Shown: one piece after another, positions 1 through 43,489 of the stretch | How the letters are laid out: every line of letters starts with the position of its first letter | How positions within the stretch are numbered: position 1 is the first letter of the stretch | Notes under the pieces: generated by a model | What the model saw: only the letters and a program-made list of their open reading frames with translations | Told to the model about the DNA's origin: nothing | Databases searched by the model: none | Translations under genes and position numbers: made by a program | Source of the DNA: a virus | Strand: one strand, 5' to 3' | DNA length: 43,489 bases | Virus record (IMG/VR): IMGVR_UViG_3300045988_050672 | Coordinates: 1-43,489 of that record

Positions 1-77
1 ACGGCCAGCTCTGCGTAGGTGTGCGCGTCCTCCAGCTCATCCTCAATGTGCTCCATCAGCAGTTTGATTTCTTTCAT
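1..77. repeat. Terminal direct repeat identical to 43413..43489 (circular-assembly overlap or terminal redundancy)
   Basis: Base-for-base identity of the first and last 77 nt. Both copies carry the 5' end of the same minus-strand ORF (MKEIKLLMEHIEDELE...). Confidence 0.95.
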
Positions 78-424
78 CTGATGCCCTCCTGAATGTACGC
101 ATACAGCGTATCAATATCTTGCTTTCCCAGCTTGAGCGTAAGCCCGATTCCGGGGATTTTCACGGGAAGCGCCTCTGCCCCCATGTATGGCTTTGCGGCG
201 TTATACAGGGCGTCAACATCCACCGTGCCATGCTCCATATCGTAAACGCCCAGCGCCTTTACCATGGGATGATCTGCGTACTGGGCAATAATCTTCGGGA
301 AATTTGCGGTAAGCAGCCCCCCAGCCCCGGCCACCAGAACTCTGTCCCAGCCGGAAAGACTTGGAGCAATGCTTCTGTCAATGAATCTTGCAAGCCCTGC
401 CTGCACGTTTTCCATAGGAATCAT
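74..424 (-). CDS. Hypothetical protein, 116 aa, second gene of the cargo operon
   Basis: ATG at 424 preceded by AAGGAGG. The stop overlaps the start of the next ORF (43489/77) in the circular map. No family recognised. Confidence 0.6.
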   Translation of the reverse strand: MIPMENVQAGLARFIDRSIAPSLSGWDRVLVAGAGGLLTANFPKIIAQYADHPMVKALGVYDMEHGTVDVDALYNAAKPYMGAEALPVKIPGIGLTLKLGKQDIDTLYAYIQEGIR

Positions 425-477
425 AAATTACCTCCTTGAAAGTATGGGGCGGCGGCTGCCGCCCCAATTGTCGGGAA

Positions 478-1095
478 TCAACCGTTGCAGCACCCGCCGC
501 ACTTGGGCAGGGGGTTGTACAGCGTCTGTGCCGTGGTGCCGGTTCCGGTGGTCACGTCGGCAACCTGCTTCGGATAGAAGGTCGCGTTGGCGTAAGTCAC
601 GATGGAATTGTCAGCGCAGCAACGCCGCTCTGCCTCGATCTTGATGTCCTTGGACAGCTCAGCCCGAACGCATTCCACGTCCTGACGAACCAGCGCGAAG
701 CTGTCCTCAGTGCGCTGATTGTGTACGGCCTGATCGCACAGGGTCTTGCGAATGTCCTTGAGCTGTCCGTCAATGTAAGCGTACAGCTCAATGGATTTCT
801 GGTCGTTGTAGGCGTTTGCCTTCAACAGCGCGATTTCGGAATCCTTGGCGGCGAGCTGCTGCTCACGATCCAGTTCATACCGGCTCACGGGCATGTTCTC
901 GCTGCACCCGCCCCAGCCATAGCCATAGGGCATGGCGGGCATAACTGGAGCGGTGGGAACAGAATTGCGGTTGCCGAGAGCCAGAGCGCCCAGACCGCCC
1001 GCAGCATTCATCACGCCCAGCGCCAGACCGGCAATACCCGTGCCAAGACCGGCACCGGCTACGCCTTTGCTTGCATAATCCTTTTCTACTTCCAT
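478..1095 (-). CDS. Hypothetical membrane protein, 205 aa: Gly-rich hydrophobic N-terminus, coiled-coil middle, Cys-rich C-terminus (KCGGCCNG)
   Basis: ATG at 1095 with GAAGGAGGA upstream. N-terminal GVAGAGLGTGIAGLALGVMNAAGGLGALALG glycine-zipper-like segment, heptad-like central region, terminal CGGCC. Confidence 0.65.
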   Translation of the reverse strand: MEVEKDYASKGVAGAGLGTGIAGLALGVMNAAGGLGALALGNRNSVPTAPVMPAMPYGYGWGGCSENMPVSRYELDREQQLAAKDSEIALLKANAYNDQKSIELYAYIDGQLKDIRKTLCDQAVHNQRTEDSFALVRQDVECVRAELSKDIKIEAERRCCADNSIVTYANATFYPKQVADVTTGTGTTAQTLYNPLPKCGGCCNG

Positions 1096-1125
1096 AGTTT
1101 AGAAGTCCTCCTTCAAAATATTAGG

Positions 1126-1149
1126 AGGTGGCCACCTTCTGTCATTATA
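1126..1149 (-). promoter_or_regulatory. Candidate cargo-operon promoter -10 plus palindromic operator
   Basis: Minus-strand TATAAT at 1144..1149, directly after the terminator U-tract. Perfect 12-bp palindrome AGGTGGCCACCT at 1126..1137, between the -10 and the SD of the 205-aa gene. Confidence 0.4.
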
Positions 1150-1154
1150 ATAAC

Positions 1155-1196
1155 AAAAAACCAGGCGAACGAATCATCATCGTTTCGCCTGGTTTT
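1155..1196. terminator. Bidirectional intrinsic terminator
   Basis: Stem CCAGGCGAACG/CGTT(T)CGCCTGG flanked by A6 on one side and T4 on the other. Lies between the 78-aa HTH gene and the 205-aa gene. Confidence 0.7.
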
Positions 1197-1220
1197 CGTC
1201 AGAAAATCGTCAATTTGTGG

Positions 1221-1457
1221 TCAAATAACTAGGTCATCCGGGAGTGTGGCACTGTACCCCTTGACTGCATCATATTTCTGCTGCAATCTTCGGACAACCC
1301 TGGTTATCGTGGCTTGGGACACATGGAGATTTTGTGATTGCCATATCTGGCTTTTCCCGGCGGCACGGGTGGTTAGGACATCCATTTCCAGTGGCGTTAG
1401 ATACGCCAGCCTGTCAAATTCTTTCACAACCACCCGGTTTATCCGGGATTTATCCAT
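1221..1457 (-). CDS. Small DNA-binding protein, 78 aa, sigma-70 region-4 / LuxR-like HTH
   Basis: LTPLEMDVLTTRAAGKSQIWQSQNLHVSQATITRVVRRLQQKY resembles a region-4 type HTH. Sits directly after the holin. Confidence 0.55.
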   Translation of the reverse strand: MDKSRINRVVVKEFDRLAYLTPLEMDVLTTRAAGKSQIWQSQNLHVSQATITRVVRRLQQKYDAVKGYSATLPDDLVI

Positions 1458-1465
1458 TTATGGAA

Positions 1466-1723
1466 TCAGTCCTCCTTGGGGGAACTGTAAGTTCTTGCCT
1501 GTTTGCTGTCAGCGATACCGGCGGTGGTAGGATCATTGACCACACCCAGAATCACCAGCAGGGCAAACACGGCGTTCACCACGGCCAGAAGCTTATCGCC
1601 GATTTCGCCCAAGTCCAGCGTAAAGCCGAACAAGGCGGCCACCGTCTGCACCAGCAGAAGCAGCGCGGGAATTGCGGCCAGCCAGAAGTTCTTGTTTTTG
1701 ACACGTACAATCCAGTTAATCAT
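1466..1723 (-). CDS. Holin, phi LC3 family (Phage_holin_1), 85 aa
   Basis: MINWIVRVKNKNFWLAAIPALLLLVQ...GVVNDPTTAGIADSKQA matches the phiLC3 holin pattern. ATG at 1723 with AAGGAGGA 8 nt upstream; the longer tracked ORF start lacks an SD. Confidence 0.9.
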   Translation of the reverse strand: MINWIVRVKNKNFWLAAIPALLLLVQTVAALFGFTLDLGEIGDKLLAVVNAVFALLVILGVVNDPTTAGIADSKQARTYSSPKED

Positions 1724-1743
1724 TTTGTTTTCCTCCTTAAAAA

Positions 1744-2049
1744 TCAGCCCAGCCCAAGCCGGGCAAGAATAAACCCTACGACAGCGGCCACGACGATGTA
1801 GATGACCCTTTCCACCACAGATTTCCACCGCTTGCCGGGTTCGGATTTCAGCTCCTGCACGTCCGTGCAGAGGCCGTCAACCTTCTCCCCGGTAACTTCC
1901 ACCTTCTCCGCCATGACGGCAACAGACGTTGCCAGCGTGTTCACCGCTTCCGTGTGCCGTTCCAGCGCGTCCAGGCGGTGGGAGTTGGATTTGCTCCGCT
2001 GTTCTACCGCAGAAAGCCTCCCGGCGATTTCCGTTTCTTCCATTGGCAT
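1744..2049 (-). CDS. XhlA-like lysis accessory protein (coiled coil plus C-terminal TM), 101 aa
   Basis: N-terminal coiled coil and C-terminal hydrophobic helix VIYIVVAAVVGFILARLGL. Position between endolysin and holin, as in PBSX-type xhlA-xhlB-xlyA cassettes. Confidence 0.6.
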   Translation of the reverse strand: MPMEETEIAGRLSAVEQRSKSNSHRLDALERHTEAVNTLATSVAVMAEKVEVTGEKVDGLCTDVQELKSEPGKRWKSVVERVIYIVVAAVVGFILARLGLG

Positions 2050-2058
2050 ACTCCCTTC

Positions 2059-2673
2059 TCAGCCACTCCACCGGCTGTACTTCCCGTTGTCCTCGTGAAT
2101 CCCCCATCCGTACAGCCCCAGGCCGCCCCGCCCGGGGATTTTCTCGGCCTGTACCTCCTGCGCTATAGCATACAGTTTCTCCGGGGAGATAGCCCCTGAG
2201 AGGTCTACGGCCTGTCCCGTGGTGTGCAGGGAGTTGGATACTCCGCCCACCTCGGCGTTGTGCCGCTTGCACCGCACACCGGAATTCACATTCAGGGGAA
2301 CCCCCGCCCGGCGGCGTATCTCATCCGCCATGCGGACGGTTTCCTCCACCGGTTCTGCGGGGAAGCCGTTGCAGTATTTCCCGCCGCACTGGCACCGGAA
2401 CTCCTCCCGGGTGAAATACCGGATATCGTCCCAGAACGTCCCGGTTTTCGGCGCGTCGCTGTTCTCCGGCTTCTCCACCTTTACCGCCGTCCCGGCGATC
2501 GCGCCGATCAGCATTTTCTGGGTAGCCGCACCCGGAATCCCGTCCACGGCAAGCCCGTAGTCGGCCTGAAACGCCCGAATTGCCCCTTGGGTATTCCTGC
2601 CCTCGATGCCGTCAATCGTGCCGGGAGAATAGCCTAGATAAGTCAACAGGCATTGAATTTGCTTTACCGTCAT
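2059..2673 (-). CDS. Endolysin: PG_binding_1 domain plus peptidase M15A (zinc D-Ala-D-Ala carboxypeptidase-like), 204 aa
   Basis: N-terminal LGYSPGTIDGIEGRNTQGAIRAFQADYGLAVDGIPG repeat. C-terminal FTREEFRCQC...VNSGVRCKRHNAEVGGVSNSLHTTGQAVDL M15A motif. ATG at 2673 overlaps the upstream stop (ATGA). Confidence 0.85.
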   Translation of the reverse strand: MTVKQIQCLLTYLGYSPGTIDGIEGRNTQGAIRAFQADYGLAVDGIPGAATQKMLIGAIAGTAVKVEKPENSDAPKTGTFWDDIRYFTREEFRCQCGGKYCNGFPAEPVEETVRMADEIRRRAGVPLNVNSGVRCKRHNAEVGGVSNSLHTTGQAVDLSGAISPEKLYAIAQEVQAEKIPGRGGLGLYGWGIHEDNGKYSRWSG

Positions 2674-3119
2674 ACGTTCACCTCTTCCCAGCCCTTGGGG
2701 TATGCGGACGGCGACCATACATTATTGCCCATCGTTGAACGGTATACTTTACCGCCTTCCGTGCAGCATTCGCCCTTATTATAGGGGCTAGTAGATATAG
2801 CGACGAATGGCAACGCTTTTGCTGGGTCGGTGCTCCACGCAAACCCCCACTGCGCTGGAAGTTCCTCTGGCTCCTTAGTGTAGATAGTGCTGTCGTAGGG
2901 CTGCACAAGCCGCACCACACGGCCAGCAGATGATTGACACACAAACCCGGTCTTGCGCTCCAACATGTTTTTGTTTGCGACAGCGGCCTTGAAACCGGGA
3001 ATGTCGCTATCCGCCGCGTTCAGTTCGGTGCCTGTCATGTCCGGGGCTTTCTCCTGCAAGGCAAGCGCGTTCGCCCGTCCCTGAGCATACATGATGCTTT
3101 TTCTTTCCTCTTGTGTCAC
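2670..3119 (-). CDS. Tail-associated protein with CBM5/12-like C-terminus, 149 aa
   Basis: GTG start at 3119. C-terminal GGKVYRSTMGNNVWSPSAYPKGWEEV resembles the carbohydrate-binding module 5/12 aromatic pattern. Confidence 0.5.
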   Translation of the reverse strand: MTQEERKSIMYAQGRANALALQEKAPDMTGTELNAADSDIPGFKAAVANKNMLERKTGFVCQSSAGRVVRLVQPYDSTIYTKEPEELPAQWGFAWSTDPAKALPFVAISTSPYNKGECCTEGGKVYRSTMGNNVWSPSAYPKGWEEVNV

Positions 3120-3241
3120 AGACTGTCAACCCCCTTCTTGTAAGCTTCATCCAGCTCTTTCAGCTGTTCCTCGCCGCCGCTGGCTTTTATCTCCCTGATT
3201 TTCGCAAGGATAGCGTTTTTACGCTCTTCGATGGTCATCAT
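3116..3241 (-). CDS. Small coiled-coil ORF, 41 aa (below the ORF-track cutoff)
   Basis: MMTIEERKNAILAKIREIKASGGEEQLKELDEAYKKGVDSL. The start overlaps the upstream stop (ATGA) and the stop overlaps the downstream GTG (GTGA), i.e. translational coupling. Confidence 0.5.
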   Translation of the reverse strand: MMTIEERKNAILAKIREIKASGGEEQLKELDEAYKKGVDSL

Positions 3242-3564
3242 GCGTTATTCACCCCCAGAGCGGTTTCAATTTCAGTCAACGCAGATTCATATTCGGTATT
3301 TTGAGCAACAACCGTCTGATACTGCTCCCTCTCATACTCCCGCTGGGCGGCGTCAAGTTCATCCCAGGGTTTCCACGGGGCAATCATTTCGCCGGTGAAC
3401 ACCACGCCGTCAGCACGTGTCCACGTCTGACCTGCCGGGATGAAGCGGTAGCCCTCAATGTAGGCGTCGCATTTGCCATCGAAAGCGTCCGTTTCAACGG
3501 AAGTGTACCCTCTGCTGGGGGAAACGTGGCACTTAAACTCGGAATCAATGTAAATCGTTTTCAT
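3238..3564 (-). CDS. Hypothetical tail-fibre-region protein, 108 aa
   Basis: ATG at 3564 with AGGAGGG upstream. Sits between the fibre genes and the lysis cassette. No family recognised. Confidence 0.6.
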   Translation of the reverse strand: MKTIYIDSEFKCHVSPSRGYTSVETDAFDGKCDAYIEGYRFIPAGQTWTRADGVVFTGEMIAPWKPWDELDAAQREYEREQYQTVVAQNTEYESALTEIETALGVNNA

Positions 3565-3575
3565 GCGCCGCCCTC

Positions 3576-4457
3576 CTATTTCAGCAATTTGATTTCCGTC
3601 GCGGTGTATGTAATCGTCAAATACGCGGTATGCCTACCGCCAAAACCGATACTGTGAAGCCCGGACAGGGCAGATATGTCAACCGTTACCGTAGTAAGAT
3701 TGGTACCGATTGCTGCCGAAGCAACTACGGACGAACCACTGTACACCTCCAATTTTGTATTGGAGCCGCCCGACGCTTTGCACGTCGCTTGAAGCGTGCT
3801 ATACTCTGTCAGGTCAATTTGGCCTTTTGTACGTGCAGAAATGAGTCCGTTGTTGTTGTAGTTATTTACCGACTTAACCACCAATTCTGCTTCTGCGGCT
3901 ACAGTGCTGTTCCCAGGCATTTCCCACTCACCGGCTATAATGTCGCTCGGGGCATTTGGTTTGAACAGGAACAGCGCATAGCTCAGCTCCACAGAGGTGC
4001 TCTGACCATCCGTGGTGATAGTTACGGCCTTGCTGTCGGTCTCCGTCCCGCTTGTGGAGGTCACCGTCCACGTCCCGGCGTTCGGCACAATGCAAGCCCA
4101 TGTACCGCTAGTGTCTGGGGCGGATATAGTCGTTGTACCGTCAGAGCAAGTACAGGTCGAACCGGCGGGATAGGTGATGTTGATGGTGGCTGCGAAAAAT
4201 GCAATCACGGTGGAATAATCGGTTGTGACCACAACATTCTTTTGGGCGGTCTTGCCGTCACTGGTGATGGTAACTGTCCACGTCCCGCTTGCAAGCCCCT
4301 TGAAGACAACCACGCCGCTGGTGCCGGAGTTCTTGATCTTACTCTTGCCGTCTTTGGAAACAGTCACAGTGACGTTCGCCGGGGCTGTGACGGTAAGGGT
4401 GCCGCCGGAACCGCCACCGCTGGCTCCAAATCCATATAAAGGCACTGCAATGCTCAT
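3576..4457 (-). CDS. Distal tail fibre / receptor-binding candidate with repeated Thr/Ser-rich beta-sandwich modules, 293 aa
   Basis: Internal repeats GTWTVTITSDGKT and GTWTVTSTSGTETDSKAVTITTDGQST. ATGA overlap with the upstream fibre gene. Confidence 0.6.
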   Translation of the reverse strand: MSIAVPLYGFGASGGGSGGTLTVTAPANVTVTVSKDGKSKIKNSGTSGVVVFKGLASGTWTVTITSDGKTAQKNVVVTTDYSTVIAFFAATINITYPAGSTCTCSDGTTTISAPDTSGTWACIVPNAGTWTVTSTSGTETDSKAVTITTDGQSTSVELSYALFLFKPNAPSDIIAGEWEMPGNSTVAAEAELVVKSVNNYNNNGLISARTKGQIDLTEYSTLQATCKASGGSNTKLEVYSGSSVVASAAIGTNLTTVTVDISALSGLHSIGFGGRHTAYLTITYTATEIKLLK

Positions 4458-5683
4458 ACGTACACCTCCACCGTAATCGGAATATCCACCGTGGGCTTGT
4501 CCTCAAGGCAGGTAAACGTCAGCGTGCTGCCCGACCGGGAAGCGAAACTGACCATGCCGCACGCCTCTTTCAGCGCAAGATTGGTGGCCGTGTTGCTCCC
4601 GTATACTGGATAAGCCATCGCACGCTTTGTATCCGTCAGCCCGGAGACCGTAACAGACTGGGTATACGGGGCGCTGGCAGACCAACCGGCAGCAGTTAAC
4701 GTTGCGGTCTTTACAATCGTTTTGGCATTACTTAACGCCGTATCCACGTACCCCTTGGTTGCAGCATCAGCGCTGTCCGTGGGCGCACCTAATACTTTGA
4801 TTTGGTGGGAGTTCATGACAATATTTCCAGTCATTAAACCGCCAGCACTAGGCAACGCCCCAACATTTTCAGCTTCTAGCTCAACGTTGCCATTGGAGTT
4901 AGGTTCTTTGCCGCACACTTTGGATACAGCACCGGTGCCATCCAAGCCCATACGGGAGACGGAGTAGGCATAAATCGGGGTTCCGGAATTGAACGTCATT
5001 GCAACTCGCGTCCACAGGTAAGCGCCCTGTGCTACCGTGGGAATGCTGCCTTGCCAGTTTCCGGACGGTATAACATTCCCGGATGTGCTAGCTTGGTATG
5101 TTACGGACTGACTGGTCAACAGAGCCGGGTTCCCGATGTCACCCTTTTCGCCCTTGATCTCAAACCACTGATACTTCGTCCAGTCCGTTGGGGCAGTTGC
5201 GGAATTGCCGCTGTATACGCCCATCCAGTTGTCAGGGAGAACACCGAAGCTATGAGAAGCTGCCGTGGGCTTCTGCGCCGCGTACCGAATCCAGACGTAT
5301 GCGTTGTCGCCTTTGTCACCTTTCGCGCCGTTCGTGATGGTAAACGTGCTAGTGGTATTATCGTTATAGGTAATACGGTACGTGTCTACCAGCCCGCTGG
5401 CGGAGACTTTGGCAATGGTTGAAATGCTCCGACCGTTTTTTACGGTGAAGTCAAAGGTAGTGGTGTCCGCCATGGTGATACGGTATGTATCCGTAAGGCC
5501 GCTGGTGGAATGCTTCACGATGCTGCTGATACCGCCATGGCCGTCAGCGGCTGCGGTCAGCCAGTTCAGCAGAATTTGTCCCGTCAGCTTCTTTGCCGCG
5601 CTGTCCTGTTCCAGGACGAAAAGGTCAGAAGCTTTTATCTGTTCCGCTGCAATCAGCTCGGATATTGCTTTATCTGCGATAAG
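4454..5683 (-). CDS. Tail fibre protein with short collagen-like GxxGxx stretches; start codon unresolved
   Basis: The tracked ORF starts at GTG 5518, but the frame stays open 55 more codons (LIADKAISELIAAEQIKASDLFVLEQDSAAKKLTGQILLNWL...) up to a TGA at 5684..5686, with no ATG/GTG/TTG. GAGGAGGA lies 7 nt upstream of an in-frame ATC (5680..5678). Confidence 0.6.
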   Translation of the reverse strand, partial: LIADKAISELIAAEQIKASDLFVLEQDSAAKKLTGQILLNWLTAAADGHGGISSIVKHSTSGLTDTYRITMADTTTFDFTVKNGRSISTIAKVSASGLVDTYRITYNDNTTSTFTITNGAKGDKGDNAYVWIRYAAQKPTAASHSFGVLPDNWMGVYSGNSATAPTDWTKYQWFEIKGEKGDIGNPALLTSQSVTYQASTSGNVIPSGNWQGSIPTVAQGAYLWTRVAMTFNSGTPIYAYSVSRMGLDGTGAVSKVCGKEPNSNGNVELEAENVGALPSAGGLMTGNIVMNSHQIKVLGAPTDSADAATKGYVDTALSNAKTIVKTATLTAAGWSASAPYTQSVTVSGLTDTKRAMAYPVYGSNTATNLALKEACGMVSFASRSGSTLTFTCLEDKPTVDIPITVEVYV

Positions 5684-5857
5684 TCATTCCTCCTCAACAT
5701 CGGTACTCTTTTGGGAACCAGTAGGAGCAGACAGCGCCTGCACCACTTCTTCAATGGCCTGTATACTGCCCAGCATCCTGTCCCAGTTCTCCCGTCCTGC
5801 GACCTGAACGCCCTCAAGGGTATTCAGGACTGCCCTAAGTTTCATTACAGGGTTCAT
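5684..5857 (-). CDS. Small ORF, 57 aa, in the same frame as the tail fibre and separated from it only by TGA
   Basis: MNPVMKLRAVLNTLEGVQVAGRENWDRMLGSIQAIEEVVQALSAPTGSQKSTDVEEE. ATG at 5857 with AAGGAG upstream. Confidence 0.5.
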   Translation of the reverse strand: MNPVMKLRAVLNTLEGVQVAGRENWDRMLGSIQAIEEVVQALSAPTGSQKSTDVEEE

Positions 5858-5861
5858 ATTC

Positions 5862-6107
5862 TTACTCCTTCCCTAGTACAACACGAGTAGCCGCAGAGCT
5901 AGGTACAATAGCTATTAGTTTTGTGTATTGCGCGGCATATTGATTTCCGTACCACATTTGTATCGTCTCCGCAGGATCTCCAAATACAGTAGCAATCGTT
6001 GCTAAAGACTCTCCAGTAATGCGTATATTGATTTGCCCGATTTGTGGAAAGGGATTAAAATAATCACAGTCAAATTCCCTTCCTGTTGCTGTTTTCAGTT
6101 TTTCCAT
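5862..6107 (-). CDS. Hypothetical tail-region protein, 81 aa
   Basis: ATG at 6107. Tightly packed between tail-tip genes. No family recognised. Confidence 0.55.
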   Translation of the reverse strand: MEKLKTATGREFDCDYFNPFPQIGQINIRITGESLATIATVFGDPAETIQMWYGNQYAAQYTKLIAIVPSSAATRVVLGKE

Positions 6108-6120
6108 TACAATGCCCCCA

Positions 6121-7362
6121 CTACTCCGATACTCTCGCTAATACAATTTGTGTTAGCCCATTTCCGTCTGTAATCGAACGCCACTGCACCTGATAATCCC
6201 CAAAGTAGAAAGTACTAGCGTACAATATGGTTGCATCAACGTATGTCGCGGTATTCCAGCCATTGAATACGCCATTTGCAAAATCAGCGAATCCGAGAGA
6301 CTCGTTAATACCTTCACTGGTGTACGTAGTAGATACCGTATTATCTACCAGTCGGCTGCCGTAGATACTACCGGTGGAAATGCCTCCGCCGTTGAAATAG
6401 CCATCGTCTCCACCGTAGTCAATCATACCGGCTCTGACGCTTCCCCGGAAATAGCCATTCTCAGCGTACAGATTCCCGGTCGGCGTAATCTGCACACCGT
6501 TAGCCTCAGAGCCGCACTGAATGCCGTTAACACCAATGTAAATACCCCGGCTGTTGGTGCCGTTCCAGACCTGATTGTTATAGCTGAGGTAGTCGGATTG
6601 GATATCAAGACCGCCGATTTTGCCGCTTAAGGCGATGAACTTTCCACGGACTTCTGCGCCGGATTTGGTGATTCGGAACACCGTGGTATTGTTGGCCTTG
6701 ACCGTCCAGGAATCATTAAGCAGCTCCCAACCGAAGGACGAACTACTGCCGCCGGTTTTGGTCACCCGCGCGGAAATCTGGTCGCTCTGAATGTCCAGCC
6801 GTGATGTGAGTTCGTTCCCTTGTTCGATACGGGCAGAGACCTCGGCGGAAATCTGGTCGGCCTGAATTTTCAGTTGCGCCCGGGTTTCTATAAACTGACG
6901 TTCTACCTTACGTGTTTCGTGGGATTTATAGGGAACGGATTCGTCAATTTCCTCAGATCCGGGGGCGGAAACATCCGCGCGTATCATTTTCCCGTAGGAC
7001 TTTGACACGCTGTAAATGCCGCCATAGGTTCCATCAACCTGAACCGCGTCTCCAATCTCCGCCGCCGGGTCTAAGATTGCGCCTGTAGCCGTATACGTCT
7101 GGTAGGAATAGCCGTTGATTCTGGTCAACATATCGTTTGCCATTTTCTGAGTTCCGAAAGGGTTTTCGGAGATCAGTTCCTTGCCGCTGTCTGTACCCGC
7201 CGTATACTCCACGCCGTCAGCAACCTTCAACGTGACTCGGCTGTACGCGCTGAGTGGGTCTGATATTTTCAGGCTGTCGGCGGCAGACCCGATGATGAAC
7301 TTATCAAACAAGGATTCTGGCACCTCCAAACGTGATCGCTCTGTTATCGCTTCCGCCAACAA
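6121..7362 (-). CDS. Tail tip / minor structural protein with central coiled coil, about 396-413 aa (start uncertain)
   Basis: Coiled-coil segment KVERQFIETRAQLKIQADQISAEVSARIEQGNELTSRLDIQSDQISARV and a Gly/Tyr-rich C-terminal domain. TTG at 7362, or TTG at 7311 with GGAGGTG upstream. Confidence 0.65.
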   Translation of the reverse strand: MLAEAITERSRLEVPESLFDKFIIGSAADSLKISDPLSAYSRVTLKVADGVEYTAGTDSGKELISENPFGTQKMANDMLTRINGYSYQTYTATGAILDPAAEIGDAVQVDGTYGGIYSVSKSYGKMIRADVSAPGSEEIDESVPYKSHETRKVERQFIETRAQLKIQADQISAEVSARIEQGNELTSRLDIQSDQISARVTKTGGSSSSFGWELLNDSWTVKANNTTVFRITKSGAEVRGKFIALSGKIGGLDIQSDYLSYNNQVWNGTNSRGIYIGVNGIQCGSEANGVQITPTGNLYAENGYFRGSVRAGMIDYGGDDGYFNGGGISTGSIYGSRLVDNTVSTTYTSEGINESLGFADFANGVFNGWNTATYVDATILYASTFYFGDYQVQWRSITDGNGLTQIVLARVSE

Positions 7363-8086
7363 TCAGATAGTTGGTTTCCTTCGGAAGACCCGTGAGCGTG
7401 ACCAGCATCAATTCTCCGGTGGCCGTCATAGCCCAGGAGCCGGTGTACATTGCGCCGATGTAGCCAATGACCTCGCGGCAGCTGTACCCGGCAGGGTACG
7501 GGATTTCGTAACCAGAAGTGACGATTTGATATACCCGGCTATCCAGCGAGATGCCGACTGCATCGGAAATCTCTTTCAGAACTTCAATGTCACTTGCAGG
7601 CCAGTTAAGTGAGGATTCTGCCGGATAGTCTTCTTCCAGAAGAAGCATTCCGTCGTATCCGTGGAGCGTTAGTTTTGTCCGGTCGCCGATTTCTCCTTCG
7701 CTCCGTTTGTCAATGTAATACTTTCCTTGTGGCAGCCATTCAGAGACGGCATTCTCATTTGCAGCTCTGACGTATGGCCGAAGAAGCGCACGTTTGGGGA
7801 TATCACCATAGGGATGAATCATTTCAACGTTGATCTCACCGGCGCAGGTTTTTCCAACGTCAGGAGAATCGGAAAGAAGCGGTTGCTTCTGCTCCATGGA
7901 TATCAGCAGTTCTTCACCGTAGCCGGTTTCAGCGCCACCGCTATCTACCAGAATGCGCACTCCGCCGAACGTGATTGCGCTTCCGCTTTTGTCAATTAGC
8001 CTTCCGGTATCACCGATGCAGAGGCGGTTTTCAAACCAGTGGTTGCCAGCTACAATGTCCCGGTATTCCTGTGATACGTTCTGCAT
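7304..8086 (-). CDS. Tail tip protein (Tal-like N-terminal part), 260 aa
   Basis: Follows the Dit-like gene downstream of the tape measure. ATG at 8086 with GAGGTGA. Contains AITFGG(V/A)RILV both near the N-terminus and at the extreme C-terminus. Confidence 0.55.
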   Translation of the reverse strand: MQNVSQEYRDIVAGNHWFENRLCIGDTGRLIDKSGSAITFGGVRILVDSGGAETGYGEELLISMEQKQPLLSDSPDVGKTCAGEINVEMIHPYGDIPKRALLRPYVRAANENAVSEWLPQGKYYIDKRSEGEIGDRTKLTLHGYDGMLLLEEDYPAESSLNWPASDIEVLKEISDAVGISLDSRVYQIVTSGYEIPYPAGYSCREVIGYIGAMYTGSWAMTATGELMLVTLTGLPKETNYLIVGGSDNRAITFGGARILV

Positions 8087-8095
8087 AAGCGCCCG

Positions 8096-8464
8096 TCACC
8101 TCTCAATCAGGGGAAAGGTAATGCCGCTCCACCAATCGTCTTCCGGCTTCTCTATCAGGAAAGATGCAGGGTTATTGTTGGAGTACATGGTCACATTGTT
8201 GCGGTACCCGCTCATAGGGTCGTAGTAGTCCACGGTCACATATTCCGGGAGAATGGTATGCAACACGGTCATAGCTTCCTCAGCCTTTAGCGGGCGGCAG
8301 GTGATGTCCAGACGGATTTTGGTTGTCACCCGGCCACGTTGCATTGTTCCGTCCATTGTGCGCCCGGAATTAGGTGCATCAATGTCGTTGCGCTGCCACT
8401 TTACGCCCTGTTTGGCGATGAACGGCATGAAGTCCACGCCGTTTATCTTGAGCATCATCTTCAT
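8096..8464 (-). CDS. Small distal-tail (Dit-like) protein, 122 aa
   Basis: Immediately downstream of the tape measure gene. Assignment is by position only. Confidence 0.45.
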   Translation of the reverse strand: MKMMLKINGVDFMPFIAKQGVKWQRNDIDAPNSGRTMDGTMQRGRVTTKIRLDITCRPLKAEEAMTVLHTILPEYVTVDYYDPMSGYRNNVTMYSNNNPASFLIEKPEDDWWSGITFPLIER

Positions 8465-8484
8465 GCCGTTTTCACTCCTTCCGT

Positions 8485-11400
8485 TTATCCATACATTCTT
8501 GCGTTCCTGCGCTGAGCATCCCGGACAGCCCGGTCGAAGTCATATCCACCGCCACCTCCGTTGTCCTGATTGCGCATTTCCGCGATAATCTGCTGAGCGA
8601 CAGCATACAGGGCGTTGATGAGGTCTTCGTTTCCTTCACGGGTAGCCGTTGCGATACCCTCAACAATCTGGTCATTGTTGGCAACAGCCGTTCTTCTGCC
8701 AATAGAGCCAACCATTTCTGCGCCCGCTTCACGGGCTATAAAGAGTTGACCTTGGTCTACAAAACCGCCGTCGGCAAGCATCGGAATTTGAGGAACGCTG
8801 ATTTCCCGGAGACCGGAGAACGGGGTAAATCCTGCAATGCTGAATCCTCGGATACTGCGGAGAATGCTGTTGATTCCGCCGAATGCGTAGCTGATTGCCG
8901 AGTTAAGTCCGGAAAGAACGCCGTTTATGATTCCTTTGAAAAATCCGACTACTTTCCCAAATATAACCGTTATATCTGTCCACAAATCCGTGAAAAATCC
9001 AACAATCGGGCGAATGACGTTTGCGTCAAACCAGGCTGCAATTCCAGAGAAAACAGTGCTGATTTTATTCCACGATTTTATGGCCCAGGAAGATATGCCA
9101 TCCCAAAGGCCGGAGAAGAACGAGGCGACAGGCTGGATAACATTTGTGTCAAACCAGTCAGAAACAATTCCCCATATAATCTTGATGGTTTCCCACGTGC
9201 CACTTGCAAGCACTCCGATGTCGTAAAAAACATCCTCGAATGTCTGGCTCACGCTACCCCACAAATCAGAGAACCACGAGATGGCAGGAGAGAACGTATC
9301 GACAATTCCATCCCAAAGTCCGGAGAAGAATCCGGATATTGGTTGCACAACGTTTATATTGAACCATTCCGCAGCAGGTGCAAAGAATGCGCAGATTTCA
9401 TCCCACTTCTGGTAAATCAGAATACCAAGGTCTGTCAGTGCGCCTACTGCTAGGCCAACGAGTGCGCCGATAGCTGCACCAACAGGGCCACCGACAGAGC
9501 CTATCGCCGTACCAATGATTGCGCCAATTCCCGTAGCAGCTAATGTAGACCCCGCTGGAATCAATAAGCCGTTTAGGGTATTCAGCCCATTCATGATCGC
9601 GTCGTATACGCCGGTAACGAACATTGGGATTCCAGCAACAATTCCACCGATGGCTGCCCCGATAAGTCCCGTGCTTATCGTTCCGCCGCCCGCAGTAATC
9701 GCCTTGGCTACAGCGCTTCCTTTGAACGCCTTGAAAATTAGCTGCCCAATTCCTTTTCCGATAACCCCAGCGCCTACAGTTCCACCTAAACCACTCAGAA
9801 TGATCTCCCCGAAATTGAAGCTATTAAGTTTATCTTCGATGGCGTCTTTAATGGCTCTAAACTCGATTGAAAAACTGGCAGCTGTCAGAATCACGCCTGC
9901 GGCAATCGTAAGTGGGATGGAAAGGCCGTTTTTGCCAAGCGTTTTTAGCGCCATAATTCCGTTCAGGAAATCGTTTGACAACTTCCATGCAAGTAGCGCA
10001 ATTCCGATTGTGGCAATAAGCTCCAGGATCTCTTTCAGATTGTCCTTAACAAAGGAAACAAGCGGCTCCAGTTTCTTTTTCCACTCGTCAATCTGCGTGG
10101 TTACTGCATTTTTCAGGAAATCATACCCCGGCAAGTTTAAGCCAAGGTCTCCACCGCCTGCACCGGCTCCGCTTCCACTGCCGCCCTGATTCTGGTCGGG
10201 GAGGACATTCAGTTCATCAAACCCGGCAAGGTATCGTTTCAGCTCCTTCGCCGAACCGGCGGCACTGTCCATGTTGTCGGCAATGGCGCCGCTCCCGGCA
10301 GAAGCGCTCCCAATCGCATCCCCCCATTTCGGGGACTTTACCGTTACCCCGAACAGGGCGGCAATGGCCGCTATGATTTCCTGCAAGGCGCTTGCCACGG
10401 CAATAGCAATTGGCAGAACCTTCGTCAGAATCGGAATAAAGATGTTTCCCACGGCACGTGCGGCTTGTTCAAGTTCCGCCCGTAGTACCCGCAGCATGTT
10501 TGCCGGATTTTCCAGCGTTCGTGCCATATCACCTTGCACCTGCGTTACCTGCGTCATCATGGCGTAGTACCGCAGCTGGGATTTCTCCGCCTGCGTCATG
10601 CTGGAAACGCTCTTGTCAATTCCAAGATTCAAGCGTTCCTGCTCCAACCGGGCAACAGACAGGTCGTAGCCAAGCCGCCGCAGAGGTTCGAGTTCTCCGG
10701 AAATACCGGACTGAACCTTCTGCATTGCCGATTCAAAATCGATATTATAGAAGGAGGCAAGGTCATAGCCCAACTGCGTCAGGTTCTTGGCCATGAACGC
10801 TGCCTTGTCACCAGCCACACCGAAACCTGTGATAATGGTGTTGAAAACGCCCTGGTTCCGCATCCATTCAGCAGGGTCAATGCCCATTACATCAGAAACC
10901 TTCTGGGCGTAGTTATAGGCTTCCTCGGCGTACTTACCCATTGAAACGGTGAACAGGTTCAAATCCTCCGTATACTGGGACGATTTTGCAATTGCGATAC
11001 CCAGGAGCTTTGCCGCCGCCCGGTATATGGCCGCAAAGCTGATTGCTTTGAGCGCACTGCTCCAAGCATTTGTGCTTGTGGTTGCCCGCCTTACCGTACC
11101 GTTGTACTGCTCCGTCGATGTAATCAGCCTTTGAATTCTGCTTGGAAATGCCGAAAAGCCGGAGGAAACCTTGTTCATTTCATCCGCAAATGGTTTCATG
11201 GCCGAAGCCAAGTCTTTCATCTGCTGAGTGAACTTATCAATATCCGCTTTCTCAAGCTCCTGGATGACCTCTGGCAGCTTTTTCAGCTGGTTGATGAAGG
11301 AAGTCATATTAGACCGGCCAAGCTCGGACAGAGGCTGCAATCCGGATGCCAGATTCCGCAGTTTTTCTCCGGGGGTGTCCGGCAGATTGGTGATTGCTTG

Positions 11401-11709
11401 ATTGATGGCCGCCAGCTGGTTTCCGATGGACGCGGAGATTTTCAGGCTATCCGTCTGGTCTTTCAGATTGCCCAGGGAGCTGCTAATGCGGTTTATCTTG
11501 TTCGCAAAATCGCCGGTATTCATGTTGTTCACGGCATTCTTGATCTGCGAAATTCCCGCTGCAACTTTGGAAAGGGCAGTTGTGGAACCGCTGATGGATG
11601 ATTTCAGCGCCGCCAGTTTCTTGGCCAGCTGCTCTACACCCGCAGATGCCGCGGCACTGTCATTCACAATCTGAAATTCAATGCCCTGCATTTCCACATT
11701 GTCAGCCAT
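8485..11709 (-). CDS. Tail tape measure protein, 1074 aa
   Basis: N-terminal coiled coils, long Gly/Ala/Ile-rich hydrophobic segments, internal WFD-type repeats. ATG at 11709 overlaps the GT stop (ATGGCTGA). Confidence 0.9.
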   Translation of the reverse strand: MADNVEMQGIEFQIVNDSAAASAGVEQLAKKLAALKSSISGSTTALSKVAAGISQIKNAVNNMNTGDFANKINRISSSLGNLKDQTDSLKISASIGNQLAAINQAITNLPDTPGEKLRNLASGLQPLSELGRSNMTSFINQLKKLPEVIQELEKADIDKFTQQMKDLASAMKPFADEMNKVSSGFSAFPSRIQRLITSTEQYNGTVRRATTSTNAWSSALKAISFAAIYRAAAKLLGIAIAKSSQYTEDLNLFTVSMGKYAEEAYNYAQKVSDVMGIDPAEWMRNQGVFNTIITGFGVAGDKAAFMAKNLTQLGYDLASFYNIDFESAMQKVQSGISGELEPLRRLGYDLSVARLEQERLNLGIDKSVSSMTQAEKSQLRYYAMMTQVTQVQGDMARTLENPANMLRVLRAELEQAARAVGNIFIPILTKVLPIAIAVASALQEIIAAIAALFGVTVKSPKWGDAIGSASAGSGAIADNMDSAAGSAKELKRYLAGFDELNVLPDQNQGGSGSGAGAGGGDLGLNLPGYDFLKNAVTTQIDEWKKKLEPLVSFVKDNLKEILELIATIGIALLAWKLSNDFLNGIMALKTLGKNGLSIPLTIAAGVILTAASFSIEFRAIKDAIEDKLNSFNFGEIILSGLGGTVGAGVIGKGIGQLIFKAFKGSAVAKAITAGGGTISTGLIGAAIGGIVAGIPMFVTGVYDAIMNGLNTLNGLLIPAGSTLAATGIGAIIGTAIGSVGGPVGAAIGALVGLAVGALTDLGILIYQKWDEICAFFAPAAEWFNINVVQPISGFFSGLWDGIVDTFSPAISWFSDLWGSVSQTFEDVFYDIGVLASGTWETIKIIWGIVSDWFDTNVIQPVASFFSGLWDGISSWAIKSWNKISTVFSGIAAWFDANVIRPIVGFFTDLWTDITVIFGKVVGFFKGIINGVLSGLNSAISYAFGGINSILRSIRGFSIAGFTPFSGLREISVPQIPMLADGGFVDQGQLFIAREAGAEMVGSIGRRTAVANNDQIVEGIATATREGNEDLINALYAVAQQIIAEMRNQDNGGGGGYDFDRAVRDAQRRNARMYG
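8971..9367 (-). repeat. Three copies of a 21-aa motif inside the tape measure
   Basis: WFNINVVQPISGFFSGLWDGI / WFDTNVIQPVASFFSGLWDGI / WFDANVIRPIVGFFTDLWTDI, at roughly 9305..9367, 9094..9156 and 8971..9033. Confidence 0.85.
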
Positions 11710-12501
11710 TCCCTTCACCGCCCTTCTTCTCAAATTTCTTGTTGATGGATACCATAAACATCTCCATCATGGCTTTCGCCTTTTTGTCGCTCTTTTCCTG
11801 CTGGGTCAGCTGCTTTTCTCCACTATCCGCCGCTTTCCGCTGCCCAGTGTGCAGCTCAAAGGGCTGCTCCCGGTAGGGAACCGGCTTCGGAGGCTTCTTG
11901 CTGAAACTGAACCGCAGAACCGGGGCGGCATCCAGAAGGGCTTCATAGTAATAAGCCCCTTGCATCCACATATCCTGATTCTTCAAGTCCCGTTTGATCT
12001 TGTCAGCTTCCCGGTAGGCTTTCACCAGTTCCACGTCCTGATTCCAGAACTGGTCATAGGTCATGCCGATTGCAAGATAGTACGGGAATAACTTCTTGAA
12101 GATATTTGTGTAAGCGTAAGAGGGGGTAGGGGTCTCCCCACCCCCTCCGTTTTCGGAAAGAAGTTCGCTTACTCTACTGCTTCCCAGCCGGGGTTTCCCT
12201 CGTTTTCCTCTTCATCATCGGAAAGCAGGGTGTACACGGCCTCGGAGTACATTTCCGTCAGCGCCTTTACCAAGCCAGTCTTATTGCTCAGACCGTCGTA
12301 AATCTTGTTGATGGTAGCAACCTTGGTGTTGGGATGATTGGCCGCGAAAGCGCCGCTGAACAGCATGGGAATCATGGTAGCGGGCTTGTCGCCAAGCTCA
12401 TTGATGGAGAACCCGGTCTTCTCCATGGCGGAAACCGTGGAGCGGGTGAATTCCAGCGTGTACTTCTTGCCGTTGTAGGGAATGCAGATTTTCTTAGCCA
12501 T
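11702..12501 (-). CDS. Tail assembly chaperone GT-like fusion made by -1 programmed frameshift (about 266 aa)
   Basis: The -1 frame is open from the slippery site at 12199..12193 for 163 codons. It runs into the MTYDQFWNQ... ORF and ends at 11702. Confidence 0.7.
12169..12501 (-). CDS. Tail assembly chaperone (G-like), 110 aa
   Basis: Lies between the major tail and tape measure genes. Acidic C-terminus DDEEENEGNPGWEAVE. AAGGAGG SD. Confidence 0.75.
   Translation of the reverse strand: MAKKICIPYNGKKYTLEFTRSTVSAMEKTGFSINELGDKPATMIPMLFSGAFAANHPNTKVATINKIYDGLSNKTGLVKALTEMYSEAVYTLLSDDEEENEGNPGWEAVE
12193..12199 (-). promoter_or_regulatory. -1 frameshift slippery heptamer G_GGA_AAC
   Basis: Zero-frame codons are GAG GGA AAC, 8 codons before the G stop. 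Same X_XXY_YYZ class as lambda G GGA AAG. Confidence 0.7.
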
Positions 12502-12540
12502 CGCTAATCCTCCTTAAAAATGTGTGGTCTGTGTTTTGGC

Positions 12541-12975
12541 TCAGGTCGCGTCGTCCAGCTCAATGGGCGTGGCCGGGGCAATGGAAATGTTCAGGTCTAC
12601 AACCTCGTTGACGCCGCCGCCGGTGGCGTAGGCGGTCAGCTGACCGTCAAACTTGAACTTGCCGTCGCTGCCGGTGGGGGTCAGGGAACCGCCAGCCTCG
12701 TCACCACCGAACCATACGGCGTAGCTCTCGGTCTTTCCAGCCAGCGCTTGCAGCGCTTTGTAGTCAGTCAGAGTGTAGTTCGCGGTGAACGCCAGCGCAT
12801 CCAGAGACTGGATACCGGCGATGTAGGTCTGCATCTTGTCAGACAGGGTAGTGGTTTCCAGCATCTCCGGATCGCCGCCCAGATCAGGGAATTCCTTGAT
12901 GTCAATGAGCTTTTCGTAGGTGTTGCCGGTGGTTCCCTTTTTCATCAGGAAAACTTTATACGTGCTTATGGCCAT
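12541..12975 (-). CDS. Major tail protein, 144 aa
   Basis: Position upstream of the chaperones. MAISTYKVFLMKKGTTGNTYEKLIDIKEFPDLGGDPEMLETTTLSD resembles the phi13-type major tail N-terminus. Confidence 0.75.
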   Translation of the reverse strand: MAISTYKVFLMKKGTTGNTYEKLIDIKEFPDLGGDPEMLETTTLSDKMQTYIAGIQSLDALAFTANYTLTDYKALQALAGKTESYAVWFGGDEAGGSLTPTGSDGKFKFDGQLTAYATGGGVNEVVDLNISIAPATPIELDDAT

Positions 12976-12996
12976 GTTTAATCATCCTTTCGTTGT

Positions 12997-13036
12997 AATA
13001 AAAACGGGCTGCCTCCTGTGAAGCAGCCCTTCGGCT
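12997..13036 (-). terminator. Intrinsic terminator preceded by the AGCCGAAGGGCU 12-mer
   Basis: Minus-strand AGCCGAAGGGCTGCTTCACAGGAGGCAGCCCGTTTTTATT. Stem GGGCTGC/GCAGCCC. 12-mer at 13025..13036. Confidence 0.7.
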
Positions 13037-13069
13037 CTCTTTCCGCCCTTACGGAAAGGTAAAGCATAT

Positions 13070-13471
13070 TTACCTGCGGTAAATTGTTCCGCCGTCCGTC
13101 TCCGCCCGATACCTGGCAACCAGACGGTAAATCGTCCCGTTTTCCATATTCGGAACAGGGGACAACGAAATTCGCGTGAAATTCCGTTTGTAGAGCATTT
13201 CGTCTATAACGCCCATGATCTCCCGGCAGACGCTTTTCTTGCTTCCCGCCTTGTCGGAGTACACATTCACCTCGTACATCAGCGTGGAGAACTTTTCCCG
13301 GTCGCTGCTGTCCAGCCTGTTCGCGGGCATATAATTGTCCTGCTCTACGATGCTTACGTAGGGGAACTTTGGAGGGGCGTTCACATATTCGCCGGATACC
13401 GCAATGCCCTTGAAGCGCTTTCGCAGAGCCTCGGCAATGGGGGTATAGATCAGCTTTTCAATATCAATCAA
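13070..13471 (-). CDS. Tail terminator / tail completion protein candidate, 133 aa
   Basis: Last neck gene before the major tail. TTG start overlapping the upstream TGA, with GGAGGTG SD. Confidence 0.5.
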   Translation of the reverse strand: MIDIEKLIYTPIAEALRKRFKGIAVSGEYVNAPPKFPYVSIVEQDNYMPANRLDSSDREKFSTLMYEVNVYSDKAGSKKSVCREIMGVIDEMLYKRNFTRISLSPVPNMENGTIYRLVARYRAETDGGTIYRR

Positions 13472-13965
13472 GCCCTGAACACCTCCATAACGATTCTCGG
13501 AAGCTCCTGCTCAATCGTTTTTCTCGCCTCATACATGGGCATTGCAGGAGGATTTCCGTATGTGTGGCCGCCGCCCTTGTCTTTGGGCAGATACCAGCCT
13601 TTGGGGTCGTCCCAATGGCCTTTCCCGTCCGGGTAGGTGCCAGCCCCCATGCCAAACTCCGACGCTTCCGGGTGTCCGGTTCCGTAGGTGATACCGGCTC
13701 CAAATTCAATGAAAAGGACGGATTCCCCATCGGCCTTTACGGCGTAACCATTCGGGATTGCCACGACGGACACGGTTGCATCCCTCATCCCGGTGTAAAC
13801 AGCCCGTGAGAACCGGATGGAAGCCACAGAAGCGCCCAGCATTGCCAGCCTTTCGGCCAGTTCCTTTGCCTTGTCCTTCTGCCAGCGTTTGTATTCCTTC
13901 AATTCGTCCTGAATCTTCTGAATGCCGGAAACCGACAGCGGAACCACAATTTTCTTGTAGCTCAC
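13468..13965 (-). CDS. Neck protein (HK97 gp10-like candidate), 165 aa
   Basis: Position in the head-tail joining block. GTGA overlap with the upstream gene. Confidence 0.45.
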   Translation of the reverse strand: MSYKKIVVPLSVSGIQKIQDELKEYKRWQKDKAKELAERLAMLGASVASIRFSRAVYTGMRDATVSVVAIPNGYAVKADGESVLFIEFGAGITYGTGHPEASEFGMGAGTYPDGKGHWDDPKGWYLPKDKGGGHTYGNPPAMPMYEARKTIEQELPRIVMEVFRA

Positions 13966-14336
13966 GACACGCTCACCTTCGTAACGGCGATGGACACTGA
14001 GGTCAGAGACTTTGCCACCCGTCTGACCATGTAGTCATACAGGGGCTTCCCGTCCTCGTCATACACAGGCTCCTTGTCCAGAAACAGCACGGTATTCTCG
14101 TCAACGGGGCAGGTCATGTCATCCGTAACGATGACCTTGTCATACCCGGCAAGATTGCCGAACTGCTCCACCTGAGAAGCCCCGGTCGCAGCGGATACGT
14201 TGGCGCGGAAGGAAACGGCAGGTTTGTACACAACAGTTTCCTCGCCGGTTTCGTTGCCGTCTTCGTCGGTGACAGGCACTTTCCGGTCATACAGCAGATA
14301 CCAGAAGCTTTGCTTGTTTCGCTCCATGATTCTCAT
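13962..14336 (-). CDS. Head closure / head-tail adaptor candidate, 124 aa
   Basis: Position after the gp6-like connector. GAGGTGA SD. Confidence 0.45.
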   Translation of the reverse strand: MRIMERNKQSFWYLLYDRKVPVTDEDGNETGEETVVYKPAVSFRANVSAATGASQVEQFGNLAGYDKVIVTDDMTCPVDENTVLFLDKEPVYDEDGKPLYDYMVRRVAKSLTSVSIAVTKVSVS

Positions 14337-14345
14337 ACTGTCACC

Positions 14346-14657
14346 TCACAGAACCCCGGCCATGGGAACGATCTGTCGCATCATGGATTCCGGAACGTCC
14401 CCGTTCTCGTAGGAACGGGAAATGCCGTTCTCGCTGTGAGATAGCTCACCCTCTCCGCCTCGCTTGTTCAGAAGATACGTAGCAATCTCCACCTGTAGAT
14501 AGCTGTACTGCTCCGGAACCTCCATAATGGAAGGGTCAAACGGGTATGCCCTGCGGCAAATCTTGCTTGCCGCAATGCCAAGGTAGGCAGAAACCGTGCT
14601 TTCGTCGGTTTCATTCGCCATGGCTTTTACCAATGCGTTTTTCTCGGCTTCCTGCAC
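14346..14657 (-). CDS. Head-tail connector (phage gp6-like), 103 aa
   Basis: GTG start with AAGGAGG. Helical N-terminus and SRSYENGDVPESMMRQIVP tail, typical of gp6/gp15-type adaptors. Confidence 0.55.
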   Translation of the reverse strand: MQEAEKNALVKAMANETDESTVSAYLGIAASKICRRAYPFDPSIMEVPEQYSYLQVEIATYLLNKRGGEGELSHSENGISRSYENGDVPESMMRQIVPMAGVL

Positions 14658-14673
14658 GGTTTCTTACCTCCTT

Positions 14674-14937
14674 TCATTCTACGGGTTCTCCCGCCTTCTT
14701 GCGTGGTTTCTTGATAACGGGAATAGGATTATTCTCCGATAAACCAAACTTGGTGATAACTTCCTCGCGGGTGAGCGGTACGGGGTCGTTGAGGGTATCA
14801 ACGACTACCGTTCCCATCACCACAGAAGTGCTCTCAAGTTCGCGCCGGGTAATCACCTTGTCCTTTGCGGTAAAGCCCACGTTGCGAAAGTGATCTCCCT
14901 CGCGCACATACACTTTCCCGTCAGAAACATAGAACAT
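14674..14937 (-). CDS. Small head-region protein, 87 aa
   Basis: ATG at 14937 with AAGGAGG, directly after the capsid gene. Confidence 0.55.
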   Translation of the reverse strand: MFYVSDGKVYVREGDHFRNVGFTAKDKVITRRELESTSVVMGTVVVDTLNDPVPLTREEVITKFGLSENNPIPVIKKPRKKAGEPVE

Positions 14938-14948
14938 GGTGAACCTCC

Positions 14949-15986
14949 TTAGCCGTTGGTGATGATCTTTGCCAGCGCAATGGTCTTCGGGTCGGCCACG
15001 ATAGACCAGTTGGCAGATGCCGCAAGCTGCGCATCCGTGGGAGAAGCGGTGTAGCCGGAAGTGGGCTTGGTAAAGCTGAAACCGTTGGGGTGCATGGTTT
15101 CGCGGATACGGGTCACCAGCGCGTCATAGCCGCCGCCCTTGAGAGCATCGCGGGTCAGCTCGGAAGGAACCTTCACGGGGGCGGGGGCGTACTGAATTGC
15201 GCCAAGGCCGAGGACGTAGGTGGTGTAGGTGGCCGCTTTCGCACTTTCTCCGCTGGTAGCGGCGGTGGCGGGGCAGCTGTCATCTACGACAACAGTCATG
15301 CCATTCACGGTGCCAATGCGGAGGGGGCGCTCAACGCCGTTGGCGTCGGTGTATTTCAGGAAGTCCAGCAGCTTCAGGCCAGCCATATTGGTGGCGACCT
15401 TACTGTGCATGAACACCAGCCGGAAAGCGTCCTGATTGTCGCCCACGGCCTTCTGAATCGCATCGCCAATGGTGGTCGCACCCATCTTGTTTGCATCCGC
15501 AACAGTGGTGGATGCGGAAGACAGGTCAGTGATGTGGTTCGCCCAACCGGCAAACTCACCGCTGCCGGTCACCCCGAACACAGCATTCAAGATTTTCAGC
15601 ATGATGGACTGACGCTGCTTCTGCCAATACTTGGACACCTGAGACACGATCTGCTGCATGGGGTCGGCACCGCTGTTGTAATCAACGATGAAGTCCTTCT
15701 CCTTCCAGCCGTGGGCGCGGCCAAACACGATACCATTCTGAGCGCTGCCTTCGGGGTCGGTCAGGGTGATGTCAGTTGCGCCATCGTAGTTCTCAGGAGT
15801 GCCGCCAATGACTTTGTAGAACGGCAGCGTATAAAAGTCAGAGCCGTTGGAAATCAAGCCCGCCAGTTCTGCGTTCGGGGCGACAGCACCGCTCTCAAAC
15901 ATCGCGGTCAGGGTGGGGTCTTTCGCATTTGCCCAGTTGTAGTTAAACAGCTCGGGGTCAAACGGAAAGCCAAGATAAGTAGCCAT
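14949..15986 (-). CDS. Major capsid protein, 345 aa
   Basis: Size and position after the scaffold gene. MATYLGFPFDPELFNYNWANAKDPTL N-terminus typical of a capsid family paired with GP20-type scaffolds. Confidence 0.8.
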   Translation of the reverse strand: MATYLGFPFDPELFNYNWANAKDPTLTAMFESGAVAPNAELAGLISNGSDFYTLPFYKVIGGTPENYDGATDITLTDPEGSAQNGIVFGRAHGWKEKDFIVDYNSGADPMQQIVSQVSKYWQKQRQSIMLKILNAVFGVTGSGEFAGWANHITDLSSASTTVADANKMGATTIGDAIQKAVGDNQDAFRLVFMHSKVATNMAGLKLLDFLKYTDANGVERPLRIGTVNGMTVVVDDSCPATAATSGESAKAATYTTYVLGLGAIQYAPAPVKVPSELTRDALKGGGYDALVTRIRETMHPNGFSFTKPTSGYTASPTDAQLAASANWSIVADPKTIALAKIITNG

Positions 15987-16004
15987 AATGTTTTACCTCC
16001 ATAA

Positions 16005-16565
16005 TCATTTCAAAATTGTTTTCCAGTCAGGATTGTTCTTGATAAACTCCATCTGGGATTTGGTGTCGAGTTTCAGGAAATCCGCCTTGGTCATTGCGCC
16101 GCCGGGGTTTCCATCCGCGCCTCTGGGCGTTCTTTTCAGCTTGTCCGCAATGACTTTTTGGGCGTATTTTTCCAAAAACGTCTGGTTGTTGGCAAAAACC
16201 GTAGCCATATCGCCGGATTCCATGGCCGCCGCAGTAGCGTCCGCAAGGGCTTCATCATAGCCCTGCGCAACCAGCTTTGCTTTGTAACCGGCAACGGTTT
16301 TTTCCTTCCGCAGACCGGCCAGCTCCTTTTCCATGTTCTCCCACTTTTCGGCCTGCTCCTGTTGCTTCCTCTGCTCGTCAGTCAGAAGCGCGTTGTGCTT
16401 ACGCTTCCATTCCGCAGCCTCGGAATTGGCCTTGGACAGCGCGTTTTTCTGCCTTTCCAGTTCTGCGGTGTTGTCCTCGTACTCAAAGCCCTCCAAAGCG
16501 GCAAGCTTCTGTTCCGGGGTCATGTCCGCATAACCTTCAATGAGATTTGTGTCGATTTTTGCCAT
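16005..16565 (-). CDS. Scaffolding protein (phage GP20-like), 186 aa
   Basis: Highly charged helical sequence with EQRKQQEQAEKWENMEKELAGLRKEK. AGGAGGAA SD. Precedes the capsid gene. Confidence 0.7.
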   Translation of the reverse strand: MAKIDTNLIEGYADMTPEQKLAALEGFEYEDNTAELERQKNALSKANSEAAEWKRKHNALLTDEQRKQQEQAEKWENMEKELAGLRKEKTVAGYKAKLVAQGYDEALADATAAAMESGDMATVFANNQTFLEKYAQKVIADKLKRTPRGADGNPGGAMTKADFLKLDTKSQMEFIKNNPDWKTILK

Positions 16566-16673
16566 AATTATTCCTCCTGCGTTTGGTGAGGCGGTTCCCT
16601 CCGCCGTGATCTCTGTTTTTACGGGTTGTCTCCCGTCTGCGTTTTTGATAGAGCAGCTTCCCTGCTGCTGTTA

Positions 16674-16749
16674 TGGAGGGCTGTACAGGCTTCGATCCTG
16701 TGACCTGCGGATTAACAGTCCGTTGCTCTACCAGCTGAGCTAACAACCC
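16674..16749 (-). tRNA. tRNA-Asn (anticodon GUU), 76 nt with encoded CCA
   Basis: GGGTTGT-TA-GCTC-AGCTGGTA-GAGC-A-ACGGA-CTGTTAA-TCCGC-AGGTC-ACAGG-ATCGAAG-CCTGT-ACAGCCC-T-CCA. Full cloverleaf, 7-bp acceptor stem with one G-U pair. Confidence 0.9.
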
Positions 16750-16751
16750 AC

Positions 16752-16834
16752 ATATCCCCGGCTTACGGTGCCGGGGAACCGCTTTGCCCGTTTCCGGGTT
16801 TCATCGCCGATAGGGAGGCCATCGGCGATATATA
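16752..16834 (-). other. Three stable hairpins between the tRNA-like element and tRNA-Asn
   Basis: ATCGCCGAT-GGCCTCCCT-ATCGGCGAT (16803..16829), CCCG-GAAA-CGGG, and CCCCGGC-ACCGTAA-GCCGGGG (16756..16776), minus-strand sense. Confidence 0.6.
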
Positions 16835-16903
16835 TGGCGCGAGGCCGATTTGAACGGCCTTCTGTGGGGGGAGAGGTGAACCCCATTCGCTGTCTGCCGC
16901 GCC
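16835..16903 (-). ncRNA. tRNA-like element, 69 nt: canonical acceptor stem and T-arm, no canonical D or anticodon arms
   Basis: GGCGCGG...GGCCG-TTCAAAT-CGGCC-TCGCGCC-A. The interior has only a GGGG/CCCC hairpin with a C-rich loop, UUCACCUCU. Confidence 0.45.
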
Positions 16904-16950
16904 TAATTTTAAGTTTCTGTTTGCCTTACCGCTTATCGATGCCGCAGTGT

Positions 16951-17000
16951 AAAAAAGAAGGGCTTCCAATACCATTTCTGGTATCAGAAGCCCTTCGGCT
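16951..17000 (-). terminator. Intrinsic terminator with long stem, preceded by the AGCCGAAGGGCU 12-mer
   Basis: Minus strand AGCCGAAGGGCTTCTGATACCAGAAATGGTATTGGAAGCCCTTCTTTTTT. 12-mer at 16989..17000. Confidence 0.8.
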
Positions 17001-17022
17001 GTTCGCTGCTCCCTAGAGCAGT
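16951..17022 (-). ncRNA. Candidate ~70-nt small transcript (promoter to terminator, no ORF)
   Basis: Extended -10 TGGTATAAT at 17036..17028, then hairpin CTGCTC-TAGG-GAGCAG, then the terminator. No start codon with an SD. Confidence 0.3.
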
Positions 17023-17083
17023 CACAAATTATACCATTTGGGGTGGCTCTTCCGCGAAAGGTGCGGCGCTCTTTGCCAAACAG

Positions 17084-17233
17084 TCAGTTAACCTTCTTGC
17101 GCCGAATCTCAATGACCACGATCTGGCCTTGTTCGACTTTGATTTCCGCCTGATTCCGGCGGCGGATGATTTCCTCAATCGCCCGAATTTCCTTCGCCGT
17201 CACTCTGACCGCCGGTCTGGTTTCCGCTTCCAT
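17084..17233 (-). CDS. Small ORF, 49 aa, overlapping the portal 3' end out of frame
   Basis: MEAETRPAVRVTAKEIRAIEEIIRRRNQAEIKVEQGQIVVIEIRRKKVN. ATG at 17233 with GGAGG 8 nt upstream. Confidence 0.5.
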   Translation of the reverse strand: MEAETRPAVRVTAKEIRAIEEIIRRRNQAEIKVEQGQIVVIEIRRKKVN

Positions 17234-18629
17234 CGCCGTTACCTCCGTTATGTGCGGCGAGCTTCGCCGCTTTTTTCTCCTGCTCGGCCATGTAATCCAT
17301 GCTCATTCGGTAGGCCAACTGCGGGTCGGAAAATAACCCGCAATGTGTAAATGCCAGTTCAGGGGCAATTTTCTCGCAAGCAAGCATCTGGGTTAGAACC
17401 GTTGATTTCTGCGCGATATTCTCGTAATTCCGCCGCGTGAACCGGATTTCCAGTGCCGAGAGTTTCAGGCTCAGATGTCCCATGTCCCGGCAGATACGCA
17501 ACACCAGTTTCAAAAATTCCTTTTCGGACTTCTTGAAAATCAGCTCCGTGTCCTTGGCTCTGGCTTCCGCTGCCGACCAGCCGTCCCGCATGATGACCGC
17601 TGATCCGGTGTCAGAGGTAGAAGTCCCTCCGTTCCGGTTGGGCATTCCACAGATGGTCAGCACCGTTTCATACATGCTGTCCACAAGGGTCTGCGTCTGG
17701 GTCTGGTTCATTTCGGAGGTCAGATATTGAATCTCCGCTTTCAGTGTGGCGTCAATATCCCTGAACTTGATTGCGCCCTCGTCCCGCAGTTTCTTGTAGT
17801 CCTCACTGCTGATGTCAACATTATGGAACAGCATCAGTGCTTGAACGAACTGCTCTACGCCGTCAATTCGGTTGCTCTCCGTCATGTTAATGGCGTCCAG
17901 CAGCGGAATCACGATTTCAAATGCCCCTAAACGAGCCATGTTCGCCGGGTACTCCACAATCGGGATTCCCAAAATCTGATCTTCTGCGCGAATAACAGCC
18001 CACGTGTTCCAGACCTCGAAATACCTGGTTTCTGTCCAGCAGGAGAAAACGAGCGTTCCGTCCTCTTTTAGAACATACCGTACACCCATCATGGGTTTAT
18101 GGCCAAGGCCCACAGAGTACACCACGAATGCGTATCTTGGGTCAAGGGTGAATATCTCAAAAGGAGCCTCGTCTTCCTCGGCATCCGCCAAAACGTCCGG
18201 CAAAGTCATTCGATAAGAGGTACCGCAAGTGAAGAGCCAATCGGCAAGTTCCTTATCCTTTTCCGGCTTGTCTTCGGACAGCATATAGTCATTCAGTTTC
18301 AGCACTTCGGAGGAAATGTCTTCGTCCCCACCACGGCTTACGTACTGGATTGGTTCGCCGACTTGATAGGCCGATTTGAAAGATACGATCTCATTTGCTC
18401 GGTTCTCCACAACCATGTTGTTGATTTCCGGGCGGACTTCCTTCACACGGCTCAGAATTGGCTGTTCTCCCTTGTAATACCGGTACAGGTAATCAATCTC
18501 TGCCTGATTTTGCAGGTGCGTAAACAGTGCCTTTTGTAGCACGTCGATGATATTCCCCTCGTTTATATCCGTAACCTCGGTGTAAATTACCCGACGCCCG
18601 AATAACCGCCTGCTCTCCGTATTACGCAC
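17175..18629 (-). CDS. Portal protein (SPP1 gp6-like), 484 aa
   Basis: Size plus the N-terminal YLYRYYKGEQPIL...VENRANEIVSFK pattern typical of SPP1-type portals. GTG start. Confidence 0.9.
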   Translation of the reverse strand: MRNTESRRLFGRRVIYTEVTDINEGNIIDVLQKALFTHLQNQAEIDYLYRYYKGEQPILSRVKEVRPEINNMVVENRANEIVSFKSAYQVGEPIQYVSRGGDEDISSEVLKLNDYMLSEDKPEKDKELADWLFTCGTSYRMTLPDVLADAEEDEAPFEIFTLDPRYAFVVYSVGLGHKPMMGVRYVLKEDGTLVFSCWTETRYFEVWNTWAVIRAEDQILGIPIVEYPANMARLGAFEIVIPLLDAINMTESNRIDGVEQFVQALMLFHNVDISSEDYKKLRDEGAIKFRDIDATLKAEIQYLTSEMNQTQTQTLVDSMYETVLTICGMPNRNGGTSTSDTGSAVIMRDGWSAAEARAKDTELIFKKSEKEFLKLVLRICRDMGHLSLKLSALEIRFTRRNYENIAQKSTVLTQMLACEKIAPELAFTHCGLFSDPQLAYRMSMDYMAEQEKKAAKLAAHNGGNGDGSGNQTGGQSDGEGNSGD

Positions 18630-18662
18630 CCCCTTTTCCGGAAATCTATTTTCTCATTTACC

Positions 18663-18691
18663 ATTATACCACAGTGGCGGATGGTTGTCTA
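18663..18691 (-). promoter_or_regulatory. Near-consensus sigma-A promoter in front of the portal gene
   Basis: Minus strand TAGACA-17 nt-TGG TATAAT (extended -10). -35 at 18686..18691, -10 at 18663..18668. Confidence 0.6.
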
Positions 18692-18720
18692 CTTAATTCT
18701 CGTTCGTAAACCATCGGAGA

Positions 18721-18768
18721 ATAAAAACACAAAGCGCATCGGGTGAAGTTACCTACACCCAACGCGCT
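18721..18768 (-). terminator. Intrinsic terminator ending the RHH/antirepressor cassette
   Basis: AGCGC..GGGTG / CACCC..GCGCT stem followed by TTGTGTTTTTAT on the minus strand. Confidence 0.65.
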
Positions 18769-18787
18769 CACATCCAATATTTACTTG

Positions 18788-18997
18788 TTATTTGCCGCTA
18801 ATCGTGTCTGCGATCCCTTTAATCTGGCTGCAAACAGCAGCCAGAACGTCGCAGTACATCCCAACCCGCGCCTTACCAAGGGCAAGTTCCCCGGTTTCGG
18901 GGTCAGCCTCCATGTCAAGCATATCCAACAGCATTTCCGTTGTTGCAAGAGCCATGTGAGCATTCATCCAGATTTCGTTCATTTTTGCGGTTGTCAT
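18788..18997 (-). CDS. Hypothetical protein, 69 aa, last gene of the antirepressor cassette
   Basis: ATGA overlap with the antirepressor stop. Met-rich helical sequence. Confidence 0.5.
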   Translation of the reverse strand: MTTAKMNEIWMNAHMALATTEMLLDMLDMEADPETGELALGKARVGMYCDVLAAVCSQIKGIADTISGK

Positions 18998-19761
18998 ACG
19001 GTCTTGCCCTCCCCCAGAAACTTATTCAGGAAGAACGTCTGTCCTTTGCCGGTAACTTTCGGTGTCTTGCTCACAGAGGTATGTCCGTCACTGTGATTGA
19101 TGACCGTTTCCTTGATACGGAAGAGCCCCTGCTCCATGCTGGCCTGCGTAGGCATGTTGTAATCCGTGCCGTTGCGCTTGATTAAGTACCCATTGTCCCG
19201 CATCCACCGGAACAGCCGTCTTTCGCCCATGTCCACACCATTCTGCCGCATGATCTTTGCTAACTCACCCACAAGAACCGTGCTACTGGAAGCGGCCACG
19301 CTGTCAGCGAACAGAACTTTGGGCGCATCTGCCGAAACCTTCGCTTCCAATGCCTTGCGCTTGTCCGTTTCAGCCTTTAAGGCAGTAGCTACCTTGAGCA
19401 GATAATCAGGATTCAGAATCGCCGCTTCCAGCGTTTCCTGGGTCATGTAGGCTCCGTGCTTGCGGATGGAGGGTATTACTTCTTCGGCAATCTTCGCCTG
19501 AAATGCCTCGGCAACTTCGTTCTTCGCTTTCATGGCAAGGCGGTAAAACACGCTTTCGGGGATGTATTCATCGTAGCCACAAGTGGCTACGCCCAATTCT
19601 TTCAAATACCCCTCAACTCGTTTCCACCGGACGACCTCATTGCCACTTGTGGCAACGTATGTGAATCCAAGCCCACGGGCAACAGCTTCCAGATTCAGGT
19701 AGGCGGTTCCGTTCTTTTCGTAGCAGGGGATACCGCTGATTGTCATAATTTCGTTATTCAT
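18994..19761 (-). CDS. Antirepressor (N-terminal Bro-N/AntA-like domain plus KilAC domain), 255 aa
   Basis: C-terminal LVGELAKIMRQNGVDMGERRLFRWMRDNGYLIKRNG...VTGKGQTFFLNKF is a KilAC-type pattern. ATG at 19761 with GGAGG. Confidence 0.8.
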   Translation of the reverse strand: MNNEIMTISGIPCYEKNGTAYLNLEAVARGLGFTYVATSGNEVVRWKRVEGYLKELGVATCGYDEYIPESVFYRLAMKAKNEVAEAFQAKIAEEVIPSIRKHGAYMTQETLEAAILNPDYLLKVATALKAETDKRKALEAKVSADAPKVLFADSVAASSSTVLVGELAKIMRQNGVDMGERRLFRWMRDNGYLIKRNGTDYNMPTQASMEQGLFRIKETVINHSDGHTSVSKTPKVTGKGQTFFLNKFLGEGKTV

Positions 19762-19880
19762 AAAAACCTCCATAAAATTTTACTTGATAGAGGTCTCCGT
19801 TTGTGATAGAATGGATTTATCCAGCGGGAAACCTCTGGGGTGGATAGGGTGTTGGTGTGGTTTGCTAGGCCTCCAACGCC

Positions 19881-20054
19881 CTATTTTTTCTTTGCCAATA
19901 ACAGCCGGATTCCGTTTCTGATTGCTTCTCCCTTTGTAATTCCGTTTTTGAGACAATATTCCTGCAATCTTCTGTCCGTTTCGGCATCCAATCTTACGCT
20001 AAATCGGACATCTTTTGGATTTTCGGCTTTTGGCCTTCCGGTTCTTGGTGACAC
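19881..20054 (-). CDS. Ribbon-helix-helix (CopG/Arc-like) regulator, 57 aa (below the ORF-track cutoff)
   Basis: VSPRTGRPKAENPKDVRFSVRLDAETDRRLQEYCLKNGITKGEAIRNGIRLLLAKKK. Beta-strand then two helices. GTG at 20054 with GAGGTGA. Confidence 0.7.
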   Translation of the reverse strand: MSPRTGRPKAENPKDVRFSVRLDAETDRRLQEYCLKNGITKGEAIRNGIRLLLAKKK

Positions 20055-20072
20055 CTGCTCACCTCACTTTCT

Positions 20073-20112
20073 GTCACGCATTAAGTATAATATATGCGTG
20101 ACAAAAAGTCAA
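20073..20112 (-). promoter_or_regulatory. Consensus promoter with overlapping 9-bp inverted-repeat operator
   Basis: Minus strand TTGACT (20112..20107)-17 nt-TATACT (20089..20084). Inverted repeat GTCACGCAT / ATGCGTGAC at 20073..20081 and 20094..20102 brackets the -10. Confidence 0.7.
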
Positions 20113-20120
20113 GCATTATT

Positions 20121-21767
20121 TTAGAACGGCCTTTTCATAACTTCAACCTTTGCCAGCCTGAAAGATTCTGAATAGTCAACCAGCATTGCGATACTGTCAA
20201 CCAGGTCGTCGTTTTTGTTCTTTCCAGCCATTGTGTATCCGCAAAGCATACTCATAGCAAGCCGATACTCCTTATCGCCTTTGTATGCGCTTTCGTCCTT
20301 GAAAAGAAAATGCTCTTTGGCATATCCGGCGGCGATAATAATTCGTGTTTCTTTGTTCGTGGTGGAGAACTTTGTCGTGATTTTTGTTCTTCCGCCTTCC
20401 TCTTTCACACGCTTTTGCACATCTGCCGCAATTCTTCCTCCTGCGGAGTTGCTTTCAAAACGTGCAGCTTGAACCCTGTGCTTTAGCAGTTTTGCCACAA
20501 TTCTTGCTTCCACAATTTCCGGGTTAGAATTATCGCATATAAAATCTTCAATATAGTAATCGTCACCATACTGGTACGCGATCGGCATGGCGCAATAATC
20601 CGTTCCTCTGTCCTTTGTATCGCAAGCGGCAATGATTGCGTCTGGCTCTTGGTCTGGAAGGTCAAAATAGCGGCGGAGTTCATTTTCTTGGTAAAGCAAC
20701 CCCATTCTTTCTACAGGCTCATTTTGATACAGCGCTTTCCAACTGACGCTATCCATAATATCCCGCTGTTCCCGGTAGAACTTGGTGGAGAACCCCACGC
20801 CAAACTCATAATCAAAATTGCTTTCGTCGTCCTCGTTCATGGCAGGAATCCGAATGAATTTCGCCCTGGGATTGTTCTCATATTCCCGTTCCAGCCGCCC
20901 AATCACATCGTGAACGCTCCACCGGGTAGCAATATGAAGCTCTTTGCATTTGTCACCGATTTTACGCTGCCGCAGGTCCGTAGTGTAGGTTTCCCACAGC
21001 TTGTCCAGCCGCTCTTTGGATAGCGCGACCTCAATACCAGATACCAGATCGTCGCAGTACAGCAGGTTCGCCGCCCGGTACAGACCGGCATTGCCCGTTC
21101 CAATGGAGGTAAATTCCAGCGTCTCAAATCGCTGCCGCTTATCAAGGTCAATTCGGCAGTCCTTTGCGTTGGTGCTGGACACCTGAACGGCAGGGAAGAC
21201 ATCATGCCATAGATATTCCCCCTTTGAGTCAAACAGCCGCAGACATTCGTCATACACGCCCCGCACAAAGGAATTGGAGTGGCTGCCCGTCAGATTCGGG
21301 TTGTTTGGGTCGCGTCCGGCAATCCAGGTCAGCAGGAAGATTGCAAGCGTGGTCTTTCCTACGCCGGGGGGCAAACTAACCGCCAGCAAATCCAGCTTGT
21401 CATCCCCGCACAGCGCTTGCAGTGCGTCCACCACGGGCTTTAGCTGCTTCTTCCGTGGCTGATAAAACCGCTTTTTCGCCTGCCTATCCAGCTCCATATA
21501 GGTGAGATAGCTGTCAAAGTCATATGGAGCCTCAAACAATAGCCCCCGCCGCCAAAGGCTGTAGAATCCCTCCACCTGAGACATGGGCACTTTATCCATC
21601 ATTCGGTCGCACATATCCTTCAATTTTTTATTCGCCCGATGAGCCGCCGTGAAATCAGTCTCAGCCCATGCCTGACACAGGGAAAACAGGTCTTCATATG
21701 CCCCGATATCACCCGGTCTGTTCTCGATAGCCCCCAGAATGGAGGTTGACAATTTCTCATAATCCAT
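20121..21767 (-). CDS. terL: Terminase large subunit, 548 aa
   Basis: Walker A LPPGVGKTT, and a C-terminal nuclease-type region with conserved acidic residues. Size and context fit. Confidence 0.9.
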   Translation of the reverse strand: MDYEKLSTSILGAIENRPGDIGAYEDLFSLCQAWAETDFTAAHRANKKLKDMCDRMMDKVPMSQVEGFYSLWRRGLLFEAPYDFDSYLTYMELDRQAKKRFYQPRKKQLKPVVDALQALCGDDKLDLLAVSLPPGVGKTTLAIFLLTWIAGRDPNNPNLTGSHSNSFVRGVYDECLRLFDSKGEYLWHDVFPAVQVSSTNAKDCRIDLDKRQRFETLEFTSIGTGNAGLYRAANLLYCDDLVSGIEVALSKERLDKLWETYTTDLRQRKIGDKCKELHIATRWSVHDVIGRLEREYENNPRAKFIRIPAMNEDDESNFDYEFGVGFSTKFYREQRDIMDSVSWKALYQNEPVERMGLLYQENELRRYFDLPDQEPDAIIAACDTKDRGTDYCAMPIAYQYGDDYYIEDFICDNSNPEIVEARIVAKLLKHRVQAARFESNSAGGRIAADVQKRVKEEGGRTKITTKFSTTNKETRIIIAAGYAKEHFLFKDESAYKGDKEYRLAMSMLCGYTMAGKNKNDDLVDSIAMLVDYSESFRLAKVEVMKRPF

Positions 21768-21776
21768 ACTCTCACC

Positions 21777-22109
21777 TCACAGAGCGTCAGCTTGTTCAAA
21801 TGCTTTCAGCAGTTTTGGGAACTGGATTGCGAAGAAATCCACCATTTCCTCGTTTTGTGCCCAGTAAGAGTTTTCAGCAAGGCCGCTTTCAAATAGAAAT
21901 GCGTGAATGATCTCATGCCGCTTCACCTTATTTGTCTGAACCAGAAGGTTTTGCTTGCAATTTGGTTCCCCCTTGCTGTCTTCGTAATTTTCGACCAGCA
22001 TCTCTTTCGTAGTTTCATCACAGAAACCGTCACAATCCTTGAGCCTTGGCTCTTTGCTTCCCCTAATTACCGTAAGCGTATATTCTGCTCCCAAAACGTC
22101 GATTTTCAT
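21777..22109 (-). CDS. Small HExxH protein (putative zinc metallopeptidase fold), 110 aa
   Basis: KRHEIIHAFLFESGL motif. AGGAGGG SD. Lies 10 nt upstream of terL, where terS would normally sit. Confidence 0.5.
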   Translation of the reverse strand: MKIDVLGAEYTLTVIRGSKEPRLKDCDGFCDETTKEMLVENYEDSKGEPNCKQNLLVQTNKVKRHEIIHAFLFESGLAENSYWAQNEEMVDFFAIQFPKLLKAFEQADAL

Positions 22110-22125
22110 AAATTCCCTCCTGATA

Positions 22126-22175
22126 CAAAAATAAGGGCTGCCCGTGCGTATCTCAGCACAAGCAGCCCTTCGGCT
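22126..22175 (-). terminator. Intrinsic terminator preceded by the AGCCGAAGGGCU 12-mer
   Basis: Minus strand AGCCGAAGGGCTGCTTGTGCTGAGATACGCACGGGCAGCCCTTATTTTTG. 12-mer at 22164..22175. Confidence 0.75.
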
Positions 22176-22221
22176 ATGGCTCCCACCTATGGGAACATTT
22201 ATTCACTTATGGGTTGCCCCC

Positions 22222-22287
22222 CTATACATGCTTCATAAGCTCTATCAGCACGAATATGGGGAACAGAATAATTAGCAACACCCACAT
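22222..22287 (-). CDS. Hydrophobic micropeptide A, 21 aa
   Basis: MWVLLIILFPIFVLIELMKHV. GGAGG lies 8 nt upstream and overlaps the stop of the 266-aa gene. Gap-free paralogue of 25771..25839. Confidence 0.55.
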   Translation of the reverse strand: MWVLLIILFPIFVLIELMKHV

Positions 22288-22300
22288 AGGTCAGACCTCC

Positions 22301-23101
22301 TTATTTCAGTTCGCAGTCAGTGAATCCACCTCTTCCAATGCATTTTCCCTCAAATGTAATCGTATCTCCCACTTTGACTGTTTTCAGGGCATCTTCCTGA
22401 TCTTTCTCAAATTCTGCGTAGAAGTAAACGATGGTATTACCGACTCTGGCTTCCATCGTCAGTGTAGCGCCGCCTGTCAGATTCAGAAGCCCGCCGGTGC
22501 TCATTCCGTCGATTGTCGCAGTAATACGGTATCGGTTGTATCGGTATGTATCATTTGCCAAAAGCTCGTTCTCTTTGTATGCATTGTATATATCGTCGTA
22601 AGCAACAGAAGTATCTGCGGGTTCTGTGGTAGGTTCAGTTTTCTTCAATGTCGAACTTCCTGTTTTCTGCTCAGCGGATTTTCTGAGCATTGGAAGTACT
22701 TCTATTTTTTCATATCCGCATCGTGTACACCTCTGGACATATTCGCCGTCCTTATCGTCCGTGGGCTCTACCCGCCGAACATCTTCCATAGAATGCCCGA
22801 GTTTCTTTAAGGTTTCTTTTTTATCGCCACCGCAAAGATTACAATGGTACTCCTCGTACCCGTTTTCGGTGCAGGATGCTTCTTTGCTTTCCACCAGCTT
22901 GTATTCATGTTCGCACCATGTGGAAGGATTTGTTGACACTCCGATTATCAAAAATAAAGCAAAAGAAAGCCAGAACCATTTGACCCATTTCATTTTAGGC
23001 TTCTTTTGTATTTTTCGGATAACCCAGATGATGAGCAAAATAGGAAGTGCAAGTATTTCGATTGCAAAAAGCGTGTACATGGCGGTTGATACAGCCTGCA
23101 T
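22301..23101 (-). CDS. Membrane-anchored exported protein: 2 TM helices, Cys4 zinc-ribbon-like modules, C-terminal OB-fold (tRNA_anti-like family pattern), 266 aa
   Basis: Two N-terminal hydrophobic helices. CEHEY...C..NG...C.LCG and C.RCG motifs. C-terminal AYDDIYNAYKENELLANDTYRYNRYRITATIDG...VGDTITFEGKC resembles the OB-fold DUF seen in Firmicutes surface proteins. Confidence 0.6.
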   Translation of the reverse strand: MQAVSTAMYTLFAIEILALPILLIIWVIRKIQKKPKMKWVKWFWLSFALFLIIGVSTNPSTWCEHEYKLVESKEASCTENGYEEYHCNLCGGDKKETLKKLGHSMEDVRRVEPTDDKDGEYVQRCTRCGYEKIEVLPMLRKSAEQKTGSSTLKKTEPTTEPADTSVAYDDIYNAYKENELLANDTYRYNRYRITATIDGMSTGGLLNLTGGATLTMEARVGNTIVYFYAEFEKDQEDALKTVKVGDTITFEGKCIGRGGFTDCELK

Positions 23102-23124
23102 AATTACTCCCCCTACGTCGTATT

Positions 23125-23367
23125 TCAGCTTTCCTTTTGGTCAATCACGATCTGATCTGCTCTTCTGGCACCGGGCTTGCGCTCCTGAATGACTACCTCA
23201 TAGCCCAGAACGTCCAGCATTTCGACTGCTTTGTCGAAGGTCATGTTGGGGCTTAGAAGCCTTGAGCTTACATCGTTCCCTCTCTGTTTGCCGATGGCTT
23301 TCGCCATAGAGATAAGAGAGATGTTTTTCTCTTTCATAAGGCTGCGAATCGCTTTGTTGATTTGCAT
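23125..23367 (-). CDS. XRE/Cro-type HTH regulator, 80 aa
   Basis: MQINKAIRSLMKEKNISLISMAKAIGKQRGNDVSSRL... ATG at 23367 with GGAGGTG. The longer tracked ORF runs through the promoter. Confidence 0.7.
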   Translation of the reverse strand: MQINKAIRSLMKEKNISLISMAKAIGKQRGNDVSSRLLSPNMTFDKAVEMLDVLGYEVVIQERKPGARRADQIVIDQKES

Positions 23368-23391
23368 TGGTAGCACCTCCTGTGTGCCTTT

Positions 23392-23420
23392 AATATACAC
23401 TAGATATATTTGATTGTCAA
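23392..23420 (-). promoter_or_regulatory. Promoter P1 (TTGACA-17-TATATT) for the HTH operon
   Basis: -35 at 23415..23420 and -10 at 23392..23397 on the minus strand. The sequence CCTATTGACAATCAAATATATCTAGTGTATATT is about 85 percent identical to P2. Confidence 0.65.
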
Positions 23421-23531
23421 TAGGATTGCCAAAATAAAATTGGTGATGTGACGACCGGAGGGAGCTTTTATATAGTTGGTTCTTGCCTTTTTGTTTTTCG
23501 CGCGATTTTTGAAATGTTGATTTTGTGCAGC

Positions 23532-23568
23532 ATAAAAAATAAGAGAACCCCCGCAAAGGATGGCTCTC
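23532..23568 (-). terminator. Minus-strand-specific intrinsic terminator
   Basis: GAGAGCC-ATCCTTTGCGGG-GGTTCTC followed by TTATTTTTTAT. The stem has a G-U pair on the minus strand that becomes an A-C mismatch on the plus strand. Confidence 0.7.
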
Positions 23569-23574
23569 ATTAAG

Positions 23575-23603
23575 TTGACATTATTCGACAATCTGTGTAT
23601 AAT
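23575..23603 (+). promoter_or_regulatory. Promoter P3, perfect TTGACA-17-TATAAT
   Basis: -35 at 23575..23580, -10 at 23598..23603. Fires rightward into an ORF-free structured region. Confidence 0.65.
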
Positions 23604-23609
23604 AAATTC

Positions 23610-24003
23610 CGTGGAACCCACCGTCCGCGTCGAGTTTCCTGGCTTGCCATAGCCTATCTCCTTTGTAGACGGTGTACGGTTAAAAAGACGGTTGCCTGTC
23701 ATCCCGCGAGTGCGGAATGGAGGCGTGTGTATAGCCCTCGCGGGAAATTTATTTCTCATGGAGGTGACCATACATAACTCTTCAAGATGTTTTCTGGATT
23801 GTGTCTATCTGCTGGATTCTCGTCCAAGCGTGGGACAAGTTCCATAACAGAAAGAAGTGAGCCGTCTGTTCACAGCAGAACGGCTCACGGTTGTTTGAGC
23901 GCTAAGCTCTCGACCTACTAACTTGTATGCTCGTGGCAACCGTCTGGGTTCCCACCGCAGGGGACATCTGTTACCAGCAGGTGTTCCCTGTGTTATTATT
24001 ATA
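23610..24003 (+). ncRNA. Candidate ~390-nt structured RNA (plus strand, P3 to terminator)
   Basis: No SD-linked ORF. Long-range helices 23613..23620/23945..23952 (8 bp) and 23686..23696/23935..23945 (11 bp). Local helices 23703..23710/23737..23744 and 23857..23888. Confidence 0.45.
23958..24003 (+). terminator. Plus-strand-specific terminator-like hairpin
   Basis: 13-bp stem CAGGGGACATCTG/CAGGTGTTCCCTG with two G-U pairs that become C-A mismatches on the minus strand. Followed by TGTTATTATTAT. Confidence 0.5.
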
Positions 24004-24026
24004 GACCTTTACAGAAGCGTTGTCAA
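23998..24026 (-). promoter_or_regulatory. Promoter P4, perfect TTGACA-17-TATAAT
   Basis: -35 at 24021..24026 and -10 at 23998..24003 on the minus strand. Faces P3 across about 390 bp. Confidence 0.65.
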
Positions 24027-24076
24027 ATAATTTTTTAATAACTTTTTTAGATTTTTCCCACATTCCCAATCTTTCA

Positions 24077-24107
24077 AGACTTCCGTTTGGAGGTCTTTTT
24101 TCTTTTT
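24077..24107 (+). terminator. Plus-strand intrinsic terminator
   Basis: AGACTTCC-GTTT-GGAGGTCT (one U-G pair) followed by TTTTTTCTTTTT. Confidence 0.7.
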
Positions 24108-24560
24108 CGGGATTTTTCGAGAAGGGAAGGAAGCCTTTTGGGCTGAAATCTATTTGGGGGGCTTACCGCGCGGAAATGCCCGGGCGCATATCCCCCGCCC
24201 CCGGTGCTATCCAGCAGCAGCCGGAACCGCTGGACGGTGCCGGACGGCACAAAATCCATGGAATGCAAGCTGTCCACGCTATGCAAACACATTTTGACCG
24301 TATCGACATGAACGGTAAAGTGAACGCAACAAAATAAATATTTGGTTGCGTTCAAGGCTATAAAAGCATACGCCAAAATGCAATATTTATTGAAAATGTT
24401 CTGATTTCTCCGTGTTTTGCCGTGTTTTCGTGTCCTTGTATCGTGGACCAGGAACATGTACTTATGTTGTAGACATTTCGGCTATTATGTGCGCGTATAA
24501 AACACTGTAAAAATCAAACTTCCCACGCGAAAAGAAACTAAATAAATTTGTATTTCCCTA

Positions 24561-24589
24561 TTGACAACCAAATGTATTTGGTGTATAAT
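24561..24589 (+). promoter_or_regulatory. Promoter P2 (TTGACA-17-TATAAT) with a palindromic spacer operator
   Basis: -35 at 24561..24566, -10 at 24584..24589. The spacer holds the inverted repeat ACCAAAT-GT-ATTTGGT (24567..24582). Near-copy of P1. Confidence 0.7.
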
Positions 24590-24707
24590 GTCCACGTAAA
24601 CAAAAAAGCGCCCCCGAAGCCGTAGCAAGCAAGCCGGGAGCGCACCACACAAGGGGGCACCGCTATTATAGCACGGCCTCCGCAGAATTACAAGGAGGAA
24701 TATTATA

Positions 24708-25343
24708 ATGATTATCAACAGGAAGAACTATCTATTACTAGAAAAGCGCGGCTGCAATTTTAATGGCGGCGTCCCGGTCACCACTAAAAGCGACGTTGGA
24801 AATTATCGTGTATGCACGACGGGCGAGACGATCCCCGGCAAAGACGGCCGGACTTATTTCCTTGAATTCTCCCTTTGGCAGAACCGCAGCCAGCCGCGCT
24901 ATACCAATAAGCGAACCGGCGCACCGCTGAAACACCCCGTGCGAGAGATCATCAACCCCATTGGACTACACATCGACACGCAATACACCGACGAAAGCGG
25001 CCAATCTTGGCGCAATCTCAACTTGGAACAGCGCATCCACAAACAGAACCCCAGTTACACCACATCAGAGATCCTTTCCATTGCAAACGAGATCAGCGCG
25101 GAACACTACGACGGCATTAAATGGGTTTGTTCTTTCCGCGAGACCGTCGAGCATGGCGCGAACTTTACGCCGGCAGCCCTGATTTCCACCTATGCGAAAA
25201 GAAACCGCATGGAAATAGGCTCCCGGTTCGGGACTCTCTGTCTCAGGCTTTACACCGGGACATATAAATATCTGGCCTACGATGTCCGCAGCTTTTGCAG
25301 CCGCGATAATGTAACCGTGATTCTTGAGGAGGTGGAAGCATGA
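24708..25343 (+). CDS. Hypothetical protein, 211 aa
   Basis: ATG with AAGGAGGAA SD. Globular-looking composition. No family recognised with confidence. Confidence 0.65.
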   Translation: MIINRKNYLLLEKRGCNFNGGVPVTTKSDVGNYRVCTTGETIPGKDGRTYFLEFSLWQNRSQPRYTNKRTGAPLKHPVREIINPIGLHIDTQYTDESGQSWRNLNLEQRIHKQNPSYTTSEILSIANEISAEHYDGIKWVCSFRETVEHGANFTPAALISTYAKRNRMEIGSRFGTLCLRLYTGTYKYLAYDVRSFCSRDNVTVILEEVEA

Positions 25344-25606
25344 ACATTAACGCAATCATGGCCGAACTAGCCCAGTATATCCGGATGCAGGAGGAAGCCG
25401 CCGCAATGGTGGAGAGCCTGAAAGACCAGCTGAAAGCCCAGATGCAGGCCGCAGGCGTGGACACGCTGGCCGGGGACGAACACAAGGCCACTTATAAGGC
25501 TGTCACAAGTTGCCGAGTGGACACGACCGCCCTAAAAAAAGACCTGCCGGAAATCGCCGCCCGGTACACAAAAACAGCGGAAACCCGTAGATTTACATTT
25601 GCATAA
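25340..25606 (+). CDS. Hypothetical coiled-coil protein, 88 aa
   Basis: ATGA overlap with the upstream gene. N-terminal amphipathic helix, then HKATYKAVTSCRVDTTALKKDLPEIAARYTKTAETRRFTF. Confidence 0.6.
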   Translation: MNINAIMAELAQYIRMQEEAAAMVESLKDQLKAQMQAAGVDTLAGDEHKATYKAVTSCRVDTTALKKDLPEIAARYTKTAETRRFTFA

Positions 25607-25618
25607 GGAGGTAAAACC

Positions 25619-25774
25619 ATGAAAACATACATTTTTACAGCAAGCAAAACCGGGGAAAACGTGGATTTTGAAGCAACAATTCAGGCAAAAGCGGGGCCCG
25701 ACTTTTGGGACTGCTACGAGTTGGCAGCCTCCCGCGGGTGCGAGTTCTGGACTTGTGAGGAGGTCGGCGCGTGA
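25619..25774 (+). CDS. Small ORF, 51 aa (below the ORF-track cutoff)
   Basis: MKTYIFTASKTGENVDFEATIQAKAGPDFWDCYELAASRGCEFWTCEEVGA. AAGGAGG SD 8 nt upstream. Confidence 0.5.
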   Translation: MKTYIFTASKTGENVDFEATIQAKAGPDFWDCYELAASRGCEFWTCEEVGA

Positions 25775-25839
25775 TTATCCTTGCAATTCTGTTTTTCCCG
25801 CTGCTTGTGCTTGCGGAGCTGCTGAAAATCAGCAAATAA
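25771..25839 (+). CDS. Hydrophobic micropeptide B, 22 aa
   Basis: (GTG)IILAILFFPLLVLAELLKISK. GTGA overlap with the upstream stop and GAGGAGG 7 nt upstream. Paralogue of 22222..22287. Confidence 0.55.
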   Translation: MIILAILFFPLLVLAELLKISK

Positions 25840-25847
25840 TATTTCAA

Positions 25848-25882
25848 GCCGTCCGGGCATTGTCCGGGCGGCTTTCTTTGTT
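25848..25882 (+). terminator. Intrinsic terminator of the plus-strand island operon
   Basis: 11-bp stem GCCGTCCGGGC/GTCCGGGCGGC (two wobble pairs) followed by TTTCTTTGTT. Confidence 0.7.
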
Positions 25883-26321
25883 CTGCGGCGCTGGCATCTA
25901 TTGTCGGCTTTCTCTTTGCCCTGCCAACGTGGCGGGGCTTTTCTCTTGCTATGCCCTGTAAGGCGCTCAGCGGCTTTTTAAGCGGCTTTTATTCCGGCAA
26001 TATAAATTAACGTCAAGCATCGTTCCCGCCTTAAAATGGGCACGCATGGACGCCACGAAATGCCGCACGGCGTTTTATGCAGCGTGTGGGGCGCTCAGCG
26101 CCCGCCATTGTGCCTATTCCTGTGCCGGATATGCCAGGATGCCCCCGCAGCTTTTCGCCCGTCTGGTCGCTTTCTGCGCCCTCCGGCGTTCTGCCCTCTG
26201 CGACGGAACAGGGGCGCCACCCCACGGCCCGCCAGAGGCAGCCCAGATCCCGATCAGATTTCCCGCCATGTTTTTGCGTCATGGCTGAAAATCCCCGCAA
26301 GGCTCCCAGCTCGTGAGCCAT

Positions 26322-26447
26322 AGTCGCAAAGTCGCAGCCGAAAATTCCCGTTTCATAGTCGCAGAAAGTCGCCCCGAAAGTCGCAAGACCTCCGGGGCGT
26401 TTTTATAGTCGCTATAGTCGCTGGGTCAAAGTCGCTGTTATAGTTGC
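26322..26447 (+). repeat. Same-orientation array of nine AGTCGC motifs (mostly ATAGTCGC or AAAGTCGC)
   Basis: Motif starts at 26322, 26330, 26357, 26367, 26379, 26407, 26416, 26430 and 26442 (last one AGTTGC). Further exact copies at 26558, 26683 and 26916, inside the two upstream genes. Confidence 0.9.
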
Positions 26448-26656
26448 TCGAGCTTCCGACCGCACACTGGGCAAAAATTCCAAGTCACCGTCATTTGCCG
26501 CCCGCTATGGGCAACCACGGAGAATGTTTCCGGTTTGTTCACACACTCTCTGCAAAAGTCGCAGGCGGGTTTCCTAGCGCCACCCTCCATCAGCATCCGG
26601 ATTTGGGCAACCTCTGTGCACATTCGTTCGATGGCGTATTCCGTCTTTTCTCTCAT
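26438..26656 (-). CDS. Small zinc-ribbon protein, 72 aa
   Basis: CDFCREC ... CPVCG pairs. ATGA overlap with the terS stop. Confidence 0.6.
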   Translation of the reverse strand: MREKTEYAIERMCTEVAQIRMLMEGGARKPACDFCRECVNKPETFSVVAHSGRQMTVTWNFCPVCGRKLEQL

Positions 26657-27201
26657 TCCGTTCCACCCTCCGCATCAATGATAGTCGCACCGCTACCGCG
26701 AACATCTTCCAGATACTTCTGCCGCAGCTTCTCCGGGTCTGCCCGCTCTCCAAGCGGATTATCCGGCTTTAAGACCACTTCCTGCTGGTCGGTGTAGTTC
26801 ATATTGTTTTTCATCAAAAAAATTCCGGCAACGGGGTTAATCTTGCCATTTTGCATGAAATCCTCCATCTGAGCGTTGATTAAATCCCTCGCTTTTTTGA
26901 TAGTGTCACGCACAGAGTCGCTTAAATCCCTGCTTCTAGGCTGATTATTGCACCATCTCCACATGGTCATTCTGTCCACACCGAAAGCTAAAGCGAATCC
27001 TGCGAAAGTCGGCTTCATATCGTTCTCAGCGCACAGGCTGAAATAGTCGAAGCACCGTTTCTGTACCGCCTCCAAGCTGTCCATGTCCGGCTTGTCCCAC
27101 TTCATGATAGTCATGGAATGGTTAATGTACTTGGTGTTGTCTCCTGGTTCCAGATCAGGAACTTGATAAGGCTTCTTTTTGAGTTTATTGCTTTCCGCCA
27201 A
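26653..27201 (-). CDS. terS: Terminase small subunit, 182 aa
   Basis: KPTFAGFALAFGVDRMTMWRWCN HTH-type segment typical of terS. TTG start with GGAGGA 7 nt upstream. First gene after an AT-rich gap. Confidence 0.7.
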   Translation of the reverse strand: MAESNKLKKKPYQVPDLEPGDNTKYINHSMTIMKWDKPDMDSLEAVQKRCFDYFSLCAENDMKPTFAGFALAFGVDRMTMWRWCNNQPRSRDLSDSVRDTIKKARDLINAQMEDFMQNGKINPVAGIFLMKNNMNYTDQQEVVLKPDNPLGERADPEKLRQKYLEDVRGSGATIIDAEGGTE

Positions 27202-27308
27202 AGTCGTTGTCCTCCTTTACTATCTTAGTAGATTTACTTATATTCTTTACCATAACACATACACACTACAAGATATAAGATTATATTATATACTATACAG
27301 GGATAAAG
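27202..27308 (-). promoter_or_regulatory. AT-rich intergenic region; candidate late promoter upstream of terS
   Basis: About 75 percent A+T with several TATAAT-like hexamers (for example 27285..27290 on the minus strand). No good -35, so a phage-specific activator may be needed. Confidence 0.3.
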
Positions 27309-27491
27309 CTATAATATTAAATTCCGTCTCCTGTTTTTCGTTTTCTTTCTCCTTTCGGTGCAATCCTTCCCAGGCGGGCAAGGCCGCTTTTCCCCGCTGA
27401 CGAATATGTAATTACAGCACCGGCTGCCTTCGTAGTATCCGAAAAAATACCGGCACCCGATGCAGTACTTCCTGCCGTCCTTGTACTCCAT
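27309..27491 (-). CDS. Small Cys-rich protein, 60 aa
   Basis: MEYKDGRKYCIGCRYFFGYYEGSRCCNYIFVSGEKRPCPPGKDC... followed by a basic tail. Confidence 0.55.
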   Translation of the reverse strand: MEYKDGRKYCIGCRYFFGYYEGSRCCNYIFVSGEKRPCPPGKDCTERRKKTKNRRRNLIL

Positions 27492-27499
27492 GTTGCCCC

Positions 27500-27901
27500 C
27501 TAGAGAACAGGAAAACTCCCAATCCCGTCGAGCATCCCGGTTTCTTGGCATACCCTAAGCAGTTTTGTCTGCGCCGTCATCCGAATTTCAGCCGGTGCCC
27601 GTTCCGTTGCCGTGTGCAAGACGGAAATACACTCAATCCCCTTTCCCTTGTCCACAGACAGCACATAGAACGTCGCAGATACCGCAGAGGCGAACCACTC
27701 CGGGACGTTGCCGTAGGCGTATTTTGCAAACATCCTCCGGAGAATCTTTTCCGGGTCAGATTCTTCCTGCTCGATGGCGGTTATCTCCCATTTCCCGGAC
27801 TTGGCGACCTCTTTCACTGTTTCGGTCAATTTTTTTGCAAGCATCTCGCGTGCAGTCTTCATAAGTAACGCATCATCAAATTTGAAATTCTGTTCTGCCA
27901 T
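27500..27901 (-). CDS. Hypothetical protein, 133 aa
   Basis: ATG at 27901. No family recognised. Occupies the slot near terS where late activators often sit (position only). Confidence 0.55.
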   Translation of the reverse strand: MAEQNFKFDDALLMKTAREMLAKKLTETVKEVAKSGKWEITAIEQEESDPEKILRRMFAKYAYGNVPEWFASAVSATFYVLSVDKGKGIECISVLHTATERAPAEIRMTAQTKLLRVCQETGMLDGIGSFPVL

Positions 27902-28086
27902 TATTCATGTACCTCCAATTCCTTATTTTTCCTGTCTCTGTCATATTTCAGAGCTTTCAGAAGTTCTTCCCGATTCACCCGGATACCAATTTTTATAATC
28001 GCCTGTACTACGGCATCTCCGATAGCATCCTGGAAGTCGCTTAAATTCAAGCTGGCAGGTGGGGTGTAGCCGTTAAGTTCTTCCAT
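27901..28086 (-). CDS. Hypothetical protein, 61 aa
   Basis: ATG at 28086, 6-7 nt downstream of AAAGGTGG. Confidence 0.5.
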   Translation of the reverse strand: MEELNGYTPPASLNLSDFQDAIGDAVVQAIIKIGIRVNREELLKALKYDRDRKNKELEVHE

Positions 28087-28474
28087 TTTCATCCACCTTT
28101 CGCTCCCCATAACTGCAAAAATCATTGCCGTCTACCTCATTTGGGGACATGCCCTGCTCATATTGCCAATGATAGCAATACCCAAATGGTGTTCCTCCAT
28201 TGTTGGTGGGGTGCTTGCCTATTTCCTCAAATGTAATGCAGTCCCGGCACCTGACAACCGGCACCATGGATTTCATTTTTTCTTTCGCGTCCAGCAGTTG
28301 GGCGTTGCGCGAAATCAGCTGCTTCTGCACACACGTAAACTCTGCGAGTGATACAGCTCGCACGGTGGGCATGCTATCGACCGAGCAAAGCGCCACATCC
28401 TCATTAAAATTAGGTATAACGCCAGAAATTTTTATAATCTCAGTTGTAAGTAAATCAGCATCAATCAGCCTCAT
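28073..28474 (-). CDS. Hypothetical Cys-containing early protein, 133 aa
   Basis: MRLIDADLL... N-terminus and VVRCRDC motif. GGAAGGAG SD. Confidence 0.55.
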   Translation of the reverse strand: MRLIDADLLTTEIIKISGVIPNFNEDVALCSVDSMPTVRAVSLAEFTCVQKQLISRNAQLLDAKEKMKSMVPVVRCRDCITFEEIGKHPTNNGGTPFGYCYHWQYEQGMSPNEVDGNDFCSYGERKVDENGRT

Positions 28475-28625
28475 AAAAATTCTCCTTCCTCGGCATCTCT
28501 TTCAGCCAGCGTCTGACGGCAAAGAACCGAATGCGTGACGGCTGATTCTTCGCCCACCGCTCAATAGCGGCGGCGTAAGCAATTCTAGCATTAAGGCGCT
28601 GGCGGTGTTCTTGCCTTTCACTCAT
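28461..28625 (-). CDS. Small basic ORF, 54 aa (below the ORF-track cutoff)
   Basis: MSERQEHRQRLNARIAYAAAIERWAKNQPSRIRFFAVRRWLKEMPRKENFYEAD. GGAGG SD. Overlaps both neighbouring genes. Confidence 0.45.
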   Translation of the reverse strand: MSERQEHRQRLNARIAYAAAIERWAKNQPSRIRFFAVRRWLKEMPRKENFYEAD

Positions 28626-28800
28626 TTCCAATACCTCCATTTTTCGTAAGATATTTAATTTCTTCTTGCACCAGCGTTCGGTTGCTCATGATAATATGTG
28701 ATTTTGTAACCCTGTTGGGGCAAGCCACGCACTCGCACTTGTAGGGGTTGCTGCTCCAATTATCCCGGAAAGGGCAACTGGAGTTGAAACAGTCTGTCAC
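28618..28800 (-). CDS. Small Cys-rich protein, 60 aa
   Basis: GTG start overlapping the upstream TGA. Six Cys in CFNSSCPF...CECVACPN. Confidence 0.5.
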   Translation of the reverse strand: MTDCFNSSCPFRDNWSSNPYKCECVACPNRVTKSHIIMSNRTLVQEEIKYLTKNGGIGNE

Positions 28801-29192
28801 TCTCCATCGCCTCCCTTCGGTGGCGCAGGCATTGGCCTCCAGCGCGTAATTTCTCCCGGCTCTCGCTTAAAGTTCCCTGCTACCCACGTTCCATCATCGG
28901 ATATGTAGCCTTCTCGCACTATCGGGAATGGCTCTTCACCGGGCATTTCAACCAGAACGGATGCGAAGGCATCAGGTAATTTCTCACTGCGCGGAATCCA
29001 TCGCTCCGTTTTTACTTCCTCCGGCGAAAGCCCCGTATCCTCATATTGTGCAAGGCGAGTATAGAGTTTCTGCACGATGCAGCCATTTCGGCACCCACCC
29101 GGCTTATTGCTGGGGCGTATGCAATAGTTATCCTGCCCGCAGCATTCCCACGGATCAAGATTTTGCCAGTGTTCAACCGTCAATCGTTTCAT
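28797..29192 (-). CDS. DUF551-like protein, 131 aa
   Basis: ERWIPRSEKLPD...VLVE...W..RWRPMPAPPK pattern. Cys-rich N-terminal half. Confidence 0.55.
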   Translation of the reverse strand: MKRLTVEHWQNLDPWECCGQDNYCIRPSNKPGGCRNGCIVQKLYTRLAQYEDTGLSPEEVKTERWIPRSEKLPDAFASVLVEMPGEEPFPIVREGYISDDGTWVAGNFKREPGEITRWRPMPAPPKGGDGE

Positions 29193-29523
29193 CGTTTTCC
29201 TCCTTCGGCGGTTCAGGAAGCGGCATCCAAGCCAAAACCTTCGCTTTCTGTCCCTGCGCTACCTCGCCGCCCCATCTACCGTTACAGTAATAGCCGATAC
29301 CGCAAGTTTGGTACATCGCATTGTAGGAGCCATAACGGAAGTATTCGTACCAGCACAGATAACTCCTAATTTTGTCCTCCGGCAGTCTCTCGCTGACCGG
29401 AATCCACCTTGTCCGCTTCAACGCCTCCATGCCCATCCGGCAGGCTTCGTTTACCTCGTCCATTCCGTCATAATGCTCCCGGTGTTCCGGGTTCAGGATT
29501 TCAATTGCTCGGTCAATTGTCAT
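29173..29523 (-). CDS. DUF551-like protein, 116 aa (paralogue of 28797..29192)
   Basis: RWIPVSERLPED ... AWMPLPEPPKE. ATG at 29523 with GGAGGAG. Confidence 0.55.
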   Translation of the reverse strand: MTIDRAIEILNPEHREHYDGMDEVNEACRMGMEALKRTRWIPVSERLPEDKIRSYLCWYEYFRYGSYNAMYQTCGIGYYCNGRWGGEVAQGQKAKVLAWMPLPEPPKEENDETIDG

Positions 29524-29815
29524 CGTTCTCCTCCAAATCCATTTTGCACCCACACCCCGGGCGGTAGTTGTACCCCAGCAGCTGCACATCCTCGTCAATC
29601 TCAAAGCACCATTCTCCGCCGCAGGCAGAGCATTGGATTGTTACAAGACTGCTCCAATCATCGTCGGTTCGCAACCACTCCCCATGCCGCACCGGCTCCA
29701 CATCGGCGGCGGGCAACTCGTCTTCTACAAACTCGGTAACGGTCATATCCGGAGCCTTAAAACCATATCGCAGCATGGTATCTTTAATTGTCTCCCGGCT
29801 GATGTAATCACTCAT
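29513..29815 (-). CDS. Small zinc-ribbon-like early protein, 100 aa
   Basis: PAADVEPVRHGEW ... CSACGGEWC ... CGC. Confidence 0.5.
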   Translation of the reverse strand: MSDYISRETIKDTMLRYGFKAPDMTVTEFVEDELPAADVEPVRHGEWLRTDDDWSSLVTIQCSACGGEWCFEIDEDVQLLGYNYRPGCGCKMDLEENDDN

Positions 29816-30114
29816 TTCAATTCCTCCAAAGTAATCTGCCCATCAATGGGCGTATTGTCGGCCTCTTTCCGCTTCCGTTCCGGGACGACTTCTCTCACAA
29901 GGGGGTTGCGGCTTATTGCCCGATTGAATGCCCCACAAGCCATCCATCGTCCCGCCCAGTCCGTCGCTTCACTATGGGTAATCCCGTATACTTTGCATTT
30001 GCAAAGCACTTTATCGTGATACTTGCCCTTTATGAAGTTGCTACACTCCCGGCACGTATGCCCATCCAAAACGCCGAAAAACCGGTGCATTAGAGCAAGT
30101 TTACGTAAAGCCAT
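29812..30114 (-). CDS. Small Cys-rich protein, 100 aa
   Basis: MALRKLALMHRFFGVLDGHTCRECSNFIKG...CKCKVYG. ATG at 30114 with GGAGGAA. Confidence 0.5.
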   Translation of the reverse strand: MALRKLALMHRFFGVLDGHTCRECSNFIKGKYHDKVLCKCKVYGITHSEATDWAGRWMACGAFNRAISRNPLVREVVPERKRKEADNTPIDGQITLEELK

Positions 30115-30695
30115 TATAGTTCCTCCACATAGCACCAACTCTGGGGCGCACGATTCAAACGGCGTTCTTCGCTTGTCAGGCAACCAGCGTATTCACCGGT
30201 ATTTTCCCAAAGCTGGCATTTATCGCAATCCTGAGTACCGCAACATTTCCGGAACTGGGGCAGTTCCTTCGGCGTATCGTATATTTTCAGGTCGGAGATA
30301 TGCCAGCCGTACATTGCCTCCCTTCCGAACGCATAATACCGAAATTCTTTCTCTGTTAGACATGCAGATTTCAAATCCTCGTCGTCAATCTCCCACCAAC
30401 TATCACCGCAGTCGTAATCCATTCCGATTTCCGGGTGCGGGCAGTAATCGTAGTTGTACGTTGCTATGTTGTCACATGCGAACTCACCGACAACTATTTT
30501 CCCACCGCTCACATTGCATACCATCCCGCCATTAACTTTAACTTTGTAACTCAGGTTTCCGGCAGTGCAATAAATGTAAACCTTGAAAGGCGCTTCCAGT
30601 TTCGGACGGGTCTTTCTGACTTCCAGCGTCTTTTCCCCGCTCAGGATTTTCTCCACCCACTCCGGGCGGATGCTGATAAGTACCGATTTAGCCAT
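30114..30695 (-). CDS. ASCH domain protein with Cys-rich C-terminal extension, 193 aa
   Basis: MAKSVLISIRPEWVEKILSGEKTLEVRKTRP is the ASCH N-terminal signature. Confidence 0.7.
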   Translation of the reverse strand: MAKSVLISIRPEWVEKILSGEKTLEVRKTRPKLEAPFKVYIYCTAGNLSYKVKVNGGMVCNVSGGKIVVGEFACDNIATYNYDYCPHPEIGMDYDCGDSWWEIDDEDLKSACLTEKEFRYYAFGREAMYGWHISDLKIYDTPKELPQFRKCCGTQDCDKCQLWENTGEYAGCLTSEERRLNRAPQSWCYVEEL

Positions 30696-30939
30696 TGTCA
30701 GCCCTCCGGTTCCACATATCGGCGGCCTTTTTACGATCGTCTTTGGCAAACGCAATTTTCCCATTCGATTTCAAGTCCGCCGTTACGATGAAATCTCTCA
30801 TAGGCAGTTCAATCATGCAGTTAGTACACTTGATGCCAAATTGCCATCCATGCGTTGTGCAACGTTCGTAGTTGCTGTTGATTATATACTCTGCCTTACC
30901 CCCGCAAAACGGGCATGGCTTCAATTCGATTCCGTCCAT
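30688..30939 (-). CDS. Lar-family restriction-alleviation-like protein, 83 aa
   Basis: LKPCPFCGGKAE ... C.NC ... AADMWNRRA. Zinc ribbon plus WNRR tail. Confidence 0.6.
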   Translation of the reverse strand: MDGIELKPCPFCGGKAEYIINSNYERCTTHGWQFGIKCTNCMIELPMRDFIVTADLKSNGKIAFAKDDRKKAADMWNRRADNG

Positions 30940-31115
30940 TTTTCAGCCCTCCTATTCCATGTTTCGATTGCTGATAGATGATTAAAAAACCAATGTGTTC
31001 TTGGTTCAATCGGACAGTCTCTATTTTGGCAGTATACCCGAAAGCAGTGACCGTTTCTCTGCATAACGCCCTTGTCTCCGCAAAACGGGCAGGGCTTCAA
31101 TTTGATTTCATCCAT
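30921..31115 (-). CDS. Lar-family restriction-alleviation-like protein, 64 aa (tandem paralogue)
   Basis: MDEIKLKPCPFCGDKG ... AIETWNRRAE. ATG at 31115 with GGAAGGAG. Confidence 0.6.
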   Translation of the reverse strand: MDEIKLKPCPFCGDKGVMQRNGHCFRVYCQNRDCPIEPRTHWFFNHLSAIETWNRRAEKWTESN

Positions 31116-31153
31116 TGTTATCTCCTTCCCGCCCGGGTTGCCCCGGGCTTGTG

Positions 31154-32686
31154 TTATCCAAAATGCTTTCTCGTCACGGCCATGGGGAACTCCTCGATCT
31201 CGCTCGCCCAGAGGCAGCTTCCTTTCCCGTTCAGCTGCTCCCAAATCAGCGGGAAACCACCGATTCCGTCAAAAAGGCTTGCCATGGTTGCATCCCGTTC
31301 GTACTGGGCGCAAATCCGTTTCAGTACCCATTTCCAGGGCGGGAGGGCAATGGAGTTTCCCAGAGCCTTGTAGCGGCTGCTGTCGGAGCTTTTCTTGTGG
31401 GTCTTGCCCTTGCTGTCTACCCATTCCCCGATGTCCGTCCATCCGTCCGGGAAGCCCTGTAGCCGTTCGCATTCCAGCGGGGTCATGCGGCGCACTTTTC
31501 CGCTTTGGACTGGGTAGGTTTCGCTGTCCTCTCGAAAATCCAGGTTGGCTTTCGCTTTCAGCGTGTGGGCAACATCTTGGCAGAATACCGCTTGCGCATC
31601 GTGCATTGTATTAAGGGTTTGCGCCTTTTCAAATGCCGGGGTAGCCGCTTCGTTTACTTGGCCATTTCCGATTCCATACGCCACCAGCGGTACTTGGTTC
31701 CCACCCGTCCCCATTCTGGCCTGCAAGGATGGAGAAGTGCCACCGCAATCCCGGATTACATCACAGGCGTGGGACATGTCCAGTATTGCAGGCTTATTCC
31801 CGCCGCATTCCGCGTTCAGAGTCGGCGCTCGCTCCTCGCAATATCCGATACTCCTTGCTTTTTCGCTGTTCCCCAGCTTAAACCCAGCGCACACCGCCGG
31901 TCGGTCGATGGTATTCAGGGTGTAGCACACATCCTCCTTCCATCCTTTTCCGTTGCATCTTGCGGTGTCTGCCCGGTCGATGCCGTTTCCCTGCAAGCAG
32001 AACACCGTCTGGTCGTTCTTGCAGCCCAAAGTCCCAGAGACTTCCGTCTGTACTAAGGCTCCCTTTCCGCCTCCGTCACAGCCCCCCCGGATTCTGACTG
32101 CGAAAGAAGTGCCGCTTTCAGCGCCTCCGGCAAGTCCTTTCCCCGCCGTGCCGCCCGGTTCAGAATGCCCCGGCACGCCTTTGCGGACAAATAGTATTTC
32201 TGGTGCGGATTGTCCTCCAAAATCTGCGACAAGCGCGATTCTACGCCGTGTCTGGGGGACTCCCCAAAACTTCGCATCGAGAACTCTCCAAGCAACGCTC
32301 CATCTGTCGCCCATAAGGCATCCGCTGGTTGGCCATCCCTTTTCAGGAACAGGAACAGGGGGCGCTTCCGGCTCGATGACCCTGACCGCTTCTTCGAGGA
32401 CTGCGGCGAAGTCTTTTCCGTGGTTGCTGCTGAATGCTCCGGGGACGTTCTCCCAGACCATGTATCTGGGGCGAATAAACTCACCTGACCGTCCATTTGC
32501 TCTGTCATGCTCTCTCATCTCCCTTATCACTCGAATCTGCTCCATGTAAAGTCCCGACCGTTTCCCGGCAAGCCCGGCTCTTTTTCCGGCAATGCTCAGG
32601 TCTTGGCAGGGGCTACCTCCGATCACGCAATCAACGATTGGAGCAGCTGCACCGTTGATTTTGGTAATATCGCCTAGGTGGTTCAT
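31154..32686 (-). CDS. DNA (cytosine-5) methyltransferase with permuted motif order (III-X, then I-II), 510 aa
   Basis: N-terminus GDITKI (III), GGSPCQDLS (IV), WENVPG (VI), GVPQTRRRI (VIII), RRMTPLECERLQGFP (IX), YKALGNSIALP (X). C-terminus SLFDGIGGFP (I), WASEIEEF (II). Confidence 0.85.
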   Translation of the reverse strand: MNHLGDITKINGAAAPIVDCVIGGSPCQDLSIAGKRAGLAGKRSGLYMEQIRVIREMREHDRANGRSGEFIRPRYMVWENVPGAFSSNHGKDFAAVLEEAVRVIEPEAPPVPVPEKGWPTSGCLMGDRWSVAWRVLDAKFWGVPQTRRRIALVADFGGQSAPEILFVRKGVPGHSEPGGTAGKGLAGGAESGTSFAVRIRGGCDGGGKGALVQTEVSGTLGCKNDQTVFCLQGNGIDRADTARCNGKGWKEDVCYTLNTIDRPAVCAGFKLGNSEKARSIGYCEERAPTLNAECGGNKPAILDMSHACDVIRDCGGTSPSLQARMGTGGNQVPLVAYGIGNGQVNEAATPAFEKAQTLNTMHDAQAVFCQDVAHTLKAKANLDFREDSETYPVQSGKVRRMTPLECERLQGFPDGWTDIGEWVDSKGKTHKKSSDSSRYKALGNSIALPPWKWVLKRICAQYERDATMASLFDGIGGFPLIWEQLNGKGSCLWASEIEEFPMAVTRKHFG

Positions 32687-33060
32687 TTCTCGCTTTCCTC
32701 CACCGGGGAGCGCAGCCAGTTCTCAAGTGCCAACGGGCCAGGCACCTCGTTTTCCGCACAAAACTTTTCAGCTGGACACATAGTGCAACTTAAACAATCG
32801 CAAATAGCATATGCCAAATCCTTATCCGTCATTGCCCGGATTTTATCACTGTTTGTTTTCGGCTTCCCTTTTCGCTGAGATTCAAGCTTCCACTTTGCTT
32901 CCAGCGCATCCTGAAAGCAATTGGCCGCATCGTGGAGGCCGGCGGCCCATACCTGGTGCATCATTTCCATTTCCCATGCCCTTGGGTTTTTGCAGCACCC
33001 ATTTTCTCCATGCTTGTGGTTTACTGGGTTTGGCGTAAGCTGTTCTACAACGTTGCTCAT
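32683..33060 (-). CDS. Hypothetical Cys-containing protein, 125 aa
   Basis: ATG at 33060. ATGA overlap with the methyltransferase start. Confidence 0.55.
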   Translation of the reverse strand: MSNVVEQLTPNPVNHKHGENGCCKNPRAWEMEMMHQVWAAGLHDAANCFQDALEAKWKLESQRKGKPKTNSDKIRAMTDKDLAYAICDCLSCTMCPAEKFCAENEVPGPLALENWLRSPVEESEK

Positions 33061-33084
33061 TTCCCATTTCCTTTCTGTTTTCCT

Positions 33085-33399
33085 TTATTCCCCCGAGGAA
33101 CTTTCCCCCACCGGGGCGGGGTGCAATTCCGCTTCACCGGCTTGAAACAGCCGTACATTTTCGCCTTGCTCATGCTCAAAAACAACCCCCTCTCTCACCA
33201 AATCCGGGTGTTCATACCGAAAAAATTGGCGTTGTTTTTTGTGGTTTTTCCATAGTTTCATGATGTTTTTGTTCCAGTTATCGATGAAATACATTTCCCA
33301 TGCCTTGCAGCCGTCCCCGTTGGTGGGGCAATCGTCCCGCGTGCAGTTCCTGCAAAAGGGGCTTCCCGAATCGCTGCACTGGCCGGGTTTTTCTCTCAT
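33085..33399 (-). CDS. Hypothetical protein with Cys-rich N-terminus, 104 aa
   Basis: CSDSGSPFCRNCTRDDCPTNGDGC. ATGA overlap with the upstream gene. Confidence 0.55.
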   Translation of the reverse strand: MREKPGQCSDSGSPFCRNCTRDDCPTNGDGCKAWEMYFIDNWNKNIMKLWKNHKKQRQFFRYEHPDLVREGVVFEHEQGENVRLFQAGEAELHPAPVGESSSGE

Positions 33400-34301
33400 A
33401 ACGCATCCCTTCTTTCATCTGCGCCCGCCGCCAGAACCTGCCGTATGGCTTCCAGCTCAGCGTCCCCCAGCTCGCCGGACGCGCCCTTTGGAATATCAGG
33501 CTTTCCATAGCGCCTAACCGGTGGTGCTGACCCAGCGCGGCCCCTGTCCTGCTCTTTGGCAAGCCAGCCGTTGATAAACCGTTGTACCCCGCCCTTGGTT
33601 TTCCGCTTGGAGGGGTTGGCGTCACACCACCCGGCCATTTTCCGAAGCTCTGCCAGGATATCAACGGCGGGGTAGAGTTCTGCCCATTTGTCCACGTCAG
33701 CCTGAAAAACAGGGTAAAGGGATTTATCATTCAGCATGATCTGGCACACCGGTGGCGTGGAGGCGGTGTCCGGCTCCGCGCCTATACTCTCCTTTACTCT
33801 ACTTTTCTCTACTCTACTCTCCTCTACTCTACTCTCCTCTACTCTACTATGTCTTTGGATGTCAGCATTTTTTGAGAAAATGTTGACATTTCTGCTTGAA
33901 ATGTTTACATTGGGGCAAATTTTGGCGCACTCGACCAGAAGGATGTTGTAATCGACTTCAAGACTTTTACGGCGGCTGACTGCCTCGAAGTACCGCTTCT
34001 GAATTCCCCGTGAAGTCAGAACGTGATACTTGTCATATATCTCTTTGTCGAACATCCCTCGTCTGATAGAAGCCTCTATTATTTCGGAAACGACGCTCCC
34101 ACCCAGCCCGCATCTTCGGGCGAACAAAAGCGCAACCTCCTCTGTCCATTCAATGTAATAACCCTCTTTGCCGTATATCTCTTGCAGCAAGTGAACGATT
34201 ACACCAAATCCTGTCAAGCCATATTCTGCTTCTATCAGTTCAAATTTCTTGTCCAAGCAAACATCAAGCGGAAAGAAATCAAGTCCGCTTTTGATTGCCA
34301 T
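33396..34301 (-). CDS. Replication organiser (DUF4373 / Lin1244-type N-terminal domain), 301 aa
   Basis: MAIKSGLDFFPLDVCLDKKFELIEAEYGLTGFGVIVHLLQEIY is the DUF4373 signature. Central SRVEESRVEESRVEKSRV repeat. Confidence 0.7.
   Translation of the reverse strand: MAIKSGLDFFPLDVCLDKKFELIEAEYGLTGFGVIVHLLQEIYGKEGYYIEWTEEVALLFARRCGLGGSVVSEIIEASIRRGMFDKEIYDKYHVLTSRGIQKRYFEAVSRRKSLEVDYNILLVECAKICPNVNISSRNVNIFSKNADIQRHSRVEESRVEESRVEKSRVKESIGAEPDTASTPPVCQIMLNDKSLYPVFQADVDKWAELYPAVDILAELRKMAGWCDANPSKRKTKGGVQRFINGWLAKEQDRGRAGSAPPVRRYGKPDIPKGASGELGDAELEAIRQVLAAGADERRDAL
33807..33851. repeat. Three tandem 15-bp repeats (CTCTACTCTACTCTC) inside the replication gene; candidate origin iterons
   Basis: Two perfect units at 33807..33836 plus a third 12/15 unit. 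More degenerate CTCTAC copies lie upstream from 33786. Confidence 0.8.
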
Positions 34302-34304
34302 AGT

Positions 34305-34481
34305 TTACTCCTCGCTTACCATCCTAGGGAATAGAACAACTTGAAGGCCGCGACTGCCAAAAATGTCAACTATGTGTTTTACTTCTTCTTCGGATATATT
34401 ATTCAGTCGGAGAAGATTATCTTGAATGCCATCCAATTCAAAGATATCCTCGGCATCGGTGACGATAACGTCATATTTCAT
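34305..34481 (-). CDS. Hypothetical protein, 58 aa
   Basis: ATG at 34481 with GGAGGTG. MKYDVIVTDAEDIFELDG... Confidence 0.45.
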   Translation of the reverse strand: MKYDVIVTDAEDIFELDGIQDNLLRLNNISEEEVKHIVDIFGSRGLQVVLFPRMVSEE

Positions 34482-34702
34482 TGCGCATTCACCTCCTTCA
34501 CCAGCGAATACCTTGCAAAGCACGTCCGCTCCCCGTACCGGTTCTTCCCGGTGACGGTTTCGCTCTTGATGGGAACGCCCTGGGCTTTCAAATCCCAGAT
34601 CCTTGCACCCAGCCGGTAACAGCCGTACTCGGTAACAGCCTCGGCCTGGGTGATACTCCCATAGTCCTGCAAATGCCGCAGGATACGCTCACACTGTGTC
34701 AC
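34478..34702 (-). CDS. Winged-helix DNA-binding protein, 74 aa
   Basis: GTG at 34702 with GAGGAGG. ILRHLQDYGSITQAEAVTEYGCYRLGARIWDLKAQG pattern. Confidence 0.55.
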   Translation of the reverse strand: MTQCERILRHLQDYGSITQAEAVTEYGCYRLGARIWDLKAQGVPIKSETVTGKNRYGERTCFARYSLVKEVNAQ

Positions 34703-35114
34703 GGGGTGCCTCCTCTCCGGTGAGGCGAACCGCCACGCATGGGCGGGTGCCGTACCGCTTGCAGACTGTGGCGTCTGTGATAGCGGCATCATCCTTGTAG
34801 GCGATACCGTTCAGAGCATCACACACAATCTTGCCTATGTTGTCCCAGTCGGGTTTCACCATGGGAAGAATCCGATTGTCAATCGCTTCGGCCTGCTTGC
34901 GCTTGCTCCACGAATGGGGAACGGGGTAGATTGCCGCAATGTCAACCCGGATAGTGCCGGTGAACTTTGCCCCGTGGGCTTCGCACTGGTATGCCCATGC
35001 CACCAGCTTTTCATAGTCCTTCGTTTTCTTTGGGGTGTATGTCGCACTGTTCTGGGTGAAGCGGGGGCGCTCCTTCCCCTGCGGAACGCCGGGAATCGTA
35101 AATTCAATCGTCAC
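34689..35114 (-). CDS. rusA: RusA-family Holliday junction resolvase, 141 aa
   Basis: KPDWDNIGKIVCDALNGIAYKDDAAI is the RusA catalytic signature. GTG at 35114 with GGAAGGAG. Confidence 0.85.
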   Translation of the reverse strand: MTIEFTIPGVPQGKERPRFTQNSATYTPKKTKDYEKLVAWAYQCEAHGAKFTGTIRVDIAAIYPVPHSWSKRKQAEAIDNRILPMVKPDWDNIGKIVCDALNGIAYKDDAAITDATVCKRYGTRPCVAVRLTGEEAPRDTV

Positions 35115-35217
35115 GTTTTCGCTCCTTCCTTTGGAGTTGGCGGTTTCACCTCCCACCGCCAAGGGAAAATGCAAACTATACTGTCAATCTTTTTAGGGAA
35201 AGATTGATTTTTCCGGC

Positions 35218-35697
35218 CTAGAACGGCAATTTCGCGTCGTCGTCTTCCAACTCTGCGAAGTTCGCCGCAGGGGCGGGAGCCTGATACGCCGGTGTGCTGT
35301 ATCCGTTCCCCCGGTTCGTCTGCTGTGGGGCGCTGGGCTGCCCGTATCCGGCGTTTTGCACCGTTCCGGTATTGGCGGTGTCCTGAGAATTGCGCTTGCT
35401 GGAAAGCAACTCAACGCTTGTGGTCACTACCTCAAACGCCCGGCGCTTGTTCCCGTTCTTGTCCGTCCAGTCCCTGGCTTGCAGCGCTCCGGAAACGGCT
35501 ACGATGTCGCCCTTATGGCCGTACTGCGTCAGGTACTCAGCCCCCTGCCGCCATGTGACGAAATCCAGAAAATCGGTGGCATCCTTTGCCATTGGGCGCT
35601 TGACGGCGAGGCTGTAGGAGCAGACCGCCGTCCCCTCCTGTGTTCTTCTCAGTTCCGGGTCGGCGGTGAGCCGACCGACAAATTGACAATTATTCAT
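35218..35697 (-). CDS. ssb: Single-stranded DNA-binding protein, 159 aa
   Basis: OB-fold N-terminus MNNCQFVGRLTADPELR, a Gly/Gln/Pro-rich linker, and an acidic tip DDDAKLPF. Confidence 0.9.
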   Translation of the reverse strand: MNNCQFVGRLTADPELRRTQEGTAVCSYSLAVKRPMAKDATDFLDFVTWRQGAEYLTQYGHKGDIVAVSGALQARDWTDKNGNKRRAFEVVTTSVELLSSKRNSQDTANTGTVQNAGYGQPSAPQQTNRGNGYSTPAYQAPAPAANFAELEDDDAKLPF

Positions 35698-36029
35698 GTG
35701 TTCTCCTTCCTATAAATCAGATCGTTTTCGTTCCAGTCGGGATAAATGCCCATCAGGTATTCCCGGAAATACGCCCTCATTTTCATTCTTGCCGTGGTCT
35801 GGTCGTACCGGTTGTGGCATCTGGGGCAGAGGGTAAGCCCGTTCTGGGCAATGCCAAGCCCTCCCTGCGCCCGGGATATGTAGTGGGCGTTGCTCCATGC
35901 CAGAGGGGCAGGGGCGGGAGCGCCGCAGAATACACAGCACGTCCAGCCGTCAATGCTGTCCCGCTGGGCAATCGCCATTTTCTCGCCCCGGGTGAAATCC
36001 CTCGCTTTGGTGTCCTTCCTCAACGCCAT
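35694..36029 (-). CDS. HNH endonuclease, 111 aa
   Basis: CVFCG ... AHYISRAQGG ... NGLTLCPRCH. Confidence 0.7.
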   Translation of the reverse strand: MALRKDTKARDFTRGEKMAIAQRDSIDGWTCCVFCGAPAPAPLAWSNAHYISRAQGGLGIAQNGLTLCPRCHNRYDQTTARMKMRAYFREYLMGIYPDWNENDLIYRKENT

Positions 36030-36547
36030 TCCCCCTTGAGCAGTTCCAGCTTGTCCGGGGGCAGGGTTTCAATGTCCAGCGCCTTGCAGTCCTGTATCAG
36101 ATTGTCGATCAGCCGCGCCATTTGTTTGGTGTCGTAGGTACTGGAGCCGTGGTATGCCGCCAGGTTCCGGCACCCAGGCACCTGAGACGCGCCCAGGCTG
36201 TCCACCAGCCATCCAAGGCCGTTTTTCTGCCAGCTCCGTGTGAACCGCTCTACATCCTGCTCCCGGACGCACATAGGCGTGTAATTGTCTCCCACGACCC
36301 GAACGGCGTTCCGGTAGACCTCAACCGGAGGAATCCCCATAGCGGCGGCAAGCTTGTGAATCAGCACCCAGGCATAGGCGTTTGCGTCCAGGCTCCGCTT
36401 TTCCCGGTGCTCCTTGACATCCAGATCGTAGAGCCGATTCTTGTGCTTGCGAACCAAGGCCATGGCCTTCCCCAAATCCTGCCTTTCCGGTCGCACCATC
36501 AGCCAGCCGCCCTCGAGTTTTATTTCACGAAATGTAATATCACCCAT
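36020..36547 (-). CDS. Hypothetical recombination-module protein, 175 aa
   Basis: ATG at 36547 with GGAGG. KRSLDANAYAWVLIHKLA motif. Sits between the exonuclease and HNH genes. Confidence 0.5.
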   Translation of the reverse strand: MGDITFREIKLEGGWLMVRPERQDLGKAMALVRKHKNRLYDLDVKEHREKRSLDANAYAWVLIHKLAAAMGIPPVEVYRNAVRVVGDNYTPMCVREQDVERFTRSWQKNGLGWLVDSLGASQVPGCRNLAAYHGSSTYDTKQMARLIDNLIQDCKALDIETLPPDKLELLKGEWR

Positions 36548-37109
36548 TGCGCGCCTCCATAGGGAGCACCCCTTTTCCCAGTGCATCCCCCAGAACTCGG
36601 AGTTTGGGGAGGTATACCATATCTATCCATTCGAAATCATAAGCGATATATTCCAGTTTCAGTCTCCCGTGGTCGATGGGGAGGAGGAAGTTGTCATAAT
36701 CTGCATCTTCCAGGCCATACGCGACGATCTGGCCTTTTTTGATACCAGCGGCGTACATTTCCACTTGAACTTGCTGCCAGTATTTCTTCGGCATCTTCCA
36801 GCCATTTTCTGTCTTGAAAGTTTTGCATTCGTAGGTGCAGTCGTTTGTCAGCCCGTCGAAGTTCACCCGGAGTTTCAAATTTTCATGTATAATCTGCTCG
36901 TCCAGACGAAGCCCCTGGATACCAAGACTTTTCAAAATCCGATGCTCGAAATTCGTCCCGGCCAGCGTGTACCGATTATCGAAATGATCTCGATTTATGC
37001 CAAGTTTCTGCATCCACCACGAAAGCCATGTTTTTGTTTTCCAGTTTCCTACCACGTAGGCCGTATCGCTGGCTCCTATGTACCCGGAACGATCATGATT
37101 TGAGATCAT
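36540..37109 (-). CDS. YqaJ-like (lambda Exo-type PD-(D/E)xK) exonuclease, 189 aa
   Basis: GASDTAYVVG ... GTNFEHRI ... NFDGLTNDCTYECKT pattern. Confidence 0.7.
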   Translation of the reverse strand: MISNHDRSGYIGASDTAYVVGNWKTKTWLSWWMQKLGINRDHFDNRYTLAGTNFEHRILKSLGIQGLRLDEQIIHENLKLRVNFDGLTNDCTYECKTFKTENGWKMPKKYWQQVQVEMYAAGIKKGQIVAYGLEDADYDNFLLPIDHGRLKLEYIAYDFEWIDMVYLPKLRVLGDALGKGVLPMEARNG

Positions 37110-37756
37110 AAGGCGTTGAGTTTCTGTTCGAAGCGGTTCAGCTGATCGAAGTAGGTGAAAATGATCTTTACCTCGTCCTCCGTCATACCTACCGCTTCCG
37201 CAATATCGGAAGTGGACATACCACGCTTGATAAGCCGGGTATAGGCGATTTGCAGACGTTCCTTGATAGCGAACAGATTATGGCGGCTCAAGTCCTCGGG
37301 TTCATCATCTCTGGAATCCATATCGTCCAGCCACAGCCCAAAACCTAAGCCGGTACGCATTGCCACGCCCTTGACGAATGCCCTTGCCTGAGCATTCCAT
37401 AGCCGCTGCTGGGTGAGGGAATTATCTTTTACCGGGTTGCTGCCGTTCATAAGCGGGTACTGTGCTTCGAACTCCAAATCATCGATCACGATTTTTACCC
37501 GGACTTCGTAGCAGCGGTTTGTGTTTCCCTTGCTGTCGGTAAACACCTGATCGCTCATGAAAAGGCTGGAACCGTTGGCATTTACACACGGCTCGAAGTA
37601 CACCACATCAGCGCCGTTCTTGTGCAGAAGCTCCACACACTTTGCCCAATTCAGATAAGGGACTTCGATTTCACGCCCCCTGTCGTCTTTTGCCTTTCGC
37701 TTATCGCATTCTTTACTCACGTCAATTTTTCGCATTTCTGCGTAGCTTTTCAGCAT
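37106..37756 (-). CDS. Rad52-like single-strand annealing protein (Sak/DUF1071 type), 216 aa
   Basis: YLNWAKCVELLHKNG...YEVRVKIVIDD...PLMNGSNPV pattern. Paired with the YqaJ exonuclease. Confidence 0.6.
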   Translation of the reverse strand: MLKSYAEMRKIDVSKECDKRKAKDDRGREIEVPYLNWAKCVELLHKNGADVVYFEPCVNANGSSLFMSDQVFTDSKGNTNRCYEVRVKIVIDDLEFEAQYPLMNGSNPVKDNSLTQQRLWNAQARAFVKGVAMRTGLGFGLWLDDMDSRDDEPEDLSRHNLFAIKERLQIAYTRLIKRGMSTSDIAEAVGMTEDEVKIIFTYFDQLNRFEQKLNAL

Positions 37757-37890
37757 TTCTTTTCCTCCTCGTACTGCTCAATCCGGTAAGCAAGCCCCAT
37801 TCGTTCCAGATACGCTATAAGCGCCCTCGCCATGGAAACGGGGGTTTTCACGCGAATGAGCATGATTTTGTAAGTGGTATTGTCAATCAT
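37750..37890 (-). CDS. Small ORF, 46 aa
   Basis: MIDNTTYKIMLIRVKTPVSMARALIAYLERMGLAYRIEQYEEEKKC. GGGAG SD. Confidence 0.4.
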   Translation of the reverse strand: MIDNTTYKIMLIRVKTPVSMARALIAYLERMGLAYRIEQYEEEKKC

Positions 37891-38071
37891 AGGAAATCTC
37901 CCGCCATTCCTCCCGGCTGTCCATGCAGAGGTCGCAAATGGCATCGTCCCGGATTTTCCAGTATCTGTGTCCTACGGTTCTCCCGCAGCAGATGCACACC
38001 GGAATGCTGCTGTCCGTTGCCTGTGGATCGTACAAATAATCGTAATCCGGATTCACACCAACATCATCCAT
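37883..38071 (-). CDS. Small zinc-binding protein, 62 aa
   Basis: CICCG ... CDLC. ATG at 38071 with GGAGGAAGG 7 nt upstream. Confidence 0.5.
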   Translation of the reverse strand: MDDVGVNPDYDYLYDPQATDSSIPVCICCGRTVGHRYWKIRDDAICDLCMDSREEWREISYD

Positions 38072-38161
38072 TGACTTTCCTTCCTCCATTTGATATACTG
38101 TAAATGGTAGAGTTTTTATATCGCTTGCCGTCCCCGGTGCTGTAACATCGGGGGCGGCTTT

Positions 38162-38395
38162 TTATCGCCCTCTGATGCAACGCCCGATACCGGCACCCAT
38201 CAGGATGGCGCATACCCACATTGCGGGAACTGCCGCCTTGTCTGCCAGCAAATCGGCCTGCTGCCACCAGAAAAGCACCAGATTCAGCCCCGCATAGGGG
38301 AGAACATGGAAAACGCATTCCTTGATATTGAACGGCTTCCGGTTCTCCGGCACCGGCTCCCACCGGGCATCCACGGGCTTATTTCTGCTTGCCAT
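38162..38395 (-). CDS. Small membrane protein, 77 aa
   Basis: Two hydrophobic helices (LPYAGLNLVLFWW and AMWVCAILMGAGIG). AGGAGGTG SD. Confidence 0.55.
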   Translation of the reverse strand: MASRNKPVDARWEPVPENRKPFNIKECVFHVLPYAGLNLVLFWWQQADLLADKAAVPAMWVCAILMGAGIGRCIRGR

Positions 38396-38400
38396 ATCGT

Positions 38401-38577
38401 TCACCTCCTGTCGTGGTTTTTGTGGACTACATCGAAAAGCTCCACGTTCTCATCGTCAAACGCCTTGCGTTCCTCCGTTTCCATGCCCAAGGATTCCCGC
38501 AACTTAACGTTTTCCTCCCGCAAGCGGCGGAATATCTCCGCCACGGTGCGAAGCTGGGCAACCTCGTTCGGCATCAT
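38401..38577 (-). CDS. Small coiled-coil ORF, 58 aa (below the ORF-track cutoff)
   Basis: MMPNEVAQLRTVAEIFRRLREENVKLRESLGMETEERKAFDDENVELFDVVHKNHDRR. ATGA overlap with the upstream gene. Confidence 0.5.
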   Translation of the reverse strand: MMPNEVAQLRTVAEIFRRLREENVKLRESLGMETEERKAFDDENVELFDVVHKNHDRR

Positions 38578-39161
38578 TTGGATTTCTCCTTGTAGGGGCG
38601 AACCTCACTCGGATGAAGTACTTGTATGAAGCCGCTCTTGTCAACCAAGCCGAAACATCCGTCCTGCTGGATATTTATCAGCGTAACAATGTCACCGATG
38701 TCGAAACCGTGGTCAAACCTACCGCCCTTTACCGTGACAACGAACTTGTCCCCGATCTTCGGCTTGTCCTCCTTGCGCTTCTTCTCGAACAGCCGCTCAA
38801 CGGCGGCCCTCGCGCCCTCCGCTCTGCTGTAGGTATCCTTCGGATTGCACCGGGCTTCTGCGGTCTTCACGTCCCGCCCGCCCCGTTTCAGGGCGGCCGT
38901 GGTAATCATCCCGTCAAAGCGGAGTTCCACGGTGCAGGGTTCCCGCTCAGGCTCCGCAAGGCCGGAAATCATGCTATCATCCCAGCGCCAGCCGAATCCG
39001 ATATTTTCGCCGTAATCTTCCTCCATCCAGTATCCGGACAAAAGGCATTCTCTGATCGTCATAACTTTTCCCAGCCACTTGTCCATTTTCCCGAAATGGT
39101 GCATGTTATCGGTTCGGTGGTCTACAATCCGCACCTTATCCCCAACTTTGTATTTCGCCAT
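38574..39161 (-). CDS. Hypothetical early protein, 195 aa
   Basis: Repeated K(V/I)GDK(V/F)(R/V)(I/V) beta-barrel-like motifs at the N- and C-terminal parts. AAAGGAG SD. Confidence 0.6.
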   Translation of the reverse strand: MAKYKVGDKVRIVDHRTDNMHHFGKMDKWLGKVMTIRECLLSGYWMEEDYGENIGFGWRWDDSMISGLAEPEREPCTVELRFDGMITTAALKRGGRDVKTAEARCNPKDTYSRAEGARAAVERLFEKKRKEDKPKIGDKFVVTVKGGRFDHGFDIGDIVTLINIQQDGCFGLVDKSGFIQVLHPSEVRPYKEKSK

Positions 39162-39238
39162 AAATTACTCCTTTCAAAAGTTCGGCGCTCTGCCGTATGT
39201 CTCGCGGTAAATCCGCTCGTAGATGTCCGGCTGCTCTT

Positions 39239-39532
39239 TCATGAATGCTCTGACCCGCTGCCCAAGCTCCCGGATCGCGTTTGACCGAAGTAGCTCTGCT
39301 CGTACAGCTTGCAAATCTGCTCCGCTCTGGCCAGAAACTCGTCCACCTTCGGGGCGGTGTATCGAAGTGCCAGCGCGTCGCACAGCTGGGTCTTGGAGAT
39401 GATGAAGCCCTCGCTCCGAAGCTGCTGAATCAGCCAGTTGTTCCGAAGATTGTAGGTGTTCAGCGTCTGCCGGATATACTTTGCCAGTTTCTCCCGCTCC
39501 CCGTAAGACTGCGGGAGGTTCAGTTTTGCCAT
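39239..39532 (-). CDS. Cro-like HTH regulator, first gene of the early lytic operon, 97 aa (3' end uncertain)
   Basis: MAKLNLPQSYGEREKLAKYIRQTLNTYNLRNNWLIQQLRSEGFIISKTQLCDAL. ATG at 39532. Divergent from the CI-like gene. Confidence 0.55.
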   Translation of the reverse strand: MAKLNLPQSYGEREKLAKYIRQTLNTYNLRNNWLIQQLRSEGFIISKTQLCDALALRYTAPKVDEFLARAEQICKLYEQSYFGQTRSGSLGSGSEHS

Positions 39533-39730
39533 CCATTTGTCCCTCCTCCTTAGATGAAATCTCTGAACATTTTTTCCACAAAAGACTTGAAAATCTGAGT
39601 AGCGCATGGTATACTGAATTTGCCGAAACAATAAACCATCCGCTACTCGCCGGAGTTTGAATTTCCGAAAACTCGGATTTCATACCCCGTGATTTTCTGC
39701 ACCCTTTTTGGAATCGGTGTTCATGGGGCT

Positions 39731-39759
39731 ATTATAATTCACTTAGTTCACTTTGTCAA
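39731..39759 (-). promoter_or_regulatory. Early lytic promoter, perfect TTGACA-17-TATAAT
   Basis: -35 at 39754..39759 and -10 at 39731..39736 on the minus strand. Confidence 0.7.
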
Positions 39760-39804
39760 TAGCGAAAACGATATTTAATTCACTTTGTATAATTGTACAA
39801 AGTG
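39738..39804. promoter_or_regulatory. Operator set of the lysis-lysogeny switch
   Basis: TTCACTT(T/A)G half-sites at 39738, 39747 and 39779. Perfect inverted repeat CACTTTGTA-N6-TACAAAGTG at 39781..39804, spanning a plus-strand TATAAT (39787..39792). Confidence 0.6.
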
Positions 39805-39822
39805 TATGGAGGAAATTTAGCT

Positions 39823-40155
39823 ATGTTTTATGATAAGTTTTTGGAACTATGCAACCAAAAGAATAAGTCCCCTTCTGTAGTCGCTGATGAGTTGGGATTT
39901 GCGCGTTCATCAATCACAAAGTGGAAGAGTGGAGCAACGCTTAGGTCTGCGAACTTAAAACGTGTTTCCGACTACTTCGGCGTACCTGTCTCCTACTTCT
40001 CCGAAGAAGCCCCGGAAACAGAAAAAGCCCCGATGCCTAATGACATCGGGGAGGAAAATATTCTTCGGATGTACCGCTCTTTATCTACAGAGGAAAAGGG
40101 GGCATTGTACGCCTATGCCCTCTCCCTTAAAGACAAACAGAACGGAGGTAAATAG
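39823..40155 (+). CDS. CI-like repressor, XRE HTH only (no S24 peptidase domain), 110 aa
   Basis: MFYDKFLELCNQKNKSPSVVADELGFARSSITKWKSGATLRSANLKRVSDYFGV. GGAGGA SD. Confidence 0.75.
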   Translation: MFYDKFLELCNQKNKSPSVVADELGFARSSITKWKSGATLRSANLKRVSDYFGVPVSYFSEEAPETEKAPMPNDIGEENILRMYRSLSTEEKGALYAYALSLKDKQNGGK

Positions 40156-40156
40156 C

Positions 40157-40363
40157 ATGAAATTAGATTATGACGGATTTATGTTGTATGCGTCTATGCA
40201 CAACGAGGATGTTCTAAAGGACATTTTGAAATTCACAAGTGAATCTTGGAACGATGAGATCACTCTTTCACAGGATGACATTTCTCTGATTGTGAAGATT
40301 TCTCTTGCTTCAACAAAGGCCCTTCTTCGTCAGTATCACGAATGGGCAAATTCGCAGACCTGA
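40157..40363 (+). CDS. Hypothetical lysogeny-module protein, 68 aa
   Basis: ATG at 40157, 1 nt after the repressor stop, with GGAGG SD. Confidence 0.5.
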   Translation: MKLDYDGFMLYASMHNEDVLKDILKFTSESWNDEITLSQDDISLIVKISLASTKALLRQYHEWANSQT

Positions 40364-40420
40364 CACCCTTCTTGATAGCCTCAATGATTTCTTCCGTAGA
40401 AGTTACCGGCTTGCACATTT

Positions 40421-40597
40421 TTACACCTCCACAGTTGGTTTTTTGTTGGTTTCATCACTTATTATACCACAATCTGCGGTTTTATCAAGTGGTGGCCGTT
40501 TGGACAGCAGATCAGAAAGGAAGCGCAGAAGCCTCCGTTTGTTTTCGTCTGTTAATGTCCGGTAAACGCTGATAAAGCCCTTTTCGTCCGCTGTCAT
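40421..40597 (-). CDS. Hypothetical protein, 58 aa
   Basis: MTADEKGFISVYRTLTDENKRRLLRFLSDLL... AGGAGAGG SD. Confidence 0.4.
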   Translation of the reverse strand: MTADEKGFISVYRTLTDENKRRLLRFLSDLLSKRPPLDKTADCGIISDETNKKPTVEV

Positions 40598-40890
40598 TTC
40601 TACCTCTCCTTTACTTTTTATCATTATCGAACGCTTGTTCGGCTTGTGCGATAGTTATAACATACCATCTGTCCAATAAAACGGACTAATTAGGGGTTTT
40701 CAAAAAATTTTTTGAATCGCCCCGCCACCCGTGCCACAAGGTGACGGGGCTCGCCGCCGGAATGGTGTGTCCCTTACCTTTGGCTAGTATGATAATACTG
40801 TTTAGCCGGTGGTGACGTAAAGGTGCATCCGGGTAATTCAGTCGTTTTCAGCGTAATTCGTAGGATTTTTTCGGAAAGGGCGAGCAGAAA

Positions 40891-41520
40891 ATGGAAAAAC
40901 GGAAAATAATACAACAAATATCGACAATTTGTGATAATCTGCCCACAAAGATGAAATGGGCAAAGGAGGAACAGCACAAAACCAATCAGCAGATTATCGA
41001 CAGCACAGGGCTGAGTGAATCCATGGTTAAAAAGTTCTTCTCCGGCCACCTGGCGGGTCCAAGTATCTATGACGTGACCGCCATTGCCATTGACCTTGGT
41101 CTGTCCCTGGATGAGCTGATGGAGCTGTCCCCGCCGAAGCAAGACCAGAGTGTGGAAATCGAACGGCTGAAAACCGAAATTTCACACAAGGAAGAACTTA
41201 TCTCGGAAAAAGATAACGCCATCTCCCGGTTGGAAGAGCGCAGCCACATGATGGATAAAGAAATATCCGCCGTCCGGTATAACTGGAAGCATGTGACTTA
41301 TGGAGCCGCAGGGCTTGCGGTTCTGTTCGGCATCTTCCTTATGGTATATGTCTTTCTGGATATGCAAAACCCGAATCTTGGCCTGTTCCAGTCCGGCCAC
41401 GCCTCGCCGATCGTTTATGTCGCGGCCTTTTTCATTATCGGAACATGCCTGTATATCGTCCGAACTGTGATAAAGCGAAACGCAAAAAGGAGTAAACACG
41501 ATGCAAACAATACCAATTGA
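40891..41520 (+). CDS. Membrane-anchored XRE-type HTH protein (HTH, coiled coil, 2 TM), 209 aa
   Basis: TNQQIIDSTGLSESMVKKFFSG HTH. Coiled coil EIERLKTEISHKEELISEKDNAISRLEE. Hydrophobic helices GAAGLAVLFGIFLMVYVFL and IVYVAAFFIIGTCLYIV. Confidence 0.65.
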   Translation: MEKRKIIQQISTICDNLPTKMKWAKEEQHKTNQQIIDSTGLSESMVKKFFSGHLAGPSIYDVTAIAIDLGLSLDELMELSPPKQDQSVEIERLKTEISHKEELISEKDNAISRLEERSHMMDKEISAVRYNWKHVTYGAAGLAVLFGIFLMVYVFLDMQNPNLGLFQSGHASPIVYVAAFFIIGTCLYIVRTVIKRNAKRSKHDANNTN

Positions 41521-43162
41521 TCTATCGGCTCTTACGCCGGAGGAAAGACAGCAGTTTGCGGATAATCCCTCCGTTCTTTCATCGGACTGCGAGGCGGTCT
41601 GCTGCCTGTATATGCGCTACAGCTCCGACCGGCAGACAGAGCAGTCCATCGAAGGGCAGCTCCGGGAGCTGATAGCCTATTGCAAGCACCACAGCTATCG
41701 GGTTGCCGCCATTTATGTTGACCGGGCGATTTCCGCCCACGCAAGCATGGACAAGCGGCCAGCGTTCCAGCAGATGCTTGCTGACAGCGCCAGATCGTCA
41801 TGGAAAACCGTTTTGGTTTACAAACTGGACAGATTTGCCCGGAACAGGGAAGACAGCGCCATTGCCCGCATGCGGCTCCGTAAGAACGGCTGCAACGTGG
41901 AATCCGCGAAAGAGGGCATTTCCAAGAACCCCGAGGGTGTGATTCTGGAAGCCCTGCTGGAAGGTATGGCGGAATATTATTCTCTAGAGCTGTCCCAAAA
42001 AATAACCAGGGGAATGCGGGAATCTGCCATTAAGGGAAATTGTTTGGGCGGTCAAATCCCACTGGGATATAAAATTGAAAATAAAAAGTACGTCATTGAC
42101 CCCCTGACAGCCCCATTGGTGAAGGAAGCGTTTTCCCGATACGGTGACGGGGAAACAGCCGCCTCGATCTGCGCAGACTTCAACGCCAGGGGTTACAGGA
42201 CAGCAAGCGGCGCAGAATTCAACAAGAGCAGTTTCAAAAATATTTTCCGGAATGAGAAATATATAGGCGTATATAAGTACAAGGAAATGCGGCGGGAGGG
42301 CATCATCCCGCGAATTATTGCCGACGATGCGTGGATTGCCGTTCAATCCCGCTTGAAGGTTAACGAAGCTGCCCCTGCCCGTGGAAAAGCAAAAGTGGCG
42401 TATCTTCTTGCCGGAAAGATTTTCTGCGGTCACTGCGGCGCTCCAATGACAGGCGAGTGCGGGCGCGGAAAATCCGGGAAAATGTACAATTATTACTCCT
42501 GCGCGACCCGCAAGCATCATAACAGCTGTGAAAAAAAGCCAGTCCCGAAGGACTGGCTGGAAGATGTGGTAGCTCAGGACGCCCTTGACGTACTGACAGA
42601 CGAAATTATCGAATTTGTGGCAGAAGTAGCCGCCCAGCAGTCAGAGGAAGACATTCAGAAGAATACACAGATTCCGGTCATACGAAAAAAGATTTCTGAA
42701 ATTGAAAATAAAATCCGCAATCTGACGAAAGCGCTTGAATGTGCTTCCGTTGCGCCGGACGCTATTGTGGAAAGGCTTGCCGAATTGGAAGCCCAGAAAA
42801 AGGGGCTGTCTACACAACTATCCGATGAAGAACGCGGCGTGATTCCGCTCACAAAGGAGTCTGTCGTGGTTTATCTGAAAGCGGTAAGAGAAAAGGCGGT
42901 TCCGCTGGAAACCCAGAAAGCCATGCTTATTGAAATGCTTGTAAATTCCGTCACCGTTTACGATGATGAGCCGGGATTCCTGAAACTCGTGTACGCCTAC
43001 CGCCTGACGCAAATCCCCACGAGGACATATCGTGTGCCAATTCCCGCAAAAGTACCGTGTTCGGATTTTAGGACGCAACCTGCTCCATTGGACGCAAATC
43101 CGAACACAATTACCGTTGTGGGAATGGTTTTCATCCAAACCAGAAGACACGCCCTGCCTTGA
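41501..43162 (+). CDS. int: Large serine recombinase (integrase), 553 aa
   Basis: Resolvase catalytic region YMRYSSDRQ...VYKLDRFARN. Recombinase domain. Zinc ribbon CGHCGAPM...YYSC. C-terminal coiled coil. Confidence 0.9.
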   Translation: MQTIPIDLSALTPEERQQFADNPSVLSSDCEAVCCLYMRYSSDRQTEQSIEGQLRELIAYCKHHSYRVAAIYVDRAISAHASMDKRPAFQQMLADSARSSWKTVLVYKLDRFARNREDSAIARMRLRKNGCNVESAKEGISKNPEGVILEALLEGMAEYYSLELSQKITRGMRESAIKGNCLGGQIPLGYKIENKKYVIDPLTAPLVKEAFSRYGDGETAASICADFNARGYRTASGAEFNKSSFKNIFRNEKYIGVYKYKEMRREGIIPRIIADDAWIAVQSRLKVNEAAPARGKAKVAYLLAGKIFCGHCGAPMTGECGRGKSGKMYNYYSCATRKHHNSCEKKPVPKDWLEDVVAQDALDVLTDEIIEFVAEVAAQQSEEDIQKNTQIPVIRKKISEIENKIRNLTKALECASVAPDAIVERLAELEAQKKGLSTQLSDEERGVIPLTKESVVVYLKAVREKAVPLETQKAMLIEMLVNSVTVYDDEPGFLKLVYAYRLTQIPTRTYRVPIPAKVPCSDFRTQPAPLDANPNTITVVGMVFIQTRRHALP

Positions 43163-43190
43163 TTGGCAGGGCGTGTTTCTTTATTTTTTA
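43147..43190. terminator. Bidirectional intrinsic terminator between int and the cargo operon
   Basis: 12-bp stem ACACGCCCTGCC/GGCAGGGCGTGT with the int stop codon in the loop. T-rich on the plus side. Confidence 0.75.
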
Positions 43191-43489
43191 TACATACCCT
43201 GCACCACTCCGACGTTCTCCGCCCGCTCAATATCTCGCTTGTGCAGGTACTCATAGACGGCCATCATGGCCGCAGGCGGTTCGCCCTTCTGCTTGCGGTA
43301 TTCCTCAATGTGGGAAACAACGGCCTTGTGCAGGGCGTTCATGTGGTTCATTTCCTCCCCGCTCAGCCTGTAAAACAGGTCTGCCAGTTCCGGGTCGTCG
43401 TGCTTGTATTCCACGGCCAGCTCTGCGTAGGTGTGCGCGTCCTCCAGCTCATCCTCAATGTGCTCCATCAGCAGTTTGATTTCTTTCAT
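43181..43489 (-). CDS. Small all-helical protein with EExxH motif (ferritin/rubrerythrin-like guess), 102 aa, last gene of the cargo operon
   Basis: LEDAHTYAELA...LSGEEMNHMNALHKAV. ATG at 43489 (equivalent to position 77) with AGGAGGG upstream at 85..91. Confidence 0.6.
   Translation of the reverse strand: MKEIKLLMEHIEDELEDAHTYAELAVEYKHDDPELADLFYRLSGEEMNHMNALHKAVVSHIEEYRKQKGEPPAAMMAVYEYLHKRDIERAENVGVVQGMYKK
43413..43489. repeat. Terminal direct repeat identical to 1..77
   Basis: See feature 1..77. Confidence 0.95.

What the first reader, a model, noticed from the sequence alone, without database searches (positions are those of the whole stretch)
23532..24026. ORF-free, highly self-complementary ~0.4-kb locus bracketed by face-to-face consensus promoters and strand-specific terminators
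Two perfect TTGACA-17-TATAAT promoters point at each other: P3 on the plus strand (23575..23603) and P4 on the minus strand (23998..24026). Each is backed by a terminator for the opposite strand. The minus-strand terminator (23532..23568) has a U7 tract, and its G-U pair is a mismatch on the other strand. The plus-strand hairpin (23958..23990) has two G-U pairs that are C-A mismatches on the other strand. The layout is T(-) P3(+) ... T(+) P4(-), and it predicts two RNAs that are almost fully complementary: about 390 nt on the plus strand and about 455 nt on the minus strand. The interior has no SD-linked ORF except a 26-codon one at the 3' end of the minus RNA (23570..23650, AAAGGAG SD). It contains long-range helices of 11 bp (23686..23696 with 23935..23945) and 8 bp (23613..23620 with 23945..23952), plus several 8-13 bp local stems. 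I cannot match it from memory to tRNA, tmRNA, RNase P, 6S, a retron ncRNA or a group II intron. Size and setting (phage, near tRNA genes) are compatible with large ornate phage-associated RNAs or with a convergent-transcription switch. That last part is inference.
Basis: partly seen in the sequence, partly recalled or inferred. Interest (0 to 1): 0.8.

Follow-up and report, generated by a model that had tools for sequence, protein, structure and literature searches.

The report
Phage-borne small toxin gene with antisense RNA
The "ORF-free" structured RNA locus is most likely the heavily folded mRNA of a 28-residue membrane peptide, faced by a promoter for an antisense RNA: an undescribed family of type I toxin-antitoxin-like cassettes from gut phages and bacteria that starts translation at AUA rather than AUG.

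Summary
The sequence features are real. There are two perfect face-to-face promoters, strand-specific hairpins and long-range helices, and the plus strand folds far better than shuffled sequence (z = -7.7). No Rfam family matches.

The locus is not ORF-free. About 100 homologues from metagenome and viral contigs (99-50% identity) share these features:
- a strong plus-strand promoter;
- a 5'-3' closing helix;
- a nearly invariant leader of about 90 nt;
- an extended Shine-Dalgarno (GGAGGTGA);
- a 27-35-codon ORF (window 23774-23860, ITLQDVFWIVSICWILVQAWDKFHNRKK*), hydrophobic with a Lys/Arg tail;
- a conserved hairpin straddling the stop codon (the TGA lies in its 5' arm);
- a convergent consensus promoter on the minus strand.

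The ORF evolves like a protein: third-position bias 21 vs 11/9, and pN/pS 0.2-0.5 in frame against mostly about 0.6-2 off frame. It has no AUG/GUG/UUG. An in-frame AUA/AUU/AUC lies 7-12 nt after the SD in most family members.

The best reading is a type I toxin-antitoxin-like cassette. The toxin mRNA runs about 23610-24000 (+). The antisense RNA runs from about 23991, either to about 23846 or through to 23533 (-). Toxicity and the transcripts themselves are untested.

The peptide matches no known toxin family. The cassette lies between two T-rich repeats and is absent from sister phages. I rate it a new variant of a known kind, of moderate interest.

The parts
23487..23510 (+). Left copy of a T-rich boundary repeat (CTTTTTGTTTTTCGCGCGATTTTT).
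   Evidence: The pattern occurs exactly twice in the window, with 0 expected by chance. In sister phages the two copies are adjacent with no cassette between them.
23533..23568 (-). Minus-strand intrinsic terminator: hairpin 23543-23568 plus U tract 23533-23542. It would stop read-through antisense or leftward transcription before the HTH gene promoter.
   Evidence: Fold of -13.3 kcal/mol followed by UUAUUUUUU. An equivalent hairpin plus A/U run is present in the L129 group with a different stem sequence.
23575..23603 (+). Promoter of the toxin mRNA (TTGACA-17-TATAAT). The inferred transcription start is about 23610.
   Evidence: A plus-strand promoter matching at least 11/12 sits at the same place in 9 of the 11 subfamily representatives scored; the exceptions are L122 (9/12) and the decayed copy L139 (8/12).
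23611..23625 (+). 5' strands of closing helix P1 (23611-23620, pairs with 23945-23955) and of P1a (23621-23625, pairs with 23668-23672).
   Evidence: P1 is 88-97% paired across 21 sequences, with 3 pairs changed on both sides and a paired deletion in L122.
23662..23750 (+). Nearly invariant 5' leader. It holds the P2 5' strand (23687-23696) and the P3 hairpin (23702-23745). The 3' half of P3 (GCCCUCG) can pair with the SD instead.
   Evidence: Alignments A1 and A2. It is 86-97% identical even in loci found through a different anchor. P2 and P3 show compensatory pairs. Two mutually exclusive folds lie within 10 kcal/mol of each other in all 13 sequences that could be scored.
23760..23767 (+). 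Extended Shine-Dalgarno GGAGGTGA.
   Evidence: Conserved as GGAGG(C)TGA in all subfamilies.
23774..23860 (+). Small ORF of 28 codons plus TGA: (M/I)TLQDVFWIVSICWILVQAWDKFHNRKK. The inferred start is ATA at 23774.
   Evidence: Variable sites by codon position are 11/9/21. pN/pS is 0.2-0.5 in frame and mostly about 0.6-2 off frame. Length differences between subfamilies keep the frame. Hydrophobic core plus K/R tail in 21 distinct peptides. An in-frame AUH lies 7-12 nt from the SD in 28 of the 32 distinct entries that have an intact family ORF.
23857..23888 (.). Conserved hairpin whose 5' arm contains the stop codon. On the plus strand it is part of the mRNA fold. On the minus strand it is followed by UUCUUUCU (the complement of the Lys/Arg codons) and is the probable terminator of a short antisense RNA.
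   Evidence: -21.5 kcal/mol on + and -19.4 on -. It is 98% paired in homologues, with variation only through G-U on the + strand.
23935..23955 (+). 3' strands of P2 (23935-23944) and P1 (23945-23955), which lock the 5' end of the mRNA to its 3' end.
23956..24002 (+). 3' hairpin of the mRNA (23956-23992) plus the U-rich tail UUAUUAUUAU. Probable plus-strand terminator.
   Evidence: 17 bp, -27.1 kcal/mol on + against -14.0 on -. Eight pairs have compensatory changes in the subfamilies that have it; it is absent from other subfamilies.
23998..24026 (-). Convergent promoter of the antisense (antitoxin-like) RNA (TTGACA-17-TATAAT). The inferred start is about 23991.
   Evidence: A minus-strand promoter matching at least 10/12 lies just 3' of P1 in 10 of the 11 representatives scored (L139: 8/12), and by eye in 4 more.
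23846..23991 (-). Inferred short antisense RNA of about 140 nt. It is complementary to the 3' UTR and last codons of the mRNA. The read-through form would extend to 23533.
   Evidence: Inferred from the promoter and the hairpin plus U tract. Folds at -55.4 kcal/mol, z = -3.3. No transcript data.
24076..24117 (+). Plus-strand terminator-like hairpin (24076-24097). Its T tract runs into the right copy of the T-rich boundary repeat (24095-24117).

Best explanation
The locus is a self-contained type I toxin-antitoxin-like cassette carried as an accessory insert in a temperate gut phage.

Shown:
- The plus-strand promoter (23575-23603) heads a conserved RNA of about 390 nt.
- The 5' end of that RNA pairs with its 3' end (P1 and P2).
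- The RNA encloses a conserved leader, an extended SD and a 28-codon ORF for a hydrophobic peptide with a Lys/Arg tail.
- A consensus promoter on the opposite strand (24026-23998) is conserved across the family.

Inferred:
1. The peptide is a membrane-active toxin.
2. It is translated weakly from an AUA start (AUU or AUC in relatives), 9 nt after GGAGGTGA.
3. In the ground state the SD and start are paired with the 3' half of the leader hairpin. An alternative long hairpin (CCCGCGAG:CUCGCGGG) would free them.
4. The minus-strand promoter makes an antisense RNA. It either stops at the hairpin that overlaps the ORF's stop codon (about 140 nt) or reads through to 23533.
5. This antisense RNA pairs with the 3' part of the mRNA and mainly causes its destruction as a duplex (RNase III-type), as in bsrG/SR4 and the C. 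difficile prophage systems.
6. For the phage, the cassette would stabilise the prophage or kill cells under stress or superinfection.
For: - Coding. The frame ending at the conserved TGA gives related hydrophobic peptides in all subfamilies. Third-position bias is 21 vs 11/9, and pN/pS is 0.2-0.5 in frame against mostly about 0.6-2 off frame. KD(17) is 1.5-2.7, with 3-6 K/R in the last 8 residues of 21 distinct peptides.
- Start. There is no canonical start in frame. An AUH lies 7-12 nt after GGAGG in 28 of the 32 distinct entries with an intact family ORF (AUH within 3-14 nt in 29 of all 36 entries listed). One member has GTG at +10 at the same site. AUA/AUU starts with extended SDs give about 10% of AUG activity in Firmicutes (bioRxiv 10.1101/2025.06.19.660503).
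- RNA structure. 92.7-94.9% of cells are paired against 32-49% when partners are slid. 11-16 pairs have changes on both sides, against 3-12 in slid controls, and 0/500 shuffles reach this. One-sided changes are G-U on the plus strand.
- SD sequestration. The SD-start window is mostly paired (mean unpaired probability 0.28). The two alternative leader folds are both possible in all 13 sequences that could be scored.
- Convergent promoters are conserved.
- Cassette behaviour. It is present or absent between T-rich repeats in sister phages. It also occurs at prophage ends, in tail modules, next to Phd/Doc, and beside genes that look chromosomal from their N-termini.
- Precedent. Convergent type I modules with a hydrophobic N-terminus and Lys-rich tail stabilise C. 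difficile prophages (PMC6563280; PMC7699646).
Against: - No transcript, translation or toxicity data exist.
- The ORF lacks AUG/GUG/UUG, so translation rests on a near-cognate start. One subgroup (L240/L297) has its in-frame AUA only 2 nt after the SD.
- The peptide matches no known toxin family.
- Masking the region bound by the antisense RNA, or removing the 3' strands of P1/P2, does not change predicted SD accessibility (0.28, 0.30, 0.29). No translational control by the antisense RNA is predicted.
- The G-U variants in the stop-codon hairpin (23857-23888) would be C-A mismatches on the minus strand, which weakens the proposed antisense terminator in some homologues.
- Both collection scans were anchored on conserved motifs, so the invariance of those anchors is by construction.
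Confidence: 0.75

Rival explanations
1. The ORF encodes a small membrane peptide that is not a toxin, for example a lysis-timing or holin-modulating peptide, a superinfection-exclusion peptide, or a regulator of a membrane protein. The antisense RNA simply tunes its level.
For: In the window the cassette lies next to a Sie-like gene. In the L129 group it lies next to genes that look like holin and endolysin genes from their size and N-termini. One peptide has a weak, sub-threshold resemblance to a T7-type holin (E = 0.03). Toxicity is untested.
Against: The cassette also sits beside genes with no phage character, next to a Phd/Doc pair, and inside tail modules. That fits an autonomous selfish module better than a lysis accessory. 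Perfect constitutive promoters on both strands, a deliberately weak start codon and an mRNA locked 5' to 3' are the usual devices for keeping a harmful product off.
Confidence: 0.15
2. One reading: a non-coding structured RNA (large ornate RNA) and/or a convergent-promoter switch of the phage, in which the small ORF is incidental.
For: Very stable fold (z = -7.7). Covariation supports several helices. The leader is more conserved than the ORF. There is no canonical start codon. A 'drum' RNA lies next to the module in one group.
Against: The ORF shows a clear codon signature in frame, much weaker or absent in the other two frames. Length changes between subfamilies keep the frame and the K/R-TGA end. 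An extended SD is conserved at the right distance. No Rfam match. The unit is absent from sister phages and present outside phages, so it is not part of a phage decision circuit.
Confidence: 0.05
3. A remnant or inactive copy: the family is or was a type I module, but the copies without a canonical start are decaying pseudogenes.
For: There is no AUG/GUG/UUG in most members. L139 has frame-disrupting indels and lacks the promoter.
Against: Purifying selection on the ORF is seen among members that all lack a canonical start. The in-frame AUH at a fixed distance from a conserved extended SD recurs in at least 10 divergent subfamilies. Promoters stay at consensus.
Confidence: 0.05

Closest known systems
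Bacillus subtilis prophage type I systems bsrG/SR4, txpA/RatA, yonT/SR6
   Same: Convergent toxin mRNA and antisense RNA that overlap at the 3' end. Small hydrophobic toxin. Prophage location. The SD is partly sequestered in the mRNA. (PMC3834814; PMC5848175 abstract.)
   Different: No sequence similarity. Here the start codon is AUA/AUU/AUC. The mRNA is closed by a 5'-3' helix of about 20 bp. The 5' leader is nearly invariant. No effect of antisense binding on SD pairing is predicted, whereas SR4 extends the helix that sequesters the SD.
Clostridioides difficile prophage/CRISPR-adjacent type I systems (CD0956.2-RCd10, CD0977.1-RCd11 and others)
   Same: Convergent overlapping genes. Toxins of 30-56 aa with a hydrophobic N-terminus and Lys-rich tail. 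Strong SD 7-8 nt before the start. Located in prophages of gut Clostridia, with a shown role in prophage maintenance. (PMC6563280; PMC7699646.)
   Different: Those toxins start at ATG. tblastn of the window peptide against GenBank phages finds nothing at E <= 10; I assume, but did not check, that this collection includes C. difficile phages. The leader and the 5'-3' lock are not described for them.
hok/sok (E. coli plasmid R1) and aapA1/IsoA1 (Helicobacter pylori)
   Same: The full-length toxin mRNA is held translationally inert by its fold, with alternative or metastable structures hiding the SD. The AapA1 toxin is 30 aa, and its C-terminal Lys-Arg is needed for toxicity. (PMC5416894; PMC6733600 and PMC10537873. 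The 5'-3' pairing of hok and aapA1 mRNAs is from my own knowledge.)
   Different: In those systems the antisense RNA covers the 5' translation-initiation region, and 3' trimming activates the mRNA. Here the antisense promoter sits at the 3' end. No homology.
Large ornate phage-associated RNAs (ROOL, GOLLD)
   Same: Strongly structured RNA in prophages of Firmicutes, with its own promoter.
   Different: No match to any Rfam model. About 390 nt, against roughly 500-800 nt for ROOL and GOLLD (sizes from my own knowledge). It contains a conserved, selected ORF with an SD.

Membership tests
Type I toxin-antitoxin system (generic class) | Small (<60 aa) hydrophobic protein encoded by the 'toxin' mRNA | tested here: met
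   27-35-aa peptides with a hydrophobic core and K/R tail, and a coding signature in frame.
Type I toxin-antitoxin system (generic class) | Antisense RNA gene with its own promoter, complementary to the toxin mRNA | tested here: inconclusive
   A consensus promoter on the opposite strand is conserved across subfamilies. A candidate terminator is present. The transcript itself cannot be observed with these tools.
Type I toxin-antitoxin system (generic class) | The peptide is toxic when expressed, and the toxicity is neutralised by the RNA | not testable with these tools
   Needs expression experiments.
Type I toxin-antitoxin system (generic class) | The toxin mRNA fold limits translation (SD sequestered) | tested here: met
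   The SD-start window has mean unpaired probability 0.28 in 19 homologues. Anti-SD pairing is possible in all 13 sequences that could be scored. The helices are supported by covariation.
Known toxin protein families held in Pfam and NCBIfam (the type I toxin models I expect there include Fst/Ldr, Hok/Gef and TxpA/BsrG) | Sequence match to the family profile | tested here: not met
   No hit to any toxin family at E <= 10 for 7 representative peptides.
C. difficile prophage type I toxins (CD0956.2-like) | Homology to CD0956.2-like peptides; ATG start 7-8 nt after AGGAGG | tested here: not met
   tblastn against 50,697 GenBank phage records gives no match at E <= 10; I did not confirm that C. 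difficile phages are among them. The start codon here is AUH, not ATG. No direct alignment with the C. difficile sequences was made.
Rfam antitoxin or toxin-mRNA RNA families I would expect in the library (RatA, Sok, Sib, par/Fst and others) | Covariance-model match | tested here: not met
   Nothing at gathering threshold in the window or in 6 homologous loci. Only noise at E <= 10.
   No Rfam match. A conserved coding frame is present.

The most novel reading that the evidence does not exclude
This is a type I toxin family whose firing is gated by translation-initiation fidelity rather than mainly by its antisense RNA. Nearly every member pairs a near-cognate AUA/AUU/AUC start with an extended SD and an almost invariant bistable leader. 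Toxin synthesis would then rise when discrimination against non-AUG starts (IF3) drops, or when the leader is flipped by an unknown factor. That could happen during phage takeover, cold or nutrient shifts, or ribosome-targeting stress. The cassette would act as a translation-state sensor for abortive infection or prophage retention.
Probability: 0.15. Interest if true: 0.7.

Novelty: new variant of a known kind. Interest (0 to 1): 0.5.

Why it matters
Type I toxin-antitoxin modules are badly under-annotated because the genes are tiny. This family is invisible to gene callers: there was 1 hit among 5.8 billion predicted proteins. It is also absent from Rfam, Pfam, NCBIfam, GenBank phages and PLSDB plasmids. 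Yet two motif scans returned about 210 matching stretches of human-gut and other metagenome and viral contigs. About 80 of these were distinct full-length or partial homologues, excluding chance matches and re-found contigs.

The family offers a natural, repeated case of a toxin translated from AUA/AUU/AUC. It also offers a leader whose near-invariance can be explained by two mutually exclusive folds. That makes it a compact system for studying how mRNA folding, weak start codons and antisense RNA combine to keep a lethal gene silent.

For annotation, it shows that a 'beautifully structured, ORF-free' RNA in a phage can be a toxin mRNA.

Tried and rejected
- Rfam at gathering and at E <= 10 gave only a distant tRNA and noise.
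- blastn and tblastn against GenBank phages and PLSDB plasmids found no match for the window RNA, a divergent homologue, or the peptide.
- The first viral-contig searches returned only copies at 99% identity or more, which are useless for covariation.
- The single genome-contig scan (18-mer ATGGAGGTGACCATACAT) returned 7 chance hits with no homology. The host species therefore remains unknown.
- A search of the protein database with the 60-aa ORF that overlaps the leader gave 1 weak hit. The 30-aa peptide was too short for that tool.
- The minus-strand 26-codon ORF was rejected because of a nonsense variant and lack of conservation.
- Translation of the conserved leader as protein was rejected. 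It is open in different frames in different members and shows no synonymous variation.
- I tested whether the start region pairs specifically with the 3' UTR (CAUACA:UGUAUG). Cognate and non-cognate duplex energies do not differ (-10.4 vs -10.1 kcal/mol, permutation p = 0.34). This helix is not claimed.
- I tested whether antisense binding or 3' truncation exposes the SD. No change was predicted.
- A literature search for the sequence strings found only unrelated primer matches.
Full report
**1. The observation**

- Region 23532-24026 holds two perfect sigma-70-type promoters that face each other: + at 23575-23603 and - at 24026-23998.
- A 17-bp hairpin lies at 23956-23992. It is much stronger on the plus strand (-27.1 kcal/mol) than on the minus strand (-14.0).
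- A minus-strand hairpin plus U tract lies at 23533-23568.
- The plus strand from 23610 to 23995 folds at -163.6 kcal/mol, z = -7.7 against dinucleotide shuffles. The minus strand gives z = -5.8.
- Rfam finds nothing here at the curated thresholds or at E <= 10.
What needed testing was the claim that the locus is ORF-free, and the interpretation.

**2. Setting**

- The window is a temperate siphovirus-like genome. It has a serine integrase (41501-43162), recombination and replication genes, a TerS-like gene (26653-27201, -), TerL (20121-21767, -), an SPP1-type portal and structural genes.
- The finding lies in a 4.9-kb segment between the TerS-like gene and TerL. Its left neighbour is an 81-aa HTH gene (23125-23370, -) with its own promoter. 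To the right is a rightward promoter at 24561-24589.
- The closest cultured relative by TerL is a [Clostridium] innocuum phage at 45% identity. The other matches are human faecal phage contigs.

**3. A cassette that comes and goes**

- In IMG/VR, 21-25 contigs carry the locus at 99-100% identity, although the neighbouring HTH protein is only 80-100% identical.
- Sister phages with the same flanks (L014, L018, L023, L024) lack it.
- The inserted block is about 23476/23511 to 24094/24139. It sits between two copies of a T-rich motif that occurs only twice in the window (23487-23510 and 24095-24117; 0 expected by chance).
- In other phages the same motif separates an empty site, this cassette, and a second cassette with an HNH-like endonuclease ORF.

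**4. Divergent homologues change the picture**

- A metagenome scan with an 18-mer from the RNA returned 112 loci. A viral-contig scan with the stop-codon hairpin as anchor returned 98 more stretches, of which 77 were new loci; the rest re-found contigs already fetched.
- After chance matches are set aside, the homologues run from 99% down to about 50% identity over the alignment.
- All subfamilies share these features:
  - a consensus plus-strand promoter;
  - 5'-GUGGAAnCCCACC pairing with GGGUUUCCAC-3';
  - a nearly invariant leader of about 90 nt (window 23662-23750);
  - GGAGG(C)UGA;
  - a highly variable stretch of about 85-105 nt;
  - the conserved sequence AAGUGAGCCGUCUG...CAGA.CGGCUCAC;
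  - the P2 and P1 3' strands;
  - a consensus promoter on the opposite strand, immediately or 35 nt downstream.

**5. The variable stretch is a gene**

- Read in the frame that ends at the TGA inside AAGTGAGCC, every subfamily gives a 27-35-residue peptide with a hydrophobic core and a Lys/Arg tail. In the window it is ITLQDVFWIVSICWILVQAWDKFHNRKK.
- Among six ungapped members, variable sites fall 11/9/21 by codon position. pN/pS is 0.2-0.5 in frame; in the two other frames it is mostly about 0.6-2, with a few low values between the closest pairs.
- Length differences between subfamilies preserve the frame.
- The leader, in contrast, is open in different frames in different members and shows no synonymous variation, so it is RNA and not protein.

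**6. Start codon**

- In the window the frame opens just after the TGA inside the SD (GGAGGTGA), so translation cannot start upstream. In the largest group (L129) the frame contains no ATG, GTG or TTG at all.
- One search lists 36 distinct entries. Four of them lack an intact family ORF and are taken to be chance matches or remnants.
- Of the remaining 32, 28 have an in-frame ATA, ATT or ATC 7-12 nt after GGAGG (9 nt in the window, ATA at 23774).
- One member has GTG at +10 at the equivalent place.
- One subgroup (L240/L297) has its ATA too close to the SD.
- AUA and AUU starts combined with extended SDs are used in Firmicutes and give roughly 10% of AUG activity (10.1101/2025.06.19.660503).
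- I therefore infer a deliberately weak near-cognate start. This is inference, not observation.

**7. RNA structure**

- On two alignments of 21 sequences each, the proposed helices are 92.7-94.9% paired, against 32-49% when the 3' partners are slid by 1-3 columns.
- 11-16 pairs show changes on both sides, against 3-12 in slid controls. No shuffle of 500 reaches the observed values.
- P1 (the 5'-3' lock), P2 (U-A to C-G in L237 and L294), P3 (G-C to A-U in L237; C-G to U-A in L224 and L229) and the 3' hairpin all show compensatory changes.
- The stop-codon hairpin (23857-23888) varies only through G-U pairs on the plus strand.
- Single substitutions among the near-identical copies are also G-U-compatible on the plus strand only (read).
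- The leader can fold in two exclusive ways. In one, a long hairpin (CCCGCGAG:CUCGCGGG) leaves the SD free. In the other, a short 5' hairpin forms and GCCCUCG pairs with the SD.
- Both folds are possible in all 13 sequences that could be scored, within 0-10 kcal/mol of each other. The SD-sequestered fold is equal or better in 10 of them.
- Overlapping constraints from two folds would explain the near-invariance of the leader (inference).

**8. The antisense side**

- The minus-strand promoter is conserved.
- Starting at about 23991, the transcript is complementary to the mRNA 3' UTR.
- The conserved hairpin 23857-23888 is followed on the minus strand by UUCUUUCU, the complement of the Lys/Arg codons (-19.4 kcal/mol). 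This would give an RNA of about 140 nt, the usual size of type I antitoxins. Read-through would end at 23533.
- Masking the region bound by the antisense RNA does not change predicted SD accessibility. I therefore favour duplex-triggered degradation over translational control.

**9. What it is**

- The anatomy is that of a type I toxin-antitoxin module: a small hydrophobic peptide with a K/R tail, an mRNA that hides its own SD and is locked 5' to 3', and a convergent cis-antisense promoter. It behaves as an autonomous cassette.
- It is found at prophage ends, in tail modules, beside Phd/Doc, and next to genes that I provisionally read from their N-termini as chromosomal ones (pyruvate:ferredoxin oxidoreductase, ribosomal protein S6, lysyl-tRNA synthetase, GreA). 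These neighbours were not run against any family library.
- It works like bsrG/SR4 and the C. difficile prophage systems in its 3' overlap, and like hok and aapA1 in its mRNA fold.
- It is not a member of any known toxin or antitoxin family by sequence, and gene callers do not see it.
- Toxicity, translation and both transcripts remain untested. Confidence in the type I-like reading is 0.75.

**10. Caveats**

- Both collection scans used conserved motifs as anchors. The two anchors validate each other: loci found by one carry the other. Even so, true family diversity is probably under-sampled.
- The host taxon is unknown, because the only genome scan gave chance hits.

**11. Verdict**

The locus is a new, unannotated family of a known kind of system, with two unusual traits: a near-universal AUH start and a nearly invariant, possibly bistable leader. 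Interest is 0.5.

Noticed in passing
window 23487-23510 and 24095-24117 (+); L014, L016, L011, L021, L023: A T-rich motif, CTTTTT(1-3)TTTT(3-8)GATTTTT, marks the borders of interchangeable cassettes between the HTH gene and the rightward promoter. The states seen are an empty site, the toxin cassette, and/or a cassette with a 309-aa HNH-like endonuclease ORF. It looks like a small cassette array or recombination hot spot. The mechanism is unknown.
   Followed up: partly
window 24140-24560: A conserved non-coding stretch is shared with sister phages that lack the cassette. It has a G+C-rich part (about 24160-24260) and a hairpin GAACGCAAC...GTTGCGTTC (about 24322-24355). The long ORFs across it (24020-24337 +, 24074-24457 -) have no family matches.
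   Followed up: no
window 21777-26650: A segment of about 4.9 kb with genes on both strands separates the TerS-like gene (26653-27201) from TerL (20121-21767). It carries a peptidase-like gene, a Sie-like gene, an HTH gene, the cassette, a 211-aa unknown, and a Gp157-like gene. This is an unusual place for an accessory island.
   Followed up: partly
L129 1050-1160 (-): A 'drum' RNA (Rfam RF02958, 90 bits) lies directly upstream of the antisense promoter of the homologous module in the L129 group. It is on the same strand as the antisense RNA. There is none in the window.
   Followed up: no
window 24590-24707 (+): The long 5' UTR between the perfect promoter at 24561-24589 and the 211-aa gene (24708-25343) is conserved in L014 and L023 (AAAAAAGCGCCCCCGCAATCC...GGGAGCGCACC...). 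It may be a regulatory leader.
   Followed up: no
window 16674-16749 (-): A tRNA-Asn (GTT) gene is embedded in the structural gene block, between the portal region and the head genes.
   Followed up: no
L081, L093, L096, L098: In four contigs the same cassette (at least 98% identical) sits next to a serine recombinase gene instead of the HTH gene, preceded by two tandem copies of the T-rich motif. The cassette has therefore moved between phage backbones.
   Followed up: partly

Follow-up and report, generated by a model that had tools for sequence, protein, structure and literature searches.

The question raised by this locus is whether a DNA cytosine-5 methyltransferase (C5-MTase) gene in which motifs I and II stand behind motif X encodes a working enzyme of natural origin. 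DNA methyltransferases that have undergone circular permutation serve as a textbook example of how protein topology evolves. In the window, by which the whole 43,489-nt stretch of DNA analysed is meant, positions 31154–32686 probably encode a functional orphan C5-MTase, a natural circular permutant; the phage is temperate and siphovirus-like, and its hosts are gut Clostridia of Oscillospirales type. The permuted order had been claimed for these positions by the sequence-only reading, and it was confirmed: the ORF lies exactly there, on the minus strand (a detail absent from that reading), and every motif string quoted is present in its translation.

The locus contains a single ORF of 510 aa plus a stop codon, the ATG of which overlaps the stop of the upstream ORF (32683–33060) as ATGA. 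All features of the protein are given here by position on the minus strand. Motif III (HLGDI, aa 3–7; 32666–32680) forms the new N-terminus, MNHLGDI, and is followed by motif IV (GGSPCQDLS, aa 23–31; 32594–32620) with the catalytic Cys27, motif VI (WENVPG, aa 78–83; 32438–32455) with Glu79, and motif VIII (PQTRRRI, aa 144–150; 32237–32257) with Q145, R147, and R149. The variable region (aa 170–392; 31511–32179) leads to motif IX (VRRMTPLECERLQGFP, aa 398–413; 31448–31495) and motif X (YKALGNSIALP, aa 439–449; 31340–31372), next to which a motif X helix is predicted at aa 448–459. An X-to-I linker (AQYERDAT, aa 460–467; 31286–31309) then joins motif I (MASLFDGIGG, aa 468–477; 31256–31285) and motif II (WASEIEEF, aa 493–500; 31187–31210) with Glu496, and the C-terminus reads ..WASEIEEFPMAVTRKHFG through motif II and closes with KHFG before the stop. 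The order is III-IV-VI-VIII-TRD-IX-X-linker-I-II, that is, III–X and then I–II, instead of the canonical linear order of I through X. The catalytic motifs IV (P-C-Q), VI (E-N-V), and VIII (Q-x-R-x-R) are present, as are the AdoMet-binding motifs LFDGIGG (aa 471–477), SEIE (E496), GDI (D6), and GNS (G443/N444).

Profile searches place the protein in the C5-MTase family. The PF00145 profile, which the sequence-only reading had proposed as a check for a two-segment permuted match, matched in four stretches (122.2 bits, cut-off 22; E=4e-35), and TIGR00675 likewise in four stretches (123.6 bits, cut-off 100.65; E=1.3e-35). A phmmer comparison with M.HhaI aligned residues 5–58 to HhaI 59–112 (motifs III–IV), 130–154 to 146–170 (VIII), 372–428 to 247–290 (TRD and IX), and 469–510 to 15–54 (I–II). 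The last of these is weak alone (3.5 bits), and the same stretch aligned strongly to the N-termini of close canonical relatives. AlphaFold with 52 close homologues gave a pLDDT of 39.5, and a 120-sequence alignment gave a confident core, with pLDDT >90 at aa 1–30, 50–170, and 400–510, which include both ends of the core; the TRD region was poorly modelled (pLDDT <50). In the C-terminus, strands are predicted at aa 468–471 and 491–495 and helices at aa 477–486 and 499–509, one strand and one helix each for motifs I and II. Foldseek against PDB and BFVD, by sequential alignment, supported the MTase fold for aa 1–160, and the best PDB match was M.HhaI (E=1.6e-9), with only about 160 sequentially aligned columns. 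Because Foldseek aligns sequentially, the placement of I–II rests on pLDDT and secondary structure, from which we infer that the C-terminal segment docks into the AdoMet pocket. The polypeptide begins between motifs II and III and runs through III–VIII, a multi-module target-recognition region, IX, X, the linker, and I–II; the C-terminal strand-helix-strand-helix would pack by the motif X helix and rebuild the canonical pocket. A flipped cytosine would then be methylated at C5 in the usual way by Cys27 (PCQ), Glu79 (ENV), and Arg147/149.

Engineered enzymes provide the closest parallel. The Type B class, as defined for engineered enzymes (PMC5944983), starts between motifs II and III and links motif X to motif I, and the window protein shows both features. 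When all viable permutants were built, in ten classes, the Type B forms of M.MpeI and M.SssI showed the highest activity; permutants of M.HaeIII that were evolved in the laboratory and start at II/III were active too, as cited there (PMC5944983). The same 2018 paper has described Type B as absent among natural C5-MTases, has called this absence surprising, and has speculated that Type B might weaken AdoMet binding, an affinity cost that would explain it. No report of a natural Type B permutant was found in the literature, with REBASE outside the search. By its motif order in sequence, the window family is a natural form of the Type B topology, previously engineered only. The enzymes cp62M.MpeI, cp58M.SssI, and the M.HaeIII permutants share its topology and a short linker from X to I. 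However, these are laboratory products of unit length that recognise one target each (CG or GGCC) and whose linkers were designed, whereas the window enzyme belongs to a large natural phage and prophage family. It has a conserved natural linker (..YERDATM..), its variable region is long and multi-module, and an ORF in the +1 frame is nested in its gene.

The sequence-only reading had also held that the permuted m5C enzymes known so far are broken at other points, which agrees with the literature: a single natural breakpoint was known before, in the variable region (PMC5944983). These Type H permutants, which correspond to class F of bioRxiv 10.1101/2023.12.13.571470, have a presumed origin by duplication and trimming, as is proposed for the window enzyme. 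M.BssHII, M.Alw26I, M2.Eco31I, M.Esp3I, and M2.BsaI likewise occur naturally as permuted versions of the PF00145 fold in which X is fused to I. Their break lies in the variable region, so that IX–X precede I–VIII, and most belong to Type IIS R-M systems. In contrast, the window enzyme is a phage orphan broken between II and III, and its IX–X follow VIII and the TRD. The plant DRM2 and ntDRM enzymes, which were among the PDB sequence matches, are also C5-MTases with a rearranged motif order, in which VI–X precede I–V, but they are eukaryotic and dimeric and use a breakpoint other than that of the window enzyme. A large natural Type B family under purifying selection fills a gap among the known permutants and permits a direct test of the proposed AdoMet-affinity cost.

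A survey of homologues, proposed with the claim of permutation, found the order conserved across a large family. None of the 120 nearest 90%-identity clusters places motifs I–II before IV, and full-length permutants make up 106 of the 150 best 50%-identity representatives. The permuted order was found in 79 of 80 IMG/VR viral loci and in 31 of the 80 best GTDB genome loci, the latter being prophage loci in Clostridia. In a neighbour-joining tree of the re-ordered core (midpoint rooted, without support values), the 93 permuted genes grouped in a single clade that none of the 46 canonical genes entered, and one change suffices under Fitch parsimony. Fossils of the event are seen at the junctions. 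Joined head to tail, the protein reads ...AVTRKHFG + MNHLGDITKI, and canonical relatives have at the same place an unbroken ...VTKIRFPEMLHVGDITKL. The new N-terminal Met1 is the counterpart of a Met that canonical relatives conserve internally (RFPEM.H.GDITK), and Met468 resembles a fossil of the canonical N-terminus (M.TMGSLFDGIGG). In addition, complete genes with a second topology (TRD-IX-X-I-...-VIII) carry a homologous X-to-I linker; these rare relatives within the lineage (P0184 and P0128) have their N-terminus in the variable region and a Type H-like order. The tandem duplication and trimming that had been suggested is supported by the fossils, the tree, and the second topology, and we infer a single origin of the permuted gene, in which a canonical gene was duplicated in tandem and fused in frame and the product was then trimmed. 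The Met inside HFP.M.HLGD would have been turned into the new start, and the old start Met would have stayed inside the linker. With canonical, two permuted, and split forms in one lineage, the pathway of duplication, fusion, and trimming should be reconstructable.

The variable region consists of a low-complexity linker of about 35 aa followed by an array of putative, cassette-like TRD modules, each carrying a T-L or S-L dipeptide, with five TL sites. Relatives vary by cassette-like insertions and deletions (443–775 aa in length), and BLASTP self-comparison detected no internal repeats in this region. The Bacillus phage enzymes M.SPRI, M.Phi3TI, and M.Rho11sI are orphan multispecific C5-MTases with tandem modules carrying T-L/V between VIII and IX. 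The window enzyme resembles them in its apparent T-L modules between VIII and IX and in the variable presence of such modules among relatives, which suggests multispecificity, although these three enzymes keep the canonical I–X order. The surrounding genes include a replication initiator, two Lar-like genes, ASCH, a serine integrase, a terminase, and a portal gene. The MTase gene lies in the early/replication module and adjoins the two Lar-like restriction-alleviation genes. From this position, these neighbours, and the cassette-like TRD array, it is proposed that the enzyme protects phage DNA against host restriction, possibly at several sequences.

A nested reading frame complicates this picture. 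ORF-B (151 aa; 32053–32508, minus strand) lies in the +1 frame relative to the MTase and overlaps its aa 60–211, and a purine-rich, SD-like stretch, GGGAGATGAGAGAGC, stands upstream of its ATG on the same strand. ATG codons of ORF-B lie at 32506–32508 and 32494–32496. Its conserved core, KYYLSAKACRGILNRAARRGKDLPEALKAALL (32104–32199, minus strand), is under purifying selection in the +1 frame, and the MTase frame across the core is merely kept stop-free. A tract of seven G residues on the coding strand (32082–32088) marks the place where ORF-B and the MTase frame can join, and relatives with eight G residues have a two-ORF alpha/beta architecture. The sequence-only reading had missed both the nested ORF and the poly-G tract, and with them the enzyme may not be a simple single chain. 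It could instead consist of two polypeptides in the manner of M.EcoHK31I, either a main chain with the ORF-B product or, after slippage from G7 to G8, alpha (III–VIII) with beta (ORF-B-TRD-IX-X-I-II), and we give this alternative nearly an even chance. The +1 frame is open over motif VIII in all of the 141 intact genes, with a median open length of 148 codons compared with 29 in the +2 frame, and in synonymous shuffles it stayed open in a median of 2% of trials. Across the 31 codons of the core, frame B shows 71% amino-acid identity compared with 38% for the MTase frame, and variation is concentrated at frame-B third positions. Phages of Streptococcus, Vibrio, Caulobacter, and Mycobacterium also carry the ORF within canonical MTase genes, as does a P1-like dmt. 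In Anaerotignum sp. MB30-C6 the alpha and beta ORFs overlap and ORF-B makes up the beta N-terminus, Chakrabartyella piscis carries the core in frame between VIII and the TRDs, and among close relatives the architecture toggles with G7 and G8. Against two polypeptides, the start codon of ORF-B is not strictly conserved, its core has no Pfam, NCBIfam, or PDB relative, and the MTase frame holds all ten motifs without it. The G7/G8 differences, moreover, may be fixed evolutionary states, or rarely homopolymer errors, instead of phase variation.

There is precedent for such an arrangement, since the beta chain of M.EcoHK31I is encoded in another frame inside the alpha gene (PMC2836561). The window gene likewise contains a second, conserved and selected reading frame, but the EcoHK31I beta chain supplies motif IX, which the window gene has in its main frame; the module encoded by ORF-B (KYYLS..GILRRA..RGK.LP) is another one and uncharacterised. 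The window gene also has relatives that are split into alpha and beta, comparable to M.EcoHK31I and M.AquI. In M.AquI, alpha carries I–VIII and beta IX–X. Profile searches of Pfam, NCBIfam, and PDB with the ORF-B core gave nothing above chance, and in PHROGs it matched only weakly to phrog_16143 ('DNA methyltransferase'). The core may resemble the 'L.DILE..KYYLS' element that follows motif VIII in Dcm-like enzymes, a likeness not borne out by the PDB search. No report of the nested +1 ORF was found in the literature, REBASE again being outside the search. ORF-B probably supplies a small conserved module in trans. A broader reading is put forward tentatively, at somewhat less than even probability, in which the window gene would belong to a dual-coding phage C5-MTase clade; this clade, spanning Vibrio, Caulobacter, Streptococcus, and Mycobacterium phages and a P1-like dmt, would carry a +1 ORF of about 130–220 codons over motifs VI–VIII and the following linker. 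Its module (KYYLS.KAC.GIL.RA.RRGK.LP..L..AL) would be part of the working enzyme in trans, as the beta N-terminus, or in cis, depending on frame relations that the G7 or G8 tract could flip. The gut-Clostridia lineage would have been permuted at least twice, to Type B and to a Type H-like order, and a subclade may need programmed +1 recoding at UGU-UAG-A after the catalytic Cys. If expressed, the +1 ORF would be a deeply conserved overlapping gene in a well-studied enzyme family, a P1-like dmt included.

The subclade in question is sizeable and carries an invariant 4-nt insertion that puts TAG directly after the catalytic Cys codon (TGT-TAG-A). Together with frameshifts at a poly-G in the homologues of the two cultured phages found (Faecalibacterium phages FP_Toutatis and Lelie), it indicates that some members of the family depart from a plain, uninterrupted single chain. 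Recoding of TAG to Gln was rejected for this variant, as TAG is an ordinary stop in flanking genes and a sense reading of it leaves the frame unrestored. Several gene calls of ORF-B were also set aside as evidence of real frameshifts: L003 is a scaffold N-gap artefact, L004 and L005 look like decaying pseudogenes, and L008 is an N-terminally truncated gene fused to ASCH. The 210-aa proteins like P0301, which join III–IV to the ORF-B frame, were judged to be frameshift variants and not designed fusions.

A functional permutant also has to be weighed against an inactive rearranged remnant, either a pseudogene or a catalytically dead DNA-binding protein, an alternative raised by the sequence-only reading that now appears very improbable. 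Decay does occur among relatives: L004 and L005 have degraded motifs III–IV and a frameshift, L008 is without motifs III–IV, and the FP_Toutatis and Lelie homologues are broken at poly-G. The window gene, however, is intact and keeps every conserved catalytic and cofactor residue. Across 120 sequences, Cys27 and Glu79 never vary and R147 and R149 hardly do; the invariant residues also include R399, G443/N444, F472/G474, and E496, and the linker residues Y462, R464, and T467 are invariant in close relatives. The relocated 42-codon I–II segment has a dN/dS of about 0.13–0.15, the family has diverged to 54% core identity with the order retained, and high activity is shown by engineered enzymes that share this topology (PMC5944983). 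An assembly artefact, by which a canonical I–X gene was mis-joined or a circular contig was cut within the gene, is regarded as already refuted: the window was assembled as a circle (77 identical nt stand at its two ends) and tandem repeats can be collapsed in metagenomic assemblies, but the gene lies about 31 kb away from the contig junction, its start codon is coupled to the upstream gene through the ATGA overlap, the identical 510-aa product occurs with unchanged flanks on at least 23 contigs that differ in sample and assembler, the motif order is common to hundreds of diverged homologues, some of them prophage genes in the genomes of isolates such as Acutalibacter sp. 1XD8-33 and Intestinibacillus massiliensis (Marseille-P3216T), a permuted homologue is also carried by the isolate Gemmiger sp. 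An87, and no second MTase fragment or duplicated DNA was found within the window.

No characterised or named relative of the enzyme was found among its homologues, and source names are generic only, such as 'DNA (cytosine-5)-methyltransferase 1', with the permutation unmentioned. For research on methylomes and on phages and their hosts, such naming of enzymes that abound in gut phages and prophages is of consequence. In some database records, genes of the family are split into two calls or labelled only as hypothetical proteins.

The window gene (minus strand, 31154..32686) is a single ORF of 510 aa that fills this interval, and its start codon shares bases with the stop codon of the ORF upstream (ATGA at 32683-32686). 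Motif III is located at aa 3-7, IV at aa 23-31, VI at aa 78-83 and VIII at aa 144-150, and a long variable region is followed by motifs IX (aa 398-413) and X (aa 439-449). The ORF then runs through a linker, AQYERDAT (aa 460-467), into motif I (aa 468-477) and motif II (aa 493-500) before the stop. Every motif string quoted in the sequence-only reading was found in this ORF. The order that it had proposed, III-X followed by I-II, was confirmed by the motif positions and by phmmer against M.HhaI, where query residues 469-510 fall on HhaI 15-54 and residues 5-58 on HhaI 59-112, and the mapping is therefore permuted. The Pfam model PF00145 (E=4e-35) and TIGR00675 (E=1.3e-35) also match the ORF, each in four stretches. 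Judged from its sequence, the gene is a member of the C5 DNA methyltransferase (MTase) superfamily that departs from it only in its motif order.

Ten classes of active permutants have been built from M.MpeI and M.SssI, the most active being class B, in which the N-terminus lies between motifs II and III (PMC5944983). The window MTase has the topology of these engineered Type B permutants. The same study found 27 natural permutants in REBASE, and all 27 are broken in the variable region, in agreement with the earlier statement that known natural m5C permutants use other breakpoints. A 2025 topology classification places m5C enzymes only in classes C (canonical) and F (M2.Eco31I type). No report of a natural Type B C5-MTase was found in the literature, REBASE itself being outside this search.

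The permuted order is not an assembly artefact: at least 23 contigs in ENA and Logan, obtained from different samples and with different assemblers, encode the exact 510-aa product next to the same neighbours, and 15 of these contigs are 20-50 kb long. When the gene was compared with the whole window by tblastn and blastn, no second MTase fragment was found. The first 77 nt (1-77) recur as the last 77 nt (43413-43489). This overlap marks a circular assembly, and the window accordingly represents a complete genome with a unit of 43,412 bp (~43.4 kb), in which the MTase gene lies ~31 kb from the circular junction. A large family shares the order. The 120 nearest clusters at 90% identity (58-100% identity, 379-775 aa) include none in which motifs I-II precede IV, and nearly all of them start with M.HLGDITKI and end with ..WASEIEEFP.AVT..F. 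When 1.84 billion 50%-identity representatives were searched exhaustively with HMMER, 3,777 matched below 1e-30, and 106 among the best 150 of these were full-length permutants by a strict motif test. In IMG/VR the order was permuted in 79 among the best 80 loci, which is not an unbiased frequency, as the ranking favours query-collinear sequences. The best 80 loci in GTDB (one genome per species) included 31 permuted and 45 canonical genes, and the hosts were Clostridia (Oscillospiraceae, Acutalibacter, Ruminococcaceae, Dysosmobacter, Gemmiger, Intestinibacillus and Lachnospiraceae). The permuted proteins carry only generic names in the databases. Two cultured phages with a homologue were found, the Faecalibacterium phages FP_Toutatis and Lelie; the homologue is 44% identical and has the same order but is frameshifted.

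An inactive rearranged remnant had been named as the alternative to a working enzyme. Decay does seem to occur inside the permuted family: one relative, recovered from two samples (L004 3001-4667 and L005 467-2132), has degraded III-IV motifs (HLGNITKI, AGERAGFSGERSVLFLDQ) and a frameshift before motif VI. For the family at large, C27, E79, R399, G443/N444, F472/G474 and E496 are among the residues invariant in an alignment of 120 sequences, and dN/dS of the relocated I-II segment is ~0.13-0.15 (42 codons, 110 distinct sequences, 1,203 informative pairs). An AlphaFold2 model made with a diverse alignment has pLDDT >90 at aa 1-30, 50-170 and 400-510 and <50 in the variable region. At the C-terminus it places strand 468-471, helix 477-486, strand 491-495 and helix 499-509, the beta1-alphaA-beta2-alphaB pattern expected for motifs I-II. 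The top PDB matches by Foldseek were M.HhaI, M.HaeIII and M.MpeI (E down to 1.6e-9), with only ~160 columns covered because Foldseek aligns sequentially. Conservation and model argue that the function of the permuted enzyme is kept. Motifs I-II are predicted to dock into the AdoMet pocket, and the enzymatic activity and target specificity of the window MTase are likewise predictions.

In a neighbor-joining tree of the conserved core, re-ordered as I-II + III-VIII + IX-X, the 93 permuted genes formed one clade with no canonical member inside, as against 46 canonical genes, and Fitch parsimony gave one change. Core identity averages 70% inside the permuted clade (minimum 54%) and 61% between permuted and canonical genes (maximum 70.5%). 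The closest canonical relatives begin with M.TMGSLFDGIGG, and their II-III junction reads ..VTKIRFPEMLHVGDITK... In the permuted proteins this internal Met is the first residue (M.HLGDITK) and the C-terminus reads ..HFG or ..RFPE; their X-to-I linker retains ..ATM(A/G)SLFDGIGG, apparently a fossil of the former N-terminus. A third order, TRD-IX-X-linker-I-II-III-IV-VI-VIII (TRD, target-recognition region), was found in six representative clusters, two of which (P0184 and P0128) were checked as genes, while P0242, P0244, P0248 and P0255 are known as protein sequences only. P0184 (L174 1707-2876) and P0128 (L175 1637-3259, also L176) each stand alone as a complete gene that has an RBS and a start codon and is flanked by unrelated genes; in both, the X-to-I linker is homologous and motifs II and III are joined without a break. 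The three topologies, found in one lineage and sharing an X-to-I fusion, fit a model of duplication, fusion and trimming. Together with the junction fossils, they support the tandem duplication and trimming suggested earlier, and we infer such an origin.

The window is a temperate siphovirus-like genome encoding large terminase, portal, major head and tape-measure proteins, a large serine integrase (41501-43162, plus strand) and a tRNA-Asn(GTT) (16674-16749, minus strand). The MTase is located in the early/replication module, with a replication initiator (33396-34301) upstream. Directly downstream, on the minus strand, come two Lar-like restriction-alleviation genes (PF14354; 30921-31244 and 30688-30939) and an ASCH-domain gene (30114-30764); no restriction endonuclease lies close to the MTase. 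With the MTase, these three genes look like an anti-restriction cluster. In one homologous locus (L008) the MTase and ASCH ORFs are fused. Five TL-type modules lie in the variable region (window 31511-32179, MTase aa 170-392), and relatives of 443-775 aa vary by the presence or absence of whole cassettes. The region resembles a series of short target-recognition cassettes, and the array with its indels suggests a multispecific enzyme with shuffling TRDs, reminiscent of the TL-module arrays of multispecific Bacillus phage MTases. The putative role is that of an anti-restriction orphan MTase, possibly multispecific.

A nested ORF of 151 aa, ORF-B (32053-32508, minus strand), overlaps MTase aa 60-211 in the +1 frame. 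In 141/141 intact relatives this frame is open over motif VIII (median 148 codons, minimum 115); the +2 frame is open for a median of 29 codons, and the median share of synonymous shuffles that leave the +1 span open is 2%. The N-terminal half of ORF-B arises as a by-product of MTase motifs (TWSGRTSPEHS, for example, is the +1 reading of YMVWENVPGAFSS), and its C-terminal core, KYYLS.KAC.GIL.RA.RRGK.LP..L..AL, overlaps a non-conserved MTase linker. When 134 distinct sequences of this 31-codon core are translated, frame B gives an amino-acid identity of 71%, compared with 38% for the MTase frame and 37% for the third frame. Most of the variation falls on third positions of frame B (0.21, 0.15 and 0.38 at positions 1, 2 and 3), and stops occur in 4/134 sequences in the MTase frame versus 131/134 in the third. 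The core shows coding-type selection in frame B, with the MTase frame there only kept open. Searches of Pfam, NCBIfam and PDB found no relatives of the core. Canonical MTase genes annotated in Streptococcus phage Javan105 (39% GC), Caulobacter phage DMCA, Vibrio phages and Mycobacterium phage Dallas contain the same +1 ORF, as does dmt of the P1-like phage RCS47. Nested ORFs of this kind lie at L006 1486-1881, L007 1345-1869, L090 1612-2073, L092 2237-2728 and L093 1513-1992. In the decayed L004/L005 relative, a 210-aa gene call joins III-IV to the ORF-B frame.

The enzyme is split in Anaerotignum sp. MB30-C6, a complete genome (L165 1495-2157 and 1811-3460): alpha carries I-VIII, and an overlapping beta begins as ORF-B and runs on into TRDs, IX and X. 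Chakrabartyella piscis (L169) has the core placed in frame, after VIII and before the TRDs. Canonical-order relatives with either arrangement are L165, L166 and L169. The classifiable loci comprise 105 single-chain genes with ORF-B in +1, one single-chain gene with the core in frame, seven alpha/beta pairs and ten others. A G7 tract (32082-32088) marks where ORF-B and the MTase frame meet. With G7, as in the window and in L049, L012 and L026, a single-chain MTase and a short ORF-B result. With G8, as in the close relatives L111 (83% identical), L110 and L120, a truncated alpha (III-VIII) and a beta (ORF-B-TRD-IX-X-I-II) result, because frame B runs on into ..GGGCDGGGKGALVQ... The tract could serve in phase variation or as an evolutionary toggle, and any role of ORF-B and the tract is putative. 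The closest precedent is M.EcoHK31I, whose beta chain also lies in another frame inside the alpha gene; unlike ORF-B, it supplies motif IX.

Frame-altered relatives also exist. The invariant 24-nt string GGTGGTTCACCTTGTTAGACAGGA occurs at ~position 2575 in 15/80 viral loci (L012, L016-L019, L021, L023, L033, L039, L041, L048, L054, L064, L065 and L086) and in database proteins beginning MVHLVRQDLS.. (P0071, P0074 and P0081-P0094). It contains a 4-nt insertion that puts a TAG directly after the catalytic Cys codon (CCT TGT TAG A CAG) and shifts the remainder of the gene into the +1 frame. The 27 codons before it are conserved as protein, with a strong RBS and a GTG start, and the downstream ORF is conserved in the +1 frame. 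A +1 recoding, a split enzyme or a maintained 'off' allele are possible. Global TAG recoding in this subclade was ruled out, TAG being a normal stop elsewhere in the loci. A frame change at a G run between VI and VIII was found in several loci and in FP_Toutatis (L001 2501-3912) and Lelie (L002 2501-3917), the break falling into different frames in the two phages. The gene is annotated as two 'DNA methyltransferase' CDS in one of these phages and as a hypothetical protein in the other.
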